This document shows positions 1 through 53,461 of a DNA stretch of 53,461 nucleotides, piece by piece. The translations under genes and the position numbers were made by a program. The DNA is taken from NCBI GenBank assembly GCA_021799015.1, contig JAJZBH010000001.1, forward strand, positions 1 to 53,461, given 5' to 3'. This stretch comes from Pseudomonadota bacterium (GTDB lineage: Bacteria; Pseudomonadota; Alphaproteobacteria; Acetobacterales; Acetobacteraceae). Below the pieces are notes generated by a model. That model saw nothing but the letters and a program-made list of their open reading frames with translations, searched no databases and was not told the DNA's origin. Positions within the stretch are counted from its first letter, which is position 1; each line of letters opens with the position of its first letter.

Positions 1-215
1 AGAGCTTCAGGGGAAAGCGCAGCGACCCGCCCCGTGATCACACCGCCCTCTTCCATCCGTTTGATCCGCTTCCAGCAGGGAGTAGCTGACAGTCCGACCT
101 GTTTCGCCATCGTCGCCAGAGACGTCGTGCAATCCTTTGCAAGCAATCGGAGAATCGCACGGTCGATGGCATCAAGGTCAATAGCGCGGAGGGCCGGAAC
201 GGTCCGGTTCGACAT
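1..215 (-). CDS. Lrp/AsnC-family transcriptional regulator, DecR/YbaO-like (runs off the left edge; absent from the ORF track)
   Basis: Manual translation from ATG at 215: MSNRTVPALRAIDLDAIDRAILRLLAKDCTTSLATMAKQVGLSATPCWKRIKRMEEGGVITGRVAALSPE. This is an AsnC-type HTH with the DCTxSL...TPCWKRxKRxE signature of the DecR clade. Confidence 0.88.
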   Translation of the reverse strand, partial: MSNRTVPALRAIDLDAIDRAILRLLAKDCTTSLATMAKQVGLSATPCWKRIKRMEEGGVITGRVAALSPEA

Positions 216-269
216 TTTTTTAAATCCCTATCAATTTGGCTATCGTCTTCTGCCATACTTTTTCCTGAT

Positions 270-328
270 AGAAAAGATTTCTTTTTTTAGCAAGAAATAG
301 GCCGATATGGAGAATTTCATTTTCCATA
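270..328. promoter_or_regulatory. Two Lrp-type palindromic sites in the divergent lrp/cobA promoter
   Basis: AGAAA-AGA-TTTCT at 270-282 and TATGGAGAAT-TTC-ATTTTCCATA at 306-328 (core AGAATTTCATTTT at 311-323). The cores are 41 bp apart in an AT-rich intergenic region. Confidence 0.5.
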
Positions 329-358
329 CCCATCAAACGCCCCTATATCCGCCGAACC

Positions 359-1186
359 ATGAGTCTATTGATCCATCCTGATTTCGTACCCGGGTCTGTG
401 TGGCTTGCCGGAGCTGGTCCGGGAGACCCCACGCTTTTGACACTGGCGACGCATCATGCGCTGGGAGCTGCAGATATTATTGTTCATGACGCTCTGGTGT
501 CGGGGGAGATTCTGGCCCTCGCGCCGCCGGGCGTAGCGCGGATCGCGGCCGGCAAACGAGGCGGCTGCAAACAGATGCCACAGCTGGCAATTAACGCGCT
601 GCTGATTGATCTGGCATCGAGAAACCTACGCGTCTTACGCTTGAAAGGAGGAGATCCGTTTGTATTTGGGCGTGGCGGCGAAGAGTGCATTGCGCTCGCG
701 GCAGCCGGCATTCCGCTGCGGGTGATCCCGGGAATTTCCGCAGGCATCGGCGGAACCGCATCCGCCCTGATCCCGATCACGCACCGTGGAGTGGCGCGCA
801 GCGTCAGTTTCGTTACTGGCGAGACCGGATTGGGTGGGGCTGCAGTTGACTATGGCGCCCTCGCCCGCTCGGCCGACACGCTCGTGCTGTACATGGCACG
901 GCGCAAGATGGGCGTGATCGCGGACGCCTTGATTGCAGGCGGACGTTCGCCAACCGAGCCCGTGGCATTTGTGCTCGACGCAACGACGCCGAAGGAACAG
1001 GTTGTCCGCACGACACTCGTCGACGCGCCACTCGTCGCCGCCGGCTTGCCTCCAGCGGCGACCTTGATCGTCATCGGCGACGTTGTCTCCCTCGGAGCCA
1101 TGCTTTCCAGCGAAAGCCGCCCGCGCGACGATTTGCCGTCCGATCTGCCTTCTCCTTTCCTCAAGATCCAAGGATCACAGCGATGA
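359..1186 (+). CDS. cobA: Uroporphyrinogen-III C-methyltransferase (methyltransferase domain only of siroheme synthase)
   Basis: GAGPGDP, HDALV, RLKGGDPFVFGRGGEE and IPGIS motifs; first gene of the cys cluster. Confidence 0.93.
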   Translation: MSLLIHPDFVPGSVWLAGAGPGDPTLLTLATHHALGAADIIVHDALVSGEILALAPPGVARIAAGKRGGCKQMPQLAINALLIDLASRNLRVLRLKGGDPFVFGRGGEECIALAAAGIPLRVIPGISAGIGGTASALIPITHRGVARSVSFVTGETGLGGAAVDYGALARSADTLVLYMARRKMGVIADALIAGGRSPTEPVAFVLDATTPKEQVVRTTLVDAPLVAAGLPPAATLIVIGDVVSLGAMLSSESRPRDDLPSDLPSPFLKIQGSQR

Positions 1187-2922
1187 CCAAGCTTGCCGTG
1201 CTGCCGCGTACCGCTCCGTTTGCGGAGCAGGACATTGCAGCTCTCGACAGGGTGATCCGTGACGCATCTGCCCCCCAACGCGCTTGGCTGTCCGGCTTCC
1301 TCGCGGGACTCGACGCGTCCGAAAGCAACGTCGCCGCTCCTGCATCACCGCCAGCGGCGGCGCCTACTCTGACGATTCTTTATTTGACCGAATCCGGCAA
1401 TTCCGAAAGGCTCGCAGAAAGCGCCCGAGCGGCCGCCAGGAAACGTGGGTTCAAAGTCCAGATGCTGGATGCGGCCGACGCAACGGCGGAAGCGCTGATC
1501 GGCACGTCGGCCGTATTCGTTATCGCAGCCACGTGGGGTGAAGGCGAGCCACCGCAACGCGCAACCGCATTCTACCAAGCAGTTATGGCGGATTCTGCAC
1601 CAACCCTGGAAGGCATTGACTTTGCAGTCCTCGCCTTGGGAGACTCTGCTTACGCACAGTTCTGTGAAGTAGGCAAACGCCTTGACGCCCGGCTTGCCGA
1701 ACTCGGTGCACACCGGCTCGCGGAACGGCTGGACTGCGATCTTGATTATGAAACATCCGCAAAATCTTTCATTGGCGACATCCTGAACCGACTGATCGCC
1801 AAGCATGACGGCAGTTCGGTCATTCACGTCGATTTTCATCGCCTTTCCGGCGACTCAGCTGGCGCCGCGCTGGACAGGCCGACCCCCTTCCCCGCCGAAA
1901 TCACCGCACACCATCCTCTGACATCGTCTCGCTCGACCACCGAAACCATTCATGTCGAGATCGACCTGGCAGGTTCCGGGATCCGGTACGAGCCGGGCGA
2001 CTCACTAACCGTTACCCCGCGCAATGATCCGGCAATGGTGGAGGCCGTGCTCCGATCCGTTGGTCTCGATCATGATGACGATACCGCGCGTGCACTAACG
2101 ACCGAGCGGGATATCACCACACTCAGCAGCAAGCTTGTCACCGACTATGCAGCACTTTCCGGCGATCCGGGGCTGATCGCCCTCTCGATTGACGAAGGCG
2201 AGCGACATGCCTTCGTTCAGGGAAGGCAGCTCATTGATTTGCTGGAACGGTTTCCGCAAAAGCTGCAGGCATCGCAACTCACAACACTGCTGCGCAAGCT
2301 CCCGCCTCGTCACTACTCTATCTCTTCATCACAACAACTGGTTGGCGACGCGGCACATCTGACGATTGCGACTCTCGAATACGAAAGCGCAGGGCGAACA
2401 CGGCTCGGCGTCGCATCCAGCGATATCGCGCGGCGTCGGCGCCCGGGTGATGTGCTTGACGTCTTCCTCAGGCCTAATACCTCGTTCCGGCTCCCGGAGG
2501 ACCCTGCCGTTCCGATCATCATGATTGGTGCCGGCACGGGAATTGCGCCTTACCGCGCCTTCCTCCAGCACCGCGAAGCGGGCGGCCAGTGCGGGGCCGC
2601 GTGGCTCATCTTCGGGCATCGGCATTTCCTGCACGATTTTCTCTACCAGCTGGAAATCCAGGACTGGCTTAAATCCCGCGTCCTTACCGATCTTGATCTA
2701 GCTTTCTCACGTGACCAGCCCGAAAGGCGCTACGTCCAACATGTGCTGCGCGAACGCGCAGACAAGCTTAACGCCATGATCGCAGATGGCGCGATCATTT
2801 ATCTTTGCGGCAACGCGGGAGCCATGGCTCGTGACGTCGAGGCAACCCTCAGTGAAATCATCGGCGCAGACGAGCTCCGAACCCTGAACGCGACACGGCG
2901 GTATCGCAAGGATGTCTATTGA
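1183..2922 (+). CDS. cysJ: NADPH-sulfite reductase flavoprotein subunit
   Basis: Flavodoxin domain (TESGNSE, TWGEGEPP, LGDSAY), FAD/NADPH domain (RHYSISS, GAGTGIAPYRAF), C-terminal RYRKDVY; ATGA overlap with cobA. Confidence 0.93.
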   Translation: MTKLAVLPRTAPFAEQDIAALDRVIRDASAPQRAWLSGFLAGLDASESNVAAPASPPAAAPTLTILYLTESGNSERLAESARAAARKRGFKVQMLDAADATAEALIGTSAVFVIAATWGEGEPPQRATAFYQAVMADSAPTLEGIDFAVLALGDSAYAQFCEVGKRLDARLAELGAHRLAERLDCDLDYETSAKSFIGDILNRLIAKHDGSSVIHVDFHRLSGDSAGAALDRPTPFPAEITAHHPLTSSRSTTETIHVEIDLAGSGIRYEPGDSLTVTPRNDPAMVEAVLRSVGLDHDDDTARALTTERDITTLSSKLVTDYAALSGDPGLIALSIDEGERHAFVQGRQLIDLLERFPQKLQASQLTTLLRKLPPRHYSISSSQQLVGDAAHLTIATLEYESAGRTRLGVASSDIARRRRPGDVLDVFLRPNTSFRLPEDPAVPIIMIGAGTGIAPYRAFLQHREAGGQCGAAWLIFGHRHFLHDFLYQLEIQDWLKSRVLTDLDLAFSRDQPERRYVQHVLRERADKLNAMIADGAIIYLCGNAGAMARDVEATLSEIIGADELRTLNATRRYRKDVY

Positions 2923-3662
2923 TGTTGAACACCGGCACGCTGATTGAAAACCGGGCTTACCTTCTTCTGGAAAACGCCATTGCCCACGAATTCCGGAGCA
3001 AGATAGCTCTCGTCTCCTCGTTTGGTACCGAATCCGCCGTGTTATTGCACATGGTGGCGCAGATCGACGCGCATCTGCCGATCTTGTTCCTCGATACCGG
3101 GAAGATTTTCCCCGACACGATCGCCTATCGCGATGGCCTGATCAACCGTCTGCGGCTTTCCAATGTGCGCACGGTCCGGCCCGACCAGAAACACCTGAAC
3201 TCCTATGATCCTGCCGGCCGCCTCTACACGGCAGACCCCGATCTATGCTGCGCACTACGCAAGACAATGCCTCTTGACGCCGCGCTCGAACCCTTCGATG
3301 CTTGGATCTCGGGACGCAAGCGCAATCAAAGCGAGACTAGGCGCGACATCCTACCTCGCGAAACCGGCCCCAATGGAATGACGGTCATCAATCCGCTGTA
3401 CGATTGGAACAAGGCGGACATTGCCCGGTATTTTGCCGAAAATGCCCTGCCGCCCCATCCCCTCGAGGCCAGCGGCTTCACCTCGCTTGGTTGCTTCTCG
3501 TGCACGTCCCGCATTCGTGCTGGCGATGACCCGCGTGCTGGCCGCTGGGCGGGCAGCGGCAAAACCGAATGCGGAATATTCCTTCCACGGCTGGCGATGG
3601 CGGACGAAACCGGCGGCACCCAAGCCGACAGGACGGAAGCCCCCAACACCATGCGCGCGTAG
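2919..3662 (+). CDS. cysH: Phosphoadenylyl-sulfate / adenylyl-sulfate reductase
   Basis: SSFGTES, FLDTG, CCALRK, WISGRK, SLGCFSCT and RAGRW...KTECG motifs. The start may be the ATG at 2922. Confidence 0.93.
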   Translation: MMLNTGTLIENRAYLLLENAIAHEFRSKIALVSSFGTESAVLLHMVAQIDAHLPILFLDTGKIFPDTIAYRDGLINRLRLSNVRTVRPDQKHLNSYDPAGRLYTADPDLCCALRKTMPLDAALEPFDAWISGRKRNQSETRRDILPRETGPNGMTVINPLYDWNKADIARYFAENALPPHPLEASGFTSLGCFSCTSRIRAGDDPRAGRWAGSGKTECGIFLPRLAMADETGGTQADRTEAPNTMRA

Positions 3663-3852
3663 ACGCCGAACGTTAGCGAGACAGTGCTGTGCTTGATGGG
3701 CAATCGGACAATGCAAGCGTGGCCTGTCTAGCTTACCTGCCGGAGCGAAGATCGATGATGATGCCGAGCACGGCTTTCGCTGCGCGCCCATCCATAATCG
3801 CGTGCGAAAGAGTACATGAAGCGCCGATCCATTTTCGGATATCATAAGGAAG

Positions 3853-5529
3853 ATGACGATGAACGATCCGCCGCCGCCTTCACGGAATGAGGAAATCAAG
3901 GCTCGCAGCAACTTCTTGCGCGGCACCCTTAAAGAGGCCTTTGACGAGACCGCGTTTGGCGGGCTGCCCGATGATGACGGACAACTCATCAAGTTCCACG
4001 GCATGTATGTTCAAGACGACCGGGACCTGCGCCCCGAACGGATGAAGAGGAAGCTTGACCGTGCCTACAGTTTCATGGCCCGCCTGCGTATTCCTGGCGG
4101 TGTTCTAACGCCCCGTCAATATCTTACGATGGATCGTCTCGCCGGGGAGCGGGCAAATGGGACAATAAGAGTAACAACACGTCAGACCATTCAGTTCCAC
4201 GGAATCCTGAAAAGCAACGTACGTGCAGTATTGCAGGAAATCGATGCTGTTCTTCTTGACACGATCGCCGCGTGCGGCGACGTCAATCGCAATGTTATCG
4301 CGACGGCGAATCCGTTTTTGTCGCGTGCTCACGCGGATGCGGTAGAGGCGGCGCGACAGATGTCCGCGCATTTTCTTCCGCGGACGGGGGCGTGGCGCGA
4401 AATCTTTATCGGTGATCGACGGGTGTTGGGTGGTGAGCCGGAAGTGGAACCGATCTACGGCTCCACGTATCTGCCGCGCAAATTCAAGATAGCGGTGGCC
4501 GTGCCCCCCTCAAACGACGTCGACGTATTTGCCCACGATTTGTCGTTCATCGCGATCGTCGAGAATGGACGTATAGCCGGGTACAACGTCGTTGTTGGCG
4601 GCGGCATGGGAGCCTCCCACGGCGAACCCGAAACTTATCCGCGGACCGGCACCGTCATCGGCTATGTCGCAGCAGGGCATCTCGTGCCCACAGCAGAAGC
4701 AGTATTGACGTTGCAGCGCGATTACGGCGACCGAAGCAACCGCAAGCATGCGCGACTGAAATACACGATAGACGATCGCGGCGTTGACTGGTTCGTTAGG
4801 GAACTGGCTTCCAGAATGACCACCGCGCTGGAACCAGAACGCCCCTTCCATTTCGACGGCAACGGAGACGCGATTGGCTGGACAACAGATACCGAAGGAT
4901 TCCACCATCGGACGTTATTTATCGAGAACGGCCGCATTGCAGATCAGCCGGGACATCAGCTGCGCACGGCATTACGCACGATTGCGATGCTGCCCGAGTT
5001 TATCGACCGCGGAGCCGTTGTACTCACCACCAACCAGAATGTCGTGCTGGCGCGCGCCATAGACGCGGAGCGTGCTCGGATCGACGCGATTCTGGCAGAA
5101 GCCGGAGTCGGTAGCCGGCAATCAATCGTGCGCGAGAACGCAATGGCTTGCGTTGCCCTGCCTACCTGCGGGCTTGCATTGGCGGAAAGTGAGCGATTTC
5201 TTCCCGGCCTAATTGACGAAATTGACGAGCTGTTAAAGTTGCGCGGCTTGGAAACGCAGAAAATCACGGTGCGAATGACGGGCTGCCCCAATGGCTGCGC
5301 GCGCCCGTACATTGCAGAGATCGGCCTGATCGGGCGCAACCCCGGACGTTATAATCTCCACGTTGGAGGGGCGGCGGATGGTTCCCGACTGAACAGGCTG
5401 CTTCGGGAAAACGCGGACCGTTCGGAAATCTTGTCCATTCTCGACGGAGTGTTTGCCCGCTATGCAGCCGAACGTTCAGGGAACGAAGGCTTCGGCGACT
5501 TCGTGCAGCGCGTGAATGTTTGGGCCTAG
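3853..5529 (+). CDS. cysI: NADPH-sulfite reductase hemoprotein subunit
   Basis: KFHGMYVQDDRD, TTRQTIQFHG, ACGDVNRN, LPRKFKI, and siroheme/4Fe-4S ligands CVALPTC and TGCPNGC. Confidence 0.95.
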   Translation: MTMNDPPPPSRNEEIKARSNFLRGTLKEAFDETAFGGLPDDDGQLIKFHGMYVQDDRDLRPERMKRKLDRAYSFMARLRIPGGVLTPRQYLTMDRLAGERANGTIRVTTRQTIQFHGILKSNVRAVLQEIDAVLLDTIAACGDVNRNVIATANPFLSRAHADAVEAARQMSAHFLPRTGAWREIFIGDRRVLGGEPEVEPIYGSTYLPRKFKIAVAVPPSNDVDVFAHDLSFIAIVENGRIAGYNVVVGGGMGASHGEPETYPRTGTVIGYVAAGHLVPTAEAVLTLQRDYGDRSNRKHARLKYTIDDRGVDWFVRELASRMTTALEPERPFHFDGNGDAIGWTTDTEGFHHRTLFIENGRIADQPGHQLRTALRTIAMLPEFIDRGAVVLTTNQNVVLARAIDAERARIDAILAEAGVGSRQSIVRENAMACVALPTCGLALAESERFLPGLIDEIDELLKLRGLETQKITVRMTGCPNGCARPYIAEIGLIGRNPGRYNLHVGGAADGSRLNRLLRENADRSEILSILDGVFARYAAERSGNEGFGDFVQRVNVWA

Positions 5530-5755
5530 CCAGCCCTGCCGGCACAGCTGAAGGCAGCGGCCCCCCATTCACCCGCGCCGTGACGGGCGCGCGCGAAAGC
5601 CCGGCACGAAACGGATCTCGACAAGGCAGGAACCGAACGGCAAGCTCGCTGCCTGGCTTGAATCAGCTACACGCAATTTCGTGTAGGTTTCGGAGAGCGG
5701 TCATGCGAGGATATCGTGTTCCCTTGTCGCCTGATGTCGTATCCTATCGTTCACG

Positions 5756-7105
5756 ATGATTCGCACGCCAATCACCGCCGAGCTTGCCACACGCGGTCTC
5801 CTGCCATGGGCCTTGCTTCTCGGGCTGAGCTTTTTTTTCGGTTTGGCATTCGAGGAATTTCAGGCCAACGCAGGCCAGAAATGGCCGGGAGGAATCCGTA
5901 GTTTCCCGCTGCTGGCGGTCATAGGTGCTCTGCTTTACGAGCTCGAACCTGAACGGCCGACACTGCTCGGGATTGGGCTTCTGGGCCTGACGATCTGGTT
6001 GGGGTTGTACTACTGGCGGGCCATGGAGGATGCTGCACCTGATGGCTTGCCGAATGTAGGGCTGATGGTGCCAATCTGCGGTGTGATTGCCTATCTTATC
6101 GGACCGATAAGCCTTGCGGCACCGCCCTGGATGGCGACCGGGCTGACGGTTGTTTCGGTTCTTCTCCTGACCGCGCGGGCAACCCTCCATGCCATGGCCC
6201 GCAGGATCGAACTCGCTGAAATCGTAAACGCTGGACGATTTCTACTGCTCACTGGTTTGGTCCTGCCCTTGCTGCCGGATCACCCGGTGACCAATCTGAC
6301 CACGATCACGCCGTATGAAGCCTGGCTTGCTACCGTCGCCGTATGCGCGGTTTCCTATGCGAGCTATCTGCTTCGCCGCTACGCCTTTCCACGCGGCTCC
6401 GGTCTCGTCATAGCAGCGCTCGGCGGTGTCTACTCGGCTACGGTAACAACGATCGTGCTCGCGCGCCGGGCACGCAATGACGCTGAAATGGCGCAGGAAG
6501 CGCGGACGGGTATCATTGTGGCGAATGCGGTCATGTATTTCCGCTTGTTGGCGATAATCGCCGTGTTTGATGGCCCGCTGGCACTGATGCTAACCCCGGC
6601 AATGGTCGTTCTCTCTGCGCTCGGCAGCCTGCTGGCAGGAATGTCTTATTGGTCGACCCGCCGTCGGGTACCCCAGACGATGAGTCCGACCACGATTGTG
6701 CCCAATCCCCTTGGTTTCGGAACGGCGGCATCATTTGGCATCCTGTTCATCGTTGTTTCGCTCCTTGCGGCGTTCATGATGCGCCGGTTTGGTTCGGAGG
6801 GGATTTATGCTCTCGCCGGCGTTGTCGGCATCACGGATATCAATCCGTTCGTTCTCAGTCTGGCGCAACATGGGGTTGCCCCGTTGCAAGACGCAGCCCG
6901 CGCCAGCGCAATTCTGATCGCGGTTGCATCCAACAATGTCTTCCAGGCGATCTACGCGGGTCTTTACTCTGGTGGTCGAACCGGCCCCGCTGTCGTGATG
7001 GGGCTCCTGCTGCTCGCGGTCGCGGGGCTTTCTACCGCGTTCATCACTACCCATATTTTGGTTGAACCGAATCCACACGGGGCCATAGTCTTCCACCCTC
7101 GCTAA
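5756..7105 (+). CDS. MgtC/SapB-family membrane protein with DUF4010 domain
   Basis: N-terminal GLAFEE...GGIRSFPL, many hydrophobic segments, LPLLPD, GGVYSATVTT and GITDINPF motifs typical of MgtC-DUF4010 proteins. Confidence 0.8.
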   Translation: MIRTPITAELATRGLLPWALLLGLSFFFGLAFEEFQANAGQKWPGGIRSFPLLAVIGALLYELEPERPTLLGIGLLGLTIWLGLYYWRAMEDAAPDGLPNVGLMVPICGVIAYLIGPISLAAPPWMATGLTVVSVLLLTARATLHAMARRIELAEIVNAGRFLLLTGLVLPLLPDHPVTNLTTITPYEAWLATVAVCAVSYASYLLRRYAFPRGSGLVIAALGGVYSATVTTIVLARRARNDAEMAQEARTGIIVANAVMYFRLLAIIAVFDGPLALMLTPAMVVLSALGSLLAGMSYWSTRRRVPQTMSPTTIVPNPLGFGTAASFGILFIVVSLLAAFMMRRFGSEGIYALAGVVGITDINPFVLSLAQHGVAPLQDAARASAILIAVASNNVFQAIYAGLYSGGRTGPAVVMGLLLLAVAGLSTAFITTHILVEPNPHGAIVFHPR

Positions 7106-7139
7106 GTGCCCCCGATTCGTACCAATACAGGATTGCCCC

Positions 7140-9428
7140 ATGGACATGCCGATCTCACCTGCCAGTTTCGCCGTCGCCGAGCAGATCGCTCCAATCTCGC
7201 TGCAGATCTGGGACGCGAAATACAGACTGAAAGATGCCGGCGGCACGCCCATCGACATCTCGATCGAAGAAAGCTGGCGGCGCGTCGCCCGTGCACTCGC
7301 CGAGATCGAAGCAGAGCCCTCACGCTGGGAACCCCTGTTTTACACGGCCTTGGCCGATTTCAGATTCTTGCCAGCAGGGCGGATCCTGTCAGGAGCCGGG
7401 AGTGACCGCCGGGTAACGCTGTTCAACTGTTTCGTCATGGGTGATATCGAGGATGACCTCGGTCAAATTTTCTCGCACCTCCGGGAAGCGGCGCTGACGA
7501 TGCAGCAGGGCGGGGGCATCGGGTATGATTTTTCCTCGCTTCGCCCAAAAGGAGCCCCGGTGCGCGGCGTGGGCGCTGATGCATCCGGCCCCCTTTCTTT
7601 CATGGATGTCTGGGACTCGATGTGCCGGACCATAATGTCCGCTGGGGCACGGCGGGGGGCCATGATGGCAACCTTGCGCTGCGATCATCCCGATATCGAG
7701 GATTTCATAACCGCCAAGCGGGAACCCGGACGACTCAGGAACTTCAATCTTTCGGTTCTGGTAACGGACCCTTTCATGGCGGCAGTCGCCGCGGATGGTA
7801 ACTGGGATCTGACCTTCGGCGGCAGGATATACCGGACAGTCCGGGCGCGCGCCCTGTGGGACAAGCTTACCCGAGCAACGTACGATTATGCAGAGCCGGG
7901 CGTTATTTTCATTGACCGCATCAACTGCCGCAACAACCTCGCTTACTGCGAGACCATCCATGCGACGAATCCTTGCGGAGAACAGCCGCTTCCGGCCTAT
8001 GGCGCGTGCCTGCTGGGTTCCATCAACCTGGCACGTTTGGTCCACAACCCGTTTGAGCCCGATGCCCACATCGACGAACAAGAATTGGTTCAACTCGTCG
8101 GTATCGCAGTCCGGATGATGGACAACACGATCGAGGCTTCGGGCTTCCCTCTCGACGCTCAGCGACGTGAAGCGCATGCAAAGCGCCGGATCGGGCTTGG
8201 CATGACGGGCGTTGCGGACGCGCTGATGATGACCGGGCTGCGCTATGGAAGCGAGGAGGCGGCGGCGCAGGCGTCTGCCTGGGCCAGGCAAATAGAGCGA
8301 GCTGCCTACCTTGCCTCGACAAAGCTGGCTTCTGAAAAGGGAGCCTTTCCCTTATTCGATCGTGATCTGTATCTTGCCGGCGAAACGATCAAGGGCCTGG
8401 ATCCGGACGTCCGCGCCGAGGTCACGAAAAATGGGATTCGAAATGCACTCCTCACATCGATTGCCCCAACCGGAACGATATCCCTGTTTGCGGACAATGT
8501 GTCGAGCGGAATCGAGCCGGTTTTCGCGCTGGCGTACACGCGCAAGGTGCTGCAAGCTGACGGTACGCGACGCGAAGAAGAAGTGAGCGACTATGCACTC
8601 CGCCTTTTCCGCGAGCGCTTTGGTGCCGACGCCCCGCTTCCCGATTATTTTGTTACGGCGCAGGATCTGACGCCCGCCGAACACGTTCGAATGCAAGCCG
8701 CAGTGCAACGCCACGTGGACAGCGCGATTTCGAAGACAGTTAACGTACCAGAAAATATCAGTTTTGAAGCATTCCAGGACGTCTATCTGGACGCCTATCG
8801 TAGCGGCTGCAAAGGCTGCACAACATACCGGCCAAATGCCATCACGGGATCCGTTCTGGAGGTCAGGCCAACCGAGAACTCTGCTACACAACCTTCGGCG
8901 TCGACTACTCCACTGTCAGGCCATGGCGAATTATTGGCCCGAAACGAAAAGCTGACCGGCGCGACCTACAAGCTGCGGTGGCCCGGAAGCGAACACGCGA
9001 TCTATGTCACGCTCAATGATATTGAGCAGGACGGTATCCGGCGACCGTTCGAGATTTTCATTAATTCAAAGAATCTTGAACACTATGCCTGGGTGGTCGC
9101 GCTGACGCGGATGATCAGCGCGGTTTTCCGGCGGGGCGGTGAAGTCGCTTTTGTTGCCGAGGAACTCAAGCAGGTATTCGATCCGCTTGGCGGACATTGG
9201 ACCGAGGGGCGGTACGTCCCTTCCCTGGTCGCCGCAATCGGCGACGTAATCGAACGACATATGGCGGAACTGGGCCTGCTTACGCGTGCTGACGCGCTGG
9301 TCAGCAAAACCGTCTCATCACCCAGCGCACCACTCGGGAAGATTTGTCCTAAATGCAGCCAGCCCGGGGTAATCCAGGAGGAAGGCTGTCTTTCGTGCCT
9401 TAATTGCGGCTGGTCGAAGTGTGGCTAG
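7140..9428 (+). CDS. nrdJ: Class II (adenosylcobalamin-dependent) ribonucleotide reductase with C-terminal TSCPD domain and Cys-rich tail
   Basis: FLPAGRI, TLFNCFV, GGGIGYDFS, TNPCGEQ active site, IAPTGTIS, SAISKTVN, and C-terminal CPKC...CLNCGWSKCG. Confidence 0.93.
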   Translation: MDMPISPASFAVAEQIAPISLQIWDAKYRLKDAGGTPIDISIEESWRRVARALAEIEAEPSRWEPLFYTALADFRFLPAGRILSGAGSDRRVTLFNCFVMGDIEDDLGQIFSHLREAALTMQQGGGIGYDFSSLRPKGAPVRGVGADASGPLSFMDVWDSMCRTIMSAGARRGAMMATLRCDHPDIEDFITAKREPGRLRNFNLSVLVTDPFMAAVAADGNWDLTFGGRIYRTVRARALWDKLTRATYDYAEPGVIFIDRINCRNNLAYCETIHATNPCGEQPLPAYGACLLGSINLARLVHNPFEPDAHIDEQELVQLVGIAVRMMDNTIEASGFPLDAQRREAHAKRRIGLGMTGVADALMMTGLRYGSEEAAAQASAWARQIERAAYLASTKLASEKGAFPLFDRDLYLAGETIKGLDPDVRAEVTKNGIRNALLTSIAPTGTISLFADNVSSGIEPVFALAYTRKVLQADGTRREEEVSDYALRLFRERFGADAPLPDYFVTAQDLTPAEHVRMQAAVQRHVDSAISKTVNVPENISFEAFQDVYLDAYRSGCKGCTTYRPNAITGSVLEVRPTENSATQPSASTTPLSGHGELLARNEKLTGATYKLRWPGSEHAIYVTLNDIEQDGIRRPFEIFINSKNLEHYAWVVALTRMISAVFRRGGEVAFVAEELKQVFDPLGGHWTEGRYVPSLVAAIGDVIERHMAELGLLTRADALVSKTVSSPSAPLGKICPKCSQPGVIQEEGCLSCLNCGWSKCG

Positions 9429-9595
9429 GCGCCAACCGCACGGGGTCGAATAAGTAACTCCCCCGCCCCCAGACCAATTTCGCAAGGCTGCTCCGAAACG
9501 TTTTATGCCGAAGAACGCTTGTCGTGGCCGAATCGTGTTTGACTCGCGAGTTACGCTTTGAGCAATAGTCTGCTCACGAAAGAAAGTGACGGGAC

Positions 9596-10792
9596 ATGAT
9601 CTCTCCCCTGATGCCGAATTATAATCGAATTGACATCGTTTTCGACCATGGCGAAGGCGCGTGGCTGATGACGGCGGATGGGCAGCGCTTTCTCGATTTC
9701 GGAGCCGGGATCGCGACCTCGTCGCTGGGTCATGGTCATCCTGGCCTGACGCGCGCAATCGCAGAACAGGCGGCTCGGGTCATCCACGTTTCGAATCTGT
9801 ATAGGATACCGCAAGCCGAACGCCTTGCCGCACGCTTGGTGGAAGCGAGCTTTGCCGACAGCGTCTTCTTTTGCAACTCCGGAGCCGAAGCGAATGAGGC
9901 ATTGGTCAAGGCATTCCGCAAGACAATGGCGGGCGAAGGCAAGCCGGAACGTTATCGCGTCATCTGCGCGACAGGGGCGTTCCACGGCCGCACCCTGGCG
10001 ATGATATCAGCCACGGGCAATCCAAAATATCTGGCGGGTTTTGGGCCCGCGGTGGCCGGGTTTGACCATGTGCCGTTCAACAGTCTGGCTGCGGCACGCG
10101 CTGCCATCACGGAAGAAACGGCAGGATTTCTGGTCGAGCCGATCCAGGGCGAGGGTGGCATTATACCGGCGGAGGAAAACTATCTGGCCGGCCTACGCTC
10201 GATTGCTGATGAACACGGTCTGCTGCTGGGATTCGACGAAGTACAGTGCGGTATGGGCCGCACCGGCAAGCTGTTTGCCCATGAATGGGCCCATGTCATT
10301 CCGGACGCGGTCAGCACGGCGAAAGGCGTCGCCGGGGGTTTTCCGCTTGGAGCGCTTCTGACTTCCGAGCGTGTAGCCAAACATCTGGTTCCCGGCAGCC
10401 ACGGTACGACGTATGGCGGCAGCCCGCTCGCTTGCGCCGCCGGAAACGCGGTACTTGATGTCTTGCTGGAGCCGGGGTTTCTTGAGAATATCGTGAAAAA
10501 GGGCGAGCGTTTGCGCATGGGGCTGGAGACCGTAGTGAAGTCTGAACCCGAGGTTTTTTACTCCGTGCGCGGACAGGGATTGATGCAGGGGTTGGTCTGT
10601 GCGGTACCCAATACACAGGTGCAGAATGCCTGCCTCTCCGAGGGGCTCCTGACAGTCGTGGCCAACGACAACGTGCTCCGTATGGTGCCGCCATTAATCG
10701 TCGGTGATGCCGACATCGATACAGCCCTGACATGGCTGGCGGCAGCAGCGAGGCGCTGCCGCCCCTCATCATTATCGGTGGCGGCGAAGTGA
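9596..10792 (+). CDS. argD: Acetylornithine aminotransferase
   Basis: [32 protein letters not shown] and TAKG (PLP lysine); upstream of argF. Confidence 0.93.
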
Positions 10793-11730
10793 GCGCGCTG
10801 GTGTCCGGACAAGCCGGATCCCGTACCTTGCGGCATTTCCTTGACATCGCCGCTTTGGATGCCCCCACGTTGCGCCGAATTCTCGACATGGCAGCACGTT
10901 TCAAACGGGCGGGCCGGGCCGGATCACGCCCGTTGGCCGGTCGCGCGCTCGCGATGATTTTCGAAAAGCCTTCAACACGGACACGCGTAAGCTTTGAGAT
11001 GGCAATGCGCGGGCTGGGCGGTGACGTCGTGATGCTATCCTCGCGGGAAATGCAGCTTGGTCGCGGAGAAACGATCGGCGACACTGCCCGTGTCCTCTCG
11101 CGCTATGTCGACGCAATTATGCTGCGGACAGACAGGGAGGCGAAGCTGCTGGAACTCGCATCATGCGCGACAGTTCCCGTCATCAATGGCCTGACCGAGA
11201 AATCGCACCCCTGCCAGGTCATGGCCGATATCATGACATTTGAAGAGCACCGTGGCCCGATTGCGGGACAAAGAATTGCCTGGGTCGGCGACGGCAACAA
11301 TATGGCGAAAAGCTGGATCGAAGCCGCCGCACGCTTTCGGTGCTCACTGCGCCTGGCATGCCCGCCGACCAGACGCCCTGATGCTGATGCGATAAGCTGG
11401 GCGAGGGCCCAGGGCGCTGATATTCTACTGACCGAAGATCCAGTTGAAGCCGTGGCCGACGCCCGCTGCGTCATGACCGACACGTGGATCAGCATGGGCG
11501 ACGAGGATCTGGCCGCGTGCCAACATGCCGTGCTTGCACCTTACCAGGTCAATGAAACACTGATGGCACATTCCGCAACGGACGCCATCTTTATGCATTG
11601 CCTTCCGGCTCACCGCGACGAAGAGGTTTCGGCTGGCGTGATCGACGGTCCACAATCGGTCGTATTCGATGAAGCAGAGAACCGCCTGTTTGTGCACCAG
11701 GGTATCCTGGCCTGGACGCTGGGCGGCTGA
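10789..11730 (+). CDS. argF: Ornithine carbamoyltransferase
   Basis: [13 protein letters not shown] and FMHCLP motifs. Start placed at the GTG 10789, which overlaps the argD stop (GTGA). Confidence 0.95.
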
Positions 11731-11746
11731 CAAGGATCCTGCAAGG

Positions 11747-12628
11747 TCAATCAAACAGTACTCTGCCGCCTATGGCGTCGAGACGGCTGAGCAAAGCCGG
11801 ATCCCGCTCCGATGGCACGGTGATAATTGCATGATCCAGGGCATGATCACATCCAACGTGGCAATGTTGATGTTCAGCGCCCAAACTGGGAACAACGGCG
11901 CGTACCAAAGCCCGAGCGCGATCGGCGTTCCCGAGCAGGACTTTCACCACGTGCTCTACAGTCACAGCTTCGTGCTCATCATGCCAGCAATCGTAATCGG
12001 TCACCATCGCCACGGTCGCGTAACAAATCTCCGCCTCGCGTGCGAGTTTCGCCTCGGGCATGTTAGTCATGCCAATAACGGAGCATCCCCAGCTTCGATA
12101 GAGCTCGCTTTCCGCGCGTGTAGAAAACTGGGGTCCCTCCATGGCAAGATAGGTACCTCCACGGGTGAAAGGCAAATCCAGAGCGCGAGATGACGTCTCG
12201 AGAGCATCGCCGAGACTGGCACAAACCGGATTAGCCATCGAGACGTGGGCCACGCAGCCTGCACCGAAGAAACTCTTCACGCGCGCAAAGGTTCGATCAA
12301 TAAATTGATCGACAATAACGAAATGACCAGGCGGCAACTCCGCCCGAAGGCTGCCGACCGCCGAAAGGGACAGGATGTCGGTTACCCCGACACGCTTCAG
12401 CGCATCGATATTGGCCCTGAAATTGAGATCGGATGGCGGCACCCGGTGACCCCGGCCATGGCGCGGCAGGAAGACAACCTGCACCCCTGCCAGAGTGCCA
12501 AACAACAATTCGTCAGAAGGCTCGCCCCACGGTGTAGCAACATGTTCCCAATGCTGGTCGGAAAGGCCCTCAATATCATAGAGCCCCGAACCGCCGATAA
12601 TACCAACTACTCTGGCTTTCTGACTCAT
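11747..12628 (-). CDS. mtnP: S-methyl-5'-thioadenosine phosphorylase
   Basis: GIIGGSGLY, PRHGRGH, EGPQFSTRAES, GMTNMPEAKLAREAE and TDYDCW motifs. Confidence 0.95.
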   Translation of the reverse strand: MSQKARVVGIIGGSGLYDIEGLSDQHWEHVATPWGEPSDELLFGTLAGVQVVFLPRHGRGHRVPPSDLNFRANIDALKRVGVTDILSLSAVGSLRAELPPGHFVIVDQFIDRTFARVKSFFGAGCVAHVSMANPVCASLGDALETSSRALDLPFTRGGTYLAMEGPQFSTRAESELYRSWGCSVIGMTNMPEAKLAREAEICYATVAMVTDYDCWHDEHEAVTVEHVVKVLLGNADRARALVRAVVPSLGAEHQHCHVGCDHALDHAIITVPSERDPALLSRLDAIGGRVLFD

Positions 12629-13350
12629 CGTCCCCGCCCCGGGCGCAACGCAATGAAGCCGACCAACCAGAAAACCACGAGATAGATCATTGCCGTTAGC
12701 CCGACCAATTTCCGTTCATTCAAAGTGGGGTCCGCAGACCATGCAAGGAATGCAGTGACATCGTGTGCCATTTCGCCAACATCAGGCTTGACGCCATCCG
12801 CAAACGTGACGGAACCTTTCCTCAAGGCTGGGGCCATCGCAATTTGACCACCAGGATATGCTACATTGTAGTAATAGCCAGGGATCATCGCGACATCGGG
12901 GGGCGCATCTCGGTAACCGGTTAGCAGCGAGTAGAGGGCTTCCGGTCCGCCGCGCCGGGCCGCAACAGTCAAGGAGAGATCCGGGGCAACCACCGCACTC
13001 GCTGCACTACCACGGGAGTCCAATGCGCGCATCCGGTCGTCAGGCGTCACGGCCATTTTCTTTTTGCCTACCACGCGCTTAATTTTGCTTGTTAGCGCTA
13101 CGATCTCGGAACGGGAAAGACCAATTCCTCGGAGATCACGATAACGAATCAAACGCAATCCATGGCATTCCGCGCAATCGGCTTGGTACACCACAAAACC
13201 TTTCTGCAGGGTGGTGGTATCGAAACCGCCAAACGGCGCCTCGAATGGCCATGACTGATGATCGGCGGCAGCACGTGCGACAGGCAGTGCCACAAACAAA
13301 AGAACGATAAAGGCAGCGACACGATTCATCTTAATGCTCCACGCGGCCAT
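12625..13350 (-). CDS. petC: Cytochrome c1
   Basis: Signal peptide, W-x-F-x-x-P-F-G, heme motif CAECH, PDLSL, distal Met in GGQIAMAP, DVTAFLAW and a C-terminal anchor helix. Confidence 0.88.
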   Translation of the reverse strand: MAAWSIKMNRVAAFIVLLFVALPVARAAADHQSWPFEAPFGGFDTTTLQKGFVVYQADCAECHGLRLIRYRDLRGIGLSRSEIVALTSKIKRVVGKKKMAVTPDDRMRALDSRGSAASAVVAPDLSLTVAARRGGPEALYSLLTGYRDAPPDVAMIPGYYYNVAYPGGQIAMAPALRKGSVTFADGVKPDVGEMAHDVTAFLAWSADPTLNERKLVGLTAMIYLVVFWLVGFIALRPGRGR

Positions 13351-14524
13351 CGCCTTTGGTGCGGTTGCCTTCCAGTAAAGTGACGACAGGCGTGATCACG
13401 ACGAGAAAGGCAAACCAGTACAACGTGGCTAAATCTGCGATGATGGGCGAAAAGCGGTAGGCAGGCTCTGCCGCGGCGACTGACAGAATAATAAAATCGA
13501 GCCCAAACAGCCACACGAAAGATCGGAATACCGGGCCCGTTTTGACCGACCGATCACGTGTACGGTCGAGCCAGGGCATTGCACCAAGCAATAACACACT
13601 CCCTATAACCAGGTAAGCGCCACCGCGAACGTTCTGCGCCGCGCCGGCCAAACCTTGAAAAGCCAGAAGATACCATGGCAACGTGACTTGCAGTGGTATG
13701 GCAAGCGGGTCTGGCGGGATTGCGTTTAGTCTTGTCGAGCCCAGCCCGGGCGCGAAAGTGACCAACGCCGCACAGGCAAAGGCTAACAGGATCACACCGC
13801 TGAACAGGTTTCGATTATAATGGGTTCTTTGGACAGCCCAATCGTCGCGTTTGCCATTGTCGCCACCCCGCGACACGTGACGGACTGTCATGGTAAACAC
13901 CGCGACAACAACGAGCAGAAACCCGATCGCTATATGAGCCATGGCGACTCGCGATAACGTTGTCACGCCCACTGAATAGCCGCCGCGCAACGCCATGGCC
14001 AAACCCGGGCCAATAATCGGAAGCACCGCAAGATGCTGCGCCACGCCCGACAGTGAACCGAGGCTCCCAGCACCGCCAACCATGGCAAAGCCAAAGTATG
14101 CTACCGCCACAAGGGCAACGAGACGAAGCACCACAAGAATCCAAGCGAAAGCCCGCAGGCCACGATGGGCACCGCGACTTATTCCGTAAAAAATCTGCAA
14201 ATACACCGCGCCGAACAGCACCGCGGTACTGGCGCCGTGCAGATCCCGGATTAGCCAGCCGAAATTGACGTCGCGCATGATGTATTGCAGGGAGTTGAAG
14301 GCCGACGGGATTCCGGGACGGTAGAAGAAGCCGAGCCATATGCCTGAAATTGTGAGGACAAGCACGGCTACCCAGATCAACGCTTCCATCACGCCGAAGA
14401 CGCCCGCGGAAAGCGGGGCTGAAGCGGGGGACCGCCACCTATTAACGAAGGGGCACACGGACTCCCGTTGGCCTGGCCCCTCCGGCGCGGCGTCCGACTC
14501 CTTGCTGGCGAATGCTTTCTTCAT
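13331..14524 (-). CDS. petB: Cytochrome b homologue, divergent (heme bH ligands and PEWY motif missing)
   Basis: AFNSLQYIMRDVNFGWLIRDLH is clearly cytochrome b; also LPIIG, GGYSV and MPWLD; located between petA-like and petC genes. Confidence 0.85.
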   Translation of the reverse strand: MKKAFASKESDAAPEGPGQRESVCPFVNRWRSPASAPLSAGVFGVMEALIWVAVLVLTISGIWLGFFYRPGIPSAFNSLQYIMRDVNFGWLIRDLHGASTAVLFGAVYLQIFYGISRGAHRGLRAFAWILVVLRLVALVAVAYFGFAMVGGAGSLGSLSGVAQHLAVLPIIGPGLAMALRGGYSVGVTTLSRVAMAHIAIGFLLVVVAVFTMTVRHVSRGGDNGKRDDWAVQRTHYNRNLFSGVILLAFACAALVTFAPGLGSTRLNAIPPDPLAIPLQVTLPWYLLAFQGLAGAAQNVRGGAYLVIGSVLLLGAMPWLDRTRDRSVKTGPVFRSFVWLFGLDFIILSVAAAEPAYRFSPIIADLATLYWFAFLVVITPVVTLLEGNRTKGDGRVEH

Positions 14525-14528
14525 GACT

Positions 14529-15062
14529 TTAGCCCAATATGATTGTGTTCCGATCCGCGAACCGGTACGGCGGGATCTTCAGATTGCGTGCTGCAGCAGC
14601 GTTTAATGCTCGCCCCGCTGCATCGTATCTTGCGCCATTGCAGGGGTCATCGAAGCCATCCGGCGTCGCGACAACTTCGCAGCCGCTGGCGGGATCAACG
14701 GCAACCACAACGATGACGTTCGGCAGGCCCGGCGTAATGCGTGTTGCCAGCGAAACGGGCTGTCGCAAGCTTCGTGTGGGGATAGCCCGGAGCTGGTTCA
14801 TCTGTTGCTTTGTGAGATGGCGAATGATCACCGGGTTATCTCTCCAGATCACCACGTCGGTCTCGCCCGACTTCAGGCTGCCTAGCTCAACGGCGATGTG
14901 CGTCTCCGCCCTCGCGTTTTGATCAGGTCCGAGAGCCGCCCCAAAAATATACGCAAGCGCTCCGGCGGCTACCGCGGCCATGGCAACCATGAGGATCGTC
15001 GAAAATTTCATGGTTGCAGCCTCGCCCCCGTGGTCATGCGTGATTTCGGCCTCATCCATCAC
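14529..15062 (-). CDS. petA: Rieske-fold protein lacking [2Fe-2S] ligands (petA homologue)
   Basis: N-terminal TM helix, WRDNPVIIRH (cf. WRGKPVFIRH), GC...PC.G.RYDAAGR and NLKIPPYRF; first gene of the pet operon. Confidence 0.82.
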   Translation of the reverse strand: MMDEAEITHDHGGEAATMKFSTILMVAMAAVAAGALAYIFGAALGPDQNARAETHIAVELGSLKSGETDVVIWRDNPVIIRHLTKQQMNQLRAIPTRSLRQPVSLATRITPGLPNVIVVVAVDPASGCEVVATPDGFDDPCNGARYDAAGRALNAAAARNLKIPPYRFADRNTIILG

Positions 15063-15219
15063 TTTCTGCGCCTCCTCCCACTACGGCGTTCACTTTTCCT
15101 CGAGCACCCGATGGCCCCAATGTCGAAAAACTTCAACCCCGGTAGGGTCGAGAAACGCAACCGACGCCGCAGAATGGAGGGCTGGGAGACCAACTCCAAT
15201 CTGAGTATATAGCGCGGCA

Positions 15220-16104
15220 ATGAACCGCCCCGTGACACCAGCCCGCCCCGAGCATGAGGCACTCAAAGCTGAGGTAAAAGCCTGGTTCGAGCAGCTGCGC
15301 GATTGTATCGGCGCCGCCTTCGAAGCAATCGAGCGCGATTATGACGGTCCATTGCGCCACAGGACGCCGGGCCGCTTCGCGTATTCCCATTGGGCGCGGG
15401 AATCCGGAGGAGGAGGCGTTACCGCCGTGATGCGTGGCCGCGTGTTCGAGAAAGTGGGCATCAATGTCTCAACGGTCTGGGGAACGTTCGACCCTGAATT
15501 TGGCAAGACAATCCGCGGGGCCGAGCAGGACCCGCGCTTTTGGGCCACGGGGATCAGCTTGGTGGCGCATATGCATAGCCCTCGCGTTCCCGCCGCACAT
15601 ATGAATACCCGGATGCTCGTAACGACCAAGGGCTGGTTTGGAGGGGGCGGCGACTTGACCCCTTTGCAACCAGGAACGGAAGCAGCTTGCGAAGACGCTG
15701 CAGCCTTCCACACCGCATTTCGCCATGCCTGCGATGCGCATCATCTAAATTATTACGAGAAGTACAGACAATGGTGTGACGACTACTTTTTTCTTCCGCA
15801 CCGCAACGAAATGCGGGGGGCCGGCGGGATCTTTTTTGATTATCTGGACTCCGGAGACCTGGCGGATGATTTTGCCTTCACCCGCGATGTCGGTCTCGCA
15901 TTTCTCGAATCCTATCCCGCAATTGTACGGCGGCGTATGAATGAGCGCTGGACCGAAGCGGAGCGCGAGGCTCAGCTGATCCGCCGAGGACGCTACGTTG
16001 AGTTCAATCTCCTTTATGATCGCGGCACAATATTTGGCCTGAAAACCGGAGGCAACGTTGAGGCGATTTTGATGAGCCTGCCACCCGAGGTTAAGTGGCC
16101 ATAG
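15220..16104 (+). CDS. hemF: Oxygen-dependent coproporphyrinogen III oxidase
   Basis: [44 protein letters not shown] and ILMSLPP motifs. Confidence 0.96.
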
Positions 16105-16204
16105 AGATTGTCTTGCGTTATCGAGGAACCGCTTCAGGGGCTTTTAAAAGCATCTTCGTGGCCTTGCCAAGGCGCCTGACGGGTTCATAAGATTCGATGA
16201 CGTT

Positions 16205-16888
16205 GTGAGATTGCACATGGACACAATCTACAGGGGCGATCTGACTACACCGGCCGGGCGACGCAACGCCTGGATTGACGCCCTGTTCGTTGACCACGCG
16301 GTGTTTCGGCTCGCATGGACCAATTTCGCCGCGGTTGCGCCGGGGGTCTTGTACCGCGCCAATCATCCATTGCCATTCCATCTTGATCGATTCGCTCGCA
16401 GGGTTGGGCTAAAAACGCTGATCAACCTTCGTGGTCAATGCAGGAACGGATCGGATGCTCTCTCCCGGGAGGCGGCAGCCCGGCTCCATCTGGATTTCGT
16501 CGATATGCCGGTAGAATCGCGTGGAGCCCCCCAACGGGCCCGGATTCTGCGCCTGGCCGACATTTATCGCACAATGAGGCGGCCAGCTCTAATCCACTGC
16601 AAGTCGGGTGCGGACCGCGCCGGGATTGCAGCAGCACTTTTCATCCTCATTGAAGACGGCTCGTCGGTGGAGGCGCAACGCCAGCTGAGCTGGCGTTTCG
16701 GCCATATCAAGCAATCCAGCACAGGAATTCTGGATGAATTCCTCAAGACTTACGCTCGTGAAGCAGAACGCCGTAAACCATTCCTCACCTGGGTGGCCGA
16801 GGATTATGATGAAACCTTACTCCGCGAGCGCTTTCAATCCCGCTCAATGGCCCGCTTCGTTAACGACCGAATATTGCGGCGTGAATAG
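16205..16888 (+). CDS. Protein-tyrosine / dual-specificity phosphatase family protein
   Basis: HCKSGADRAG (CX5R) active site and INLRG. The start may be the ATG at 16217. Confidence 0.85.
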   Translation: MRLHMDTIYRGDLTTPAGRRNAWIDALFVDHAVFRLAWTNFAAVAPGVLYRANHPLPFHLDRFARRVGLKTLINLRGQCRNGSDALSREAAARLHLDFVDMPVESRGAPQRARILRLADIYRTMRRPALIHCKSGADRAGIAAALFILIEDGSSVEAQRQLSWRFGHIKQSSTGILDEFLKTYAREAERRKPFLTWVAEDYDETLLRERFQSRSMARFVNDRILRRE

Positions 16889-16901
16889 GACGGCGTAAGC
16901 C

Positions 16902-17390
16902 TTAGATCTCTGGCGGGGTGGCCGCTATGGGAATTTCCCGAGTTTCCACAGCTGGCTGATCGCCCGATCCCGGACTCGGGTTCGGGGAAGCCTGGGCACT
17001 GCTGATTTCGGCCTCTATGCCGTCACTGGCCTCGCGTGCACGGTAGCTCTGACCGTTACTCTGATATTGCCCGCTCTGCCCGTGCGCACCTTGACCATGC
17101 GTGCCTTGAGCCTGGTTCATCGCCAGCGTGATACGGAAATAATGCTCGGCGTACTGGAAGTAGCTTTCTGCCAGAACACGATCACCGGCGCTCGATGCAT
17201 CGCGTCCGAGCTGCTGGTATTTATCGTAAAGCTGTTGCGCCGTACCACGAACCCGCTGTTCCGGCCCACTGCTATCAAACACGTGGTTTCGATTGAGCGG
17301 GGTGCCACTCTGATAGCTACGGAAACCGCCGCCCCCACCGCCACTTCGGTTGCTGCGCCCGCGCATACGTTTGATGTTCATTGAATCCAA
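16902..17390 (-). CDS. DUF4167 domain-containing protein
   Basis: KRMRGR N-terminus, FDSSGP..RVRGTAQQLYDKYQQLGRDA..GDRVLAESYFQYAEHYFR; usual position after prmC. Confidence 0.85.
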   Translation of the reverse strand: MDSMNIKRMRGRSNRSGGGGGGFRSYQSGTPLNRNHVFDSSGPEQRVRGTAQQLYDKYQQLGRDASSAGDRVLAESYFQYAEHYFRITLAMNQAQGTHGQGAHGQSGQYQSNGQSYRAREASDGIEAEISSAQASPNPSPGSGDQPAVETREIPIAATPPEI

Positions 17391-17665
17391 TCATCCTGAT
17401 GTGAGTACAATAGCGGAAGGCCGGAATCGGCATGACCCGATCTTTTGCTCCCGCGCCGATCATCCGCGACCGGATTCAACCCTGAATCCAACCTGGCACA
17501 GTGATTTCGGCATCCACTCATTCGAGCCACGCCGACGACAACAACGTCGACCCTACACGTTGGCTAGAAGGAGCAATCGTCGCGAGTTACACTGGCTATT
17601 GCGAATCGCGACCGGTTACGAAATCGTATAGCCCAGTTTCGCCACGCCGCCAAATTCTTTTTGAT

Positions 17666-18505
17666 TCAGGATTTTGCGTGTGTGATGATCAAAGCGCGAG
17701 GCAGCATTGCAATATCATGACGCAGCTCGACATCGAAACCGGCGGCACACGCTAGATGTGTAACCTGGTCCGCCTGTCTACAGCCTATTTCCATGAATGC
17801 GGCGCCACCCGGGGCAAGCGCTCGACCGAGATCGGGAAGAATCGCCCGATATGCATACAAACCGTCTGCACCGCCATCCAACGCTGAAGCGGGCTCGAAA
17901 CACCGAACCTCAGGCATCAATTCGGCGATGACCGCCGACTCGATATAAGGCGGGTTGGTTATGACGATATCAAAGCCAGTCGCACCAAGACTTGCACCCC
18001 AGTCACCGACCACAAAATGGCTCCGTGCCGCCAAATGGTTTCTCACGGCGTTGCGCCTCGCCAGCATTGCTGCCTGCTCAATCCGATCGACGCCAACGCC
18101 GATGGCCCGAGGAAATTCAGCAAGCGCTGCAAGCAGCAATGCACCGGTCCCTGTCCCAAGATCGAGAATGCGACTGACTGAATCGCGTTGAGGAAACCGA
18201 GCGAGCGCGGCTTCGATCAAGGTTTCACTGTCAGCGCGCGGGATCAGCGTAAATGGCGAAACCTCAAGATCGAGCGTCCAAAACGCGGCTCGCCCAACAA
18301 TCAGCGCAAAGGGTTCATGCGCCGCCCGACGAGTCGCCAGATCAAGCGCTGCATGTTCGGGAACGACATCGCGCAAAAGCAGATCGTCGACCTGGCAGCC
18401 GAGCGCCTGCGCGAGCAAAAGCCTTGCTTCCCGGCGCGACTCGTCGATACCGGCAGCCTTGAGCCGGGTCGAGATTTGCGCAAGCGCTTCATAAAGCGGG
18501 ATCAT
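17666..18505 (-). CDS. prmC: Release factor glutamine methyltransferase
   Basis: [20 protein letters not shown] and ALDGGADGL; coupled to prfA. Confidence 0.95.
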
Positions 18506-19560
18506 CCCTGCGCGGCCGCAAGCTTGGCGGCCTGATCATGGGCGATCAGAGCGCCGATGATTTCGTCGAACTCGCCAAGCATTATCCGATCAATCTTGTG
18601 GAGGGTGAAATTGATGCGGTGATCGGTCACCCGCCCCTGAGGAAAATTGTAGGTTCGTATACGCTCCGAGCGATCGCCCGTCCCGACCTGAGATCTTCGG
18701 TCAGCGGCGCGCCCGGCGTCAGCACGAGCACGCTCAGCATCAAAGATGCGGGCGCGCAAGACTTTCATCGCCTTGGCGCGGTTCTTGTGCTGGCTCCGTT
18801 CCTCCTGCATGGCAACGACGATGCCCGTAGGAAGATGGGTAATCCGGACTGCACTCTCGGTTTTATTGACGTGCTGACCTCCGGCACCGGAAGCGCGATA
18901 GACATCAACCCTGAGATCATTCTCGTTAATATCGATGTCGATATCCTTGGCTTCAGGAAGCACTGCGACCGTAACGGTCGACGTATGGATACGGCCTTGG
19001 GCCTCGGTTGCAGGGATCCGCTGGACTCGGTGTACGCCGCTTTCGTATTTCAACCTGGCAAAGACCGAGGCCCCCACGATCTCAGCGACCCCTTCCTTGA
19101 GCCCTCCTAGCTCGGTCTCAGCGTAATTCAGGACTTCGAAGCGCCAGCTGTGCGCCTCGGCATAGCGCTTGTACGCAGCAAAAAGCTGAGCGGCGAACAG
19201 CGCCGCTTCGTCACCCCCCGCCGCGGGCCGGATCTCCAGTATGGCCGGCAGTTCGTCGGCCTCATCTTTTGGCAGGAGCGCAAGGCGAATCTCGTGTTCA
19301 AGCGCTGGGATCAATTCGTGGAGAGCCAATAGCTCGGCGTCAGCAAGTTCGCGCAGTTCGGGGTCGGACCGGGCAATCTCCGCCTCGGCTCGCGCGCGTT
19401 CCGCTGCGCGAAGAGCGTTGATGCGCTCCTCCAACGGCTCGATCTCAGCGAGTTCGCGTGATGCTGAGATAAAAGCATCCCCTTGCAGACCCGAGGCGAG
19501 CATGGCACGCAGTTCGGAAGCGCGCATCGCAATGCGGTCGAGCTTACCTTTCAAATTCAT
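18502..19560 (-). CDS. prfA: Peptide chain release factor 1
   Basis: GGQ motif, RF1-type PAT tripeptide (QRIPATE) and [11 protein letters not shown]. Confidence 0.96.
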
Positions 19561-20792
19561 TGCAGAACATCGGGCAAATCGGCGATCTGAACCTCGCGCT
19601 GGGTCCCGTCAGCGAGATTCTTCAGTGCCACGGCTCCACGCGAGGCCTCGTCCGCACCAATCAGGATCGCAAACGTCGCTTCGGACTTATTGGCACGCTC
19701 CAGCCTTCGTTTTGCGTTGCCCCGGTATGCCATCTCAGCCGGAATGTTCACTGCCCGGAGATCTCTCAGAATAGAGCAGGCTAACGATTCCAGCGTATCC
19801 TGCATCGGAATGACCGCTACCGGTGAGCGCGGCCTAACCGGCTCGTCAATCAGCATGGACAATCTTTCGATTCCCGCAGCCCATCCAATCCCCGGGACCT
19901 TCGGCCCACCCATCAATTCGACAAGTACGTCGTAACGACCACCTGCGAGGATCGTTCCCTGCGCTCCGAGCCTGGTGGTAACAAACTCAAAAGCGCTATG
20001 ATTATAATAATCCAGCCCTCGCACAATTCTCGGATTTTCAACAAACGCGACCCCAAGATCGACAAGTCTGGCTTTCAACGTCGCGTAAAAGTCGCGCGCT
20101 TGCATGGTAAGATAGTCGTGGATCGTCGGGGCCCGCGCCACCAGAGCCAAATCGCCCTCATCCTTCGAGTCGAGAATCCGCAGGGGATTTCTCTGAAGTC
20201 GTAACTTGCTGTCGGCTGACAACCTGTCGACGTACGCCGAGAAAAAATTGATAAGAGCGGTGCGGTATGCGTCGCGGCTTTCCGGGTCTCCCAACGTGTT
20301 GATATTGAGTTCCACCCCTCGATCAATACCGAGGGCATGAAGCACTTGCTCCCCACAGGCAATCGCCTCTGCATCGGCCACCGCGGAGTCCGCCCCCAAG
20401 ATTTCCAGACCGATCTGATGAAACTGGCGGTATCGCCCCTTCTGTGGTCTTTCGAAGCGAAACATCGCTCCGGCATAAAAGACCTTCTGCGGCAAACTTT
20501 GCGTTAACCCGTTTGTAACCAGAGCGCGACATACCCCCGCCGTTCCTTCCGGACGAAGCGTAATGCTCTCGCCGCCCCGGTCTTCAAATGAATACATCTC
20601 CTTGGTCACGACATCCGAGGTATCGCCAAGCGTGCGGGAAAAAACTGCCGTTGCCTCAAACATTGGCGTAATCCACTCTGTCGCGCCGTAGAGGGCAGCG
20701 ATTCGGCTCGCTGTCTCGATAACCCGGCGGTGGCGGAGCGCTTCAACGCCGATTAGGTCCTGAGTTCCGCGAACCGGTTGCAGCTTGATCAA
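19557..20792 (-). CDS. hisS: Histidine--tRNA ligase
   Basis: [28 protein letters not shown] and GGRYD motifs; TTG start. Confidence 0.96.
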
Positions 20793-20922
20793 ATCGGGTC
20801 ATCCTCAAAACAATTACCTGCCGTCGCCGCCGCAAGACCGCAGCGACGGGGCCGGTTTGCCGCAAATTCTGCCAGTTGAACAGAATGCCGGGTAGGGAAT
20901 GCTGGAGTCGTCGGTATCGGCT

Positions 20923-22047
20923 TTATTCGGCAGCTACCCGCGCTCGTGCCGCCTCTTCCTGAAGTTCCGCTGCTCGACGCTCAACCAATTCTACGACGTG
21001 ATCGATCATGGTCTCGCCTCCAACGGTATGGTCTGTCCTTCCCGCGGAATAGACCATGTGTCTACCGTTTCCTCCCCCGGTTACACCGAGATCGGTCATC
21101 AATGCCTCTCCCGGCCCGTTCACCACGCAGCCGATGATCGACAGGGTTATTGGTGTCTGGATGTGAGCGAGCCGGTCCTCGAGTTTGGAAACGGTATCGA
21201 TCACATTAAATCCCTGGCGGGCGCAGGACGGGCAGGAGATGATTCTCACCCCCCGATGGCGGATCCCCAGTGATTTTAGGATTTCCCAGCCGACCAGGAC
21301 TTCCTCTTCGGGTTCCGCCGAGAGCGAGACCCGCATCGTATCACCGATTCCGGCCCAGAGAAGTGAACCAAGACCAATCGAAGATTTCACGGTACCGGTC
21401 CGCCGCCCACCGGCCTCGGTAATGCCGATATGCAAGGGATGGTCACAGACTTCGGCAAGCTGCTGATAGGCTGCAACCGCCAGAAAGACGTCAGATGCCT
21501 TCACGCTAATCTTGAACTCGTGAAAATCGTGGTCCTGAAGAATTTTCGCATGCTCCAAAGCCGATTCGACGAGTGCGTCCGGATTCGGTTCGCCGTATTT
21601 TTCCAGCAAATGGCGCTCAAGCGACCCGGCATTGACCCCGATCCGCATGGAGCAGCCATGGTCTCGTGCAGCGTTTATCACCTCGCGTATCCGCTCTGCA
21701 CTGCCAATATTTCCCGGATTAATTCGCAAGCACGACGCACCTGCCTTCGCCGCTTCGATCGCCCGTTTGTAATGGAAATGGATGTCGGCAACGATCGGAA
21801 CATTCACCTGCGCCACGATATCGGCAAGAGCGGCCGTACTCGCTTCATCGGGGCATGAAACGCGAACGATGTCGGCACCAGCCTTTTCAGCACGCCGAAT
21901 CTGCGCCACAGTTGCTTCGACGTCCTCGGTCGGTGTGTTCGTCATGGTTTGCACGGCAATTGGCGCATCGCCGCCCACTGGTACGGAACCGACATGGATC
22001 TGACGGGCTTTTCGGCGGTTAATCTGCTGATATTCACGATAATTCAT
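20923..22047 (-). CDS. ispG: 4-hydroxy-3-methylbut-2-en-1-yl diphosphate synthase
   Basis: [28 protein letters not shown] and GCVVNGPGE. Start re-set to the ATG at 22047 (MNYREY). Confidence 0.95.
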
Positions 22048-22087
22048 GATGGCTCGACTTGTATGAAGCAACAGGCCCGGACCGAGA

Positions 22088-23440
22088 TCATTGGCCCGAC
22101 ACCGACGTTTTCGACGATGGCACGGGCGTGCCAACAGAAACAGCGGCCCCCGGAGATGTCGGCGTACGGATCGAATTCGTCAAGATTGCCGGCTGCGAGA
22201 CCTGCCCCGTCGCAGCTGGCTTTTGGACGCCGGTCAGCAACACATGTCGCAAGACAACGCCGGGAGGACCAAGTGGTGGTCCCGCATGCCCGTTGCGGAC
22301 GATGATCGTTCCTCCGGCGTTGCCGGTCGTTAGGGTGATCCCGGGCTCATTTGGCACCGGCCAGCCTTCGCCGGCTTTCAAAACCTGGCTAAACAGGATC
22401 TTTCCCTTCGCATCGCGGATCTGCACCCAGGATTTGGACGTGGCGGAAACCACCAATGGTGACGAATCTATGGGTGGTACGGTCGTGGACGAAGATGCCG
22501 TTCCGACTGACGAGGCAACGTCACTACTTGTCGGTCCGGTGTGAGAAACCCCGGCGGGCTTCGGCAAGCCGGCTACAGCCCGTGCGGCGACAGAACTATT
22601 AAGCGCCTGTGTGGCTACTCCCCCGACAGCGTTCGCGGCCACGGTTGATCCACTTTTCGTTGGCGGCCCTTGTAGCGGGTTCGTGGCACCAGCAGACGGA
22701 ATCTCGGTCGAAGCAGCTGGATTGGCCGCTGGGCTCGGAACCGTTGTAGCCCCACTAAGCGGTTTCGGCGGCTGCAGGTCCGTGTTCACGGGCGGTGTTT
22801 CCGCCCCCCCCCTTGCTTTTGCCGCCAGCGCCGGTGTCGCAGTGCGCGGCCCGGAAGACGGCACCGGTTTCGCCGGGGTTGGCAGCTCCGATTTTGGAAC
22901 CGCGAGGGGCGCGAGCTTTGTCGGCACCGGCGGGACTGCGTCTGCCAAGTGGATTTGACGTTCACTGTGCTGGTACCACAGGAAATATCCACCGACGGCG
23001 ATAACCAGCGCGACAAGGGCGAGGGCCCCAGGCGGAACCGCACGATCGGGGACGGGTTCCGGAAAATTCAGTTTTGGCTCTTTCGGTGGCGTCATGCCCT
23101 CCGCACGGAAGCGGCGCAAAATTTCTTCCGGATCAAGGCCAAGCGCTTCTGCGTAATTTCGAATAAATCCAGCCGCGTAGGCCGGCGCTGGCAAGGCAGC
23201 AAGGTCACCAGCTTCAATAGCGTCGAGCAGGGCCCGGCGGATTTTCAGGCGAGCCGACAGGTCAGCAAGCGACCATCCAAGCTGCTCGCGGACAGCGCGC
23301 AACTCGCTCCCCACTTTTGCGGGACCCGCCAACGCTGCCGGCCCGTTGCCTTCTCCCGTCCGCTGTTCGATTTCTTGACCCGCCACGATGCCCGATCTGT
23401 TGTCCTTATCCGAATTGAACGCCTGATCCGTGAATTCCAT
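22088..23440 (-). CDS. rodZ: RodZ-like cell-shape protein (HTH, TM helix, Pro/Ala-rich linker, C-terminal periplasmic domain)
   Basis: GSELRAVRE...LKIR...AIE.G...[16 protein letters not shown], a TM helix, SWVQIRD...GNAGG; adjacent to ispG. Start re-set to 23440. Confidence 0.85.
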
Positions 23441-23492
23441 TGCTGATCGCTGGCCAATGGTTCGACGACAACGGAAATGTAGCGCGTCGGAC

Positions 23493-25763
23493 TCAGATCG
23501 GCAAATCGTGCTCACGCGCCCATGCCGCCAGCGGTTCGCGCAATGAAATCCCTGCGGCGCCTGCTCGTCGCAATTCCCGCAACACCGGCCGCAGTTCGTT
23601 CAGGTCGACGGAGGCGAGCATCGCCTTAACAGGCAAAATCGAAGCGCCGGACATGGACAACGTGCGTACTCCGATCGCCGCGAAGGCCAGCGCATCCAAC
23701 GGGCGCCCTGCAGCCTCGCCGCATATTGAAAATCCCACGTCTTCCTCGGCGCATGCCGCGGCGACCCCCTCAAGCAGTTCTAGAACCGGAGCCGACAGCA
23801 CATCATAACGCCCGGCAAGCCGCGGCGCTCCCCGATCGGCCGCAAACAGAAATTGCATCAGATCATTGGTACCGACCGAAATGAAATCCGCCTCCGCCAG
23901 CAATCCCGGCAACTGAAACAACAGCGCCGGCACTTCCAGCATCGCACCGACCTCGATCGAGGTCGGTCCTAGAGCAAGTCGACCAGCTTCGGCTTCCAGT
24001 AAATCACGTGCGGCACGAAATTCCGCCACGGTCGCCACCATCGGAAACATCACCGAAAGCGGATACCCTGCCGCCCCGGTCAGCAACGCCCGCAGCTGCC
24101 GGCGCAAAACTGCCGGCCGATCAAGGCCAACTCGCAAGCTTCGCCAGCCCATAGCGGGATTTTCAACAACATCGTCGGACTCGCCCCGCAGCATCTTGTC
24201 TGCGCCCAGATCAAGAGTTCGAAAAACAACCCTGCGTCTCCCGGCTCGCTCAACCACTTGCCGATATTCTGCTGCCTGCTCGGCAATCCCCGATTGCCGT
24301 CCTGAAGCCAAAGCTGTGATTTCGGTACGGTAGAGGCCAATACCGTCACTGCCTGTCCGCTCAAGCTGGTCGAGTTCAAGGGCAAGTCCTACATTCAGCA
24401 TCAGACTCAACTGCGTTCCGTCGCGGGTCTCCGCCGACCGGTCACGGTAGGCGGCAAGTTCGGAAATTCGATCATTCCGCACAGCCAGCGCACGCTCGTA
24501 TGCAGCGGCGAGTTCGCGGTCGGGACGCAATACAAACGTGCCCAACTCCGCGTCCAGCAAGACGTCGTCACCTTCGCGCGTCGCTTCAAACGCACCCACC
24601 TCGACCGCAAGTGCGGGCAATTCCAACGCGCGCGCCAGAATCGCCGCATGGCCGCTGGTGCTGGCCTCCTCAATCGCTACGCCGACGATGCCTCGCCGAT
24701 GCCACTCAAGCAGTTCAGCCGGGCCAAGCCGGCGCGCGATCAACACCATTCCTTCGGCCCGGTCCGGCTTCCCCGGCCCAGCCCCCAACGCCGCCAGCAT
24801 CCGCTCGATCATGTCTTCGATATCAGCGAGTCGCTCACGCAGATAAGGGTCGGCCAGCCGCCGCATACGGCTGCGCAAAGCCGCCCCCACCTGATCGACG
24901 GCTGCTTCAGCACTTAGTCCTTCGCTGATCGCTGCACGCACCCGCTCCAGCCAACCGCCACTTTGTGCGATTGCCCGGTAGGCCTCGAGAATCTCATGAC
25001 TGGCTTCGCCAGTCGTGAGCGTTTCTGCAATCAAATCATTCAGACTCGCTTCCGCCTCGGCGATGGCGCGGTCAAGTCGAGTCCCTTCGGCCACCGGATC
25101 ATCGGCCCAGACCCGCAGCGGTCTGACATTCCGGCCCAGCGGCAATGCCGTGCCACGCACGATGCCGGGTGCGAGCGGGTGGCCAGCGTAGCGCCGGGGC
25201 AGAGCGTCACCAAGACTGCGTGACGCCGACTGCGCCGCGCCGAGCCCTGCCAAGGTTTCCGCCAGCAGCATGGCAAGTGTCGAAACTGCCTCGGCTTCCA
25301 TGGGCGCGAAACGTCGTGCCGCCCGGTCCTGAAGAGCGATGACGCCCAGAGTCTGCCCAGCACGTCGGATCGGCACAGCAAGCATCGCGGCGAATTGCTC
25401 CTCACCGGTACCGGGCCGCGGGGCGAAATCCGGATGTTGGTGGGCGTCAGCCAGATTCATGGCTTCGCCCGACGCCGCCACGATACCAACAATACCCTCA
25501 CCAATCCGAAGCCGGGTGGCACCGATAGACTCGGGTCTCAATCCGTGACTTGCGACCAACTCCAGGATCTCGCCCGGTCGCACGACATAGATCGAGCACA
25601 CATCCGCTCGCATTTCGACAGCGATCAGCCGCGTGAGTTCAGCAAGGCTCCAGCTGCTGGTGGCAAGAATTTCCCGCAGCCGCGCGAACAGGCTTCGTGC
25701 CGCTGCCCGCCGATACGGTCTTTGCGGCGATACAGTGCTACGCGGCGGCGCTGGCGGGGGCAT
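23493..25763 (-). CDS. ptsP: PTS enzyme I (Ntr), GAF domain plus PEP-protein phosphotransferase
   Basis: N-terminal GAF domain (VCSIY, GEGIVG), phospho-His SGHAAILAR, GIGLYRTE, RTLDLGADK, SVGTNDL and CGE. Confidence 0.93.
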   Translation of the reverse strand: MPPPAPPRSTVSPQRPYRRAAARSLFARLREILATSSWSLAELTRLIAVEMRADVCSIYVVRPGEILELVASHGLRPESIGATRLRIGEGIVGIVAASGEAMNLADAHQHPDFAPRPGTGEEQFAAMLAVPIRRAGQTLGVIALQDRAARRFAPMEAEAVSTLAMLLAETLAGLGAAQSASRSLGDALPRRYAGHPLAPGIVRGTALPLGRNVRPLRVWADDPVAEGTRLDRAIAEAEASLNDLIAETLTTGEASHEILEAYRAIAQSGGWLERVRAAISEGLSAEAAVDQVGAALRSRMRRLADPYLRERLADIEDMIERMLAALGAGPGKPDRAEGMVLIARRLGPAELLEWHRRGIVGVAIEEASTSGHAAILARALELPALAVEVGAFEATREGDDVLLDAELGTFVLRPDRELAAAYERALAVRNDRISELAAYRDRSAETRDGTQLSLMLNVGLALELDQLERTGSDGIGLYRTEITALASGRQSGIAEQAAEYRQVVERAGRRRVVFRTLDLGADKMLRGESDDVVENPAMGWRSLRVGLDRPAVLRRQLRALLTGAAGYPLSVMFPMVATVAEFRAARDLLEAEAGRLALGPTSIEVGAMLEVPALLFQLPGLLAEADFISVGTNDLMQFLFAADRGAPRLAGRYDVLSAPVLELLEGVAAACAEEDVGFSICGEAAGRPLDALAFAAIGVRTLSMSGASILPVKAMLASVDLNELRPVLRELRRAGAAGISLREPLAAWAREHDLPI

Positions 25764-26808
25764 CGTCGCCGGAAGTTACCACCGGTATATCCATCGGGTT
25801 TTGGCGGAGTGCCAACGCAGTTTCGGCCTGCTGGACGAGTTCGCGGATGATATCGGCGACCGGTTGCACCTGCGTCACCATACCAACAGATTGCCCAGCC
25901 ATGACTGAGCCTGTCTCGACTTCGCCATCGATCACGGCTCGTCGCAGGGCGCCAGACCAGAAATACTCAATGGACATCTGCGCCTCTTCGCGGGAAATTT
26001 CCCCAGCCTCAAATCGCCTGATTGTTTCGACCTGATGGGCCATGAACCGCTTAGCTCCTTCATTGACCAACCCCCGCACGGGTATGACCGGAAACCGAGC
26101 GTCTAGCTGGACCGATGGAACCGCATCACGCGCGTTCGCCCTCACAAATGCCCGCTTGAACTTCTCATGTGCGATACTTTCTGTCGCGGCAGCAAAACGG
26201 GTTCCGAGCTGGGCGCCCGCTGCGCCCATCTCGAGAAATGCCAGAATTGCCTCCCCACGGCCAATGCCACCGGCAACGAAGACCGGGACCTCGCGAATGA
26301 CCGGCAATATTTCCTGGGCCAGAACGCCAAGCGAAACCGGACCGATATGGCCGCCCGCTTCCGATCCTTCGATCACAAGGGCGTCGGCACCACTCTTGAT
26401 CAGCCGTTTTCCCAGCACAACGGCCGGGGCGAAGCAAATCAGCTTTGCCCCGCCATCCTTTACCGCGCGTACCGCCGCCGCGCTGGGGATACCGCCAGCC
26501 AGAACGATATGGCCGACCCTGTGCTCCAGGCAGATGCTGATCAGGGCGTCGAGCTCCTTGTGCATCGTGATCAAATTGACGCCAAAAGGTTTCCCGGTCA
26601 GTGCCTTGGTACCTGCAATCTCTGCATCGAGTGCAGAAGGTGACATGGAACCGGTCGCAATGACACCGAAGCCACCAGCATTTGAAATTGCAGCCACCAG
26701 ATGCCGTTCGCTGACCCAGCTCATGGCACCACCCATGATTGCAGTTTCGGTGCCCAAGAATTCGCGCCCTCGAGACCACAGCGAATCAAGATGCGCGCGC
26801 GGGCTCAT
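25738..26808 (-). CDS. Nitronate monooxygenase / FabK-like flavin oxidoreductase
   Basis: GGAMSWVS, EGSEAGGHIG, AGGIGRG, QLGTRF and GSVMAGQSVG motifs. Confidence 0.85.
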   Translation of the reverse strand: MSPRAHLDSLWSRGREFLGTETAIMGGAMSWVSERHLVAAISNAGGFGVIATGSMSPSALDAEIAGTKALTGKPFGVNLITMHKELDALISICLEHRVGHIVLAGGIPSAAAVRAVKDGGAKLICFAPAVVLGKRLIKSGADALVIEGSEAGGHIGPVSLGVLAQEILPVIREVPVFVAGGIGRGEAILAFLEMGAAGAQLGTRFAAATESIAHEKFKRAFVRANARDAVPSVQLDARFPVIPVRGLVNEGAKRFMAHQVETIRRFEAGEISREEAQMSIEYFWSGALRRAVIDGEVETGSVMAGQSVGMVTQVQPVADIIRELVQQAETALALRQNPMDIPVVTSGDDAPASAAA

Positions 26809-28022
26809 GCGACATCAAGTCCGTATGCGGTGTGGAGTGCGCGCACCGCCAGTTCGGTGTACTCCGCCGCAATTAGGACGCTGACCTTGATTTCACTGGT
26901 TGAGATCACCTGAATATTAATTCCTCGCGAGGCAAGTGTCTTGAACATGGTTCCGGCGACGCCTGCATGGCTCCGCATACCGACGCCAACGACCGAGATT
27001 TTTGCCACGTCCGGATCAGCCGTCAGCTCCGCGTATCCGATCTCATCATATCTCGCTTCCAAAACCTCCCGCGCGCGCGGCAGTTCAGCCTTGTTGAGTG
27101 TGAACGTCATGTCCGTCGTGCCATCCTCGGAGACATTCTGCACGATCATGTCGACGTTAATACCCGCCTCGGCGAGCGGGAAGAACACCGATGCTGCAAC
27201 TCCCGGCCGATCCGGTACGCGGCGGATCGTCAGTTTTGCTTCATCCCGGGAATAGGCAATACCGGCCACGATCTCTTGTTCCACGATTTCATCCTCGTCA
27301 ACGACCAGCGTTCCAGGCGCGTCGGTGAAGCTGGATAGCACCTGCACGCGCACGTGTTCCTTCATCGCCAATTCGACCGACCGCGTCTGTAGCACCTTTG
27401 CACCGACGGACGCGAGCTCAAGCATCTCCTCGTACGTAATGCGGGCCAGCTTGCGCGCTTTCGGCACAATTCTGGGATCGGTCGTATACACTCCATCGAC
27501 ATCGGTATAGATGTCGCAGCGATCGGCCTGAAGCGCCGCAGCTAAAGCCACGGCGGAGGTGTCCGAACCACCTCGGCCAAGAGTCGTAATTCGCCGATCC
27601 GGCCCTATCCCCTGAAAGCCCGCTACCACGGGTACTTGTCCCGCCTGCATTCGGCGAACTATTTCCGCGCCTTCAATTGCGTTTATTCGAGCCTTACCAT
27701 GCTGGCCATCGGTTGCAACGGGTACCTGCCAGCCTGTCCAGGACCTCGCTTCGACGCCAATGGTCTGCAACGCGATTGCCATCAGCCCGGCGGTAACCTG
27801 CTCTCCAGTCGCGACAACTGCATCGTACTCCCGGGCGTCATAAAGCGGCGAGAGTTCCTGACACCACGCAACAAGCCGGTTAGTCGTTCCAGCCATGGCA
27901 GAAATCACGACGGCCACCTCATGCCCCGCTTCGACGGCACGAGCCACGCGAGTGGCCACATTGCGGATCCTTTCCAGATCAGCGACGGACGTGCCGCCGA
28001 ATTTCATCACGATACGCGTCAT
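26805..28022 (-). CDS. lysC: Aspartate kinase
   Basis: KFGGTSV, TTLGRGGSDTSA, TDVDGVYTTDPR and two C-terminal ACT domains. Confidence 0.96.
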   Translation of the reverse strand: MTRIVMKFGGTSVADLERIRNVATRVARAVEAGHEVAVVISAMAGTTNRLVAWCQELSPLYDAREYDAVVATGEQVTAGLMAIALQTIGVEARSWTGWQVPVATDGQHGKARINAIEGAEIVRRMQAGQVPVVAGFQGIGPDRRITTLGRGGSDTSAVALAAALQADRCDIYTDVDGVYTTDPRIVPKARKLARITYEEMLELASVGAKVLQTRSVELAMKEHVRVQVLSSFTDAPGTLVVDEDEIVEQEIVAGIAYSRDEAKLTIRRVPDRPGVAASVFFPLAEAGINVDMIVQNVSEDGTTDMTFTLNKAELPRAREVLEARYDEIGYAELTADPDVAKISVVGVGMRSHAGVAGTMFKTLASRGINIQVISTSEIKVSVLIAAEYTELAVRALHTAYGLDVA

Positions 28023-28129
28023 TGTCCCCTAATCCGTTCGGTCGGCGATCGATTCGTCCGACAGCAAAAGTGGTTGACTTGCGTCAGTTCCCCGGCGCGC
28101 TCACATACCGTTCGAAGCCGGAGAGAGCA

Positions 28130-28870
28130 ATGCAACGTCGGGATGATACTGTAATCGCGAACGCGAGTGGAACGGCACCAGCCGAACTTGCGAAATTCAG
28201 TGCGATAGCTGCACATTGGTGGGACGCCGATGGACCGATGTCGGCACTCCTTGCCATGAACCCTGCCCGAACCGACTGGATCATGGAGCGGATTCGCACC
28301 CGATATGGGGCTGGTCCAACACGCGTCCTCGACGTCGGCTGCGGAGCCGGCGTGCTTTGCGAAAGCCTAGCACGAGCCGGTTGCAACGTCACGGGCCTGG
28401 ACGCCGCACCTGAAACCATAGCGGCTGCGCAAACGCACGCGGCTCGTTCCGGCTTGAGCATCGATTATCGGACCGGCACGGTCGCTGATCTACGCAAAAA
28501 TAACGAACGCTACCCGGTCATTACGGCGCTTGAAATCATCGAACACGTCGAGTGTCCGCAGGACTTTCTTTCGAACCTCTCCGGCCTCCTGGAATCGAAC
28601 GGAATCCTGTTTCTTTCCACGATCAACCGCACCGCTCGATCTTTTCTCTTTGCAAAAATCGGAGCCGAATACCTCCTTCGGCTACTACCAGTGGGCACGC
28701 ACGCCTGGAGTAAGTTCATTAGGCCTGATGAACTTGCACAGCAACTGCGTGAGGCTGGCTTGCGCGTAACGGACATCACGGGAATGGCCCCCGACCGAAG
28801 CGTGCGGCATTTCCGCGCCACCCCCGACATCAGAGTCAATTATATGGCGATGGCGGTTGCGGGAGGTTAA
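28130..28870 (+). CDS. ubiG: Ubiquinone biosynthesis O-methyltransferase
   Basis: WWDADGP..L.AMNP.R, LDVGCGAG, EIIEHV, STINRT and GTHAWSKF. Start re-set to the ATG at 28130 after GGAGAG. Confidence 0.93.
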   Translation: MQRRDDTVIANASGTAPAELAKFSAIAAHWWDADGPMSALLAMNPARTDWIMERIRTRYGAGPTRVLDVGCGAGVLCESLARAGCNVTGLDAAPETIAAAQTHAARSGLSIDYRTGTVADLRKNNERYPVITALEIIEHVECPQDFLSNLSGLLESNGILFLSTINRTARSFLFAKIGAEYLLRLLPVGTHAWSKFIRPDELAQQLREAGLRVTDITGMAPDRSVRHFRATPDIRVNYMAMAVAGG

Positions 28871-29100
28871 CCAGACCATCCAACCGTAAACATCCCCCCG
28901 GTTACGACCACCAGACTTGTTTGGATCGCGCCCTTGATTTCTTCCGGCGTGGCCGGTTGATCCCCGGCCTGGTTCAACAATTAGCTGATTCAGTCCGGGA
29001 AATTGCGGGTTTTCATGTGAAAGCGCGGTTCCGGGATGAACAGGCCGGCGGCGCGTTCGACAACGCCGACTGCTTCTTCGCATGCAGGAGCTAGTTATTG

Positions 29101-29631
29101 TCAAAGCTTCTCGACCTGACCGTATTCTAGATCCACAGGAGTCTGGCGACCGAAAATCGATACGGCCACCTTCACCCGGCCATGTTCCTCATCAATTTCC
29201 TCAATCACGCCGTTAAAGCTGGTGAATGGACCGTCAGCGACGCGCACCTGCTCCCCAACCTCAAACACAACTGCAGGACGGCGATGTTCTGTGCCCTCCT
29301 TGACCTGCCGCATCATTCGGTCGGCCTCGGCATCCGAAATAGGCGTTGGCCGGGTCTTGGTGCCCAGAAAACCGGTCACCTTCGGAATGTCGCGGACGAG
29401 GTGCCAGGATTCGTCAGTTAGCTCCATCTTAACCAGAACATAGCCAGGGAAGAACTTACGCTCTGCATTGACTTTTTGTGACCGACGAACCTCCACAACC
29501 TCCTCAGTCGGAACCATGACACTCTCTATCTGGTCACCCAACCCCTTCTGGGCGGCAGCCTCCTGAATCTGGCTCGCGATTTTTTTCTCGAATCCGGAAT
29601 AAACGTGCAAAACATACCAACGCTTGGCCAT
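29101..29631 (-). CDS. nusG: Transcription termination/antitermination factor NusG
   Basis: MAKRWYVLHVYSGFE, FFPGYVLV and KOW motif DGPFTSFNG. Start re-set to 29631. Confidence 0.96.
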   Translation of the reverse strand: MAKRWYVLHVYSGFEKKIASQIQEAAAQKGLGDQIESVMVPTEEVVEVRRSQKVNAERKFFPGYVLVKMELTDESWHLVRDIPKVTGFLGTKTRPTPISDAEADRMMRQVKEGTEHRRPAVVFEVGEQVRVADGPFTSFNGVIEEIDEEHGRVKVAVSIFGRQTPVDLEYGQVEKL

Positions 29632-29639
29632 GAACCGTC

Positions 29640-29843
29640 TTAGCTCCCGATCCCGAACAATGTTTGCATGACGACGCCGATCACCTGATCGACCACCACA
29701 AAAAAAACAATCGTCACCGCGACCATCGCGAGCACAAGCCCCGTTGTCGTCAGCGTTTCGCGGCGCGACGGCCATGTCGTCTTCGCTGCCTCATTACGCA
29801 CATCGCGCATGAATTTCGCCGGGTTGAACGCCAATTCAGTCAT
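29640..29843 (-). CDS. secE: Preprotein translocase subunit SecE
   Basis: VRNEAAKTTWPSRRE followed by one TM helix; between tRNA-Trp and nusG. Confidence 0.93.
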   Translation of the reverse strand: MTELAFNPAKFMRDVRNEAAKTTWPSRRETLTTTGLVLAMVAVTIVFFVVVDQVIGVVMQTLFGIGS

Positions 29844-29911
29844 ACTCCATTCATCATTCGCTTGTGCGGTATCATATCCCGCCCTGCCGACCCCGAATCC
29901 AACCCCGCAAC

Positions 29912-29988
29912 TGGCAGGGGTGGAGGGTCTCGAACCCCCAGCCTCCGGTTTTGGAGACCGGCGCTCTAGCCAATTGAGCTACACCCCT
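29912..29988 (-). tRNA. tRNA-Trp(CCA)
   Basis: AGGGGTGTAGCTCAATTGGCTAGAGCGCCGGTCT-CCA-AAACCGGAGGCTGGGGGTTCGAGACCCTCCACCCCTGCCA; full cloverleaf with encoded CCA end. Confidence 0.96.
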
Positions 29989-30087
29989 GCGGACCGGGCA
30001 GAGAAAATACGGGCGCAGACCCCGCCTTGCACACCGTGCGCGTCACGCTGTCAAGAGAGATCGCGGTTCGATGATCCGATCATCCGT

Positions 30088-30161
30088 TGGAGCGGGCGAT
30101 GGGAATCGAACCCACACAACCAGCTTGGAAGGCTGGGACTCTACCGTTGAGCTACGCCCGC
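30088..30161 (-). tRNA. tRNA-Gly(TCC)
   Basis: GCGGGCGTAGCTCAACGGTAGAGTCCCAGCCT-TCC-AAGCTGGTTGTGTGGGTTCGATTCCCATCGCCCGCTCCA. Confidence 0.96.
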
Positions 30162-30207
30162 TTTGCGGTAGTGGTCATAAGGCGGGCAGCAAGCCAAGAC
30201 AAGAGGA

Positions 30208-31023
30208 TCAGAGACGCCCCGCGATCGCGACCGGCGCGTTCTTGTAAAGCATATAGAGTGCAACAACAAATACGAGGCCCGCGAAGATCCGGTTCAGAGC
30301 GGTGCGGCGAGGGGAAAGTCGGATTGCGAGCCGCATGCCAAGTGCTCCGCCTAAAATGCCCCCGGCCACGAATTCCGCTGCCACCAACCAATGGACGAGA
30401 CCAGAAAAGGCGTAGTTGATCGCCGTCGTCAGGCCAAAAGTGCCGACCGAGAGCAGCGACGAACCGATCGCCAGGATCATCGGCATGCCCGTCGATACGA
30501 GCAGGCCGGGGACGATGAGAAAGCCACCACCAATTCCGAAGAAGCCGGAGAGTCCGCCAACGAGCAAGGCTGCCAGAACAACCAGAAGTATACTCTTGGC
30601 TCGCATCGCATCAGGACGCTGTTTCGTCTTTTCGTCTGCGAGTACAGGGGTATCAGCGGATTTACGCGGCCGCAACATCAAGGCGCCCACGACGATCATC
30701 AGGATTGCGAAAAGGAATAGCAGTTGCCGGCCGTCCATGATTTTGCCGAGCGTTGAGCCGACCGCAGCGCCTGCCATGCCAAAAACAGCGAAAAGAATGG
30801 CGCTGCCCCAGCGCACATTTCCTTTGCGGGCGTGCCCCGCAAAATTAGCGAAAGCGTTAGCGGAAACAGCGAGTGCGCTGGTGCCGATTGCCGTGTGTGG
30901 TGAAAGCCCAACAACATACAGCATCAGCGGTGTCGCCAAGATTGACCCGCCACCACCGATCAAACCCAGCGTGAATCCGACCATGCCGCCCCCCAGCAGG
31001 CTCAGCAGCGCTTGCGTCAGCAC
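30208..31023 (-). CDS. Sulfite exporter TauE/SafE family membrane protein
   Basis: Duplicated GLIGGGGS..P / GFFGIGGGFLIVP motifs, AIGTS / AIGSS, about 8 hydrophobic helices. Confidence 0.88.
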   Translation of the reverse strand: MLTQALLSLLGGGMVGFTLGLIGGGGSILATPLMLYVVGLSPHTAIGTSALAVSANAFANFAGHARKGNVRWGSAILFAVFGMAGAAVGSTLGKIMDGRQLLFLFAILMIVVGALMLRPRKSADTPVLADEKTKQRPDAMRAKSILLVVLAALLVGGLSGFFGIGGGFLIVPGLLVSTGMPMILAIGSSLLSVGTFGLTTAINYAFSGLVHWLVAAEFVAGGILGGALGMRLAIRLSPRRTALNRIFAGLVFVVALYMLYKNAPVAIAGRL

Positions 31024-31567
31024 GGCTGACGTTCCGACCGCACGTCCCCTTGAAGAGGCTTATTTTCTCGCGTGGCGGCACCCGAGACTCGATGGAAGGT
31101 CATTTCAACTGGCTGTTGGGTCATTAGGAGTCACTCTTTTCGGCATCAGCCATAGTTCGGCCTGGCGGCGGCAATCCTCCACCATGCTTTGATTCAGCAG
31201 GCATTCCGCGTCGCTAGACATATATATGATATATTGCAAGTATTCGGCCGCCTGTGCCCCCTCCGCACCACTTCGGGAAGGCGACCCAGCGAGCCAACGC
31301 ACAAGTCACGAAGCCGCCAGCGAAAAGACTGAAGTACTGCATACGCTGAACGAGCAGGAAAAGGGGCTCACGGAAGTGATCGCTGGCCACGCACGAAGAG
31401 GCCGCCGTGCTCCAAATCGTGGATCAACGCGGGCCGGAAGAACACCTTCGCTTGGCCGAAAGCGATGCCCTGGACGTTGCGTTAGCAACGTTCACGTCCA
31501 AACAGAAGCCCGCGCTTGCCCCAAAACGCGTACGCAGCCCAAAGTCACGCGGCCTCTGGCGCGTCGT

Positions 31568-32416
31568 TTAGCCGCGGCGAGCGGCAGCGGCGATCACCGT
31601 ATTTTCAAGCAGGCAGGCGATTGTCATCGGGCCGACTCCGCCGGGAACGGGGGTAATTGCTCCAGCGACGGACACAGCTTCACCGAAAGCGACATCGCCG
31701 ACCAGGCCTCCATCGGCGCCCCGGTTGATGCCAACGTCGATCACGGTAGCGCCTGGTGCAATCCAGTCACCGCGCACAAATTCAGCTCGACCGACTGCAG
31801 CGATCACGATATCACACCGGCGGCACTCGGTCGCGATGTCGCGGGTCCGGGAATGCGCAATGGTTACCGTAGCATCAGCGGCAAGCAGCAGCGAGGCCAC
31901 CGGGCGCCCCACGATGTTCGATCGCCCAAGGACGATGGCGCGTGATCCGCGCAGTGGTACCTCGGCCTCACGCAGCAAAAGCAGAATTCCACGCGGCGTA
32001 CAAGGAATCAGCCGGGGCGTTCCGAGCGCCAGGGCTGCGACGTTTTCGGGATGAAACCCATCAACATCCTTTAATGGATCGATCGCGCGCACGATCGATC
32101 CTGCGTCGATGTGCGAAGGTAGAGGGAGTTGCACGAGAATGCCGTCCACACCCGGATCCTCGTTGAGCTGCGCGATATAGGCGAGGAGGACTGACTGGGT
32201 CGTATCAACGGGCAGGCGGATTGTATTCGACTCAAACCCTACCTCGTGTGCCGCGCGTTCCTTGTTACGAACATACACGGTGCTCGCGGGATCCTCACCG
32301 ACCAGAATGACCGTCAAACCAGGGCGGTACGGCAGTGCCTGTACTGTTTCCGCGACTTTTGTCCGTAGCCTTGCTGCCACGGCCTTGCCATCGATGATAT
32401 GCGCGCCTCGCTGCAT
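31568..32416 (-). CDS. folD: Bifunctional methylenetetrahydrofolate dehydrogenase/cyclohydrolase
   Basis: [35 protein letters not shown] and PGGVGPMT. Confidence 0.97.
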
Positions 32417-32421
32417 GGAGC

Positions 32422-32727
32422 CTAGTGAAAACCGGACGTGATGAGAGAACTGTAAAGACCCGCCAGAAAGATCTGCAAGGCGCGGAGGAGAAGAAACACG
32501 ATGATGAAGGAGATATCGATTCCGCCCAATGGTGGGATGAATCGCCGCACAGGAGCGACGACGGGCGTCGTAACCCGGTCCAGAAAATCACCAATCATGT
32601 AGACGGTGCGGTTGCGGGAATCGAGAACGCCAAACGCTTCCAGCCACGAAAATATCGCCGCCGCGATCAGCACGTAGATCAAGATCTCGATGACCTCGTT
32701 GGCGAACCAGAAAATCGAATAGAGCAT
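32422..32727 (-). CDS. YggT family membrane protein
   Basis: FSWL...[24 protein letters not shown]; usual position upstream of folD. Confidence 0.88.
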
Positions 32728-32863
32728 TCTTGTCTCCTTGCGACATGATGCGGGTTACCCCAGGCCAGTGCCCCATGGCAATGCGTCGTGCGTGCTGTCG
32801 GCGCTCATGCCACGTGGACCACTTGACGGGCGCAGCCGGTTGCGCGATGCGGCAGGTCGGGAT

Positions 32864-32939
32864 GGGGCTGTAGCTCAGTTGGGAGAGCGCCTCGTTCGCA
32901 ATGAGGAGGTCAGGGGTTCGATTCCCCTCAGCTCCACCA
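32864..32939 (+). tRNA. tRNA-Ala(CGC)
   Basis: GGGGCTGTAGCTCAGTTGGGAGAGCGCCTCGTT-CGC-AATGAGGAGGTCAGGGGTTCGATTCCCCTCAGCTCCACCA; G3:U70 alanine determinant present. Confidence 0.96.
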
Positions 32940-32960
32940 TCCCTGTAGCATGAAGGTCGC

Positions 32961-34208
32961 ATGGCCGATCCAACCCGAGATGCCGCGTTTGACCTGATTT
33001 CAGCAGTGTTTGACCGACACAGTTCGCTCGATGCCGCGCTTGGTCGACTGCCACCGGGAACGGCACCGCGTGACCGGGCCGCGGCGCATCGCATTGCGGC
33101 GTCGGTATTCCGTCATGCAGGAAGTATCGACGCCATACTGGATCACCATCTTCGGCGCGCCCCGCCGCAAGCCGTGCGGCACATCCTGCGGATTGGCACC
33201 GCTCAAGTGGTCTTTCTTGAAACCTCGGCGCACGCAGCCGTTGGGACGTCGGTTGAATTGGCAAAAACCCGGAAACTTGCTCCTTTTGCCGGCCTAATTA
33301 ACGCCGTCCTTCGCCGGATTGCGGCAGAGGGCAAAAACGTCGTGAGCACGCTTGACCTGCCTCGCCTCGACACGCCCCCCTGGCTCTGGGCCTCGTGGGG
33401 CATCCGTGCGCGCGATATCGCAATCGCAAATGGGAAGGAAGCACCGCTGGATCTGTCGCTCATGCCCGGCGCCCAGCCTCCTCCTGGCGCTAACGTACTG
33501 CCGACCGGGACAGTCCGGCTGCCAACGGGCACAGATGTGACGGCTCTTCCCGGCTTTGCCCGCGGAGATTTCTGGGTTCAGGATGCCGCAGCGTCTCTGC
33601 CCGCAAGGACGCTCGGTAACGTACGAGGCCGGCGCGTTCTGGATCTGTGCGCAGCCCCGGGAGGCAAGACCGCACAACTCGCAGCGGCAGGCGCCCATGT
33701 TACGGCGGTAGATCGCGACGGGGATCGAGTCCGCCGGTTGCAGGAGAATCTTCAGCGGCTGAAGCTTTCCGCGGAGATCGTCGTTAATGATGCAGTCACC
33801 TACCGGCCCGCTGAAAAGTTTCCCTTTATACTGCTTGATGCACCATGTTCGGCCACCGGTACAATCCGGCGGCATCCCGAGATTCTCCTTCGACGCAGAC
33901 AGGACATCAGCGCCTGCGTTAAACAACAGAACCGGCTACTCGACGCCGCGCTGACGATGTTGGCGCCCGGGGGACTTCTCGCTTACGCCGTTTGCTCGCT
34001 CCAGTCGCCTGAGGGAGAAGGCGTTATTGATGCGGCGCTGGACCGTCACGCCCTCATGATCGACCCCATCGACGTGTCCATCATGCCGGGTCTCGCGGGC
34101 GCGATATCCCCGCGCGGTCTGTTGCAAACCGACCCCTCCATGTGGGCCGACCAGGGCGGCATTGATGGTTTTTTTGTCGCCCGCCTGCGTCGAACTCACA
34201 GCGCTTAA
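32961..34208 (+). CDS. rsmB: RsmB/NOP (Sun/Fmu) family RNA cytosine-C5 methyltransferase with NusB-like N-domain
   Basis: INAVLRR, WVQDAAA, LDLCAAPGGKT, LDAPCSATGTIRRHP and YAVCSL. Confidence 0.88.
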   Translation: MADPTRDAAFDLISAVFDRHSSLDAALGRLPPGTAPRDRAAAHRIAASVFRHAGSIDAILDHHLRRAPPQAVRHILRIGTAQVVFLETSAHAAVGTSVELAKTRKLAPFAGLINAVLRRIAAEGKNVVSTLDLPRLDTPPWLWASWGIRARDIAIANGKEAPLDLSLMPGAQPPPGANVLPTGTVRLPTGTDVTALPGFARGDFWVQDAAASLPARTLGNVRGRRVLDLCAAPGGKTAQLAAAGAHVTAVDRDGDRVRRLQENLQRLKLSAEIVVNDAVTYRPAEKFPFILLDAPCSATGTIRRHPEILLRRRQDISACVKQQNRLLDAALTMLAPGGLLAYAVCSLQSPEGEGVIDAALDRHALMIDPIDVSIMPGLAGAISPRGLLQTDPSMWADQGGIDGFFVARLRRTHSA

Positions 34209-34574
34209 CAAAGCTTTTTGTGTATATTGTTTGATATCGTACAATTTTAAACATGTCGCGGCGGCAACAGGACTCCGTCCACGAGCGCGCATAGCCGACA
34301 ACTTATAACAACCCCCGATCGCAACGTATTAAAGTTGCTCACGTTGGGATAGAGGCTTTTCTCTCGGCAAAACGCGCTGGACGCGAAATATCTCCGTTCT
34401 CAACTAGATTTTCGTCGAAGCTGTCAGCGCGGTGTCAGTCATGCGTGGCGTCGCGCCCTCAAGCACCTTGACATGACGAAAGACGAAATCGTGCTCAGAT
34501 TATATTCTTGTTAGCTTTCGAAATATCGAAAATGGGACTGGCGTGCGGTATATGAGGCATGTATAAGGCTCGTT

Positions 34575-34907
34575 ATGGCTACGAAGAAATCTGCCCCTCA
34601 CGAGACGGTCGGTCAGCGCATTCGCGCCCTCCGCCTCGCCAATAACCTTACGCAAGATGAATTTGCAGACAGGCTCGGCGTGTCGCGGTCCGCCATAGCG
34701 CAGTGGGAGACGGACCGTGCCGGTCAGGTTCGTGAAAATCTCGAACGGATCGCAAAGGTTCTCGGAACATCGCTGGCTTATCTGGTGTCCGGCGAAACCG
34801 GGTCGCTACAAGGTGACGAATTGGCCCTGATGCGCCTCTATCGTGCCTGCGCTTCGGAAGATCGCCAAATTCTGCTGCGTACGGCGAAACGGCTGGCGCG
34901 AGGCTAA
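34575..34907 (+). CDS. XRE-family helix-turn-helix transcriptional regulator
   Basis: GQRIRALR...LTQDEFADRLGVSRSAIAQWE; no peptidase domain. Confidence 0.88.
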   Translation: MATKKSAPHETVGQRIRALRLANNLTQDEFADRLGVSRSAIAQWETDRAGQVRENLERIAKVLGTSLAYLVSGETGSLQGDELALMRLYRACASEDRQILLRTAKRLARG

Positions 34908-35032
34908 AACACGCGAAAAACGGATCGGTTCGCCGGTTGTTTTTCCGGAGTTTCGTGATTTGGCTCCATGCTGGACGATGCAGTTTGGTACGCCAGGCTC
35001 GCCGAGCCACGTTGGGCAGCGGACGTTAACAG

Positions 35033-35779
35033 TTGAGCAAGCAAGGCAAGACCCGCGCAGATGCCTTGGTCGTTGTCAGCGGGTTGCTACCTTCCAGAAC
35101 CCAGGCAGCTGCTGCCATCATGGCAGGGCAGGTTTATGCCGGCGATCGACGGATCGATAAGCCGGGTACACTTATCCCGACCGGTACCCCCCTTACAGTG
35201 CGCGGTTCTGCACATCCATGGGTTTCACGGGGCGGCATCAAACTTGCCCACGGACTCGATCATTTTGGATTCACACCCGCCGGCCGGATCTGTATCGACA
35301 TCGGGGCGTCGACGGGGGGATTTACCGACGTGCTGCTCTCACGCGGCGCCGCGCTGGTGCATGCTGTCGATGTAGGACATGGGCAGCTGGCCTGGAAACT
35401 CCGACAAGATCCTCGTGTTGTCGTGCACGAAAAAACGAATGCACGCACCCTCGATTCGTCACTGATCGCGGAACCGGTTCAGTCGCTGGTCTGCGATGCC
35501 AGTTTCATTGGGCTTCGCACCGTTTTGCCCGCAAGCCTGGCACTGTGCACAGGCGGAGCATTTGCCGTCGCTTTGATCAAGCCGCAGTTCGAGGCCGGGC
35601 GCCAACACGTTGGCAAAGGGGGCGTGGTACGAGAGCCTGCTGTCAGACAAGAGGTCGTCGCGATGATCGAGGCATGGTGGCAGAGCTTGCCGGGTTGGCG
35701 CGTTATTGGCGTGACCGAAAGCCCGATCACGGGGCCGGAAGGGAATGTCGAATTTCTGATTGGCGCGGTGCACGAGTAA
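35033..35779 (+). CDS. tlyA: TlyA-family rRNA 2'-O-methyltransferase (S4 domain plus methyltransferase)
   Basis: WVSRGGIKL, DIGASTGGFTD, DVGHGQL, LIKPQFE and SPITGPEGNVEF; TTG start. Confidence 0.92.
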   Translation: MSKQGKTRADALVVVSGLLPSRTQAAAAIMAGQVYAGDRRIDKPGTLIPTGTPLTVRGSAHPWVSRGGIKLAHGLDHFGFTPAGRICIDIGASTGGFTDVLLSRGAALVHAVDVGHGQLAWKLRQDPRVVVHEKTNARTLDSSLIAEPVQSLVCDASFIGLRTVLPASLALCTGGAFAVALIKPQFEAGRQHVGKGGVVREPAVRQEVVAMIEAWWQSLPGWRVIGVTESPITGPEGNVEFLIGAVHE

Positions 35780-36312
35780 CAAAAGGATTTCCTTTTGATG
35801 CTTGCGCGTGGTCAGCGGCTGACGGTAACGCAAAGCCGTTTATCCCCGGGCAACCAAATTGTACGGCAAGTCTCGGAGGACGGAGCTTCCGGGGTACGCC
35901 AGGGCGAACCATGCTTCTCATTTTCACACGGTCTTTTTGCTACCATCAGATTCTGCCCGTGTATGCCGCCTTCCGGCAGAACCTGACAACTTGTTGGACC
36001 GATCGCCACCGCCTGCCGTGCGCCAACGTTTGCCTCTTGAAAAGAGGCCCGGCACCACAAACCATAGACGGCAGGCGTTCAATCACCGCAGAATGGCGTG
36101 ATGGCTCATCGCATCGAGGCCACGACTGACACGTCGAAACGCTCTTTGAGATGTTATTGCCGATGCCCGCTTCCCATACACAGCTGCTAACAACCATGTT
36201 GATCCTCAGCTAACCGCTAACGGCGAGGCACGCGAACGCGCAGCTGCGCCCGCGCTTTCGACCACCAATGAATCGGGGCCCGAAACAACTGAGCGTGAGC
36301 ATCCCCCTGTAT

Positions 36313-36333
36313 AACCCGGAAGCTCCGGGTTTT
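36313..36333 (+). terminator. Possible intrinsic terminator or hairpin in the long tlyA-porin intergenic region
   Basis: Perfect 8-bp stem AACCCGGA-AGC-TCCGGGTT followed by TT. Confidence 0.3.
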
Positions 36334-36549
36334 CCCCATTGGGCTTGCATCTGCGTTCGGGGTGTTGTCCGGTTACCGCCCAAAGCTCAAAAATCTGGAA
36401 TTTGAACACGCGTTTGCGTTTTCGTCTCGCCAGGTCCTTTTTCAGCACAAAAATTGGAAATCGGCTGAATAATGAGCAAATCGACTTGAAATTGGCGATG
36501 ATGCGTGTAATGCTTTTTTTATAATCAAAGCGTTACGGGAGACTGCGTA

Positions 36550-37506
36550 ATGGCCAAGCGGGGTTTGCGAAATCCGAGCCAGAAGGCGCGTCCGGCGCTG
36601 GCTGCGGGTGCCATTCTGGCCGCGTTCGTCATTGCAGGCAGCACGGCTCACGCGAGCATTCCTCTTCCTTACGATTTTCCGGCGCCCCCGCCGAACCTCA
36701 ATGTCGTCGCGTTTTACAACGAGTTTTCCTCGGCCAATAGCTTCTACACGCCCAATGGGACGCGGATCCAGGATTCCCGGATTCAAGCCGATGTCTCGCT
36801 CGTCCGGCTCATCCACACCTGTTCGCCGATCGACGGCATGCCGTGGGGCGTCCAGGTTCTGGTGCCCTACATCGCCTACCTCGGCAGCCAGCAGGTGTTC
36901 GGCGCTACGCAGTCCGCCAACAGCGGTTTCGCCGAGCCGCAATTTTCTGCATTTATCTACCCCTATAGTAACCCGAGCGAGGACTCGGCGCTGGCCATTT
37001 CCTACTTCCTCAGCCCGCCGGTCGGCTCCTATGGTGCCGGTTATACGTTGAACGCGGGTACCAACAACTGGGTCAACAATATCGAAGTGCTGTACAGTCA
37101 TATGCTTTTCGGAACCCCGAAAGGTCGGCGGCTGGAACTCGACATTGCCGGTGATGCGTTTTTCTACAGTGCAAACAGCAATGTCGGCGTGGGCCCGTTC
37201 CGGCCAGTCCTGCATACAGAACCTGCCGAACAGGTCATCGTATACCTGCCGTACGTGATCTATCCCAAAACCGCCGGTTATGTCGGCCTTACTTTTGAAC
37301 AAACCTTCGGCGGCAAACAATATCTCTCGTACGCCGGCCAGTCTATCGATACCGGCAACCGCAATGACGCCACGCAGATTGGAGTCGATTTTGGCTCTTT
37401 CGTTGCCCCAACCGTGGCCATCGAGGGACAGGTTTCGACGGACGTCAAGGTGCGCGGCGGACCGAAAGGTAGCGCTTTTTTGTTCCAGGCCATCAAGGTG
37501 TTCTGA
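36550..37506 (+). CDS. Outer-membrane channel, MetA-pathway-of-phenol-degradation / QbdB-like transporter family
   Basis: Signal peptide (AHA), PYDFPAPPP start, QVLVPY, SGFAEP, PVGSY...NAGTNNW, alternating beta strands and C-terminal Phe. Confidence 0.7.
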   Translation: MAKRGLRNPSQKARPALAAGAILAAFVIAGSTAHASIPLPYDFPAPPPNLNVVAFYNEFSSANSFYTPNGTRIQDSRIQADVSLVRLIHTCSPIDGMPWGVQVLVPYIAYLGSQQVFGATQSANSGFAEPQFSAFIYPYSNPSEDSALAISYFLSPPVGSYGAGYTLNAGTNNWVNNIEVLYSHMLFGTPKGRRLELDIAGDAFFYSANSNVGVGPFRPVLHTEPAEQVIVYLPYVIYPKTAGYVGLTFEQTFGGKQYLSYAGQSIDTGNRNDATQIGVDFGSFVAPTVAIEGQVSTDVKVRGGPKGSAFLFQAIKVF

Positions 37507-37695
37507 ACGCCACTCTCATATTACGTAAACTGGCCAAGCCATTTCATAACCCTGCATGGACCGAGATTTGCGGCTTGTGGCAGTAGAGCCGCACACCGGT
37601 TTACCCGGCAGGATCGCAGACCCGAGACCAATTCACTTCAGCCTGGAACGCGGGTCCGGGGGGTCGCGTGGCGTCAGGCAGCCCCACCTCCTCTC

Positions 37696-37938
37696 CTAAT
37701 GATCGACCCCGAATTGCTGGAGGCGGCGCTCCTGCCCTTTCGCCGCAGTCTTCTTGCTGGCCAGAGCACCATCCTTCAATCGGCTTGAATCCACCACGAA
37801 GTTGACGGCGACAAGATCAATGTAAAGGCCAAAATCTTGCAACACCGACCTGCCGCGCTCCTCTTGTTTGTTCGAAAGCATCGCCGCGTTGCACATGACG
37901 GTGTAAAGCGACCGCGCTGCCGTCAAAGGCCCGTTCAC
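37696..37938 (-). CDS. Small hypothetical protein (80 aa)
   Basis: GTG start overlaps the stop of the DUF4142 gene (GTGA); no recognisable motif. Confidence 0.3.
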   Translation of the reverse strand: MNGPLTAARSLYTVMCNAAMLSNKQEERGRSVLQDFGLYIDLVAVNFVVDSSRLKDGALASKKTAAKGQERRLQQFGVDH

Positions 37939-38465
37939 TCGGCAACACCTTTAGGCATCGCAGCCCGCAACATGTCGAGATTACGCTCGAGCAATGGCGT
38001 CGTCCGCTTGGCAATGGCTTTGAACTCGGGATTCGTCCCATTCCAAGCCTCGTCCCTGAACACCGCCAGTGCGCTTTCGTGGCTTGAGATCTCGTCGCGG
38101 AGAAATTCAACCGAAATGTCGGGCTCCGGGTGGTAGGTCAGCGACACGAGCAATGCCTTGAACTCGATCGGGAGAGCGTCGGGCAGACTGACACCATTAC
38201 GGGAGGCAAGCGATCTGATCACCGGTTCGTATTTCTCCGCGTCTGCGCAGATCTTATCAGCTGCAGGCTTCACTTCCGGAGTGAGGTTGCTTTTCTGAAC
38301 GATGCTGCACGCAGCAAGATCGAAATGAACCAGTTGATAGGCCGCGGTAACAAAGTTCAGATCCTGCGCGGAAACGTTAGCTGTCGTTGGCGCTTGCGCT
38401 GTTGTCGTGCAGCCAACGAGCCCCAGCAAACCTGCTACGACCCCAAACCGTGCCAATCGAATCAT
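37935..38465 (-). CDS. DUF4142 (ferritin-like) domain lipoprotein
   Basis: AAGGAG RBS before the ATG at 38465, lipobox LVGC, SAQDLNFV..A, LASRNGVSLP, H...VF..EA..G.NPEFK..A...P.L pattern. Confidence 0.78.
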   Translation of the reverse strand: MIRLARFGVVAGLLGLVGCTTTAQAPTTANVSAQDLNFVTAAYQLVHFDLAACSIVQKSNLTPEVKPAADKICADAEKYEPVIRSLASRNGVSLPDALPIEFKALLVSLTYHPEPDISVEFLRDEISSHESALAVFRDEAWNGTNPEFKAIAKRTTPLLERNLDMLRAAMPKGVAE

Positions 38466-38649
38466 GGCCTTGATCTCCTTTTCCGATCTACACACCCGAC
38501 GCAAGAACAGCAGGCTGCCCGCCCTATCCCCTCGCGGTCGCATGCGGCGCTCCCCGGATACGCCTACCGACTGTGGCAAAGAACCTGCCCCGCGTGAAGG
38601 GAAATTCATCCGGACGACATGAAAAACCGCGACAGAAGCAGTCGCTGTC

Positions 38650-38726
38650 TGGTGACCCCGGCGTGACTCGAACACGCAACATCCTGCTTAGAAGGCAGGT
38701 GCTCTATCCAGTTGAGCTACGGGGCC
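38650..38726 (-). tRNA. tRNA-Arg(TCT)
   Basis: GGCCCCGTAGCTCAACTGGATAGAGCACCTGCCT-TCT-AAGCAGGATGTTGCGTGTTCGAGTCACGCCGGGGTCACCA. Confidence 0.95.
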
Positions 38727-38881
38727 GCCCGCGAATGATGCCGCAAAACCCGATCGCTGGCCAGAGAGCGTGCGCGCGTGCGCATTTTCTCCGGCGGCTG
38801 AAAGCCTGCCCCGGCTTGACAGCGATCCATCGGGGCAAGCATCTATCTTAGGAGAGGCTTTTCATAGCGAGGCGAAACATC

Positions 38882-41800
38882 ATGCAACACCGCATCCGGC
38901 GCCTGTTGGTCGCCAATCGATCAGAAATCGCGATCCGCGTGTTCCGCGCGGCTACCGAACTCGGCATCACGACCATTGGCGTTTATGCTGAAGAGGACAA
39001 GCTCTCGCTCCATCGCTTCAAGGCTGACGAAGCCTATCGCATCGGTCACCAACCGGGCAGCCGTAGACTGGGACCGATCGAGGCCTATTTATCGATCGAT
39101 GAGGTTTTGCGCGTGGCCCGTGAAGCTGCGGCGGACGCTATCCATCCTGGCTACGGATTTCTGTCGGAGAATCCCGACTTCGCGGAAGCCTGCGCTGCGG
39201 CCGGCATTCTGTTCATCGGGCCAACACCGCAAACGATGCGCACGCTCGGGAACAAGGTGTCCGCTCGTAATCTTGCCATCTCGGTCGGCGTTCCCGTCAT
39301 GCCTGCCAGCAAGCCGCTTCCAACCGATGGGGCGCAGATCCAACGGATCGCTGATGAGATCGGCTACCCGATTATGCTAAAGGCCTCATGGGGTGGCGGC
39401 GGACGCGGCATGCGTCCGATCGAATCCGGGGCAGACCTGCTGGAGACTGTTGCTACGGCCCGCCGAGAGGCCAAGGCTGCGTTTGGCAACGACGAAGTCT
39501 ATTTCGAAAAGCTTGTGCGCCATGCCCGTCACGTCGAGGTGCAAATTCTTGGTGATTCTCATGGCAATCTGGTTCATCTTTTTGAACGGGACTGTTCGAT
39601 CCAGCGCCGCCATCAGAAGGTGATCGAACGGGCTCCTGCGCCCTACCTGGATCCCAAAACACGATCGGCCCTTTGTGATGCAGCATTGGCGATAGGCCGC
39701 GCCACCAGCTATGAGAACGCTGGTACGGTGGAGTTCCTTCTGGATCGAGACACCAATCAATTTTACTTCATCGAAGTGAATCCGCGCATCCAGGTGGAGC
39801 ACACGGTCACCGAAATGGTGACCGGCATCGACATCGTCAAAGCCCAGATCCGTATTGCTGAGGGCGGCCACATTGGCGAGCTTGCTGAAACCGGCGTCCC
39901 CAAGCAGCCAGACATTACCCTTGACGGCAACGCCCTGCAGTGCCGCATCACAACGGAAGATCCGGAAAACAATTTTGTCCCTGATTATGGTCGGATTTCG
40001 GCCTATCGGGGTGCCTTTGGCTTCGGTATCCGCCTCGATGGCGGCACCGCCTATTCTGGCGCGGTCGTCACGCGCTTCTACGACGCACTGCTCGAAAAGG
40101 TCACCGCGTGGGCACCGACCCCTGAAGAGTCCATTTCGCGCATGCTCCGAGCCATACGCGAATATCGCATCCGCGGGGTCACAACAAATCTACCCTTTCT
40201 TGAGGCTATTCTCACCCACCCCGCGTTCGCCGCGAACGATTACACCACCCGCTTCATCGACGAAACGCCGGAGCTGTTCTCTCTCCCGAGGCGCCGCGAT
40301 CGCGCCACCCGCCTGCTCCGCTACATCGCGGATGTGACGGTCAACGGGCACCCGGAAACGCGCGGTAAGCGCCGACCTTCTGCCACCGCCCGGAGGCCTG
40401 AAATTCCCCTTTTCCGCCCAAAGAACATTGAGGGAACCCGACAACTCTTGAATCGTCTCGGGCCGCGGGGTTTTGCCGAGTGGATGCGCGCGCAAACACG
40501 CGTTCTCGTCACCGACACGACCATGCGCGATGCTCACCAATCCCTGCTCGCGACGCGAATGCGCAGCTATGATATCGTTGCTCCTGCCGCGGCTTACACC
40601 AATGCACTGCCGGAGTTGTTCTCCCTTGAATGCTTTGGTGGGGCCACGTTCGACGTGGCCATGCGCTTCCTCACGGAAAGTCCGTGGGAACACCTCGCCG
40701 CCGTCCGCGCCGCGATTCCCAATATTCTGCTTCAGGCCCTCATCCGCGGAGCCAACGGCGTTGGGTACACGAGCTATCCCGACAACGTGGTCCGCTTCTT
40801 CATCCAACGCGCTGCCTCCAATGGCATCGACCTGTTTCGTGTCTTTGACTGTCTGAACTGGGTCGAAAACATGCGTGTCTCAATCGATGCCATCATCGAA
40901 TCCGGGAAACTTGCTGAGGGAGCAATATGCTACACGGGTGACATTCTGGATCCTGAACGCGCCAAATATTCCCTGAAGTATTACGTTGATCTCGCCAAGC
41001 AGCTCGAAGCTGCCGGCTGCCACATCCTCGCGATCAAGGACATGTCCGGTGTTCTGAAGCCTTCTGCCGCCTCGGCATTAATACGCGCTCTGCGTGACGA
41101 AATATCGCTCCCGATCCACGTCCACACCCACGACACTTCGGGAATCTCGGCAGCTACGGTCCTTGCCGCGGTAGAAGCCGGGGCCGACGTGATCGACGCG
41201 GCAATGGACCCGATGTCCGGCCTGACCTCGCAACCTTGCCTTGGTTCCCTTGTTGAGGCCTGGCGCCATACGCCGCGCGACTCCGGACTGGACCCCGAAG
41301 CGATTCGCCAGATCAGCTTTTACTGGGAAGCCGTCCGCGGGCAGTACGCTGCGTTCGAAAGCGATCTGCAATCCGGAGCATCCGAAGTTTACCTGCACGA
41401 AATGCCCGGCGGTCAGTTCACAAATCTCCGCGAGCAGGCTCGATCAGTCGGCCTCGCCGAACGCTGGCACGAGGTCGCCCGCACCTATCGCGATGTCAAC
41501 ATGCTGTTTGGCGATATCGTCAAGGTTACTCCATCTTCGAAAGTTGTTGGAGACCTTGCCCTGATGCTCGTTTCGCAGGACCTCACTGTTGCAGACGTGC
41601 TTGACCCAAACCGGGAAATAGCTTTCCCCGCATCAACCATCGAAATGCTCAGGGGCGACCTCGGCCAGCCACCCGGGGGGTGGCCCGAAGTGCTTCAGAA
41701 GAAGGCCCTGAAAGGCATCAAGCCTTATACCGAGCGTCCTGGCTCCTTGCTCCCGCCGGCAGATCTTGCAGCGTTGCGCACCGAAGCCGAAGCCCGCGTG

Positions 41801-42343
41801 AACAGCAAGATTGATGATGATGATCTCGCAGCCTACACAATGTACCCCGACGTGTACGTGGCCTATCGGGCCAATCGCCACGTATACGGTCCGGTTTCGG
41901 TCCTGCCGACGCCGGTTTTCTTCTACGGCATGCAGCCCGGTGACGAGATTGCGATCAACATCGAGTCCGGCAAGACGCTTGTCGTTCGGTTGCAGGCAGT
42001 CAGCGATACCGACCAGGAAGGCAAGGTTCGTGTCTTTTTCGAGCTCAATGGACAACCGCGGGTCGTCGTCGTTCCCAATCGCGCTGTCACGCCGGCCCAT
42101 GCATCGCACCGCAAGGCGGATGATTTGGCACCCAATGAAATCGGGGCGCCTATGCCCGGCCAAATCGCCCAGATCATGGTCAAGGAGGGTCAGGTTGTCA
42201 CGGCCGGAGAGCCGCTGCTTGCGATCGAAGCCATGAAAATGCAAACCCGCATTGCCGCCCCGCGCGACGGGACAGTCAAAGCCCTCCATGTCAAACCCGG
42301 GGAACAAATCGACGCGAAAGACCTGCTCGTGGAACTCGCTTGA
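38882..42343 (+). CDS. pyc: Pyruvate carboxylase
   Basis: Biotin carboxylase domain (ANRSEIA, HPGYGFLSEN, ERDCSIQRRHQK), carboxyltransferase domain (RDAHQSL, HVHTHD) and biotinyl motif EAMKM. Confidence 0.97.
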   Translation: MQHRIRRLLVANRSEIAIRVFRAATELGITTIGVYAEEDKLSLHRFKADEAYRIGHQPGSRRLGPIEAYLSIDEVLRVAREAAADAIHPGYGFLSENPDFAEACAAAGILFIGPTPQTMRTLGNKVSARNLAISVGVPVMPASKPLPTDGAQIQRIADEIGYPIMLKASWGGGGRGMRPIESGADLLETVATARREAKAAFGNDEVYFEKLVRHARHVEVQILGDSHGNLVHLFERDCSIQRRHQKVIERAPAPYLDPKTRSALCDAALAIGRATSYENAGTVEFLLDRDTNQFYFIEVNPRIQVEHTVTEMVTGIDIVKAQIRIAEGGHIGELAETGVPKQPDITLDGNALQCRITTEDPENNFVPDYGRISAYRGAFGFGIRLDGGTAYSGAVVTRFYDALLEKVTAWAPTPEESISRMLRAIREYRIRGVTTNLPFLEAILTHPAFAANDYTTRFIDETPELFSLPRRRDRATRLLRYIADVTVNGHPETRGKRRPSATARRPEIPLFRPKNIEGTRQLLNRLGPRGFAEWMRAQTRVLVTDTTMRDAHQSLLATRMRSYDIVAPAAAYTNALPELFSLECFGGATFDVAMRFLTESPWEHLAAVRAAIPNILLQALIRGANGVGYTSYPDNVVRFFIQRAASNGIDLFRVFDCLNWVENMRVSIDAIIESGKLAEGAICYTGDILDPERAKYSLKYYVDLAKQLEAAGCHILAIKDMSGVLKPSAASALIRALRDEISLPIHVHTHDTSGISAATVLAAVEAGADVIDAAMDPMSGLTSQPCLGSLVEAWRHTPRDSGLDPEAIRQISFYWEAVRGQYAAFESDLQSGASEVYLHEMPGGQFTNLREQARSVGLAERWHEVARTYRDVNMLFGDIVKVTPSSKVVGDLALMLVSQDLTVADVLDPNREIAFPASTIEMLRGDLGQPPGGWPEVLQKKALKGIKPYTERPGSLLPPADLAALRTEAEARVNSKIDDDDLAAYTMYPDVYVAYRANRHVYGPVSVLPTPVFFYGMQPGDEIAINIESGKTLVVRLQAVSDTDQEGKVRVFFELNGQPRVVVVPNRAVTPAHASHRKADDLAPNEIGAPMPGQIAQIMVKEGQVVTAGEPLLAIEAMKMQTRIAAPRDGTVKALHVKPGEQIDAKDLLVELA

Positions 42344-42831
42344 CGCCGGTCGCAGCGGAAAGGGCCGCTGGCACAGCCATTCCAGCGCCGTAACGCAAAA
42401 AGGAATGGCCACAAAGTTGGCGCTTGAGGAAAAGCGCCAGCTGGTGGGCTTTCCGTGGGGCTTGGGAGGGCATGGTGGTCCTGCCGTGCGCCCGAACCGC
42501 TGTGGCTACCGCCTTTTTGCTCTCTTTTTGTTGGCAAGATGCACCCGCCACCGCTGGCCACGTCCTGACGGGTCGGCTTTTCCGCTGCCATGGGCCCGCT
42601 GGGGCGACGGACGCTTTGCCCTCCGCATTGCCGCGGCAACCGCCCTTCTTACTGAAAAGCCGAACTTGAGTGTTACCGCTGATCTTGCGACGCACCTCGC
42701 CCGCGTGACAAAGCCGCCACAAAGCGCCGGCCGACGACACTTTGGGCAGGGTCACCTCCTTTCCAGACGCATGGCATGGAGATGTGAGGTCCAACGACAG
42801 AGATTTCGTCCGCCGGACCGGCAGCGCACCT

Positions 42832-44394
42832 TCAGAACGATGTGCCCATTACGAGAAACACTTGGTTACGGTCAAAATTTACAACGGATTCTTCTGAAAT
42901 CCGCTGCGTGTACCGATAATCTACGCCGAGATATAGGCTCGGGTTGAAATAATATCGCGCGCCAACCGACATGTCCGCCTCATTGTCCCATCGCGATGTC
43001 TGAACGAAATCACACCGTGCGAAAGCAAGGCGTATGAACGCCGTCAGGCTGGACCACAGATCCTGCTCCAGCCGACCGCCCACGACCGTGTAGATATACG
43101 CCGGGCTTCCCGGGAGCGTGGTCTCCTCGATTGAGCGGTCGAGAAAGAGAAGAGCAGCCGTGCGTTTAGTGGCCTGCCAGCGGACGTAACCGTCGCTGGC
43201 CACTGTCGTGATGCTCTTGAAGCGCGAGTCCGCATAAGCGCGCCCCATAACCCCGATAAAGGCCTCACCGGAAACGTTCGACGAGACGGCAAAAAGCGTA
43301 CCCAGACCGCTGCGATAGCCACCAGAATTACGGAAGTAGCCGAAATCGTCCGGGCTCTGATCATAGCGCCGGACGTCACCCAACGCCTCCACAAACGGCC
43401 GAAACGCCGGCTGGGCATCATCGCGCAGGAGCACGCCAAACGTAAAGCGATTGCGATCGCGGTCGTGGTTGTCGATCAGCCCGTGGAGCCCTTCAACGTT
43501 GCCGAACGTCAACCGCTCCACGGCACCGCCGACCCGCAGGCTAAAATTACCGAGCCGGCGAACCACACCCACATAGCTGTTCAACTCGCGATAGGGTGTC
43601 GGCGTTAACCCCTCGACGGCATCCGGCGAAAAGCGGTCCTCGTGCTCGCTCAAAGTCTGCACACCGAGAAGAATCCGTGTGCTGCGACTCGCGTCGATAT
43701 GCCCCTCGGCTCCCAGGTGCCAGTCGATCATATTCTCGCTTCCATGAGTCCAGTAACCGGAAAGATCTGTTCCTGCGTTCACCTGAAGCGAGCTATGGGC
43801 CCAGTTTGACTCGGCAATTATGTTCGGGGAGATCGTGCCCACAACGTCCGATACGCGCCCCGTGCGTGTCGCATAAATGTTGCTGTCATAAAATGAACCG
43901 GCCTGCAGCGTCGGGTAGAGCGTGAACGATCCGACCTTGTACCCCGGCCCGCCGATGTCCGGGGGTTGCGTCGCGCCGGTGCCGATCGTGCGTGGTATTG
44001 GCGATGGCATAACGCGGATGTCTGTCACGATGAACTGTTCGAGAGCCCCGTCAACGGCGATCCGCACCGCCTGACGTTGCGCCAAAGGGGCGGCTCTGAC
44101 AATTCGATCAGCAATTTCCCGATAGACTGGCAGATTTGCACCCTCGAAATCCGGTACCGGCGCTGCCGCAGCGGCCGCCAGCGCTGCTGCCGAAGCCGGC
44201 GTTGCTGCGAGTGCCGGTTTCGACGCCAAAAGCTGGGAAAGCCCGTCGAGCAAGGCACGCGGACCATTTTCCGCCGTCGCCTCGAGGCGCCGGTCAACAC
44301 CGCTGCTCAGTGTCGCCGCGATCGCAGCCACCGGCATCAGTCCTGCGGCCAAGGCAAACAACAATCCGAAAAACCGGGACGGGATCAGTGGCAT
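42832..44394 (-). CDS. Outer-membrane beta-barrel protein (beta-barrel porin-2-like) with an extra N-terminal helical domain
   Basis: GGAGG RBS before the ATG at 44394, signal peptide, barrel starting at GSFTLYP...YDSNIYAT, amphipathic strands, C-terminal FDRNQVFLVMGTSF. Confidence 0.8.
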   Translation of the reverse strand: MPLIPSRFFGLLFALAAGLMPVAAIAATLSSGVDRRLEATAENGPRALLDGLSQLLASKPALAATPASAAALAAAAAAPVPDFEGANLPVYREIADRIVRAAPLAQRQAVRIAVDGALEQFIVTDIRVMPSPIPRTIGTGATQPPDIGGPGYKVGSFTLYPTLQAGSFYDSNIYATRTGRVSDVVGTISPNIIAESNWAHSSLQVNAGTDLSGYWTHGSENMIDWHLGAEGHIDASRSTRILLGVQTLSEHEDRFSPDAVEGLTPTPYRELNSYVGVVRRLGNFSLRVGGAVERLTFGNVEGLHGLIDNHDRDRNRFTFGVLLRDDAQPAFRPFVEALGDVRRYDQSPDDFGYFRNSGGYRSGLGTLFAVSSNVSGEAFIGVMGRAYADSRFKSITTVASDGYVRWQATKRTAALLFLDRSIEETTLPGSPAYIYTVVGGRLEQDLWSSLTAFIRLAFARCDFVQTSRWDNEADMSVGARYYFNPSLYLGVDYRYTQRISEESVVNFDRNQVFLVMGTSF

Positions 44395-44446
44395 CGGACA
44401 AACCTCCGGAACCCCGTTACACTTCGCGAAATTGCTTAACGCCGCT

Positions 44447-44460
44447 TTGATCAAAATCAA
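44447..44460 (-). promoter_or_regulatory. FNR/FixK box upstream of the beta-barrel gene
   Basis: Perfect TTGAT-CAAA-ATCAA, centred about 60 nt upstream of the ATG at 44394. Confidence 0.75.
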
Positions 44461-45179
44461 AAGAAAAAGTTTGCTCGCGCCTCGCCAACCCGGGGATCCA
44501 GCCGTTAAGGCGCTCTCTCACATCCGTCAGAGACTGGTTCAGTATTGATCAGGATGGGAACACCGACTGTGCGCCGGCGCGGATGCACCAGTGCGTCGAA
44601 TACTGCCGTTTATCCTCGTTATCTGTGCAAGGCATACCGTTTCAAGCGGTAATTCTTCCCCATCGACGATGCCGGGTTCCGGCGAAGAGGCACAGAGCAA
44701 CTTCAGCCACTGGCAGAAGGGTACTCCGTCCAAAATTACTGATGCTTTTTGCTGATGCCTTTGCCGACATTTGGCGATATCGGTCCCCGGCTACTTCCAT
44801 CGTCCGTTCACAACACAAGCCGTCACGGCCCGCGTTCTCGCTGAAGGAAAGAAGTGGACCAGAACCTGAACATGCAATAATGTACCGGCTAGCCGGCAAT
44901 TCTTAAGAATTTCGAGAGGGCGGATTCGTTTGCTCGGATGACGCCGAAACCAGCTTCCGAACCGACACCATACATCCCCAAATCACCCCACCCGAAAGGG
45001 TCGGACAAGAACGACGGCGTCGATATTTCCACACTCACCCGTACGATCAGGAACGGAGAGTTATGAACCTGTTTCAATCAGGGAAATCGGACCGACTACA
45101 AAAATAAATGGTGCCTTTCGTGGAGCCTATTCAAGACGAACGGTGAATGGCGCATGCGTCACTTCGCCGGGTAACATCC

Positions 45180-45221
45180 TTGACATGGATCAACGACGCT
45201 TTGGCCAATGTTCTGTATCTT
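45180..45221 (+). promoter_or_regulatory. FNR/FixK box plus -10 element (class II promoter) for the three-gene operon
   Basis: TTGAC-ATGG-ATCAA at 45180-45193. Centring it at -41.5 places TATCTT (45216-45221) exactly at -12 to -7. Confidence 0.72.
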
Positions 45222-45291
45222 ACGCCAAATCGCGAAGACCGCCACGCGCCGGCCGTTTGCTGGCATTGCTGTTGGGTCTGATGTTGTTGTC

Positions 45292-45804
45292 ATGCTTGGA
45301 AAAAAACGCGGCGCATCTATCACGGTTGTTGTTGGCCTCGTGGTCGCGGCGCTGGCGTGGCCTGATTCGATCCTGGCCCAGGCCACTTTGCAGCACAACT
45401 CCGCGTCGAGTCGGCAGGCGCTGTTTGGACGCTCATGGTGTGGCGACTATAAATTAGGTAATCTCACGGCCCGTCAGCGCCTTCAGGGAAAAAACCTGGC
45501 ACGTCTTCAGGCGGTGGAAGCACGGCTGGCGCCCGGCTTGGAGCCTGCCAATACAAACGAACTCCATCTTCTCTCCAATTACCAGGAGGAGCTGGAAAAG
45601 CGGCAGCCGGATCCGGTGTTGGCCGGAACATATCTGGGGTTGGCAAGTTCGTTGCCGATTACGCAACCGCTCTATCGTGATGTTAACAAGCTACTCTGCG
45701 TCAGCACGACCCACGCTCTCGGAAGCGCGATCCGCGCCGCTGCCGAAGCGGCGCGCAGGCCGGATAACGCGGCGTCAACTACAAACGGGAAAATCCACCA
45801 ATGA
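45292..45804 (+). CDS. Exported hypothetical protein (170 aa)
   Basis: Sec-type signal MLGKKRGASITVVVGLVVAALAWPDSILA|Q; two Cys; ATGA overlap with the next gene. The ORF-track start at 45208 would fall inside the predicted promoter. Confidence 0.7.
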   Translation: MLGKKRGASITVVVGLVVAALAWPDSILAQATLQHNSASSRQALFGRSWCGDYKLGNLTARQRLQGKNLARLQAVEARLAPGLEPANTNELHLLSNYQEELEKRQPDPVLAGTYLGLASSLPITQPLYRDVNKLLCVSTTHALGSAIRAAAEAARRPDNAASTTNGKIHQ

Positions 45805-46340
45805 AAAGCCGTTTCGCCTTGACGACAGGGTCAGTCGACGTCGGGCGCAGGTGCTTCGTTAGAGTCTTGGGCGCTTTTTCGCTGCTGCTGGTGCTGCCTG
45901 GTGCCAGCTTTGCACAGGAGCACAGCGGCGGCGAGTCAGGCGCGCACGGCGAGGGAGAGGCGGGTGCCGGCGCCGGGCACGGGAATGGCGCCGGAGAAGG
46001 GCACGGTGGCGGACACGGTGAGGGTGAAGGGGGCGGTGGCGGACACGGCGAGGGTGAAGCCGGCGGCGGCGGCATGGGTCAGGGCAAAACTCCTGCGCAA
46101 CGTGCCGTTCGCCACCGGCAGCGTACAGGTCGGACGATGGGCGGTGGCGAGTCCAACGGCGGGCATACAGGGACCGGCGACGCCGGAGCTGGGGAAACCA
46201 CCACGTCCACTGGATCCACGGCTCTTCCGTCCGATGGTGCAACGACAGGGCCGATTGGAGGCGACACCGGTGGCGAACACTTTGTCCACCAGGGCCAAGG
46301 GCCGTGGGGCGCTGACACGAAGGTCCTTCGGCGCAAATGA
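45801..46340 (+). CDS. Tat-exported Gly/His/Glu-rich low-complexity protein (179 aa)
   Basis: GRRCFV twin-arginine motif, hydrophobic core and SFA|Q cleavage site; HGEGE repeats; translationally coupled to the previous gene. Confidence 0.72.
   Translation: MKSRFALTTGSVDVGRRCFVRVLGAFSLLLVLPGASFAQEHSGGESGAHGEGEAGAGAGHGNGAGEGHGGGHGEGEGGGGGHGEGEAGGGGMGQGKTPAQRAVRHRQRTGRTMGGGESNGGHTGTGDAGAGETTTSTGSTALPSDGATTGPIGGDTGGEHFVHQGQGPWGADTKVLRRK
46004..46059 (+). repeat. 30-nt-period tandem repeat encoding GGGHGEGE units
   Basis: CGGTGGCGGACACGGTGAGGGTGAAG (46004-46029) and CGGTGGCGGACACGGCGAGGGTGAAG (46034-46059), one mismatch. Confidence 0.85.
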
Positions 46341-46382
46341 GCCGGTGTTCATACCTTGCAACATAAGAAAAGGAATCTGCAC

Positions 46383-47279
46383 ATGACCCAGAGAAAGAAA
46401 TCAACGTCGGCAGTTAGGCGAATCCTGTTGGGTTCTGCCGCCGTGGGCATCGCAGCCTGGATGCCGCAACCAGTGTGGTCGCCGCTTCACGGGGTTGGAT
46501 ACGCCTATGCCCAAGGCACCCAACAAGGCGGCGGCGGTTCTGCTACCCATGGCAGCGGAAGTGGCGGCGGCCACGCCCCCGGTACGGCAGGATCGGGGAT
46601 GGGCCGCGGCGGCTCAAGCGCCGTGCATGGTCACTATGGGCAAGGGGGGTCCACTGGTACCGAGACAGGTGAAACGGAACCCAGTAGCGACAAGAAGGGA
46701 CCGCGTTATGGCGGTGGGGAAACCAGCCGCCAGCCTGGGGAAGGCACGACTGGTGGCCGGCCCGTCTGGGCAAAGGAAGGAATTCCGGAAGTTGAACTCG
46801 GACGGCTGAGCGTGGCCCGTTCGCCTGCGTCGGTGCTCAATCACGCCTTCGACGAAGTGGTGAGCAACTGGTCGACAACGGGTACAACAATACTAACGCT
46901 GACGGCCGAGGGTCAGCCAACACTGACCATGACCGTGTCCGAACTTTATTCACTGCCGGCCCTCGAATTCGCTCGCATTGTGGAAACGTATTATTCCACG
47001 GTCGTGCGTATTGACTCGCCGCTTGAAAACCTTGCGCTTCTTAAGAATCTCGGACAGACGGGCACGACTCCCCTAACCGGTGTAACAATGGCCAGCTCAG
47101 ATGACATGGCCGCCATCTTGCTGGGATCAGCTTCCGATAAGGAAATTCCGATCACGACGGATACGGTTACAGCCGTATACACGATTCTTGGCATTCCAGT
47201 CCCGTCCGGAACCGAACTGACGACCGTCGCCAACGAGGCGGAGGCAGTTCGGGTCGCAATCCTGGCAGGTCACGGATAG
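46383..47279 (+). CDS. Exported hypothetical protein with Tat-like signal, Gly/His-rich linker and conserved-looking helical C-domain (298 aa)
   Basis: AAGGA RBS before the ATG at 46383; VRRILL...AYA|Q; domain GRPVWAKEGIPEVELGRLSVARSP...RIDSPLENLALL...LGSASDK...ILAGHG. Confidence 0.8.
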   Translation: MTQRKKSTSAVRRILLGSAAVGIAAWMPQPVWSPLHGVGYAYAQGTQQGGGGSATHGSGSGGGHAPGTAGSGMGRGGSSAVHGHYGQGGSTGTETGETEPSSDKKGPRYGGGETSRQPGEGTTGGRPVWAKEGIPEVELGRLSVARSPASVLNHAFDEVVSNWSTTGTTILTLTAEGQPTLTMTVSELYSLPALEFARIVETYYSTVVRIDSPLENLALLKNLGQTGTTPLTGVTMASSDDMAAILLGSASDKEIPITTDTVTAVYTILGIPVPSGTELTTVANEAEAVRVAILAGHG

Positions 47280-47573
47280 TGCCAGTGGCTAGGCGGCGTT
47301 CGGCTTCATGGGGTTCAAAGCGATCGGTAGTCAGGGACGTCAAGCCGCCGGCGCCCCGCTGTCGATCCGGCAAGGTCCTCTGCCGCCCCGCGGCATAGCC
47401 GTTTCCTGACCTTTGCCGGCGTACCATCCGCCGCCATTCTGTTACAGCTGCGCATCCTGTGATGCTGACGTTGCAATCCCGGAACCTCCTGATAACAGGT
47501 CGTCCAGAACACTGGGGATGGCGGAGCCTGTCATGATAACGCCACGTTATCAGCACAACCACTGCTAACACGC

Positions 47574-47984
47574 CTAGTCCCGCCACATGTCGTTTTTCAT
47601 CATCAAGGCCAGAACGGCGCCCGTTATCGGTCGCAAAATCAGGAGCTGAAGCCCTATTGCAGCAGGAACAAAGATCTCGATGGACCGGGCATATCCGAGG
47701 TGTCCTCCGCGATCCGCGACGATCAGCCCCAAACCGATTACCGCGAGGCCTATACTGATCGAAAGATATGCAGGCAGCGTGCCACAAGGCACTCTCCCCA
47801 GTTCCGCCCCGCAGAGCGGACATCGTTCCCGTATCCGGTAAAATCCTCCAAAAGCCGACGCCCTGCCGCACGATGGGCACCGCATTCGGACACCGCGCCA
47901 AAGTGCCACTCCCCACCCTGGCATGCTGAAATGCGGCGGCAGAGGGTCCCTCCGCGGCCGCCAAATCTCACGCTTTGCGTTCAC
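47574..47984 (-). CDS. DUF983 domain-containing membrane protein
   Basis: RCPSCG...F.GF....RCPLCG zinc-ribbon-like motif, PAY, two TM helices; start overlaps the eda 3' end. Confidence 0.78.
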   Translation of the reverse strand: MNAKREIWRPRRDPLPPHFSMPGWGVALWRGVRMRCPSCGRASAFGGFYRIRERCPLCGAELGRVPCGTLPAYLSISIGLAVIGLGLIVADRGGHLGYARSIEIFVPAAIGLQLLILRPITGAVLALMMKNDMWRD

Positions 47985-48621
47985 GAACGCGTAAGCCGGC
48001 CGCAGCTGAAGCCAGGTGGGTGATTCCAGAAAAATCTCGGGATTGCAGCATTGTTTCGGGCGCTACCCAGGACCCACCGACGCAAATCACGTTGGGCAGG
48101 CTCAAATAACGAAATGCACTTTGTGCGGTAACCCCCCCTGTCGGGCAGAACCGCACCGCCGGAATTGGCGACGCCATCGCCTGCACCATCGCGATTCCTC
48201 CTGCAGCCTCCGCCGGAAAGAATTTCTGCAACCGATACCCGCGCTCCAGCAGCGACAGCACTTCTGTTGGGGTCATCGCACCTGGCAGCAGTGGCACTGC
48301 GCTCGCTTCTGCAGCGTCGAGCAGTGCAGGGCTGGCTCCGGGCGCCACGCAAAATCTGGCGCCCGACGTTGCCGCCAGTGCATATTGCGCTGGCGTCAGG
48401 ACCGTCCCCGCCCCAACGGCAATTTCCGGGATGGTTTTCGCGATCGTCTTGATGGCTTCAATCGCCGCCGCGGTCCGCAGGGTCACCTCAATCGCCGAAA
48501 TTCCGCCGGCCAGCAGCGCCCGTGCCAATTCAACCGCCAGATCAGGATCCTCAATAGTGACAACGGGAATCACCGGATTGGCGTCCAGCACCGTTTGCAA
48601 GACTCTGTTCTGGTCCCTCAT
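47968..48621 (-). CDS. eda: 2-keto-3-deoxy-6-phosphogluconate aldolase
   Basis: IEVTLRT, VGAGTVL, KFFPAE, FCPTGGV and CVGGSW. Confidence 0.95.
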
Positions 48622-50426
48622 GTGAAGACGCTCGCCCCTCGGTCAGCCGCTGAAACATTCCGTCGGAAGCAGGAAAACAGTTCCCGCCCCGTCCCAAACT
48701 CGTTCGCCGCAAGATCCACGTCCGCAGAGTCCCGCGCGGAAAATTCCGCCGCGTCCACCAGGACCGTCAGCGTGTTCGCTTCCGTATCCAACCGAACGAC
48801 ATCTCCATCGCGGATTTTGCCGATCCCTCCACCGCACGCGGCTTCTGGCGTAACATGGATCGCAGCCGGAACCTTGCCGGATGCACCTGACATCCTCCCA
48901 TCCGTCACCAAGGCAACGGCAAATCCAAGATTCTGTAAAACGCCCAGCGGTGGCATCAACTTGTGCAACTCCGGCATCCCGTTTGCCACCGGTCCCTGAT
49001 GCGTCACCACCACGACGACGTCGCGATGCAACTTTCCTGCCTTGAATGCCGCAAGAAAGCTCTCCTGGTTACGGAATACCAACGCGGGCGCCTCGACAAC
49101 TCGGCTTTTTGCAACGATCGCGGAAACTTTCGTAACCGCACGGCCCACATTGCCTGCCAGAATCCGGATTCCTCCGTTTGGGCAAAACGGGGCGTCGACG
49201 CTCCGCAGAATCGTCATATCCGAACTCTCGGTTGCGACATCATGCCAAACCAGGTTCCTGCCAGCCATCCGCGGGCGTGCCCGATAGGCTGCCAGGCCCT
49301 GCCCCCATACCGTCCGCACGTCGTCATGCAGCAGGCCATGATCAAGCAGCGACCCGATCAATACGGGCATTCCACCAGCATCCTCGAAGCCGTTCACGTC
49401 AGCCGTTCCGTTCGGATAAATCCGGGCGAGAAGCGGCACAACATCGGAAAGATCTGCAAAGTCGTGCCAGTCGACCTGGATACCCGCTGCTCGAGCCATC
49501 GCAGTCAAGTGAATTGTATGGTTGGTGGAACCACCGGTTGCCAGCAAGCCGACGATACCGTTGACAATCGCGCGCTCGTCTACAATTTCACCGATAGGCG
49601 TTAACCCGTTTCTCCTATCCGTTATCTGCAGTATCCGACGGGCAGCCGCTTCTGTTAGAGCGTCGCGCAGCTCGGTATCTGGATGCACAAATGAGCCGCC
49701 GGGAAGTTGCAATCCCATGATTTCCATTAACATCTGGTTGGAGTTAGCGGTGCCGTAGAAAGTACACGTTCCCGCTCCATGATACGCTGCGGACTCGGCC
49801 GCCAGCAATGTTGCCCGATCAACCTTACCCTCGGCATGCATCTCGCGAATTCTGGATTTTTCAGAATTCGACAGCCCTGACGGCATCGGACCGGCCGGAA
49901 CGAAAATGCCCGGAAGGTGGCCGAACGACAATGCAGCGATCAACAGCCCAGGTACGATCTTGTCACACACGCCCAAAAACAGCGCGCCATCAAAAACGTC
50001 GTGCGAAAGGGCAACGGCTGTCGCCATGGCAATAACATCGCGAGAAAAGAGCGAAAGTTCCATTCCCGCCCGACCCTGGGTAACACCGTCGCACATGGCC
50101 GGGACACCACCGGCGACCTGGGCAACTCCTCCAGCTGCCGCGACAGCCGCCTTGATCAGATCGGGATACCTGGCGTAAGGCCGATGCGCTGAAAGCATAT
50201 CGTTATAAGATGTGACAATCGCAATGTTGGCCACATCATCTCCGCCCAGCAGGGTCTTTTCTTGAGTCGAACACGCCGCTATTGCATGCGCCAGGTTCGC
50301 GCAGCCGAGCTGACTGCGGCGCATCGACCCCGCCCTCGCGTGTATGGCCTCAAGATAGCGCCCCCGCGTTTCAGCACTTCGTGCAGCAATCCGATCCGTG
50401 ACCGCCCGAATCTGTCGATGACCCAT
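48618..50426 (-). CDS. edd: 6-phosphogluconate dehydratase
   Basis: [43 protein letters not shown] and [10 protein letters not shown]. Confidence 0.96.
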
Positions 50427-50450
50427 GTTGATCTTTCACTCCGCACGCAT

Positions 50451-51950
50451 TCAACCGGCTCCATTGCCGGAGCACGGCTCATCGAACCACGTCCGCCCGT
50501 CGCGAACGATCATGGCGACAGACTCAGACGGACCCCATGTTCCGGCCGTGTAAAATCGTGGTCGCTCCCCGGAATTGTCCCAAGCCTCCAGGATCGAGTC
50601 GACCCATTCCCAAGCAGTTTCAACCTCATCGCGCCGCATGAACAGAGTTGCGTTGCCTCGCACCACGTCCATCAGCAACCGTTCGTACGCGTCCGGAAGG
50701 TCATTCTTGAATGTCTCTGCAAAACTCAGGTTCAGCGGCACGTTTCGCAATCTGAGGCCACCTGGGCCAGGTTCCTTCGTCCACAGGTGCAGGCGGATGC
50801 TCTCGTTCGGCTGAACCCGGATGACCAGGCGATTCGGGGCTGCCTGATCCGATCCGGTCGGAAAGATCCAATACGGAACCGGTTTGAACTGGATGACAAT
50901 CTCCGAAACCTTGTCCGGCAATCGTTTTCCGCTCCGCAGATAGAAAGGCACGCCAGCCCAGCGCCAATTACGAATCTCCACTTTAACCGCCACAAATGTT
51001 TCTGTAGCGGAACCGCTCCCGATATCCTTCTCTTCCAGATATCCCGGCACCGGCTTCCCGTTGACCGCTCCAGCCCGGTATTGCCCGCGCACTGTATGGG
51101 TCGCTATTTCAGGGAGTGTAATCGGAGAAAGTGCGCGGAGAACCTTTAATTTTTCGTCACGGACAGACTCGCGATCGAGCGTCGATGGTGGTTCCATTGC
51201 GACCAGGCACAGCAGCTGCAACAGGTGGTTCTGGATCATGTCGCGTAGCGCGCCCGTATGATCATAATATCCGCCGCGCCCCTCTACACCGACGGTCTCG
51301 GCCACCGTAATCTGCACGTGATCGATGGCGTTGCTTTGCCAGACCGGCTCAAACAAGGCATTCGCGAACCGCAAGACAAGCAGATTCTGCACTGTCTCTT
51401 TGCCGAGATAATGATCGATCCGGAAAATATTGCTTTCGCTGAACACCGCCCCGACGCGATCGTTGATCGCCCGCGCTGAGGTGAGATCGTGCCCGATGGG
51501 CTTTTCGAGCACGATCCGGGTATTCGTGGTCTGCAATCCGTTGTTATGAATATTGTCGGCAATCGCACCATAAAGTTCCGGCGCTGTCGCCAGATAGAAC
51601 ACGCGCGTTGGCTGCGACTTTTCGTTCAGAAGCGCGCTCAGCTTATCCCACCCGCGCTCGGCCGCCGCATCCATCGAAACAAAATATAGCCGGTCGAGAA
51701 AGCGTCTCTGACTTGCCGGGTCAAGAGAATCCGCTCCCAGAAATTCCTGTAGGCTGTGCTCGACCAGAGCTTGGTAGGCGCCGCGATCGATTGCGCTGCG
51801 CGCCGCCCCAACAATCCGTGAGCCATCCGGCAGCTGGCCGTCGGCGTCGCGGCGATAAAGCGAGGGCAGTAATTTCCGCCGCGCCAGATCCCCGGTGCCA
51901 CCAAACACGACGTAATCGAATCTCTCGATGGTCGGCTCAGAGAAATTCAC
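50451..51950 (-). CDS. zwf: Glucose-6-phosphate 1-dehydrogenase
   Basis: FGGTGDLA, EKPIG, RIDHYLGKE, RDMIQNH and GVPFYLRSGK; GTG start. Confidence 0.96.
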   Translation of the reverse strand: MNFSEPTIERFDYVVFGGTGDLARRKLLPSLYRRDADGQLPDGSRIVGAARSAIDRGAYQALVEHSLQEFLGADSLDPASQRRFLDRLYFVSMDAAAERGWDKLSALLNEKSQPTRVFYLATAPELYGAIADNIHNNGLQTTNTRIVLEKPIGHDLTSARAINDRVGAVFSESNIFRIDHYLGKETVQNLLVLRFANALFEPVWQSNAIDHVQITVAETVGVEGRGGYYDHTGALRDMIQNHLLQLLCLVAMEPPSTLDRESVRDEKLKVLRALSPITLPEIATHTVRGQYRAGAVNGKPVPGYLEEKDIGSGSATETFVAVKVEIRNWRWAGVPFYLRSGKRLPDKVSEIVIQFKPVPYWIFPTGSDQAAPNRLVIRVQPNESIRLHLWTKEPGPGGLRLRNVPLNLSFAETFKNDLPDAYERLLMDVVRGNATLFMRRDEVETAWEWVDSILEAWDNSGERPRFYTAGTWGPSESVAMIVRDGRTWFDEPCSGNGAG

Positions 51951-52009
51951 CGGTCACACCATTCGTCAGACATCACAGGACATTCCCCTTCACATGAGCA
52001 ATCCCGATT

Positions 52010-53086
52010 TCATGGCCCCCGCAAGGCAACCCCGTCCGCGCCGAATGCCATGGCATGCTCCGCCATGACACCAACCTGCACGGATTCACCAAGTCTCAGC
52101 TGCGCAGCTGGGTCCGCCCGCACCATGAGGCTCGTGCCACCACAGCGGACTGCAAACAGGATTTCATGCCCGAGATGTTCGATGAACTCGACAATACCGC
52201 ACATCGTCGCGGCTGGGTCCAGATGCAAATGCTCAGGACGCAGGCCGATCGTGATTTTTTCGCCGATGCTGGCCTTACCGGCTAACCAGGGCATCATGAT
52301 CCGAACACCGTCCTCCAGCAAGACAGACATTGTCCTACCGTCCAGCACGGTCTCGCCTCTGAGAAGATTGATTCTCGACGCGCCGATAAACTCCGCGACG
52401 AAAACATTGGCTGGAGATCGGTAGAGCTCAAGTGGAGTCCCAACCTGTTCGACACACCCTCCATTGAGGACAACGATCCGATGGGCCATGGTCATGGCCT
52501 CCATCTGGTCATGCGTCACGTATAGCATGGTGGCCTGCAGCCGCCGATTAAGCCGTGCCAGTTCGATACGCATCTGCAGGCGCAGGCCTGCATCCAAATT
52601 CGATAACGGCTCATCAAACAGGAACGCCTTGGGCGCGCACAGGATCGCCCGACCAATCGCGACACGCTGCCTCTGCCCTCCCGAGAGCGAATCGGGATAG
52701 CGCCGCAAAAGAGGATCGAGCCGCAGCAGAGCCGCGACTTCCGCAACACGTTCAGCAACTTCGGCGCGCCTCCGCCCGGCCATTCGGAGAGAAAACCCCA
52801 AATTCCCGGCTACATCCATATGCGGGTAAAGCGCATAGGATTGAAACACCATCGGCAGCCCCCGCCGTTCGGGGGGAATGTCGTTGGACCGCACACCATT
52901 GATCCGGAATTCTCCCGCATCAATTGTCTCTAGCCCGGCCAGCATCCGCAGCAGCGTCGTCTTGCCACACCCCGACGGGCCGACGATAACGACGAACTCG
53001 CCATCCGCTATGGCGAGATCAATCTCTCGAAGCACGAACCCATCATCCCGTCGCTTTCCGACCCCGATCAGTTCCAACGCCGCCAT
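52010..53086 (-). CDS. Carbohydrate ABC transporter ATP-binding subunit (MalK/UgpC-like)
   Basis: Walker A GPSGCGKT, VFQSYALYPHM, LSGGQRQR, FLFDEPLSNLD and YVTHDQ; C-terminal TOBE-like region. Confidence 0.92.
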   Translation of the reverse strand: MAALELIGVGKRRDDGFVLREIDLAIADGEFVVIVGPSGCGKTTLLRMLAGLETIDAGEFRINGVRSNDIPPERRGLPMVFQSYALYPHMDVAGNLGFSLRMAGRRRAEVAERVAEVAALLRLDPLLRRYPDSLSGGQRQRVAIGRAILCAPKAFLFDEPLSNLDAGLRLQMRIELARLNRRLQATMLYVTHDQMEAMTMAHRIVVLNGGCVEQVGTPLELYRSPANVFVAEFIGASRINLLRGETVLDGRTMSVLLEDGVRIMMPWLAGKASIGEKITIGLRPEHLHLDPAATMCGIVEFIEHLGHEILFAVRCGGTSLMVRADPAAQLRLGESVQVGVMAEHAMAFGADGVALRGP

Positions 53087-53461
53087 AAATTGGTCCTACC
53101 ATACCTCTAGCGACACAAATGAGCACAAAAGCCTGACCGAAGAACCCGTCGAGAACGAATGCCAGCATTGGCCTAGCCAAGACGGTACGCGCCAAAAGCC
53201 TCCGGTTTTTTCAATCCCTGCAGGAATATTCCGAGCGATTGCAGATGAGCACGCTGGCAAGGCGTACATCGACACCCAATCCGAGCAGGTTGCGTCTGCC
53301 ACCAAGGTCCAACCGGCAGAAAACGCCAGAACCGATTTTCAACAACGAGACGCGGCGCAAGCGGGAAAATCCAGTTCGTCGCGGATCCTCCTTGCTTCGT
53401 GATTCCCTCAACGATCATATTGCTCTAATGGCATCAAGAATATCGAGTACAGAAGGACGCC

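Follow-up and report, generated by a model that had tools for sequence, protein, structure and literature searches.

A petABC operon under purifying selection without Rieske or heme bH ligands in an Acidiphilium-type genome: a possible structural role for its products

Introduction

The window (the whole 53,461-nucleotide stretch of Acetobacteraceae DNA analysed here) carries the three genes of a cytochrome bc1 complex, and several residues used in bifurcated quinol oxidation are missing from their products. Does such an operon still serve the cell, and in what capacity? The original prediction favoured a repurposed complex and offered a bL-to-c1 electron wire, a redox sensor or a supercomplex scaffold. 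Among these options, the scaffold was found to fit best: on balance, we lean towards the view that petABC encodes a redox-dead, bc1-shaped membrane complex whose part in the respiratory chain is likely structural.

Results

Operon layout and gene identity

The following genes were considered.

14529..15062, minus strand: petA, 177 aa; Rieske-fold subunit that lacks both the cluster ligands and the twin arginines; single transmembrane anchor helix at aa 23-41; AGGAGG upstream
13331..14524, minus strand: petB, 397 aa; cytochrome b with eight hydrophobic segments
12625..13350, minus strand: petC, 241 aa as called; cytochrome c1 with signal peptide and C-terminal anchor
11747..12628, minus strand: mtnP-type phosphorylase, downstream neighbour of petC; selection control
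15220..16104, plus strand: hemF coproporphyrinogen oxidase, divergent upstream neighbour; selection control

In the open reading frames of the window, petA, petB and petC run on the minus strand without a single internal stop, and the full-length, tightly packed arrangement that had been predicted was recovered, with a gap of 4 nt between petA and petB and an overlap of 4 nt between petC and mtnP. The proposed petB/petC overlap is present as the genes were called, but is probably an artefact of the start chosen for petC: an ATG at 13329, preceded by GGAG and located 1 nt past the petB stop, aligns with the petC starts of relatives and is the probable true start.

PetA matched TIGR01416 with a score below the cut-off of that model, PetB matched PF00033/PF00032 and PetC matched PF02167. 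For all three, the closest solved relatives are bc1 subunits. AlphaFold2 models of PetA and PetB matched the Rieske and cytochrome b folds, both of which are thus predicted to be intact. Gene order, the two folds and the c1 family, the marks of bc1 homology by descent, are all present, and the locus is the genome's petABC operon, flanked by hemF and mtnP as in the ancestral arrangement. A scan returned 0 promoter sites (1.7 expected) and 7 terminators (4.5 expected), numbers that are uninformative. The window PetA is 96% identical to that of an Acidiphilium sp. (L055), placing the host within an acidophilic clade.

Residues lost and retained

Positions were scored against canonical family members (n = 14 for PetA, n = 20 for PetB and PetC) and, for PetB, across 57 'deranged' sequences (the term of PMC10715153).

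14637..14696, minus strand: former cluster-binding boxes of PetA; D123, A125, D139 and N142 stand at the Cys, His, Cys and His positions
14925..15017, minus strand: N-terminal anchor of PetA (aa 16-46), made up of a degenerate Tat position, the helix and a closing F-x-x-A-L-G-P
14237..14239, minus strand: PetB His96, heme bL ligand; retained in 57/57 deranged PetB
13934..13936, minus strand: PetB His197, heme bL ligand; retained in 56/57 deranged PetB
14195..14197, minus strand: PetB Gln110, at the first bH histidine position
13892..13894, minus strand: PetB Thr211, at the second bH histidine position
13670..13681, minus strand: PetB LPWY (L282-P-W-Y) at the PEWY site; Pro at the Glu position in 57/57
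13176-13162, minus strand: PetC CAECH heme site, intact
12837-12835, minus strand: PetC Met172, intact

As had been claimed, all four [2Fe-2S] ligands of PetA are gone and the disulfide cysteines C128 and C141 remain: box 1, C-x-H-x-G-C, now reads D123-P-A125-S-G-C128, and box 2, C-P-C-H, now reads D139-P-C141-N142. All 14 canonical controls carry C, H, C, H. The missing Tat motif was likewise verified, since neither R-R nor K-R precedes the PetA helix; TatC is encoded in the genome. A general Tat loss was ruled out by the RR/KR retained in 40/40 sister-genus PetA proteins despite ligand loss, and the twin-arginine loss is specific to the window's lineage.

In PetB, loss of both heme bH ligands and retention of both bL histidines were borne out, with Q110 and T211 at the former and H96 and H197 at the latter positions; both bH histidines together occur in 0/57 deranged PetB. 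The PEWY motif, which had been listed as a missing Q-cycle element, is indeed changed, to LPWY, but the Glu-to-Pro exchange is not in itself inactivating. PPWY is found as the Qo motif of a working acidophile bc1, where it is an acid adaptation (PMC4122944); therefore, loss of PEWY alone is not evidence of inactivity, and the argument that it proves inactivity was dismissed. Erosion overlooked by the original prediction includes the Qo tyrosine (now Q290; absent in 57/57), the cd helices, whose positions are replaced, and an aspartate of the Qi site, where L240 now stands. Across the 57 sequences, the Qo cd helices and Qi residues have disappeared, and of 233 PetB positions conserved in canonical proteins, only 46 persist in 80% or more of the set. 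Window PetB is 25-31% identical to canonical family members.

PetC carries the CxxCH, Met and C-terminal anchor of a cytochrome c1, its heme site (CAECH with M172) being retained as claimed. Because all canonical controls retain every scored residue of the three proteins, the pattern of loss is not due to chance.

The conserved bL histidines could point to a one-heme redox device, such as a redox sensor, a quinone buffer or a superoxide source, in which PetB exchanges electrons with the quinone pool and PetA and PetC are structural. This would agree with a Pro replacing the Glu, and a Trp after it, in 57/57 sequences, with 14 newly fixed PetB positions and with PPWY as an acid adaptation of a working bc1 (PMC4122944). 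However, the Qo tyrosine and the cd-helix positions are lost, window PetB and its relatives share no conserved new ligand of the His, Cys or Met type, the pet operon holds no signalling gene, and folding explains bL retention equally well. Such a device is considered improbable. The fixed Pro-Trp-Tyr and several of the newly fixed residues could have a chemical role, which counts against a scaffold.

Selection on the operon

Codon-model omega for petA, petB and petC was 0.18, 0.22 and 0.21 within the window's own genus and 0.17, 0.20 and 0.14 within the sister genus. These values are about twice those of canonical operons (0.12, 0.10 and 0.11); the controls mtnP and hemF gave 0.07-0.09. Against genome G003, dN/dS of the window genes was 0.17, 0.21 and 0.21, and against the two closest relatives it ranged from 0.10 to 0.33. 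The petABC operon is under purifying selection. A decaying pseudo-operon had been expected to show dN/dS near 1 and frameshifts; these low ratios and the open frames of the window genes uphold the original view that the losses are not random decay.

Erosion and loss in relatives

The petB gene is present in 17/18 genomes of the window's genus, low-scoring in all 17, and in 58/61 genomes of the sister genus. In genome G483, petB scores as canonical. In 9/16 pet-bearing congeners, petA is reduced to an ORF of 47-73 aa with the anchor helix only (mini-petA), annotated as 'hypothetical' and ending at the petB start or within a few bases of it. By hhalign, mini-PetA shares homology with the N-terminus of PetA (probability 87, E 4e-6). 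Its pN/pS is 0.26 (three pairs; 35/162 synonymous versus 24/420 non-synonymous sites; Fisher p 1e-7), and mini-petA is itself under selection. The portion surviving alone in these nine congeners corresponds to the PetA aa 16-46 anchor. Among reaction-centre-positive genomes, 9/11 carry mini-PetA.

All Rieske ligands are retained in 4/16 pet-bearing congeners. Of 15 congeners with complete petC, five have lost the c1 Met loop by deletion, CxxCH and anchor staying in place; in these Met-less forms, a His adjoining the deletion could be a replacement ligand. In the window's lineage and in all 40 sister-genus loci, selection maintains a complete Rieske head with its disulfide; if PetA were purely an anchor, this would go unexplained.

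Loss of bH and the Glu-to-Pro exchange are common to both genera. The Rieske ligands, the Rieske head and the c1 Met were each lost more than once on a two-gene mtnP+hemF tree, whose deep support is weak (50-75) and on which the order of events rests. Of the 'coordinated and selective' losses originally described, the selective part thus holds, but on this tree they were several separate events, not a coordinated one.

Could PetA bind another metal through Asp123, Asp139 and Asn142, restoring some catalysis? Both ligand cysteines became Asp in the window's lineage (G000, G003 and G007), and modelling predicts that the head still folds, but ligand replacements differ among lineages (D/A/D/N, A/Q/D/D, N/G/C-or-S/D) and nine congeners have deleted the head. 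We regard this as extremely unlikely.

Two relatives, G008 and G490, both 99% complete, lost the pet operon and retain Complex I. In G008, petABC was deleted cleanly, mtnP survives, and the nuo14 operon (as far as fetched) and the cox operon are intact; neither Complex I nor the aa3 oxidase, then, strictly needs a scaffold. G490, the sole high-quality sister-genus genome without petB (1/38), has a nuo14 operon intact as far as fetched, but its coxB is frameshifted twice and its coxA is interrupted by a stop. As its unrelated cysI also has a stop, the cox lesions may reflect general decay or assembly error. A strict need of Complex I for the pet operon is unsupported, given the nuo14 genes of both genomes, although the presence of genes says nothing of how stable the complex is. 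An apparent coxA loss in G017 was discarded, the gene being cut by a contig end. CoxB was detected in 40/42 sister-genus and 18/18 own-genus genomes, a rough guide since the model also scores some quinol-oxidase subunits.

These absences, together with stepwise erosion on the tree, relaxed omega and split petB or petC in 3/40 sister-genus loci, are what slow decay would leave: a function lost long ago and an operon being trimmed, with apparent selection due to misfolding avoidance or to linkage with mtnP. Omega is nevertheless far below 1 even for close pairs and at dS values of about 1, petB persists in nearly all genomes of both genera, mini-petA is selected, and the survival of mtnP in G008 speaks against linkage. 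Slow decay is therefore judged quite unlikely. The clean G008 deletion, the split loci and the doubled omega also count against a scaffold.

The remaining respiratory chain

As the original prediction had suggested, the genome was searched for a second canonical petABC; no second petBC was found in this 94%-complete assembly. The PF00355 matches were rejected as a second bc1, one being a Rieske-reductase fusion and the other a small Rieske gene whose neighbour encodes a molybdopterin enzyme, and a plasmid search gave only distant cytochrome b genes of <60% identity.

The genome encodes an aa3-type oxidase operon and two genes that we take to be Cyc2-like. The Cyc2 label was unconfirmed by NCBIfam and PDB sequence searches; in the Atlas, the two genes fell in cytochrome-c-named clusters (0.99) and a porin-family cluster (0.97). 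Neither bd nor bo3 oxidase was found in this assembly, where the contigs end at both bd (cydAB) loci; its two closest relatives have two bd oxidases each. The reasoning that bc1 must work for want of a quinol oxidase was dismissed because of these contig ends.

Heme bL has a low potential. Non-bifurcating transfer from quinol via bL and c1 to cytochrome c oxidase would suit the intact bL ligands and c1 CxxCH/Met of the window, its aa3-type oxidase and the missing bd or bo3 oxidase. The position of the bd loci and the two bd oxidases of both closest relatives weaken the last point. Moreover, the entire Rieske head (9/16) and the c1 methionine loop (5/15) are deleted in congeners subject to the same selection, which argues against the wire; a moving Rieske cluster is obligatory in bc1 to bridge the Qo site and c1 (PMC7908018), and linear flow with a damaged Rieske iron-sulfur protein (ISP) is rejected in section 17 of PMC10715153. 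The wire, one of the options first offered, is very unlikely.

Predicted complex

A complex of PetA 8-58, PetB and PetC was predicted with a score of 0.66, the best of three controls reaching 0.00; the mark applied is reached by 116/157 solved complexes and 2/215 mismatched pairs. Runs agreed in at least 83% of contacts, with partner pLDDT of at least 69. The predicted docking site of the PetA anchor comprises PetB 59-92 and the c1 helix; this is evidence of likeness only, because like complexes have been solved. Retention of the anchor-docking PetB residues was 0.54 versus 0.34 elsewhere (9 versus 224 positions, p 0.065), not significantly higher.

Discussion

Repeated erosion of the redox parts while the helices and heme bL stay favours a redox-dead scaffold over a bL-to-c1 wire. 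In such a scaffold, heme bL and the c1 CxxCH would be retained since the subunits need both to fold; according to PMC4033779, bL is inserted before bH and the half-hemylated intermediate is stable. A cluster-free PetA would make Tat export unnecessary, its helix being the main contribution. Cytochrome bd would take over quinol oxidation, and periplasmic c-cytochromes would bring electrons from other donors to the aa3 oxidase. The scaffold would likely stabilize a supercomplex, the aa3 oxidase being a slightly better putative partner than Complex I; in Paracoccus, the supercomplex stabilizes Complex I (PMC8115037). Any benefit would be conditional, not essential.

More tentatively, and with considerable doubt, Acidiphilium complex III may have been reduced to a cofactor-minimal scaffold (a bL cytochrome b, a c1 helix and, late, a Rieske-anchor micro-protein of 50-70 aa) organizing an aa3 oxidase/Complex I supercomplex.

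It has long been asked whether supercomplexes matter for more than catalysis, and a selected, redox-dead complex III separates structure from chemistry. If the scaffold reading is true, the genus offers a natural test of that question and living intermediates from enzyme to pseudo-enzyme. The series from four-ligand ISP through ligand-less ISP, anchor-only ISP and Met-less c1 to whole deletion shows which parts matter for testing. In addition, a set of 'hypothetical' micro-proteins can be re-annotated as Rieske anchors, and most phototrophic Acidiphilium have the most eroded forms, which bears on the closure of light-driven electron flow.

Comparison with known systems

The window operon is the 'deranged' bc1 of Acidiphilium/Acidocella described in 2023, so the basic phenomenon is already published: the ligand losses, kept disulfide and intact c1 that the original prediction thought possibly new appear in Degli Esposti et al. 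2023 (PMC10715153). There, as in the window, the ISP has lost three or four ligands and kept the disulfide, cytochrome b lacks the bH histidines and c1 is intact; the hosts likewise retain cytochrome c oxidase and Cyc2, and a structural role stabilizing Complex I is proposed.

Two statements in that paper are qualified here. Acidiphilium is said to lack an ISP gene; the Acidiphilium-type window genome has a full-length ISP without ligands or RR, nine congeners have an anchor-only mini-ISP, and five congeners lack the c1 Met. Loss of bH is said always to accompany ISP damage; four congeners pair a four-ligand, RR-bearing ISP with a bH-less cytochrome b. No dN/dS test was found in the accessible portion of PMC10715153, and the literature searched, which lay outside subscription journals, gave neither an experimental study of this complex nor any reference to a truncated ISP. 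New here are the purifying-selection values, mini-PetA, the c1 Met losses, the four-ligand congeners and operon loss in two relatives.

Canonical bc1 of Paracoccus and Rhodobacter (PDB 2yiu, 2fyn) shares with the window the gene order, bL ligands, c1 heme site and ISP disulfide, and the window models resemble it (TM-score up to 0.80 for PetB and 0.74 for PetA), as does the predicted anchor docking. Unlike canonical bc1, the window lacks [2Fe-2S] ligands, bH ligands and twin arginines, and its Qo and Qi sites are eroded. The bc1 of Acidithiobacillus ferrooxidans, also an acidophile with Pro at the Glu272 position, is described as working (PMC4122944), whereas in the window this change accompanies two lost cofactor sites. 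Finally, the cofactor-less COX1-like protein of Acetobacter (PMC10715153, section 16) is a respiratory subunit kept without metal ligands within the same bacterial family and has been proposed to be structural, but it is a single subunit of another complex, unlike the three genes of the window.

The petABC locus

Three genes, confirmed as open frames without stops, occupy the interval between hemF and mtnP:

15062-14529, minus strand, petA (Rieske protein, ISP), open frame
14524-13331, minus strand, petB (cytochrome b), open frame
13350-12625, minus strand, petC (cytochrome c1), open frame

The tight packing claimed in the original prediction was revised at the petB/petC overlap, which probably vanishes, the likely true petC start being 13329. 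The claimed loss of Rieske ligands, both bH ligands and PEWY was found again. PetA ligand boxes read D123-P-A125-S-G-C128 and D139-P-C141-N142, with D123, A125, D139 and N142 at the ligand positions; in PetB, Q110 and T211 occupy the bH positions and LPWY stands where PEWY is expected. Retained, likewise as predicted, were the bL histidines (H96, H197), the Rieske disulfide cysteines (C128, C141) and the c1 heme site (CAECH), along with M172 of PetC. The Qo tyrosine was replaced by Q290 and the Qi aspartate by L240; the Qi histidine persists as H216.

In a family search of the window proteins, PetA gave no match to Pfam's Rieske model; its TIGR01416 match (E 3e-23) lay below cut-off, and in the PDB it matched Rieske chains of bc1. 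AlphaFold2 models (mean pLDDT 82.5 for PetA, 89.6 for PetB) matched Rieske and cytochrome b structures. Family searches of the 94%-complete genome (G000) for a second, canonical petABC found none, returning one cytochrome b and one c1. Elsewhere in the window, a 762-aa ordinary-looking ORF (7140-9428), presumably a class II ribonucleotide reductase, is preceded by a 449-aa ORF (5756-7105) which we take to be a membrane protein. A 487-aa ORF on another contig (G000:C2:823-2283), arginine-rich and with HNH-like features, is assumed to be IscB-like.

Comparative set and PetB substitutions

The locus was taken from all 16 pet-bearing congeners, giving 17 genus genomes with petB including G000, and, in sister genus g120 (by its residue pattern presumably Acidocella), from 40 of 58 genomes with petB. 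Among the 18 left out was G483 (82% completeness), in which a canonical-scoring cytochrome b (C66:123-683, E 2e-76) represents either contamination or a re-acquired working bc1. Canonical controls were 20 high-scoring family loci, 14 of them reaching petA.

The substitutions recur in relatives. Among 57 deranged PetB (the 17 cytochromes b of the window's genus and the 40 of the sister genus), the bL histidines were kept in 57 and 56, the bH histidines together in none, and the PEWY glutamate was proline throughout; 46 of 233 canonically conserved positions were retained in at least 80%. The proline is not by itself inactivating, since PPWY is reported in a working Acidithiobacillus bc1 and read there as low-pH adaptation (Kao and Hunte, PMC4122944).

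Erosion of PetA and cytochrome c1

Over the 17 genomes, PetA was found in three states. Four (G004, G011, G012, G017; loci L038, L044, L045, L050) keep all ligands and the twin-arginine (Tat) signal RR, with the potential-tuning Ser changed to Ala and Tyr to Phe, beside a PetB lacking both bH histidines; these could be intermediates with residual linear activity. Four full-length forms (G000, G002, G003, G007) have neither ligands nor RR, in agreement with the Tat loss predicted for the window. In the remaining nine (G001, G005, G006, G009, G010, G013-G016), petA is reduced to an ORF of 47-73 aa encoding the anchor helix only (mini-PetA), directly before petB:

L035:2686-2892, mini-PetA ORF
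L039:4990-5208, mini-PetA ORF
L040:4949-5155, mini-PetA ORF
L042:3015-3155, mini-PetA ORF
L043:5184-5402, mini-PetA ORF
L046:3015-3215, mini-PetA ORF
L047:4817-4972, mini-PetA ORF
L048:5062-5217, mini-PetA ORF
L049:2466-2621, mini-PetA ORF

All nine stop at the petB start or shortly ahead of it, and six have a purine-rich, ribosome-site-like sequence. Public collections contain seven of the eight looked up, labelled hypothetical or unnamed; one of five scanned matched the ISP signal family, weakly. Sister-genus PetA (40/40) is full-length and without both His and the first Cys, with RR/KR and the disulfide kept.

G002, G009, G014, G015 and G016 carry a c1 whose Met loop has been deleted (petC of L036, L042, L047, L048, L049). 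A His adjoins the deletion and may be a replacement sixth ligand. In general terms, c1 ligand changes are reported to shift c1 potential (PMC2807467). A two-gene tree (mtnP+hemF) with weak deep nodes shows more than one apparent origin each for ligand loss, head deletion and Met loss.

Selection

Pairwise dN/dS (Nei-Gojobori) between window and G003 was 0.17, 0.21 and 0.21 for petA, petB and petC (controls: mtnP 0.06, hemF 0.16, argF 0.09), and between window and G007 0.10, 0.33 and 0.16 (petC from 60 codons). Codon-model omega for petA/petB/petC was 0.18/0.22/0.21 in the window's genus, the petA figure taking in four intact forms, 0.17/0.20/0.14 in the sister genus (at most 16 loci per gene) and 0.12/0.10/0.11 in canonical operons (at most 14). 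With pet omega of 0.14-0.22 against 0.10-0.12, and mini-petA pN/pS of 0.26 (three close pairs), selection is therefore purifying but relaxed. The observation is real and the genes are under selection. Split petB or petC in 3 of 40 sister-genus loci counts against purifying selection and, with the relaxed omega, speaks for slow decay of the operon, which we consider rather improbable.

Relatives without the operon and respiratory context

Two 99%-complete relatives, G008 and the sister-genus genome G490, lack the pet operon:

G008:C17, L127 about 3320-3440, clean petABC deletion between hemF and mtnP
G490:C2, L134:3013-5576, coxB frameshifted twice, coxA interrupted by a stop

In G008, hemF adjoins mtnP with ~130 bases between, and nuo14 (one of two Complex I operon types) and cox (aa3 oxidase) genes are kept. 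The hemF match at this locus has an internal TGA. G490 keeps nuo14, lacks pet and hemF, and also carries a stop in cysI. G490 is one case for a pet-oxidase link and G008 one against any strict dependence; neither is a case for a link to Complex I.

G000 has one heme-copper oxidase operon (aa3 type), nuo14- and nuo13-type Complex I operons and several c-cytochromes; no reaction-centre genes were found in it. Two genes (G000:C82:7617-9098 and C87:12810-14669) presumably encode Cyc2-like outer-membrane cytochromes, named from the motif and consistent with a cluster search; a c2-type cytochrome gene follows one of them. A small Rieske gene, intact and next to that of a 710-aa molybdopterin enzyme (G000:C59:495-3115), assumed to resemble arsenite oxidase, could be an electron donor to c-cytochromes, and two adjacent diheme c-cytochromes (G000:C1:22182-23749), which we take to be TsdBA-like (thiosulfate dehydrogenase), a possible donor to the aa3 oxidase. 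Cytochrome bd genes (cydAB) were not found in the assembly, most likely an assembly gap, since at both cyd loci the alignments with the two closest relatives break off at contig ends of G000.

Possible role of the complex

In bc1, oxidation of quinol depends on movement of the Rieske cluster, by which c1 is reached (PMC7908018). Since this cluster and bH are gone, we infer that no Q cycle runs in the deranged bc1. The same requirement stands against the bL-to-c1 wire offered in the original prediction, which becomes highly improbable. The clade keeps the helical core, heme bL, CxxCH and two anchor helices, and has shed every electron-carrying element repeatedly. Retention of heme bL would be accounted for by its insertion first, giving a stable intermediate (PMC4033779); a redox role confined to bL is an unlikely but appreciable alternative. 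Complex prediction placed the PetA anchor, on its own, against PetB 59-92 and the c1 helix (score 0.66, best control 0.00; mark reached by 116/157 solved and 2/215 mismatched pairs), like complexes being already solved and the controls possibly not membrane helices. A supercomplex is reported to stabilise Complex I in Paracoccus (PMC8115037). Because of the Q-cycle loss, retained core, anchor docking and Paracoccus precedent, a redox-dead scaffold, also among the options originally offered, is somewhat favoured. The scaffold does not account for the Rieske head kept in the window's lineage and the sister genus; an alternative metal site in PetA is, of all readings, the least probable.

Comparison with the described complex

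Mini-PetA found no mention in the literature searched, whose coverage lay outside subscription journals. What is added here (a test of selection, mini-PetA, the four-ligand intermediates, c1 forms without Met and genomes with the operon deleted) sharpens the question of function and makes it testable. The complex itself is not new: a 'deranged' bc1 was described in acidophilic Acetobacteraceae by Degli Esposti et al. 2023 (PMC10715153), who propose that it is retained to stabilise Complex I and that the oxidase is fed by an iron route through Cyc2. Window PetA is 96% identical to a protein of a record titled Acidiphilium sp. By its sequence the window petABC is a further case of the published form, whose role is a proposed one; as reported there, in the ISP three or four ligands are missing with the disulfide kept, cytochrome b lacks the bH histidines and c1 is intact.

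What the first reader, a model, noticed from the sequence alone, without database searches (positions are those of the whole stretch)
13331..14524. Cytochrome b predicted to be mono-heme: bL ligands kept, both bH ligands and the Qo motif lost
Seen: in helix B the His at 14237-14239 is kept but the +14 position is Gln (14195-14197; YLQIF for YLHIF). In helix D the His at 13934-13936 is kept but +14 is Thr (13892-13894), while the +19 Qi-site His is retained. PEWY reads LPWY (13670-13681), and LPWGQMSFWG reads MVGGAGSLGS. Known: the two +14 histidines ligate heme bH. Inference: there is no transmembrane electron path and a single periplasm-side heme remains. Loss of exactly the two ligands of the same heme suggests selection.
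Basis: partly seen in the sequence, partly recalled or inferred. Interest (0 to 1): 0.75.

Follow-up and report, generated by a model that had tools for sequence, protein, structure and literature searches.

The report
Hollowed-out complex III kept as scaffold
This acid-mine bacterium's only respiratory complex III has lost the binding residues for its inner haem and for its iron-sulfur cluster, a loss already reported for its genus, yet its membrane core is still conserved by selection and likely serves as a structural scaffold rather than an electron pump.

Summary
Observation confirmed. The gene is the only petB found in an Acidiphilium-type genome, at the normal hemF–petABC–mtnP locus. It keeps both haem-bL histidines (H96, H197) and has Q110 and T211 at the bH positions. 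The same holds in 17 of 17 genus copies; 93 of 93 outside controls keep all four histidines. The loss is already published (Degli Esposti 2014, 2023).

The Rieske partner has lost all four cluster ligands and its twin-arginine signal, and the Qi aspartate is gone. The 'retained' Qi histidine is probably a reversion (Arg in 13 of 17).

Not seen in the papers I read:
- purifying selection on petB (dN/dS 0.13–0.57, all intervals below 1);
- a 47–73-residue Rieske membrane-anchor-only gene in all 9 genomes lacking the Rieske head;
- an intact Rieske in 4 genomes, so bH was lost first;
- clean deletion of the operon in 1 genome.

Best reading: a Q-cycle-dead complex kept as a scaffold, with bL kept for folding (about 0.5). 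Rival: a rebuilt periplasm-side electron module. The scan earlier noted bH-less cytochromes b on other DNA, but with a second two-haem partner, which is not found here.

The parts
13331..14524 (-). petB: cytochrome b, full 8-helix fold, bL ligands only
   Evidence: pLDDT 86; TM 0.82-0.90 to most solved cytochromes b listed
14237..14239 (-). H96, haem bL ligand in helix B, kept in 17 of 17 genus copies
13934..13936 (-). H197, haem bL ligand in helix D, kept in 17 of 17
14195..14197 (-). Q110 at the helix-B bH ligand position (E, Q, T, D, A or G in the genus; His in 0 of 17)
13892..13894 (-). T211 at the helix-D bH ligand position (T or G in the genus; His in 0 of 17)
13877..13879 (-). H216 at the Qi His position; Arg in 13 of 17, likely a reversion
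   Evidence: helix-D block of Fig. S1B
14054..14083 (-). Rebuilt start of the cd1 helix of the Qo site (canonical W, Q, M, W columns kept in 0 of 17)
13670..13681 (-). LPWY at the Qo motif (Pro for Glu in 17 of 17; PPWY in 10 of 17)
14123..14125 (-). R134, a new genus-invariant arginine in helix C on the former bH side; a Glu sits at one of the two former bH-packing glycine positions (47 or 131) in 16 of 17
14033..14035 (-). H164, a new near-invariant histidine (16 of 17; Leu in 92 of 93 controls) in the cd1 helix
14529..15062 (-). petA: full-length Rieske protein without cluster ligands and without a twin-arginine motif; dN/dS 0.09-0.17 in three pairs
14679..14696 (-). Rieske box I: ligand Cys to Asp, His to Ala; disulfide Cys kept
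14631..14648 (-). Rieske box II: ligand Cys to Asp, His to Asn; disulfide Cys kept
14928..15005 (-). Rieske membrane anchor, the only part of petA kept in all 17 operons; predicted to pack on the ab loop of cytochrome b and on the c1 anchor
12625..13350 (-). petC: cytochrome c1 (likely start 13329) with CxxCH at 13162-13176 and the distal Met at 12835-12837
15220..16104 (+). hemF, upstream divergent neighbour marking the ancestral pet locus
11747..12628 (-). mtnP, downstream neighbour overlapping the petC stop codon

Best explanation
The gene is the cytochrome b of a complex III that has lost its inner-haem and iron-sulfur ligands, so it cannot run the Q cycle, and it is likely kept as a three-subunit membrane scaffold in which haem bL likely remains because folding and assembly need it. 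Shown: the ligand losses, the intact frames, purifying selection, and retention of the Rieske membrane anchor even where the Rieske head is deleted. Predicted: the normal fold, and anchor-b-c1 assembly. Inferred: quinol is oxidised by bd-type quinol oxidases; cytochrome c for the aa3 oxidase is reduced by periplasmic donors (Cyc2-like porin cytochromes, thiosulfate and other dehydrogenases); the dead complex helps to stabilise or organise complex I and/or IV, as proposed by Degli Esposti 2023 from Paracoccus data. A likely reason why bH went first is the steep pH gradient of an acidophile, which would stall or reverse a Q cycle; this is arithmetic on assumed values.
For: (1) Every step of the Q cycle is broken in this genome: bH His pair, Qi Asp, cd1 helix and Rieske ligands. 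No second cytochrome b was found in 5 of 5 genomes searched with PF00033, one of them a single contig. (2) petB dN/dS is 0.13-0.57 in 11 genome pairs (not independent), with every bootstrap interval below 1; this genome's cluster-less petA has 0.10-0.17. (3) All 9 genomes without a Rieske head keep a 47-73 aa anchor-only ORF abutting petB. These score above 200 shuffles each on a canonical Rieske-N profile (0 of 200 in 8, 1 of 200 in 1) and have pooled dN/dS 0.22 (0.12-0.40) over three independent pairs. A cofactor-free helix is most simply read as structural. (4) The fold is intact. This genome's anchor is predicted to bind b plus c1 (score 0.79, best control 0.02; mark reached by 116 of 157 solved and 2 of 215 mismatched pairs; runs agree in at least 89% of contacts; partner pLDDT at least 69; the pass may come from likeness to solved bc1). 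Four of the 11 predicted contact residues on b are genus-invariant against 42 of 370 overall (nominal p 0.026). (5) In yeast, the bH-ligand mutant still binds haem at bL whereas the bL mutant binds almost none (PMC4033779, passages), so keeping bL alone is what a folding constraint predicts. (6) Bypasses exist: bd oxidase in 17 of 18 genomes, and both loci of this genome fall just past contig ends; Cyc2-like genes in 16 of 18; an aa3 operon here. (7) In a cultured Acidiphilium strain, petB and petC are transcribed (logCPM 7.6 and 6.4; PMC7142476 supplement).
Against: One 99%-complete genome (G008) has deleted the whole operon cleanly (hemF and mtnP 140 bp apart) yet keeps three NuoD and three COX1 genes, so the scaffold is not indispensable. 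No partner complex has been shown to depend on it. New genus-invariant polar residues (D94, R134, H164 in 16 of 17), and a His at or beside the c1 Met position in all 5 copies that lost the Met (read by eye), suit a remodelled function as well as a scaffold. Four genomes keep a ligand-complete Rieske. petB evolves 1.0-3.2 times as fast as hemF+mtnP in the genus against 0.24-0.66 times in outgroup pairs, so constraint is much relaxed.
Confidence: 0.5

Rival explanations
1. Rebuilt periplasm-side electron module. The genus ancestor cut the transmembrane wire and rebuilt the Qo pocket, so that quinol (or cytochrome c1) exchanges electrons with haem bL and a periplasmic acceptor such as soluble cytochrome c or Fe3+. 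This would be a linear, non-Q-cycle link releasing two protons per quinol. It may survive in full only in the four genomes with a complete Rieske.
For: bH loss lies on the long genus stem and precedes Rieske loss: a complete Rieske is present in basal G004/G012 and nested G017/G011, and one clade of the 13 Rieske-defective copies is rejected (AU p 0.031). PPWY is a low-pH Qo variant in working Acidithiobacillus bc1. New conserved H164, M148, H290 (10 of 17) and D94 lie on the periplasmic side. 11 of 18 genomes have reaction-centre genes, 10 of them with a defective Rieske, so they need some quinol-to-cytochrome c route. With assumed values, a Q cycle at outside pH 3 needs a cytochrome c near +500-580 mV and a linear step only about +330 mV.
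Against: In this genome and 12 others no iron-sulfur relay remains, and bL and c1 are too far apart for direct transfer in canonical structures (recalled). The quinol-binding cd1 residues are lost in all 17. H290 is Gln here. No activity data were found in the searches made.
Confidence: 0.25
2. Slow decay. The operon has no positive role and is being lost piece by piece. Frames and membrane helices persist only because misfolded membrane proteins or uncoupled translation of mtnP are harmful.
For: There is a graded series: complete Rieske (4), ligand-less (4), anchor only (9), c1 Met lost (5), whole operon deleted (1). Rates are several-fold faster than in outgroups. The petC stop overlaps the mtnP start.
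Against: No frameshift or stop appears in any of the 17 petB matches. dN/dS is well below 1 on petB, on this genome's petA and on the anchor stubs. There are 42 invariant columns at about 40% pairwise identity, including new ones. G008 shows that clean deletion with mtnP intact is available, yet it occurred in only 1 of 18.
Confidence: 0.15
3. The one-haem protein pairs with a second, two-haem cytochrome b in an asymmetric complex III, as earlier scan notes proposed for bH-less cytochromes b in other phyla; or it has a non-respiratory role such as haem or redox sensing.
For: The same His pattern (bL kept, bH lost) appears in seven earlier AI notes.
Against: Only one PF00033 gene was found in each of 5 genomes searched, one petB match per genus genome, and none further by tblastn here. 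The locus is the ordinary petABC between hemF and mtnP. Nothing points to a sensor partner.
Confidence: 0.05

Closest known systems
'Deranged' bc1 complex of acidophilic Acetobacteraceae (Acidiphilium, Acidocella); Degli Esposti et al. 2023, PMC10715153; first noted in PMC4986455
   Same: Both bH histidines lost; Rieske without cluster ligands but with the disulfide pair (described there for Acidocella); c1 intact here; co-occurs with an aa3 oxidase and Cyc2-like genes; structural role proposed.
   Different: The paper says Acidiphilium lacks the ISP gene and that bH loss is always joined to ISP damage. Here 9 genomes keep an anchor-only petA, 4 a ligand-less full-length one and 4 a ligand-complete one (its Fig. 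S9 does list one Acidiphilium Rieske). The c1 Met is lost in 5 of 16. The parts read report no selection test.
Canonical alphaproteobacterial/mitochondrial cytochrome b of bc1 (Rhodobacter, Paracoccus PetB)
   Same: Fold (TM 0.82-0.90 for most hits), operon, bL ligands and glycines, ab loop, LPWLD region.
   Different: No bH ligands, no Qi aspartate, cd1 helix rebuilt, partner Rieske without cluster; about 30% identity.
Laboratory bH-ligand mutants (yeast H197F, PMC4033779) and the antimycin-blocked complex
   Same: One haem at bL, no transmembrane electron transfer.
   Different: Those keep Qo and the Rieske cluster; this natural form has lost them as well.
Acidithiobacillus bc1 with PPWY, and Pyrobaculum cytochrome b lacking one bH His (PMC4122944)
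   Same: Pro for Glu in the Qo motif in an acidophile; natural loss of a bH ligand.
   Different: The Acidithiobacillus enzyme is a working, biochemically studied bc1; Pyrobaculum loses one ligand in an archaeal lineage. Both are independent origins.

Membership tests
Cytochrome b of a Q-cycle bc1 complex | PF00033 + PF00032 domains, eight-helix fold | tested here: met
Cytochrome b of a Q-cycle bc1 complex | Encoded in petABC with Rieske and c1 | tested here: met
Cytochrome b of a Q-cycle bc1 complex | Two His ligands of haem bL | tested here: met
   H96, H197
Cytochrome b of a Q-cycle bc1 complex | Two His ligands of haem bH | tested here: not met
   Q110, T211; 0 of 17 in the genus, 93 of 93 in controls
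Cytochrome b of a Q-cycle bc1 complex | Qo site (cd1 helix WGQMSxW, ef-loop motif) | tested here: not met
   cd1 W, Q, M, W kept in 0 of 17; xPWY alone is a tolerated variant
Cytochrome b of a Q-cycle bc1 complex | Qi site His and Asp | tested here: not met
   H216 present but 4 of 17; Asp replaced by L240, 0 of 17
Cytochrome b of a Q-cycle bc1 complex | Partner Rieske with 2 Cys + 2 His cluster ligands | tested here: not met
   all four replaced; below the TIGR01416 cut-off
Cytochrome b of a Q-cycle bc1 complex | Haem content and quinol:cytochrome c reductase activity | not testable with these tools
   needs purified protein
Deranged bc1 of acidophilic Acetobacteraceae | Both bH His lost, bL His kept | tested here: met
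Deranged bc1 of acidophilic Acetobacteraceae | Rieske absent or lacking 3-4 ligands with the disulfide Cys kept | tested here: met
Deranged bc1 of acidophilic Acetobacteraceae | Cytochrome c1 with CxxCH and distal Met | tested here: met
Deranged bc1 of acidophilic Acetobacteraceae | Host in Acidiphilium/Acidocella | tested here: met
   a 40%-identical homologue is labelled Acidiphilium sp.; genus helix-D pattern matches the Acidiphilium rows of Fig. S1B; holders are mostly mine drainage and tailings metagenomes
Deranged bc1 of acidophilic Acetobacteraceae | Quinol oxidase bypass in the same genome | tested here: inconclusive
   bd not assembled here, both loci end at contig ends; two copies in each of the two nearest genomes
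Deranged bc1 of acidophilic Acetobacteraceae | Structural role for complex I | not testable with these tools
   proposed in the paper, untested; G008 keeps complex I genes without pet
Asymmetric complex III with a second two-haem cytochrome b (earlier scan notes) | Second cytochrome b with both haems and an Fe-S tail nearby | tested here: not met

The most novel reading that the evidence does not exclude
Acidiphilium did not merely break complex III but rebuilt it for life at pH 3: it removed haem bH first, plugged the cavity with a new Arg/Glu pair, remodelled the Qo crater around new histidines, and in most lineages cut the Rieske protein down to a membrane-anchor microprotein. What is left is a one-haem, periplasm-side module that passes electrons between quinol and an acid-periplasm carrier (cytochrome c or Fe3+). 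It would be the missing link for the genus's zinc-bacteriochlorophyll photosynthesis and ferric-iron reduction.
Probability: 0.15. Interest if true: 0.85.

Novelty: new member of a known kind. Interest (0 to 1): 0.4.

Why it matters
The histidine loss is in print, so the finding itself is not new. The open question is why a whole genus of acid-mine bacteria keeps a dead complex III, and how those with reaction centres and cytochrome c oxidase move electrons from quinol to cytochrome c. The genus now offers a natural deletion series: complete Rieske, ligand-less, anchor-only, none. With cultured strains, this makes the long-argued structural role of complex III in respiratory supercomplexes directly testable apart from catalysis. 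The anchor-only petA genes are barely detected by the family libraries tried and correct a published statement that Acidiphilium lacks the gene.

Tried and rejected
- First AlphaFold run on a 10-row alignment: pLDDT 41, discarded; repeated with 109 rows.
- The family-wide search (274 of 301 genomes with a match) gave no sequences, so I did not score ligand states outside genus g1 and did not examine Acidocella myself; for it I rely on the paper.
- A dN/dS control on canonical petB pairs was uninformative: synonymous sites saturate (median 0.38 over 1220 pairs; the nearest pairs 0.00-0.02). I used tree-distance ratios instead. The same saturation would inflate the genus values, so they are upper-leaning.
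- Region-wise dN/dS showed overlapping intervals and no clear periplasm-versus-cytoplasm contrast.
- 'No quinol oxidase in this genome, so the complex must be active' was rejected: assembly gaps.
- Alternative complex III: one NrfD-family gene here, no pentahaem cytochrome among the CxxCH ORFs; in two relatives the gene lies about 5 kb from a NuoD-like large subunit, so it is read as hydrogenase-linked. Context not examined here.
- No RNA holder listed.
- No earlier notes on this genome.
- A paper search for headless Rieske anchors found nothing (six terms all required, so a weak search).

Full report
Observation. The ORF at 13331-14524 (-) encodes a 397-residue cytochrome b. Contigs of another study cover these codons without a difference, and a third study holds the operon in one piece with substitutions only, so this is not an assembly error.

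Context. The gene is the middle of petA (14529-15062), petB and petC (12625-13350), between hemF and mtnP. Outgroup Acetobacteraceae loci have the same neighbours. It is the only petB found in this 94%-complete genome. A 40%-identical homologue is labelled Acidiphilium sp., and holders are mostly mine drainage and tailings metagenomes. The Rieske partner has lost all four cluster ligands while keeping the two disulfide cysteines, and it has no twin-arginine motif; c1 keeps CxxCH and its Met.

Distribution. Of 18 genomes in the genus, 17 have petB, one copy each and without internal stops. All 17 keep both bL His and lack both bH His; 93 of 93 outside sequences keep all four. Of 100 columns at least 97% conserved in those controls, 22 are kept in all 17 and 26 are lost in all 17. 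The kept set includes H96, H197, G61 and G145 (the glycines' role in packing bL is recalled). The lost set includes both bH His, the W, Q, M and W of the cd1 helix, and the Qi aspartate. The Qi His is Arg in 13 of 17, including the basal pair, so H216 here is probably a reversion. New invariant residues appear: D94, R134, G201, G291, and H164 in 16 of 17.

Rieske series. Four genomes keep all four ligands and the twin arginines (G004, G011, G012, G017), with Ser-to-Ala and Tyr-to-Phe changes of the kind that lower the cluster potential (Tyr case, Ser recalled). Four have a full-length ligand-less protein (G000, G002, G003, G007). The other nine have only a 47-73 residue ORF, the membrane anchor, ending at the petB start. 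These stubs beat shuffles on a canonical profile (0 of 200 in eight, 1 of 200 in one). Family libraries see them only weakly: Pfam 2 of 9, below cut-off; NCBIfam 2 of 4 tried. G008 has deleted the operon: hemF and mtnP are 140 bp apart. Trees of hemF+mtnP and of petB, rooted on an Azospirillum locus, put bH loss on the long genus stem and place Rieske-complete genomes both basally and nested (G008 not included). A single clade of the 13 Rieske-defective copies is rejected (AU p 0.031; 17 genus rows plus 4 of the 13 outgroup rows; group defined by the trait but after I had seen a tree). So bH was lost first and the cluster at least twice afterwards, barring re-acquisition.

Selection. petB dN/dS is 0.13-0.57 in 11 non-independent pairs with all intervals below 1, against 0.05-0.24 for hemF and mtnP. 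This genome's cluster-less petA gives 0.10-0.17, and the stubs 0.22 (0.12-0.40). Relative to hemF+mtnP, petB evolves 1.0-3.2 times as fast in six genus pairs and 0.24-0.66 times in five outgroup pairs. The gene is constrained, but much less than a working cytochrome b. A direct dN/dS control on canonical pairs failed through saturation.

Structure. With 109 rows AlphaFold gives pLDDT 86, weakest at the N-terminus and the de loop on the cytoplasmic side, and it matches solved cytochromes b. The anchor of this genome's Rieske is predicted to bind b plus c1 (0.79 against best control 0.02; 116 of 157 solved and 2 of 215 mismatched pairs reach the mark; contact agreement at least 89%, partner pLDDT at least 69). 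This may be memory of solved bc1. The predicted contacts on b are more conserved in the genus than the rest of the protein.

Rest of the chain. This genome has an aa3-type operon as its only haem-copper oxidase found, complex I genes, two Cyc2-like genes (named from a recalled motif, no NCBIfam match) and no reaction-centre genes found. bd oxidase was not found, but both loci lie just beyond contig ends and the two nearest genomes have two copies each. Eleven of 18 genomes have reaction-centre genes, ten of them with a defective Rieske.

Mechanism. A Q cycle is excluded by sequence. I favour (0.5) a catalytically dead three-subunit scaffold. The parts kept everywhere are the membrane helices, the cofactor-free Rieske anchor, haem bL and the covalent c haem. 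In yeast the bH mutant still takes up bL while the bL mutant takes up almost no haem (PMC4033779, passages). Against this stand G008 and the new conserved polar residues. The main rival (0.25) is a rebuilt periplasm-side electron link. PPWY is a low-pH Qo variant (PMC4122944, passages and section 13). Arithmetic with assumed values (quinone +90 mV at pH 7, inside pH 6.5) shows a Q cycle at outside pH 3 needing a cytochrome c near +500-580 mV but a linear step only about +330 mV. Here, though, the iron-sulfur relay is gone. Plain decay (0.15) fits the graded series but not the selection. The asymmetric two-cytochrome-b complex of earlier scan notes does not apply.

Literature. Degli Esposti et al. 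2023 (PMC10715153: abstract, passages, sections 16 and 17, supplement passages and part 3 of 4) report loss of both bH histidines in Acidiphilium and Acidocella and the ligand-less Rieske with its disulfide. They propose a structural role for complex I, citing Stroh 2004 (seen only as a reference title), and a Cyc2 bypass. Degli Esposti 2014 (PMC4986455, one passage) already called the Acidiphilium protein degenerate. The alignment pictures of Fig. S8C and S10B, Table S2 and the cited Li et al. 2020 paper were not seen and may bear on the Rieske and c1 claims. In the parts read I saw no mention of anchor-only petA genes or of selection tests; searches gave no functional study. A transcriptome of Acidiphilium sp. 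C61 lists petB and petC as expressed, and also the hypothetical gene numbered just before petB, which may be a stub (not verified; PMC7142476, passages and supplement rows). PMC12654162, PMC7908018, PMC8790237 and PMC8361435 were seen as passages only and added little.

Verdict. A real feature, and a new member of a described kind. Interest is moderate because the function is unresolved and the genus provides a natural deletion series for testing it.

Noticed in passing
L132:6186-6392, L133:6949-7155, L134:6015-6215, L135:6990-7208, L136:7684-7902, L137:7562-7717, L138:6515-6655, L130:6617-6772, L131:2466-2621: Rieske membrane-anchor-only microproteins (47-73 aa) directly upstream of petB in all nine genomes without a Rieske head; under purifying selection.
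   Followed up: yes
L004, L005, L014, L017 (petA): Ligand-complete Rieske with twin arginines and potential-lowering Ser-to-Ala and Tyr-to-Phe changes beside a bH-less, PPWY cytochrome b: the best candidates for a living linear quinol:cytochrome c enzyme.
   Followed up: partly
L008, L010, L011, L013, L016 (petC): The cytochrome c1 distal Met is lost with large deletions in the haem domain; a His lies at or beside that position in all five (read by eye), suggesting bis-His c1.
   Followed up: partly
window 14123-14125, 14384-14386, 14132-14134: Invariant new Arg134 with a Glu at position 47 or 131 in 16 of 17 copies (probably one swap on the tree): a possible buried ion pair filling the empty bH cavity.
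   Followed up: partly
G008:C17:81434-83315 (L146, L148): petABC cleanly deleted between hemF and mtnP in a 99%-complete genome that keeps three NuoD and three COX1 genes.
   Followed up: yes
G000:C87:12810-14669 (L144:4850-6673) and G000:C82:7617-9098: Two Cyc2-like porin-cytochrome genes, one followed by a c2-like cytochrome; homologues in 16 of 18 genus genomes.
   Followed up: partly
G000:C1:22182-23749: Two adjacent dihaem cytochrome c genes resembling thiosulfate dehydrogenase TsdBA (recalled resemblance), a possible donor to cytochrome c oxidase.
   Followed up: no
G000:C70 start and C106 end: Both bd-oxidase loci are cut by contig ends in this assembly.
   Followed up: yes
window 45208-47279: Three adjacent ORFs on the + strand with signal-like N-termini; two are rich in Gly, His and Glu repeats; function not examined.
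   Followed up: no

What the first reader, a model, noticed from the sequence alone, without database searches (positions are those of the whole stretch)
14631..14696. Rieske protein with all four [2Fe-2S] ligands replaced but the disulfide kept
Seen: box 1 CTHLGC reads DPASGC and box 2 CPCHGS reads DPCNGA. The ligands change Cys to Asp, His to Ala, Cys to Asp and His to Asn. The two cysteines that form the stabilising disulfide remain, as does YDxxGR. The GPAP loop reads AAAA. Inference: the fold is maintained without a cluster, and the symmetrical Cys-to-Asp changes could create an oxygen-ligand site for another metal ion.
Basis: partly seen in the sequence, partly recalled or inferred. Interest (0 to 1): 0.8.

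Follow-up and report, generated by a model that had tools for sequence, protein, structure and literature searches.

The report
Cluster-less Rieske of a dismantled bc1
In this mine-drainage bacterium the Rieske subunit of the cytochrome bc1 respiratory complex has lost all four residues that hold its iron-sulfur cluster yet is still conserved, so it likely survives as a structural part of a complex that likely no longer runs its normal electron cycle, a decay already reported in a sister genus.

Summary
Window 14529-15062 (-) is petA of the only petABC operon found in this Acidiphilium-genus genome. C123D, H125A, C139D and H142N are real (independent contigs, two sister genomes); the disulfide pair C128/C141 stays and GPAP reads AAAA. 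The protein has also lost its twin-arginine motif. The adjacent cytochrome b lacks both bH histidines and the Qo motif (PEWY to LPWY) but keeps both bL histidines; c1 is intact. petA is under purifying selection (dN/dS 0.10-0.17) and is predicted to keep the Rieske fold. Across 18 genus genomes PetA is intact in 4, ligand-less in 4, cut to its membrane helix in 9 and not found in 1. Ligand-less ISP with a kept disulfide is already published for Acidocella (PMC10715153). This copy is a separately derived variant. Best reading: a cofactor-free structural subunit of a bc1 remnant that cannot run the Q cycle (0.6). The proposed Asp/Asp metal site is geometrically plausible but the pair occurs only in this small clade (0.1).

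The parts
14529..15062 (-). petA, ligand-less Rieske subunit, 177 aa (GTG start)
   Evidence: (TIGR01416 82.5 bits, below the 97.4 cut-off)
14679..14696 (-). box 1 D123-P-A125-S-G-C128: first Cys ligand to Asp, first His ligand to Ala, disulfide Cys kept
14631..14648 (-). box 2 D139-P-C141-N142-G-A144: second Cys ligand to Asp, second His ligand to Asn, disulfide Cys kept, Ser to Ala
14610..14627 (-). Y146-D-A-A-G-R151, conserved YDxxGR
14589..14600 (-). A155-A158 in place of the GPAP proline loop; G and P are invariant in 22 of 22 canonical and 30 of 30 Acidocella PetA
15003..15014 (-). T17-M-K-F20 in place of the twin-arginine motif R-R-D-F
14931..15005 (-). predicted membrane anchor helix, residues 20-44; the only part of PetA left in 9 relatives
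13331..14524 (-). petB, cytochrome b: bL ligands H96 and H197 kept; bH ligands changed to Q110 and T211; Qo motif PEWY changed to L282-P-W-Y; Qo Gly to Ser; Qo Tyr to Gln
12625..13350 (-). petC, cytochrome c1 with C59-A-E-C62-H63 and distal M172 kept
15220..16104 (+). hemF (coproporphyrinogen oxidase), divergent flanking gene, syntenic in relatives; not part of the complex
11747..12628 (-). phosphorylase-family gene (mtnP is my recalled label), downstream flanking gene, syntenic in relatives; not part of the complex

Best explanation
This is the PetA subunit of the genome's only detected bc1 operon; it has lost all four cluster ligands and its twin-arginine motif, is predicted to keep the Rieske fold, and likely serves as a cofactor-free structural subunit of a bc1 remnant that likely cannot run the Q cycle. 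Shown from sequence: loss of the ligands, Tat motif and proline loop; loss of bH and Qo residues in cytochrome b; retention of the bL and c1 heme ligands; purifying selection. Inferred: the apo-protein is inserted without Tat; the C128-C141 disulfide forms in the periplasm and staples the empty loops; the Asp residues take over backbone hydrogen bonds once accepted by the cysteine sulfurs; the membrane helix packs against cytochrome b. The remnant would be kept as a scaffold for complex I and the aa3 oxidase, as PMC10715153 proposes. Quinol would be oxidised by bd oxidases and cytochrome c fed by other donors.
For: One petA/petB/petC set in G000. Tat motif in 0 of 3 G000-clade and 0 of 1 G002 PetA, against 22 of 22 canonical, 4 of 4 ligand-intact Acidiphilium and 30 of 30 Acidocella; Rieske PetA is a Tat substrate (PMC3305326 passages). 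Cytochrome b in 47 of 47 (17 Acidiphilium, 30 Acidocella): never both bH His, Glu of PEWY to Pro, Qo Gly to Ser/Ala/Leu, Qo Tyr lost; both bL His in 46 of 47. In yeast bL is inserted first and is a prerequisite for bH (PMC4033779 passages), so bL is the heme a purely structural cytochrome b would keep (inference). petA dN/dS 0.10 and 0.17, within the 0.06-0.23 of neighbouring genes. The head is deleted in 9 of 18 genus genomes, at least twice, including G014/G016 in the sister clade. The remaining helix shows 0/6, 1/7 and 1/3 replacement/silent changes in three sister pairs. Bypass parts are present: bd oxidase in 17 of 17 relatives, two each in G003 and G007; in G000 an aa3 oxidase over the NCBIfam cut-offs, complex I 49-kDa family matches, and two cytochrome-porin-like genes.
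Against: No experiment here shows expression, assembly or absence of activity. c1 keeps CxxCH in 44 of 44 sequences and its distal Met in 38 of 43 that reach it, more than a scaffold obviously needs. In Acidocella the ligand-less subdomain is as conserved as in true Rieske proteins (identity 0.758 against 0.750) while cytochrome b has relaxed (0.527 against 0.773), which points to a specific role for the head. G008 (99% complete) has no petB or petC match, so any scaffold is dispensable there. In G000 itself no bd or second heme-copper oxidase was found; I read that as an assembly gap (94% complete, 204 contigs). My test that D-P-x-[STN]-G is a generic turn motif was inconclusive (ratio 1.35). 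Two of the wider mini-PetA pairs gave pN/pS near 0.5. The scaffold idea rests on a Paracoccus paper whose title alone I saw.
Confidence: 0.6

Rival explanations
1. Remodelled redox enzyme: the complex still moves electrons, but linearly between heme bL and heme c1 (from quinol, or as a membrane-anchored cytochrome c relay to the aa3 oxidase), with the cluster-less head as a spacer or docking surface.
For: Both bL His in 46 of 47 and CxxCH in 44 of 44. The same PEWY-to-xPWY change in 47 of 47 looks like a fixed new state rather than random decay. Five genomes that lost the c1 Met loop have His there, a possible ligand switch. All 9 head-deleted genomes carry reaction-centre genes and so need a route from quinol back to cytochrome c.
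Against: bL and c1 are too far apart in known bc1 structures for direct transfer (recalled, not measured here). The Qo Gly, Glu and Tyr are lost in 47 of 47. PMC10715153 section 17 considers and rejects this route. G000, G003 and G007 have no reaction-centre match.
Confidence: 0.15
2. One reading: D123 and D139, perhaps with S126, N142 or water, bind a single metal ion in the emptied pocket, loaded in the periplasm.
For: The same two positions bind Zn (two Cys plus two chloride) in cluster-free TtPetA, whose pocket is pre-formed (PMC10492824 abstract). Both Asp are present in 3 of 3 genomes and 13 of 13 cluster members. The subdomain is strongly constrained. The habitat is mine drainage and tailings.
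Against: The pair is not shared by other ligand-less lineages: Ala/Asp in G002, Asn with Cys/Ser/Ala in 30 of 30 Acidocella, and Asp at position 123 in only 1 of 150 representatives, which is this cluster. The proline loop that covers the pocket is lost. Two carboxylates in an acidic periplasm would be largely protonated (general knowledge). Close relatives delete the head altogether. The clade is too shallow to show selection on these two residues in particular.
Confidence: 0.1
3. Proton plug: the head is kept specifically to seal the Qo-side proton path that opens when the cluster is missing, which would matter in an acidophile with a large pH gradient.
For: A review states that eliminating the cluster opened an otherwise closed proton channel in mutant bc1 (PMC3119413 passage citing Gurung 2005; original not read). 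The quinol-facing His becomes Asp or Asn in G000, G002, Acidocella, L162 and the L143 group.
Against: Nine genomes have no head at all. The Glu of PEWY is already gone in ligand-intact relatives, so the path may have been closed earlier.
Confidence: 0.1
4. Neutral decay: a dying gene on the way to deletion, or an assembly error.
For: Fast evolution of the operon (long branches); graded loss down to absence in G008; petB dN/dS up to 0.38.
Against: Intact frames in 3 of 3 genomes; petA dN/dS 0.10-0.17 with 0/9 and 2/12 in the subdomain; contigs of other studies agree.
Confidence: 0.04
5. It still binds a [2Fe-2S] cluster through alternative ligands.
For: The fold is kept; Tyr146 is kept.
Against: No free Cys or His remains in the head subdomain: the only two Cys are the disulfide pair. 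No Tat motif to export a loaded protein.
Confidence: 0.01

Closest known systems
Deranged ISP of Acidocella (Degli Esposti et al. 2023, PMC10715153)
   Same: PetA that lacks three or four cluster ligands but keeps the disulfide pair, in a petABC operon whose cytochrome b has lost bH ligands (paper passages; confirmed on 30 Acidocella genomes). Same hemF-petABC context.
   Different: Different residues (D-P-A-S-G-C / D-P-C-N-G-A against N-T-G-x-x-C / C-P-C-D-G-S); Tat motif and Gly-Pro loop lost here but kept in 30 of 30 Acidocella; 8-residue loop deletion. Separate origin is inferred because ligand-intact Acidiphilium branch between them. The paper says Acidiphilium lacks the ISP gene.
Proteobacterial bc1 Rieske subunit PetA (TIGR01416; bovine 1RIE, R. 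sphaeroides 2NVG)
   Same: Operon position, membrane helix plus head, predicted fold (Z 20.8, rmsd 1.2 A), disulfide, YDxxGR; 25-33% identity.
   Different: 0 of 4 cluster ligands, no Tat motif, no proline loop, 82.5 bits against a cut-off of 97.4, no Pfam Rieske match.
Zn-bound immature TtPetA (PDB 7YR9; PMC10492824)
   Same: Cluster-free Rieske head with a pre-formed pocket; the model superposes at Z 17.6, rmsd 1.5 A.
   Different: TtPetA keeps all native ligands and binds Zn through the two Cys as a putative maturation state; here those residues are Asp and the state is genetically fixed.
Cofactor-less COX1-like protein of Acetobacter (as described in PMC10715153)
   Same: A respiratory subunit that lost its metal ligands yet is kept, with a proposed structural role.
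   Different: Different complex and fold; known to me only from that passage.

Membership tests
bc1 Rieske subunit PetA (orthology) | First gene of a petABC operon with cytochrome b and c1 | tested here: met
   synteny in relatives
bc1 Rieske subunit PetA (orthology) | N-terminal membrane helix plus Rieske beta-sandwich head | tested here: met
   predicted model only; built from a 60-sequence Rieske alignment
Functional Rieske [2Fe-2S] protein | Two Cys and two His cluster ligands | tested here: not met
   0 of 4
Functional Rieske [2Fe-2S] protein | Disulfide cysteine pair of high-potential Rieske proteins | tested here: met
   C128 and C141 invariant in 60 of 60 aligned sequences; bond formation not tested
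Functional Rieske [2Fe-2S] protein | Twin-arginine export motif | tested here: not met
Functional Rieske [2Fe-2S] protein | TIGR01416 curated cut-off | tested here: not met
   82.5 against 97.4 bits
Functional Rieske [2Fe-2S] protein | Bound cluster (EPR, labile sulfide) | not testable with these tools
   needs protein
Q-cycle-competent cytochrome bc1 | Four His ligands for hemes bL and bH | tested here: not met
   bL 2 of 2, bH 0 of 2
Q-cycle-competent cytochrome bc1 | Qo residues (PEWY Glu, cd1 Gly, ef-helix Tyr) | tested here: not met
   LPWY, Ser, Gln; (the roles of these residues are recalled, Tyr also in PMC7908018 passage)
Q-cycle-competent cytochrome bc1 | c1 with CxxCH and distal Met | tested here: met
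Deranged bc1 of acidophilic Acetobacteraceae (PMC10715153) | ISP lacking 3-4 ligands with the disulfide pair kept | tested here: met
Deranged bc1 of acidophilic Acetobacteraceae (PMC10715153) | Cytochrome b lacking bH ligands, c1 intact | tested here: met
Deranged bc1 of acidophilic Acetobacteraceae (PMC10715153) | Host in Acidiphilium, Acidocella or Acidisoma | tested here: met
   a same-genus contig at 96% is titled Acidiphilium sp.; same-genus PetA named Acidiphilium
Deranged bc1 of acidophilic Acetobacteraceae (PMC10715153) | Stabilises complex I (proposed in the paper, not shown there) | not testable with these tools
   needs a knockout and native gels
Mononuclear carboxylate metal site | Conserved set of oxygen ligands across homologues | tested here: not met
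   Asp pair only in the G000 clade
Mononuclear carboxylate metal site | Ligand geometry and bound metal | not testable with these tools
   the tools returned no side-chain geometry for the model; no binding assay

The most novel reading that the evidence does not exclude
The 'deranged' bc1 of acidophilic Acetobacteraceae is not a relic but a re-engineered enzyme. The emptied Rieske pocket holds a single periplasm-loaded metal ion (here through D123 and D139, the positions that bind Zn in immature TtPetA) and relays electrons between heme bL and heme c1 without a Q cycle. It would be a Rieske fold that swapped its iron-sulfur cluster for a carboxylate-bound metal in acid, iron-rich water.
Probability: 0.08. 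Interest if true: 0.85.

Novelty: new variant of a known kind. Interest (0 to 1): 0.38.

Why it matters
The phenomenon itself is in print, but what these dismantled bc1 complexes do is untested. The genus gives a natural dissection series (intact head, ligand-less head, membrane helix only, not found) that shows the order of loss and what selection keeps: the bL and c1 hemes and the PetA helix. That makes two questions testable in culturable acidophiles: whether complex III has a redox-independent scaffolding role in bacteria, and how phototrophic Acidiphilium return electrons to the reaction centre without a Rieske cluster. A folded, naturally cluster-free Rieske head is also a useful model for apo-Rieske stability and for Tat-independent export.

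Tried and rejected
Sequencing error and pseudogene were rejected. A spare paralogue beside a normal bc1 was rejected: one petABC in G000; the only other TIGR01416 match (C59) is an arsenite-oxidase-like small subunit beside a molybdopterin gene. Pfam gave no match for PetA at E 0.1. The word-based homologue search found only the protein's own cluster. The single-protein metagenome scan found nothing; the alignment scan gave 233 relatives of which 80 were returned. The Asx-turn motif count was inconclusive: 25 observed against 18.5 expected on a noisy ORF set. No RNA holder was listed, which says nothing on expression. Not found in G000 (94% complete): bd, reaction centre, RuBisCO; the AOX search had no ringing control and is uninformative. 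The NrfD match is a thiosulfate/polysulfide-reductase-like operon, with no sign of alternative complex III in the 3.9 kb read. The promoter scan upstream of petA found none. Earlier scan findings: none. Complex prediction was not run: PetA with cytochrome b is a textbook pair and a pass would reflect solved structures. Paper searches listed no report of the D-P-A-S-G-C form or of Tat loss; the library lacks most subscription journals, and the Fig. S8C alignment of PMC10715153 is a picture I could not see. PMC8790237 passages added nothing on Acidiphilium bc1.

Full report
Observation. Window 14631-14696 (-) reads DPASGCEVVATPDGFDDPCNGA within a 177-aa ORF at 14529-15062. It aligns to solved bc1 Rieske proteins (48 matches, best E 3.7e-18) with C123D, H125A, C139D and H142N at the four ligand positions, C128 and C141 at the disulfide positions, YDxxGR kept and GPAP read as AAAA. 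It scores 82.5 bits on TIGR01416 (cut-off 97.4) and has no Pfam match. The changes are real. Two sister genomes (96% and 92%) and 13 of 13 members of the 90% cluster share both boxes. Of four runs laid, X6 and X7 (two studies) span both boxes, X4 spans box 2 and X9 misses them; differences inside the boxes are synonymous.

Context. The gene heads petA-petB-petC, the only such set found in G000. The host genus is Acidiphilium by record titles and protein names of same-genus genomes; the laid holders X6 and X7 are mine tailings and mine drainage metagenomes. Cytochrome b keeps the bL ligands H96 and H197, has Q110 and T211 at the bH ligands, LPWY for PEWY, and has lost the Qo Gly and Tyr; it keeps the Qi His but not the Qi Asp. 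Cytochrome c1 keeps CxxCH and M172. So the Rieske change is one part of a dismantled complex.

Further losses in PetA. The twin-arginine motif is absent in 3 of 3 G000-clade proteins and in G002. It is present in 22 of 22 canonical, 4 of 4 ligand-intact Acidiphilium and 30 of 30 Acidocella PetA; a TatC-like motif is present in G000. Bacterial Rieske subunits are Tat substrates (PMC3305326, passages). That Tat serves to export proteins loaded with cofactor in the cytoplasm is established knowledge, so its loss fits a protein with no such cofactor. The Gly-Pro of the proline loop, invariant in 22 of 22 canonical and 30 of 30 Acidocella sequences, is also gone.

Selection and fold. Pairwise NG86 (my script) gives petA dN/dS 0.10 (6 replacement, 19 silent) and 0.17 (15, 27); residues 113-177 give 0 against 9 and 2 against 12. 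petB gives 0.38 and 0.23, petC 0.10 (68 codons) and 0.22, neighbouring genes 0.06-0.23. AlphaFold2 on a 60-sequence alignment (26 ligand-intact, 34 ligand-less) gives pLDDT 88.7; the model matches 1RIE at Z 20.8, rmsd 1.2 A over 124 residues. The alignment biases the model towards that fold, and the tools gave no side-chain geometry.

A graded series in the genus. petB and petC match in 17 of 18 genomes; G008 has neither. PetA keeps all ligands in 4 (G004, G011, G012, G017: C-P-H-R-G-C / C-P-C-H-G-A), is ligand-less in 4 (G000, G003, G007; G002 with A-P-Q-H-F-C / D-P-C-D-G) and is cut to the membrane helix plus about 20 residues in 9, at the same place upstream of petB. Trees of the flanking genes alone and with petBC put the G000 clade sister to G002+(G014, G016) (support 90 and 100) and place head deletion at least twice; the position of G011/G017 differs between the two trees. 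A cytochrome b tree (38 sequences, 10 of the 30 Acidocella included, fast mode) puts ligand-intact G004/G012 at the base of Acidiphilium, Acidocella as sister, and the L143 group outside both. Ligand loss in the G000 clade is therefore inferred to be separate from that in Acidocella; regain by transfer in the intact forms was not tested. bH and Qo loss came first, since all four intact-PetA genomes already lack both bH His and the PEWY Glu.

Test of the Asp/Asp metal idea. For it: the two positions are the Cys pair that binds Zn in cluster-free TtPetA, whose pocket is pre-formed (PMC10492824, abstract only). Against it: other ligand-less forms do not share the pair. In Acidocella (the 30 best-scoring of 60 matching genomes among 63) position 123 is Asn in 30 of 30, 139 is Cys 26, Ser 3, Ala 1, and 142 is Asp in 30 of 30. 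Of 80 metagenome loci, 43 were Acidocella-like, 4 a further ligand-less type, 1 had both His as Asp, 31 were canonical and 1 was not parsed. Of 150 top representatives, 123 were canonical and 4 truncated or unaligned; Asp at 123 occurred only in this cluster and Asp at 139 in three. Only D139 is shared with the deep sister G002. Asp or Asn at the first position of such turns can accept the backbone hydrogen bonds that the Cys sulfur accepted (recalled); my count test of this was inconclusive.

What is known. [quoted passage not shown] Its ISP tree lists one Acidiphilium protein, WP_235704662, identical to the PetA of G017. The S8C alignment is a picture I could not read, so I cannot exclude that this form appears there. 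Six paper searches listed nothing on this form or on Tat loss. Three points differ from the paper: ligand-less and helix-only PetA exist in Acidiphilium; bH loss occurs with intact ISP ligands in 4 genomes; and c1 lacks its Met loop in 5 of 16 Acidiphilium.

Mechanism. With no cluster, no bH and no Qo residues, bifurcated quinol oxidation cannot occur (established chemistry; ligand scheme in PMC7908018 passages). What selection keeps is the bL pair (46 of 47), CxxCH (44 of 44) and the PetA helix (0/6, 1/7 and 1/3 replacement/silent in close pairs; pN/pS 0.34-0.55 in three wider pairs). In yeast bL is inserted first (PMC4033779, outline and passages), so this is close to the minimum for a folded assembly. 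Alternative routes exist: bd oxidase in 17 of 17 relatives but not found in G000; one aa3 oxidase; complex I family matches; two N-terminal-heme, porin-like proteins with matches in 16 of 18 genomes (the name Cyc2 is my recall, no family model hit); arsenite-oxidase-like and thiosulfate-dehydrogenase-like genes below cut-off. I commit to a cofactor-free structural subunit (0.6). The rivals are a remodelled bL-c1 redox module (0.15), a metal site (0.1), a proton plug (0.1; PMC3119413 passage), decay (0.04) and a retained cluster (0.01). The strongest result against a mere scaffold is in Acidocella, where the empty subdomain is as conserved as in true Rieske proteins (0.758 against 0.750) while cytochrome b relaxed (0.527 against 0.773; hemF control 0.769 against 0.726) and Tat is kept.

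Verdict. Real, and correctly seen. It is a new, separately derived variant of a published kind whose function is untested. Interest 0.38.

Noticed in passing
L064, L065, L067, L068, L069, L070, L071, L073, L074 (upstream of petB): Nine Acidiphilium genomes keep a mini-PetA (membrane helix plus about 20 residues) where the paper says the gene is lacking; close pairs show purifying selection.
   Followed up: partly
G001, G005, G006, G009, G010, G013, G014, G015, G016, G002: All 9 head-deleted genomes and ligand-less G002 carry photosynthetic reaction-centre genes: phototrophs with no Rieske cluster for cyclic electron flow.
   Followed up: no
L091-L120 (Acidocella PetA): The ligand-less head keeps Tat (30 of 30), invariant Asn, Thr, Asp, Ser and Tyr around the pocket, and canonical-level conservation. 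It is a better candidate for a replacement cofactor than the window's protein.
   Followed up: partly
L062, L063, L072, L075: Four Acidiphilium keep all Rieske ligands (C-P-H-R-G-C, with Ser to Ala and Tyr to Phe) although bH and Qo residues are lost; G004, G011 and G017 have no top-scoring aa3-type COX1 match.
   Followed up: partly
petC of G002, G014, G016, G015, G009: The loop with the distal Met of c1 is deleted and a His lies there instead, in two separate clades; a possible His/His ligand switch.
   Followed up: no
P0054, P0057, P0058, P0070, P0078, P0090, P0112, P0115, P0139: Nine of 150 representatives are PetA-like proteins with the second His ligand changed to Cys (C-x-C-C) and often the first His changed too; one cluster member is labelled Hyphomicrobiales. 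Possibly three- or four-Cys clusters.
   Followed up: no
P0055; P0015; P0024; L162; L143, L182, L208, L213: Further ligand-altered PetA types: P0055 (Gly/Asp at the Cys positions), P0024 (disulfide lost too), L162 (both His to Asp, both Cys kept) and the L143 group, whose cytochrome b has QWY for EWY.
   Followed up: partly
G000 whole genome: No quinol oxidase was found (no bd, one heme-copper oxidase of aa3 type), although sisters G003 and G007 have two bd each; probably an assembly gap.
   Followed up: partly
L122:5618-7099, L123:5811-7670, L124:495-3115, L125:4183-6371, L133:3-2481: Two N-terminal-heme porin-like proteins (Cyc2-like by recall; one followed by a small cytochrome c), an arsenite-oxidase-like pair, a diheme/thiosulfate-dehydrogenase-like cluster and a thiosulfate/polysulfide-reductase-like operon.
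   Followed up: partly
L091 petB: One Acidocella cytochrome b has lost the second bL His as well.
   Followed up: no
window 7140-9428: A 762-aa ORF that looks like a class II (B12) ribonucleotide reductase by recalled motifs; not searched.
   Followed up: no

Follow-up and report, generated by a model that had tools for sequence, protein, structure and literature searches.

The window (the whole stretch of 53,461 nucleotides that was analysed, from an alphaproteobacterium of the family Acetobacteraceae) contains a locus of two divergent units, one encoding an outer-membrane barrel and the other three small proteins here termed A, B and C, with the following features:

42832..44394, minus strand: outer-membrane barrel, ATG at 44394 to stop at 42832, 520 aa, GGAGG upstream
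44447-44460: FNR/FixK-type box TTGATCAAAATCAA, centred ~60 nt before the barrel start
44461..45179: inter-box spacer of ~720 nt, unique in the genome and without a family match
45180-45193: FNR/FixK-type box TTGACATGGATCAA, ~100 nt before the start of A
45292..45804, plus strand: protein A, 170 aa from ATG, Sec-type signal, helical domain
45801..46340, plus strand: protein B, 179 aa, twin-Arg signal (GRRCF), 10 His, Gly/His/Glu repeats
46383..47279, plus strand: protein C, 298 aa, signal peptide, VRRILL, C-terminal end GHG

The ORF coordinates place the overlap of the A and B genes within an ATGA, and an alternative TTG start of the barrel gene, giving 542 aa, overlaps the FNR box. Predicted signal peptides on A, B and C agree with the three exported proteins of a first-pass annotation of this DNA, and its FNR/FixK boxes before both divergent units also stand: TTGAY-N4-RTCAA has 2 matches against 0.17 expected, a count equalled in 1 of 100 shuffles; under a looser, one-mismatch pattern 1.4 matches are expected, so the two boxes alone are not unusual. 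Scans for sigma-70 promoters and terminators gave chance-level signals only. Profile searches recovered no Pfam or NCBIfam family for A, B or C, and the module had no plasmid, phage or PHROGs matches; the description of an uncharacterised system hence holds for these three proteins but not for the barrel, which falls in the known family BBP2_2. No account of the module was found in the accessible portions of the literature; supplementary regulon tables could carry the genes under locus tags. This four-gene unit (barrel, A, B and C) is a conserved, previously undescribed module.

The helical proteins A, C and D, and protein B

A single helical domain is common to A, C and a longer paralog, D. 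In the AlphaFold2 model of C a disordered Gly-rich tail reaches to residue ~120 and is followed by the helical domain (~135-298, with pLDDT >90 over 141-298); A is homologous to the C-terminal half of C (hhalign 97.8%, E 1.3e-12). The C search returned 427 relatives, and at 90% identity there are at least 427 C-type and at least 1191 D-type clusters. The two sets, possibly overlapping, come from lineages of the Alpha-, Beta- and Gammaproteobacteria. Thus defined, this is a large unannotated family, tied to a dedicated barrel and FNR-type control. R141, R146, D211, N216, D252, K253, D260 and H297 are invariant in C, and an alignment of 120 C and 120 D proteins keeps eight polar residues at 90% conservation or higher. 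Because this polar set persists at a C/D identity of ~35-45% or less, C and D appear to be more than a passive scaffold, although the same residues could instead be structural, as helix caps or salt bridges. The invariant Arg/Asp/Asn/Lys/His set is missing from A, which has two invariant Cys that likely form one disulfide. Among 50%-identity representatives A had 116 matches, from which two unrelated repeat proteins (P0174 and P0188) were removed; two A relatives contain two copies of the shared helical unit, and one is fused to an OmpA peptidoglycan-binding domain (OmpA_C). C is often duplicated within loci, and no longer fused forms of it were found, which is weak evidence.

With the model of C, Foldseek gave no match at E<=0.001 in PDB or BFVD, and the best VIA-align match had Z 3.2 and rmsd 4.4 over 103 aligned residues, values by which novelty of the fold is not shown. 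Among the structural matches listed, none clearly placed C with the heme- or metal-binding helical bundles of cytochrome b562/c' or SmbP, and a family absent from the listing may still share the fold. All ESM Atlas matches belonged to "hypothetical protein" clusters. Sequence searches of PDB with the barrel, A, C, D and the 8-stranded partner described below returned nothing significant. The absence of CxxCH reported earlier extends from the four proteins to 119 C, 117 D and 106 A relatives (0/342), and no Fe-S motif occurs in the relatives of C, D or A.

B is the sole His-enriched member of the module (6%); the Gly/Ser/Gln-rich tails of C, D and the long A proteins have ~3% His against 2.3% in the proteome, so that His-richness is modest outside B, the protein first described as His/Gly/Glu-rich. 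Similarly, the assignment to the Tat route is borne out for B, with the twin-Arg signal in 19/19 close relatives, but not for C, where a Tat-like motif occurs in 29/119 relatives (2/117 for D). Two motifs are conserved in B, RHR..GRTxGGGE and GGEHFVH..GxW..DxKVLR. Its C-terminal motif occurs in 29/81 loci, 24 of which have the His motifs; distant relatives carry a Cys pair instead and lack the twin-Arg signal, and three twin-Arg B proteins (L030, L033 and L040) are without His motifs. B tracks one type of barrel, being found in 28/33 loci whose barrel has an N-terminal helical domain, plus one locus cut before the barrel, and in 0/32 other barrel loci.

The barrel and its exchange

The 520-aa protein proved to be an outer-membrane barrel as annotated. 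It matches Pfam BBP2_2 (PF10082) with E 4e-92 and 309 bits against a cut-off of 23.7, over profile positions 3-374 of 378, and comprises a signal peptide, an N-terminal helical domain (~31-123), a flexible linker and the BBP2_2 barrel (147-516), for which AlphaFold2 predicts 18 strands at a mean pLDDT of 84.5. For the N-terminal domain neither Pfam nor PHROGs gave a match, and profile comparison showed no resemblance to A or C. No other BBP2_2 gene is present in the host genome. A complex prediction with barrel residues 28-520 and C residues 118-298 scored 0.00 twice, with the controls unfolded, and is no evidence either way.

Among the closest 80 of 209 genome matches to C, a barrel gene adjoins the C relative in 65/81 loci, with 41 BBP2 barrels, 21 members of one 8-stranded subfamily and 3 Omp25-like proteins; the loci are related, so such counts overstate independence. 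Nine of the 16 barrel-less loci lie near contig ends. Among five genomes in which a C locus lacks a barrel, one carries an operon of a second C and an 8-stranded barrel, one has a broken barrel gene directly after C, two have a more distant copy elsewhere and one has none. In a survey of 401 genomes of the class, from which four (G060, G108, G215 and G237) were excluded as matching the Gly-rich tail alone, domain-level matches occurred in 8, and all 7 further ones adjoin a BBP2 barrel, one being a locus already counted; the 8-stranded subfamily was found at E<=1e-25 in 1/401. Of 18 genomes of the host genus, 2 (G000 and G013) have both barrel and C, and neither was found in the other 16. These observations uphold the proposal of a dedicated module of co-occurring genes.

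The barrel partner of C thus varies, being 18-stranded, 8-stranded or fused, and on a quick tree of C the barrel type switches ~14 times; a single partner family is thereby paired with barrels that differ greatly in size. BBP2 has no match in two genomes where C is accompanied by the 8-stranded partner alone, nor in a third with C and a broken 8-stranded gene. An 8-stranded barrel has no protein-conducting pore, and this exchange argues against C as an obligatory cargo of a large pore; the secretion through the barrel suggested at first, if obligatory and by way of the 18-stranded form, fits these genomes poorly. W61, D69, H120, W169, R171 and R181 are invariant in the 8-stranded partner and apparently lie in its outer loops, and the N-terminus of three of these barrels, the periplasmic end in outer-membrane barrels, bears a Gly/His tail of the same sort.

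The setting of the barrel, next to small exported proteins rich in Gly, is reminiscent of curli and type XI secretion, and raises the possibility that C and A leave the cell through the barrel or by a general route and form a low-oxygen adhesin, coat or fibre on the outer loops, with B acting as a CsgF-like factor. The resemblance of the 18-stranded barrel to export pores such as AlgE, the invariant outer-loop residues of the 8-stranded partner, its match, far below cut-off, to the model of Adr, a Rickettsia adhesin (E 1.4e-6), and the duplication of C and of the helical unit in A, as polymer subunits might show, are all consistent with such a display. However, besides the genomes that have C and no BBP2 match, the OmpA_C fusion points inward, no curli family was matched, and the Slam match was limited to two distant fused barrels (E 0.003-0.008, below cut-off), the window barrel having no SlipAM/DUF560 match at E<=0.1. 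We regard surface display as an unlikely alternative, if a serious one.

The barrel might also export or anchor a polysaccharide with a short OPX encoded elsewhere, A, B and C being accessory or just co-regulated. Beyond BBP2_2 membership itself, this reading draws on weak matches to EpsL and the PEP-CTERM barrel, both below cut-off, on AlgE as the top structural match (Z 20.0, rmsd 4.4, 308 aligned), which is tied with MOMP, chitoporin and Occ porins, other 18-stranded porins among them, on OPX genes elsewhere in 40/43 carriers and on glycosyltransferases near the barrel in 4 loci. Wzi, too, has an N-terminal helical bundle, according to the available text of PMC9601211. Against it, one OPX query, which found 5/6 control regions, had no match in 89 loci, and the absence of OPX from the loci separates them from polysaccharide export loci. 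Likewise, PF02563 had no match in G000 (94% complete), G431 or G461, eleven genus relatives have OPX genes and no match to this barrel, and the switch to an 8-stranded barrel is left unexplained. Neither the conserved neighbour clusters nor the 152 proteins scanned of 1078 called included Wzx/Wzy/Wzz or ABC synthesis genes. Polysaccharide export is the least probable of the readings considered, and the locus points to the use of BBP2_2 barrels outside it.

FNR-type boxes and neighbouring genes

The boxes proposed for the module are conserved in relatives: an FNR-like box lies upstream in 49/75 loci, six others having too little upstream DNA to be counted, with 0.022 expected per stretch searched. 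In close relatives two boxes lie within the divergent intergenic region; the spacer of ~720 nt here compares with 60-95 nt in most two-box relatives. Of the D-type loci checked only 5/10 have a box. The whole genome has 23 matches to TTGAT-N4-ATCAA against 1-5 at each of seven other spacings, and a low-oxygen regulon is recognisable in the host genome. G000 encodes, on C180, an FNR-like regulator with C-x2-C-x7-C, a fourth Cys and an ETVSR helix, whose best match is FnrL (167 bits, under the cut-off of 300), and, on C87, a FixK-like protein. In 4 loci a CRP/FNR-family gene separates the barrel gene from A. Regulators of this family that sense NO or redox state recognise similar boxes. Judging from the boxes, the module is likely under oxygen control.

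In several loci the neighbouring genes encode Usp, Hsp20, M50-CBS and P-type ATPase proteins, as is typical of stress islands for low oxygen, and glycine-zipper and Pal-like lipoprotein genes (labels partly by motif) also lie behind boxes in the host genome. Taken with the OmpA_C fusion, the long flexible tails and the Omp25-like partners in 3 loci, these neighbours would fit helical proteins and a barrel that stiffen or tether the outer membrane in low-oxygen dormancy and bind no ligand. We consider this purely structural role improbable: the polar set of C and D probably exceeds what a passive scaffold usually keeps, lipoprotein signals are rare (0/119 C, 3/117 D), and the distribution is patchy even in the genus. 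A helical gene (Q), presumably Spy/ZraP-like and without a Pfam match, occurs in 7/81 loci. The loci share no conserved gene for a transporter of the inner membrane, for TonB or for a redox enzyme. A strong match to an uptake-type [NiFe] hydrogenase is present in 9/43 carriers and 2/11 non-carriers, and MtrB/PioB in 4/43 carriers; obligate links to either were rejected on these counts.

FNR-type control of a barrel and a periplasmic partner, the C-terminal invariant His of C and an MtrB/PioB gene downstream in one locus are reminiscent of porin-cytochrome conduits, and would allow C to carry electrons to Fe(III) or other extracellular acceptors on a non-covalent redox cofactor, insulated by the barrel. 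How heterotrophic acidophiles reduce Fe(III) is treated as still open in PMC8790237. Such a conduit is nevertheless very improbable, given the absence of CxxCH and Fe-S motifs, the scarcity of MtrB/PioB in carriers and the inability of an 8-stranded barrel to enclose a conduit protein; moreover, a Cyc2-type CxxCH-porin, with its own boxes in the host, is present in 16/18 genus genomes against 2/18 for the module. Many carriers among the closest 80 of 209 matches are, by record title, of marine or soil neutrophile lineages, and the role in Fe(III) reduction envisaged earlier finds no support in this distribution; the module is accessory and not a general answer to acidophile Fe(III) reduction.

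A proposed periplasmic complex and known systems

Working from sequence and models, we tentatively favour, at rather less than an even chance, a periplasmic complex that is induced through FNR, anchored by the barrel and able to bind a small ligand. Low oxygen would induce both divergent units through the two boxes; exported C would attach to the periplasmic side of its dedicated barrel and hold a small ligand at its invariant Arg/Asp/Lys/His site, with a metal ion or heme-like cofactor as the most likely candidates. A, stabilised by a disulfide, would be a partner subunit whose ligand site has been lost, and B, exported by Tat, would act as an adaptor or plug of the 18-stranded barrel, with a His-bound metal bridging its two motifs. 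Clues to a periplasmic place for C and A are the one OmpA fusion, the three N-terminal tails and the presence of C without BBP2 in some genomes; the loop residues of the 8-stranded partner may fit a surface role equally well. A bolder claim, possible but rather unlikely, is that of a novel class of envelope machine, in which the A/C/D family, with a ligand or catalytic site, would work with interchangeable barrels and a Tat-exported, metal-bridged adaptor without OPX, TonB or c-type cytochromes; if true, a cofactor, metal or protein would be moved or displayed across the outer membrane by interchangeable barrels. The low-oxygen envelope function can be put to the test, because the invariant residues are targets for mutagenesis and the carriers among the matches listed include the cultured Acidocella aminolytica, A. 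aquatica, Thioclava atlantica, Defluviimonas aestuarii and Oricola nitratireducens.

Several known systems show parts of this arrangement. In the MtrAB, PioAB and Cyc2 conduits a barrel and an exported partner are under low-oxygen control, as the boxes suggest for this module; unlike them it has no heme c motifs and barrels of 18 or 8 rather than 26-28 strands, and is tied neither to MtrB/PioB nor to the genus-wide Cyc2-like gene. The periplasmic His/Gly segments on barrels of some relatives recall PcoB/CopB metal barrels, ZraP and SmbP, but here no multicopper oxidase or metal ATPase is conserved, the tails are weakly His-rich, and control is FNR-like rather than CusR/CueR-like. Curli and type XI systems similarly pair a dedicated pore in the outer membrane with small, Gly-rich proteins that are exported, and B, like CsgF, is mostly disordered with a short conserved end; in contrast, this barrel is neither CsgG nor Slam, its partners are predicted to be alpha-helical and contain neither curlin repeats nor a cargo domain of beta-barrel type, and C is also found without a large pore. 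BBP2_2 is a family that we take to be linked to EpsL-like short-OPX barrel translocons, a link with which the weak EpsL match agrees. Composite translocons of a short OPX and an 18-stranded barrel (EpsX-EpsY) have been described (PMC9601211, PMC9603273), in texts whose available parts do not name BBP2. These translocons share with the present module the barrel family, the 18 strands and the AlgE-like fold, whereas here no OPX, Wzy or Wzz gene is conserved among the neighbours scanned, the helical partners are unrelated, FNR boxes precede the genes and the barrel can be swapped for an 8-stranded one.

Gene layout and FNR-type boxes

The four module genes are flanked on one side by pyruvate carboxylase and on the other by a DUF983 gene with Entner-Doudoroff genes after it, with no step in the base composition of the window at the module:

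44394-42832, minus strand: outer-membrane barrel, 520 aa (BBP2_2 match over residues 147-516, E 4e-92)
45292-45804, plus strand: predicted exported protein A, 170 aa, no Pfam or NCBIfam match
45801-46340, plus strand: predicted exported protein B, 179 aa, ATGA overlap with A, no Pfam or NCBIfam match
46383-47279, plus strand: predicted exported protein C, 298 aa, no Pfam or NCBIfam match

The window also has four tRNA genes, for Trp, Gly, Ala and Arg (29912-38726). Pyruvate carboxylase separates the module from tRNA-Arg, 4 kb away, so an integration site there is not obvious.

The two FNR/FixK boxes proposed in the first-pass annotation are present as palindromes at 44447 and 45180 (0.17 expected by chance). 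The intervening 44461-45179 contains about 600 nt of extra DNA relative to most relatives, single-copy, 53% GC and without a protein match; box spacing is likewise longer in locus L008. In G000, the genome containing the window, TTGAT-N4-ATCAA occurs 23 times as against 1-5 times at other spacings, implying that it is really used. There it lies upstream of genes for a hydrogenase small subunit, an ALA-synthase-like protein, c-type cytochromes, Hsp20/GroEL and an FNR-like protein that shows the Cys pattern and an ETVSR helix (labels mostly from reading the sequences rather than from library matches). C has 209 hits in species genomes, and we compared 81 C loci (the best 80 of these 209 plus the window) using gene calls and profiles of our own; allowing up to one mismatch, a box precedes 49 of 75 of these loci, against 0.022 expected per scanned interval as computed from their flanks. 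Four Roseomonas-like loci carry a CRP/FNR-family gene between barrel and A.

In G000 the FNR-like regulator, which has four Cys (C180:22670-23449), and a FixK-like regulator (C87:8432-9262) each have a box at the 5' end of their own gene. Boxes precede a gene cluster for a Tat molybdopterin reductase that includes a rhodanese-like gene (C141:648-7931), a YeeE/YedE-like pair (C89:1016-2091) and a [NiFe] hydrogenase operon (C103:370-4583), whose labels, again mostly from sequence, point to possible roles in anaerobic sulfur and hydrogen metabolism. Boxes also precede small Tyr/Gly/Met-rich proteins and glycine-zipper lipoproteins (C172:4143-4743, C194:671-967, C105:2863-3465, C134:1525-2088), and a glycine-zipper gene lies 3' of C in L001, L004 and L005.

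Predicted exported proteins A, B and C

The AlphaFold2 model of C shows a disordered N-terminal 120 residues followed by a confident, mostly helical domain, to whose last 70-85 residues A is homologous (hhalign 97.8%, E 1.3e-12). D, a longer paralog of C (370-460 aa, 1191 clusters), keeps the C core with insertions. Across 120 proteins of each kind, R141, R146, D211, N216, D252, K253, D260 and H297 reach at least 90% conservation in C and in D alike. A has lost this eight-residue polar set and retained two invariant Cys; C would accordingly be the site-bearing subunit and A its site-less partner. The Tat-type export suggested for C did not hold up, as a Tat-like signal occurs in only 29 of 119 C and 2 of 117 D relatives, making the family mostly Sec-type. 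C and D tails are rich in Gly/Ser/Gln/Thr, with about 3% His.

The proposal that A is coupled to a Tat-type, His-rich protein was borne out for B, with a twin-Arg signal in 19/19 close relatives and 6% His. Two conserved B motifs contain His in 24 of 29 loci, and distant forms without twin-Arg have CP(Y/F) and FVC at the matching positions. A His-bridged metal in place of a disulfide would explain both this His/Cys exchange and Tat use, but three twin-Arg forms carry neither the His nor the Cys version. Among the 81 loci, B is seen only alongside barrels with an N-terminal helical domain.

Several loci are disrupted: a transposase lies within B (L013:5990-8000), C is frameshifted (L023:8001-8989), as is D (L088:8400-9564, L034:5450-7440), and a remnant of an 8-stranded barrel lies 3' of C in L080. 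A small exported helical protein, Q (IYGSQLM..ER..YR; no Pfam match above cut-off), adjoins C in 7/81 loci (L017, L027, L029, L034, L050, L054, L076) and is also found at L087 and L090. MacAB-like HlyD/ABC/FtsX sets directly adjoin the module in L027, L029, L032, L070 and L084. In one Acidocella lineage (L008, L009, L011, L025) it adjoins a TsdA-like diheme cytochrome and a cytochrome c, with ribonucleotide reductase downstream.

Conservation and barrel exchange

C has 427 relatives; among the best 80 of 209 genome matches the closest carriers with a name belong to Acidocella and related Acetobacterales, followed by Roseomonas, Paracoccaceae, Rhizobiales, Pandoraea and gammaproteobacteria. The predicted co-occurrence with a barrel was recovered in 65 of the 81 loci, a count which, like that of the boxes, is not independent because the loci are related: a BBP2 barrel stands in 41, of which 33 show the window-type N-terminal helical domain (a contig end truncates one of these 33), a single 8-stranded subfamily in 21 and an Omp25-like barrel in 3. 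The other 16 lack one, 9 of them near a contig end. The order barrel, A, B, C recurs in 27/81, and the variable flanking genes mark it as a self-contained unit. Several families are represented among the loci, and a quick C tree shows about 14 switches of barrel label. Within the host genus, C and barrel co-occur in G000 and G013, with neither found in the other 16 genomes, some of which are incomplete. A 401-genome survey of the class added seven domain-level matches, all adjoining a BBP2 barrel (one a locus already counted); six are fused to 8-stranded domains or cut inside such a fusion. We regard this as very probably a genuine FNR-box module joining a barrel to an unannotated helical family. 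Our literature search, with supplements and most subscription journals outside its scope, found no description of it.

In its model the barrel has 18 strands, and a flexible linker connects it to a separate helical domain; the top structural matches (AlgE, MOMP, chitoporin, Occ porins) are tied at Z 19-20 and establish its fold class rather than its cargo. No BBP2 profile match was found in G427, or in G425 and G426, whose C has an 8-stranded barrel as its partner. Barrel-less loci were followed genome-wide in five genomes: G449 has a second, box-bearing operon of C and 8-stranded barrel, G427 a broken barrel gene immediately 3' of C, and both G428 and G455 have a more distant copy at another site; none was found elsewhere in G445. 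The 8-stranded subfamily itself occurs at E<=1e-25 in 1/401 survey genomes. Hence C tracks a dedicated barrel without fixed pore size, which makes export of C through the pore less likely than an anchored partnership or a small ligand. A barrel-anchored periplasmic complex binding a ligand is our tentative first choice. Two weak clues, the OmpA peptidoglycan-binding domain that one A relative carries as a fusion and the N-terminal Gly/His tails on three 8-stranded barrels, would place the partners in the periplasm; against this, the invariant W, D, H and R of the 8-stranded barrel appear to be in outer loops, as surface display or secretion would have it. That second reading is possible but less probable, and a purely structural scaffold is unlikely. 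In L028:8666-10726 the 8-stranded partner carries a fused Porin_2 domain. Chains of several barrels that include 8-stranded domains are already known (10.1101/2021.02.17.431615).

Comparison with known systems

The defining families and motifs of curli, type XI secretion and porin-cytochrome conduits were not matched. 18-stranded barrels of this general type are reported, in PMC9601211 and PMC9603273, as short-OPX partners in polysaccharide export, the characterised system that the first-pass annotation had named as a possible match. Unlike in those systems, no OPX gene was found in 89 module loci, nor in G000, G431 or G461, although the G000 gap may reflect incompleteness since 12/12 other genus members tested have OPX. 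OPX genes occur elsewhere in 40/43 carriers, and four loci have glycosyltransferases close to the barrel. A polysaccharide role is the most doubtful of the readings.

Fe(III) reduction in heterotrophic acidophiles is, according to PMC8790237, mechanistically open and oxygen-inducible in some species. A redox conduit, ranked just ahead of the polysaccharide role, is improbable given the unmatched porin-cytochrome motifs and a module restricted to 2 of 18 genus genomes. The suggested link to Fe(III) reduction is weakened further by a CxxCH-porin, presumably of Cyc2 type by its motif (no library match), which is present in 16/18 and follows FNR boxes in G000. Two such 461-aa proteins, each with an N-terminal CxxCH and a porin-like body, are encoded in G000 (L092, L093):

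G000:C82:7716-9101: Cyc2-like CxxCH-porin
G000:C87:12858-14243: Cyc2-like CxxCH-porin

A perfect FNR box lies about 88 nt upstream of each gene, a cytochrome c gene follows one of them, and these porins are better candidates than the module for low-oxygen iron redox chemistry.
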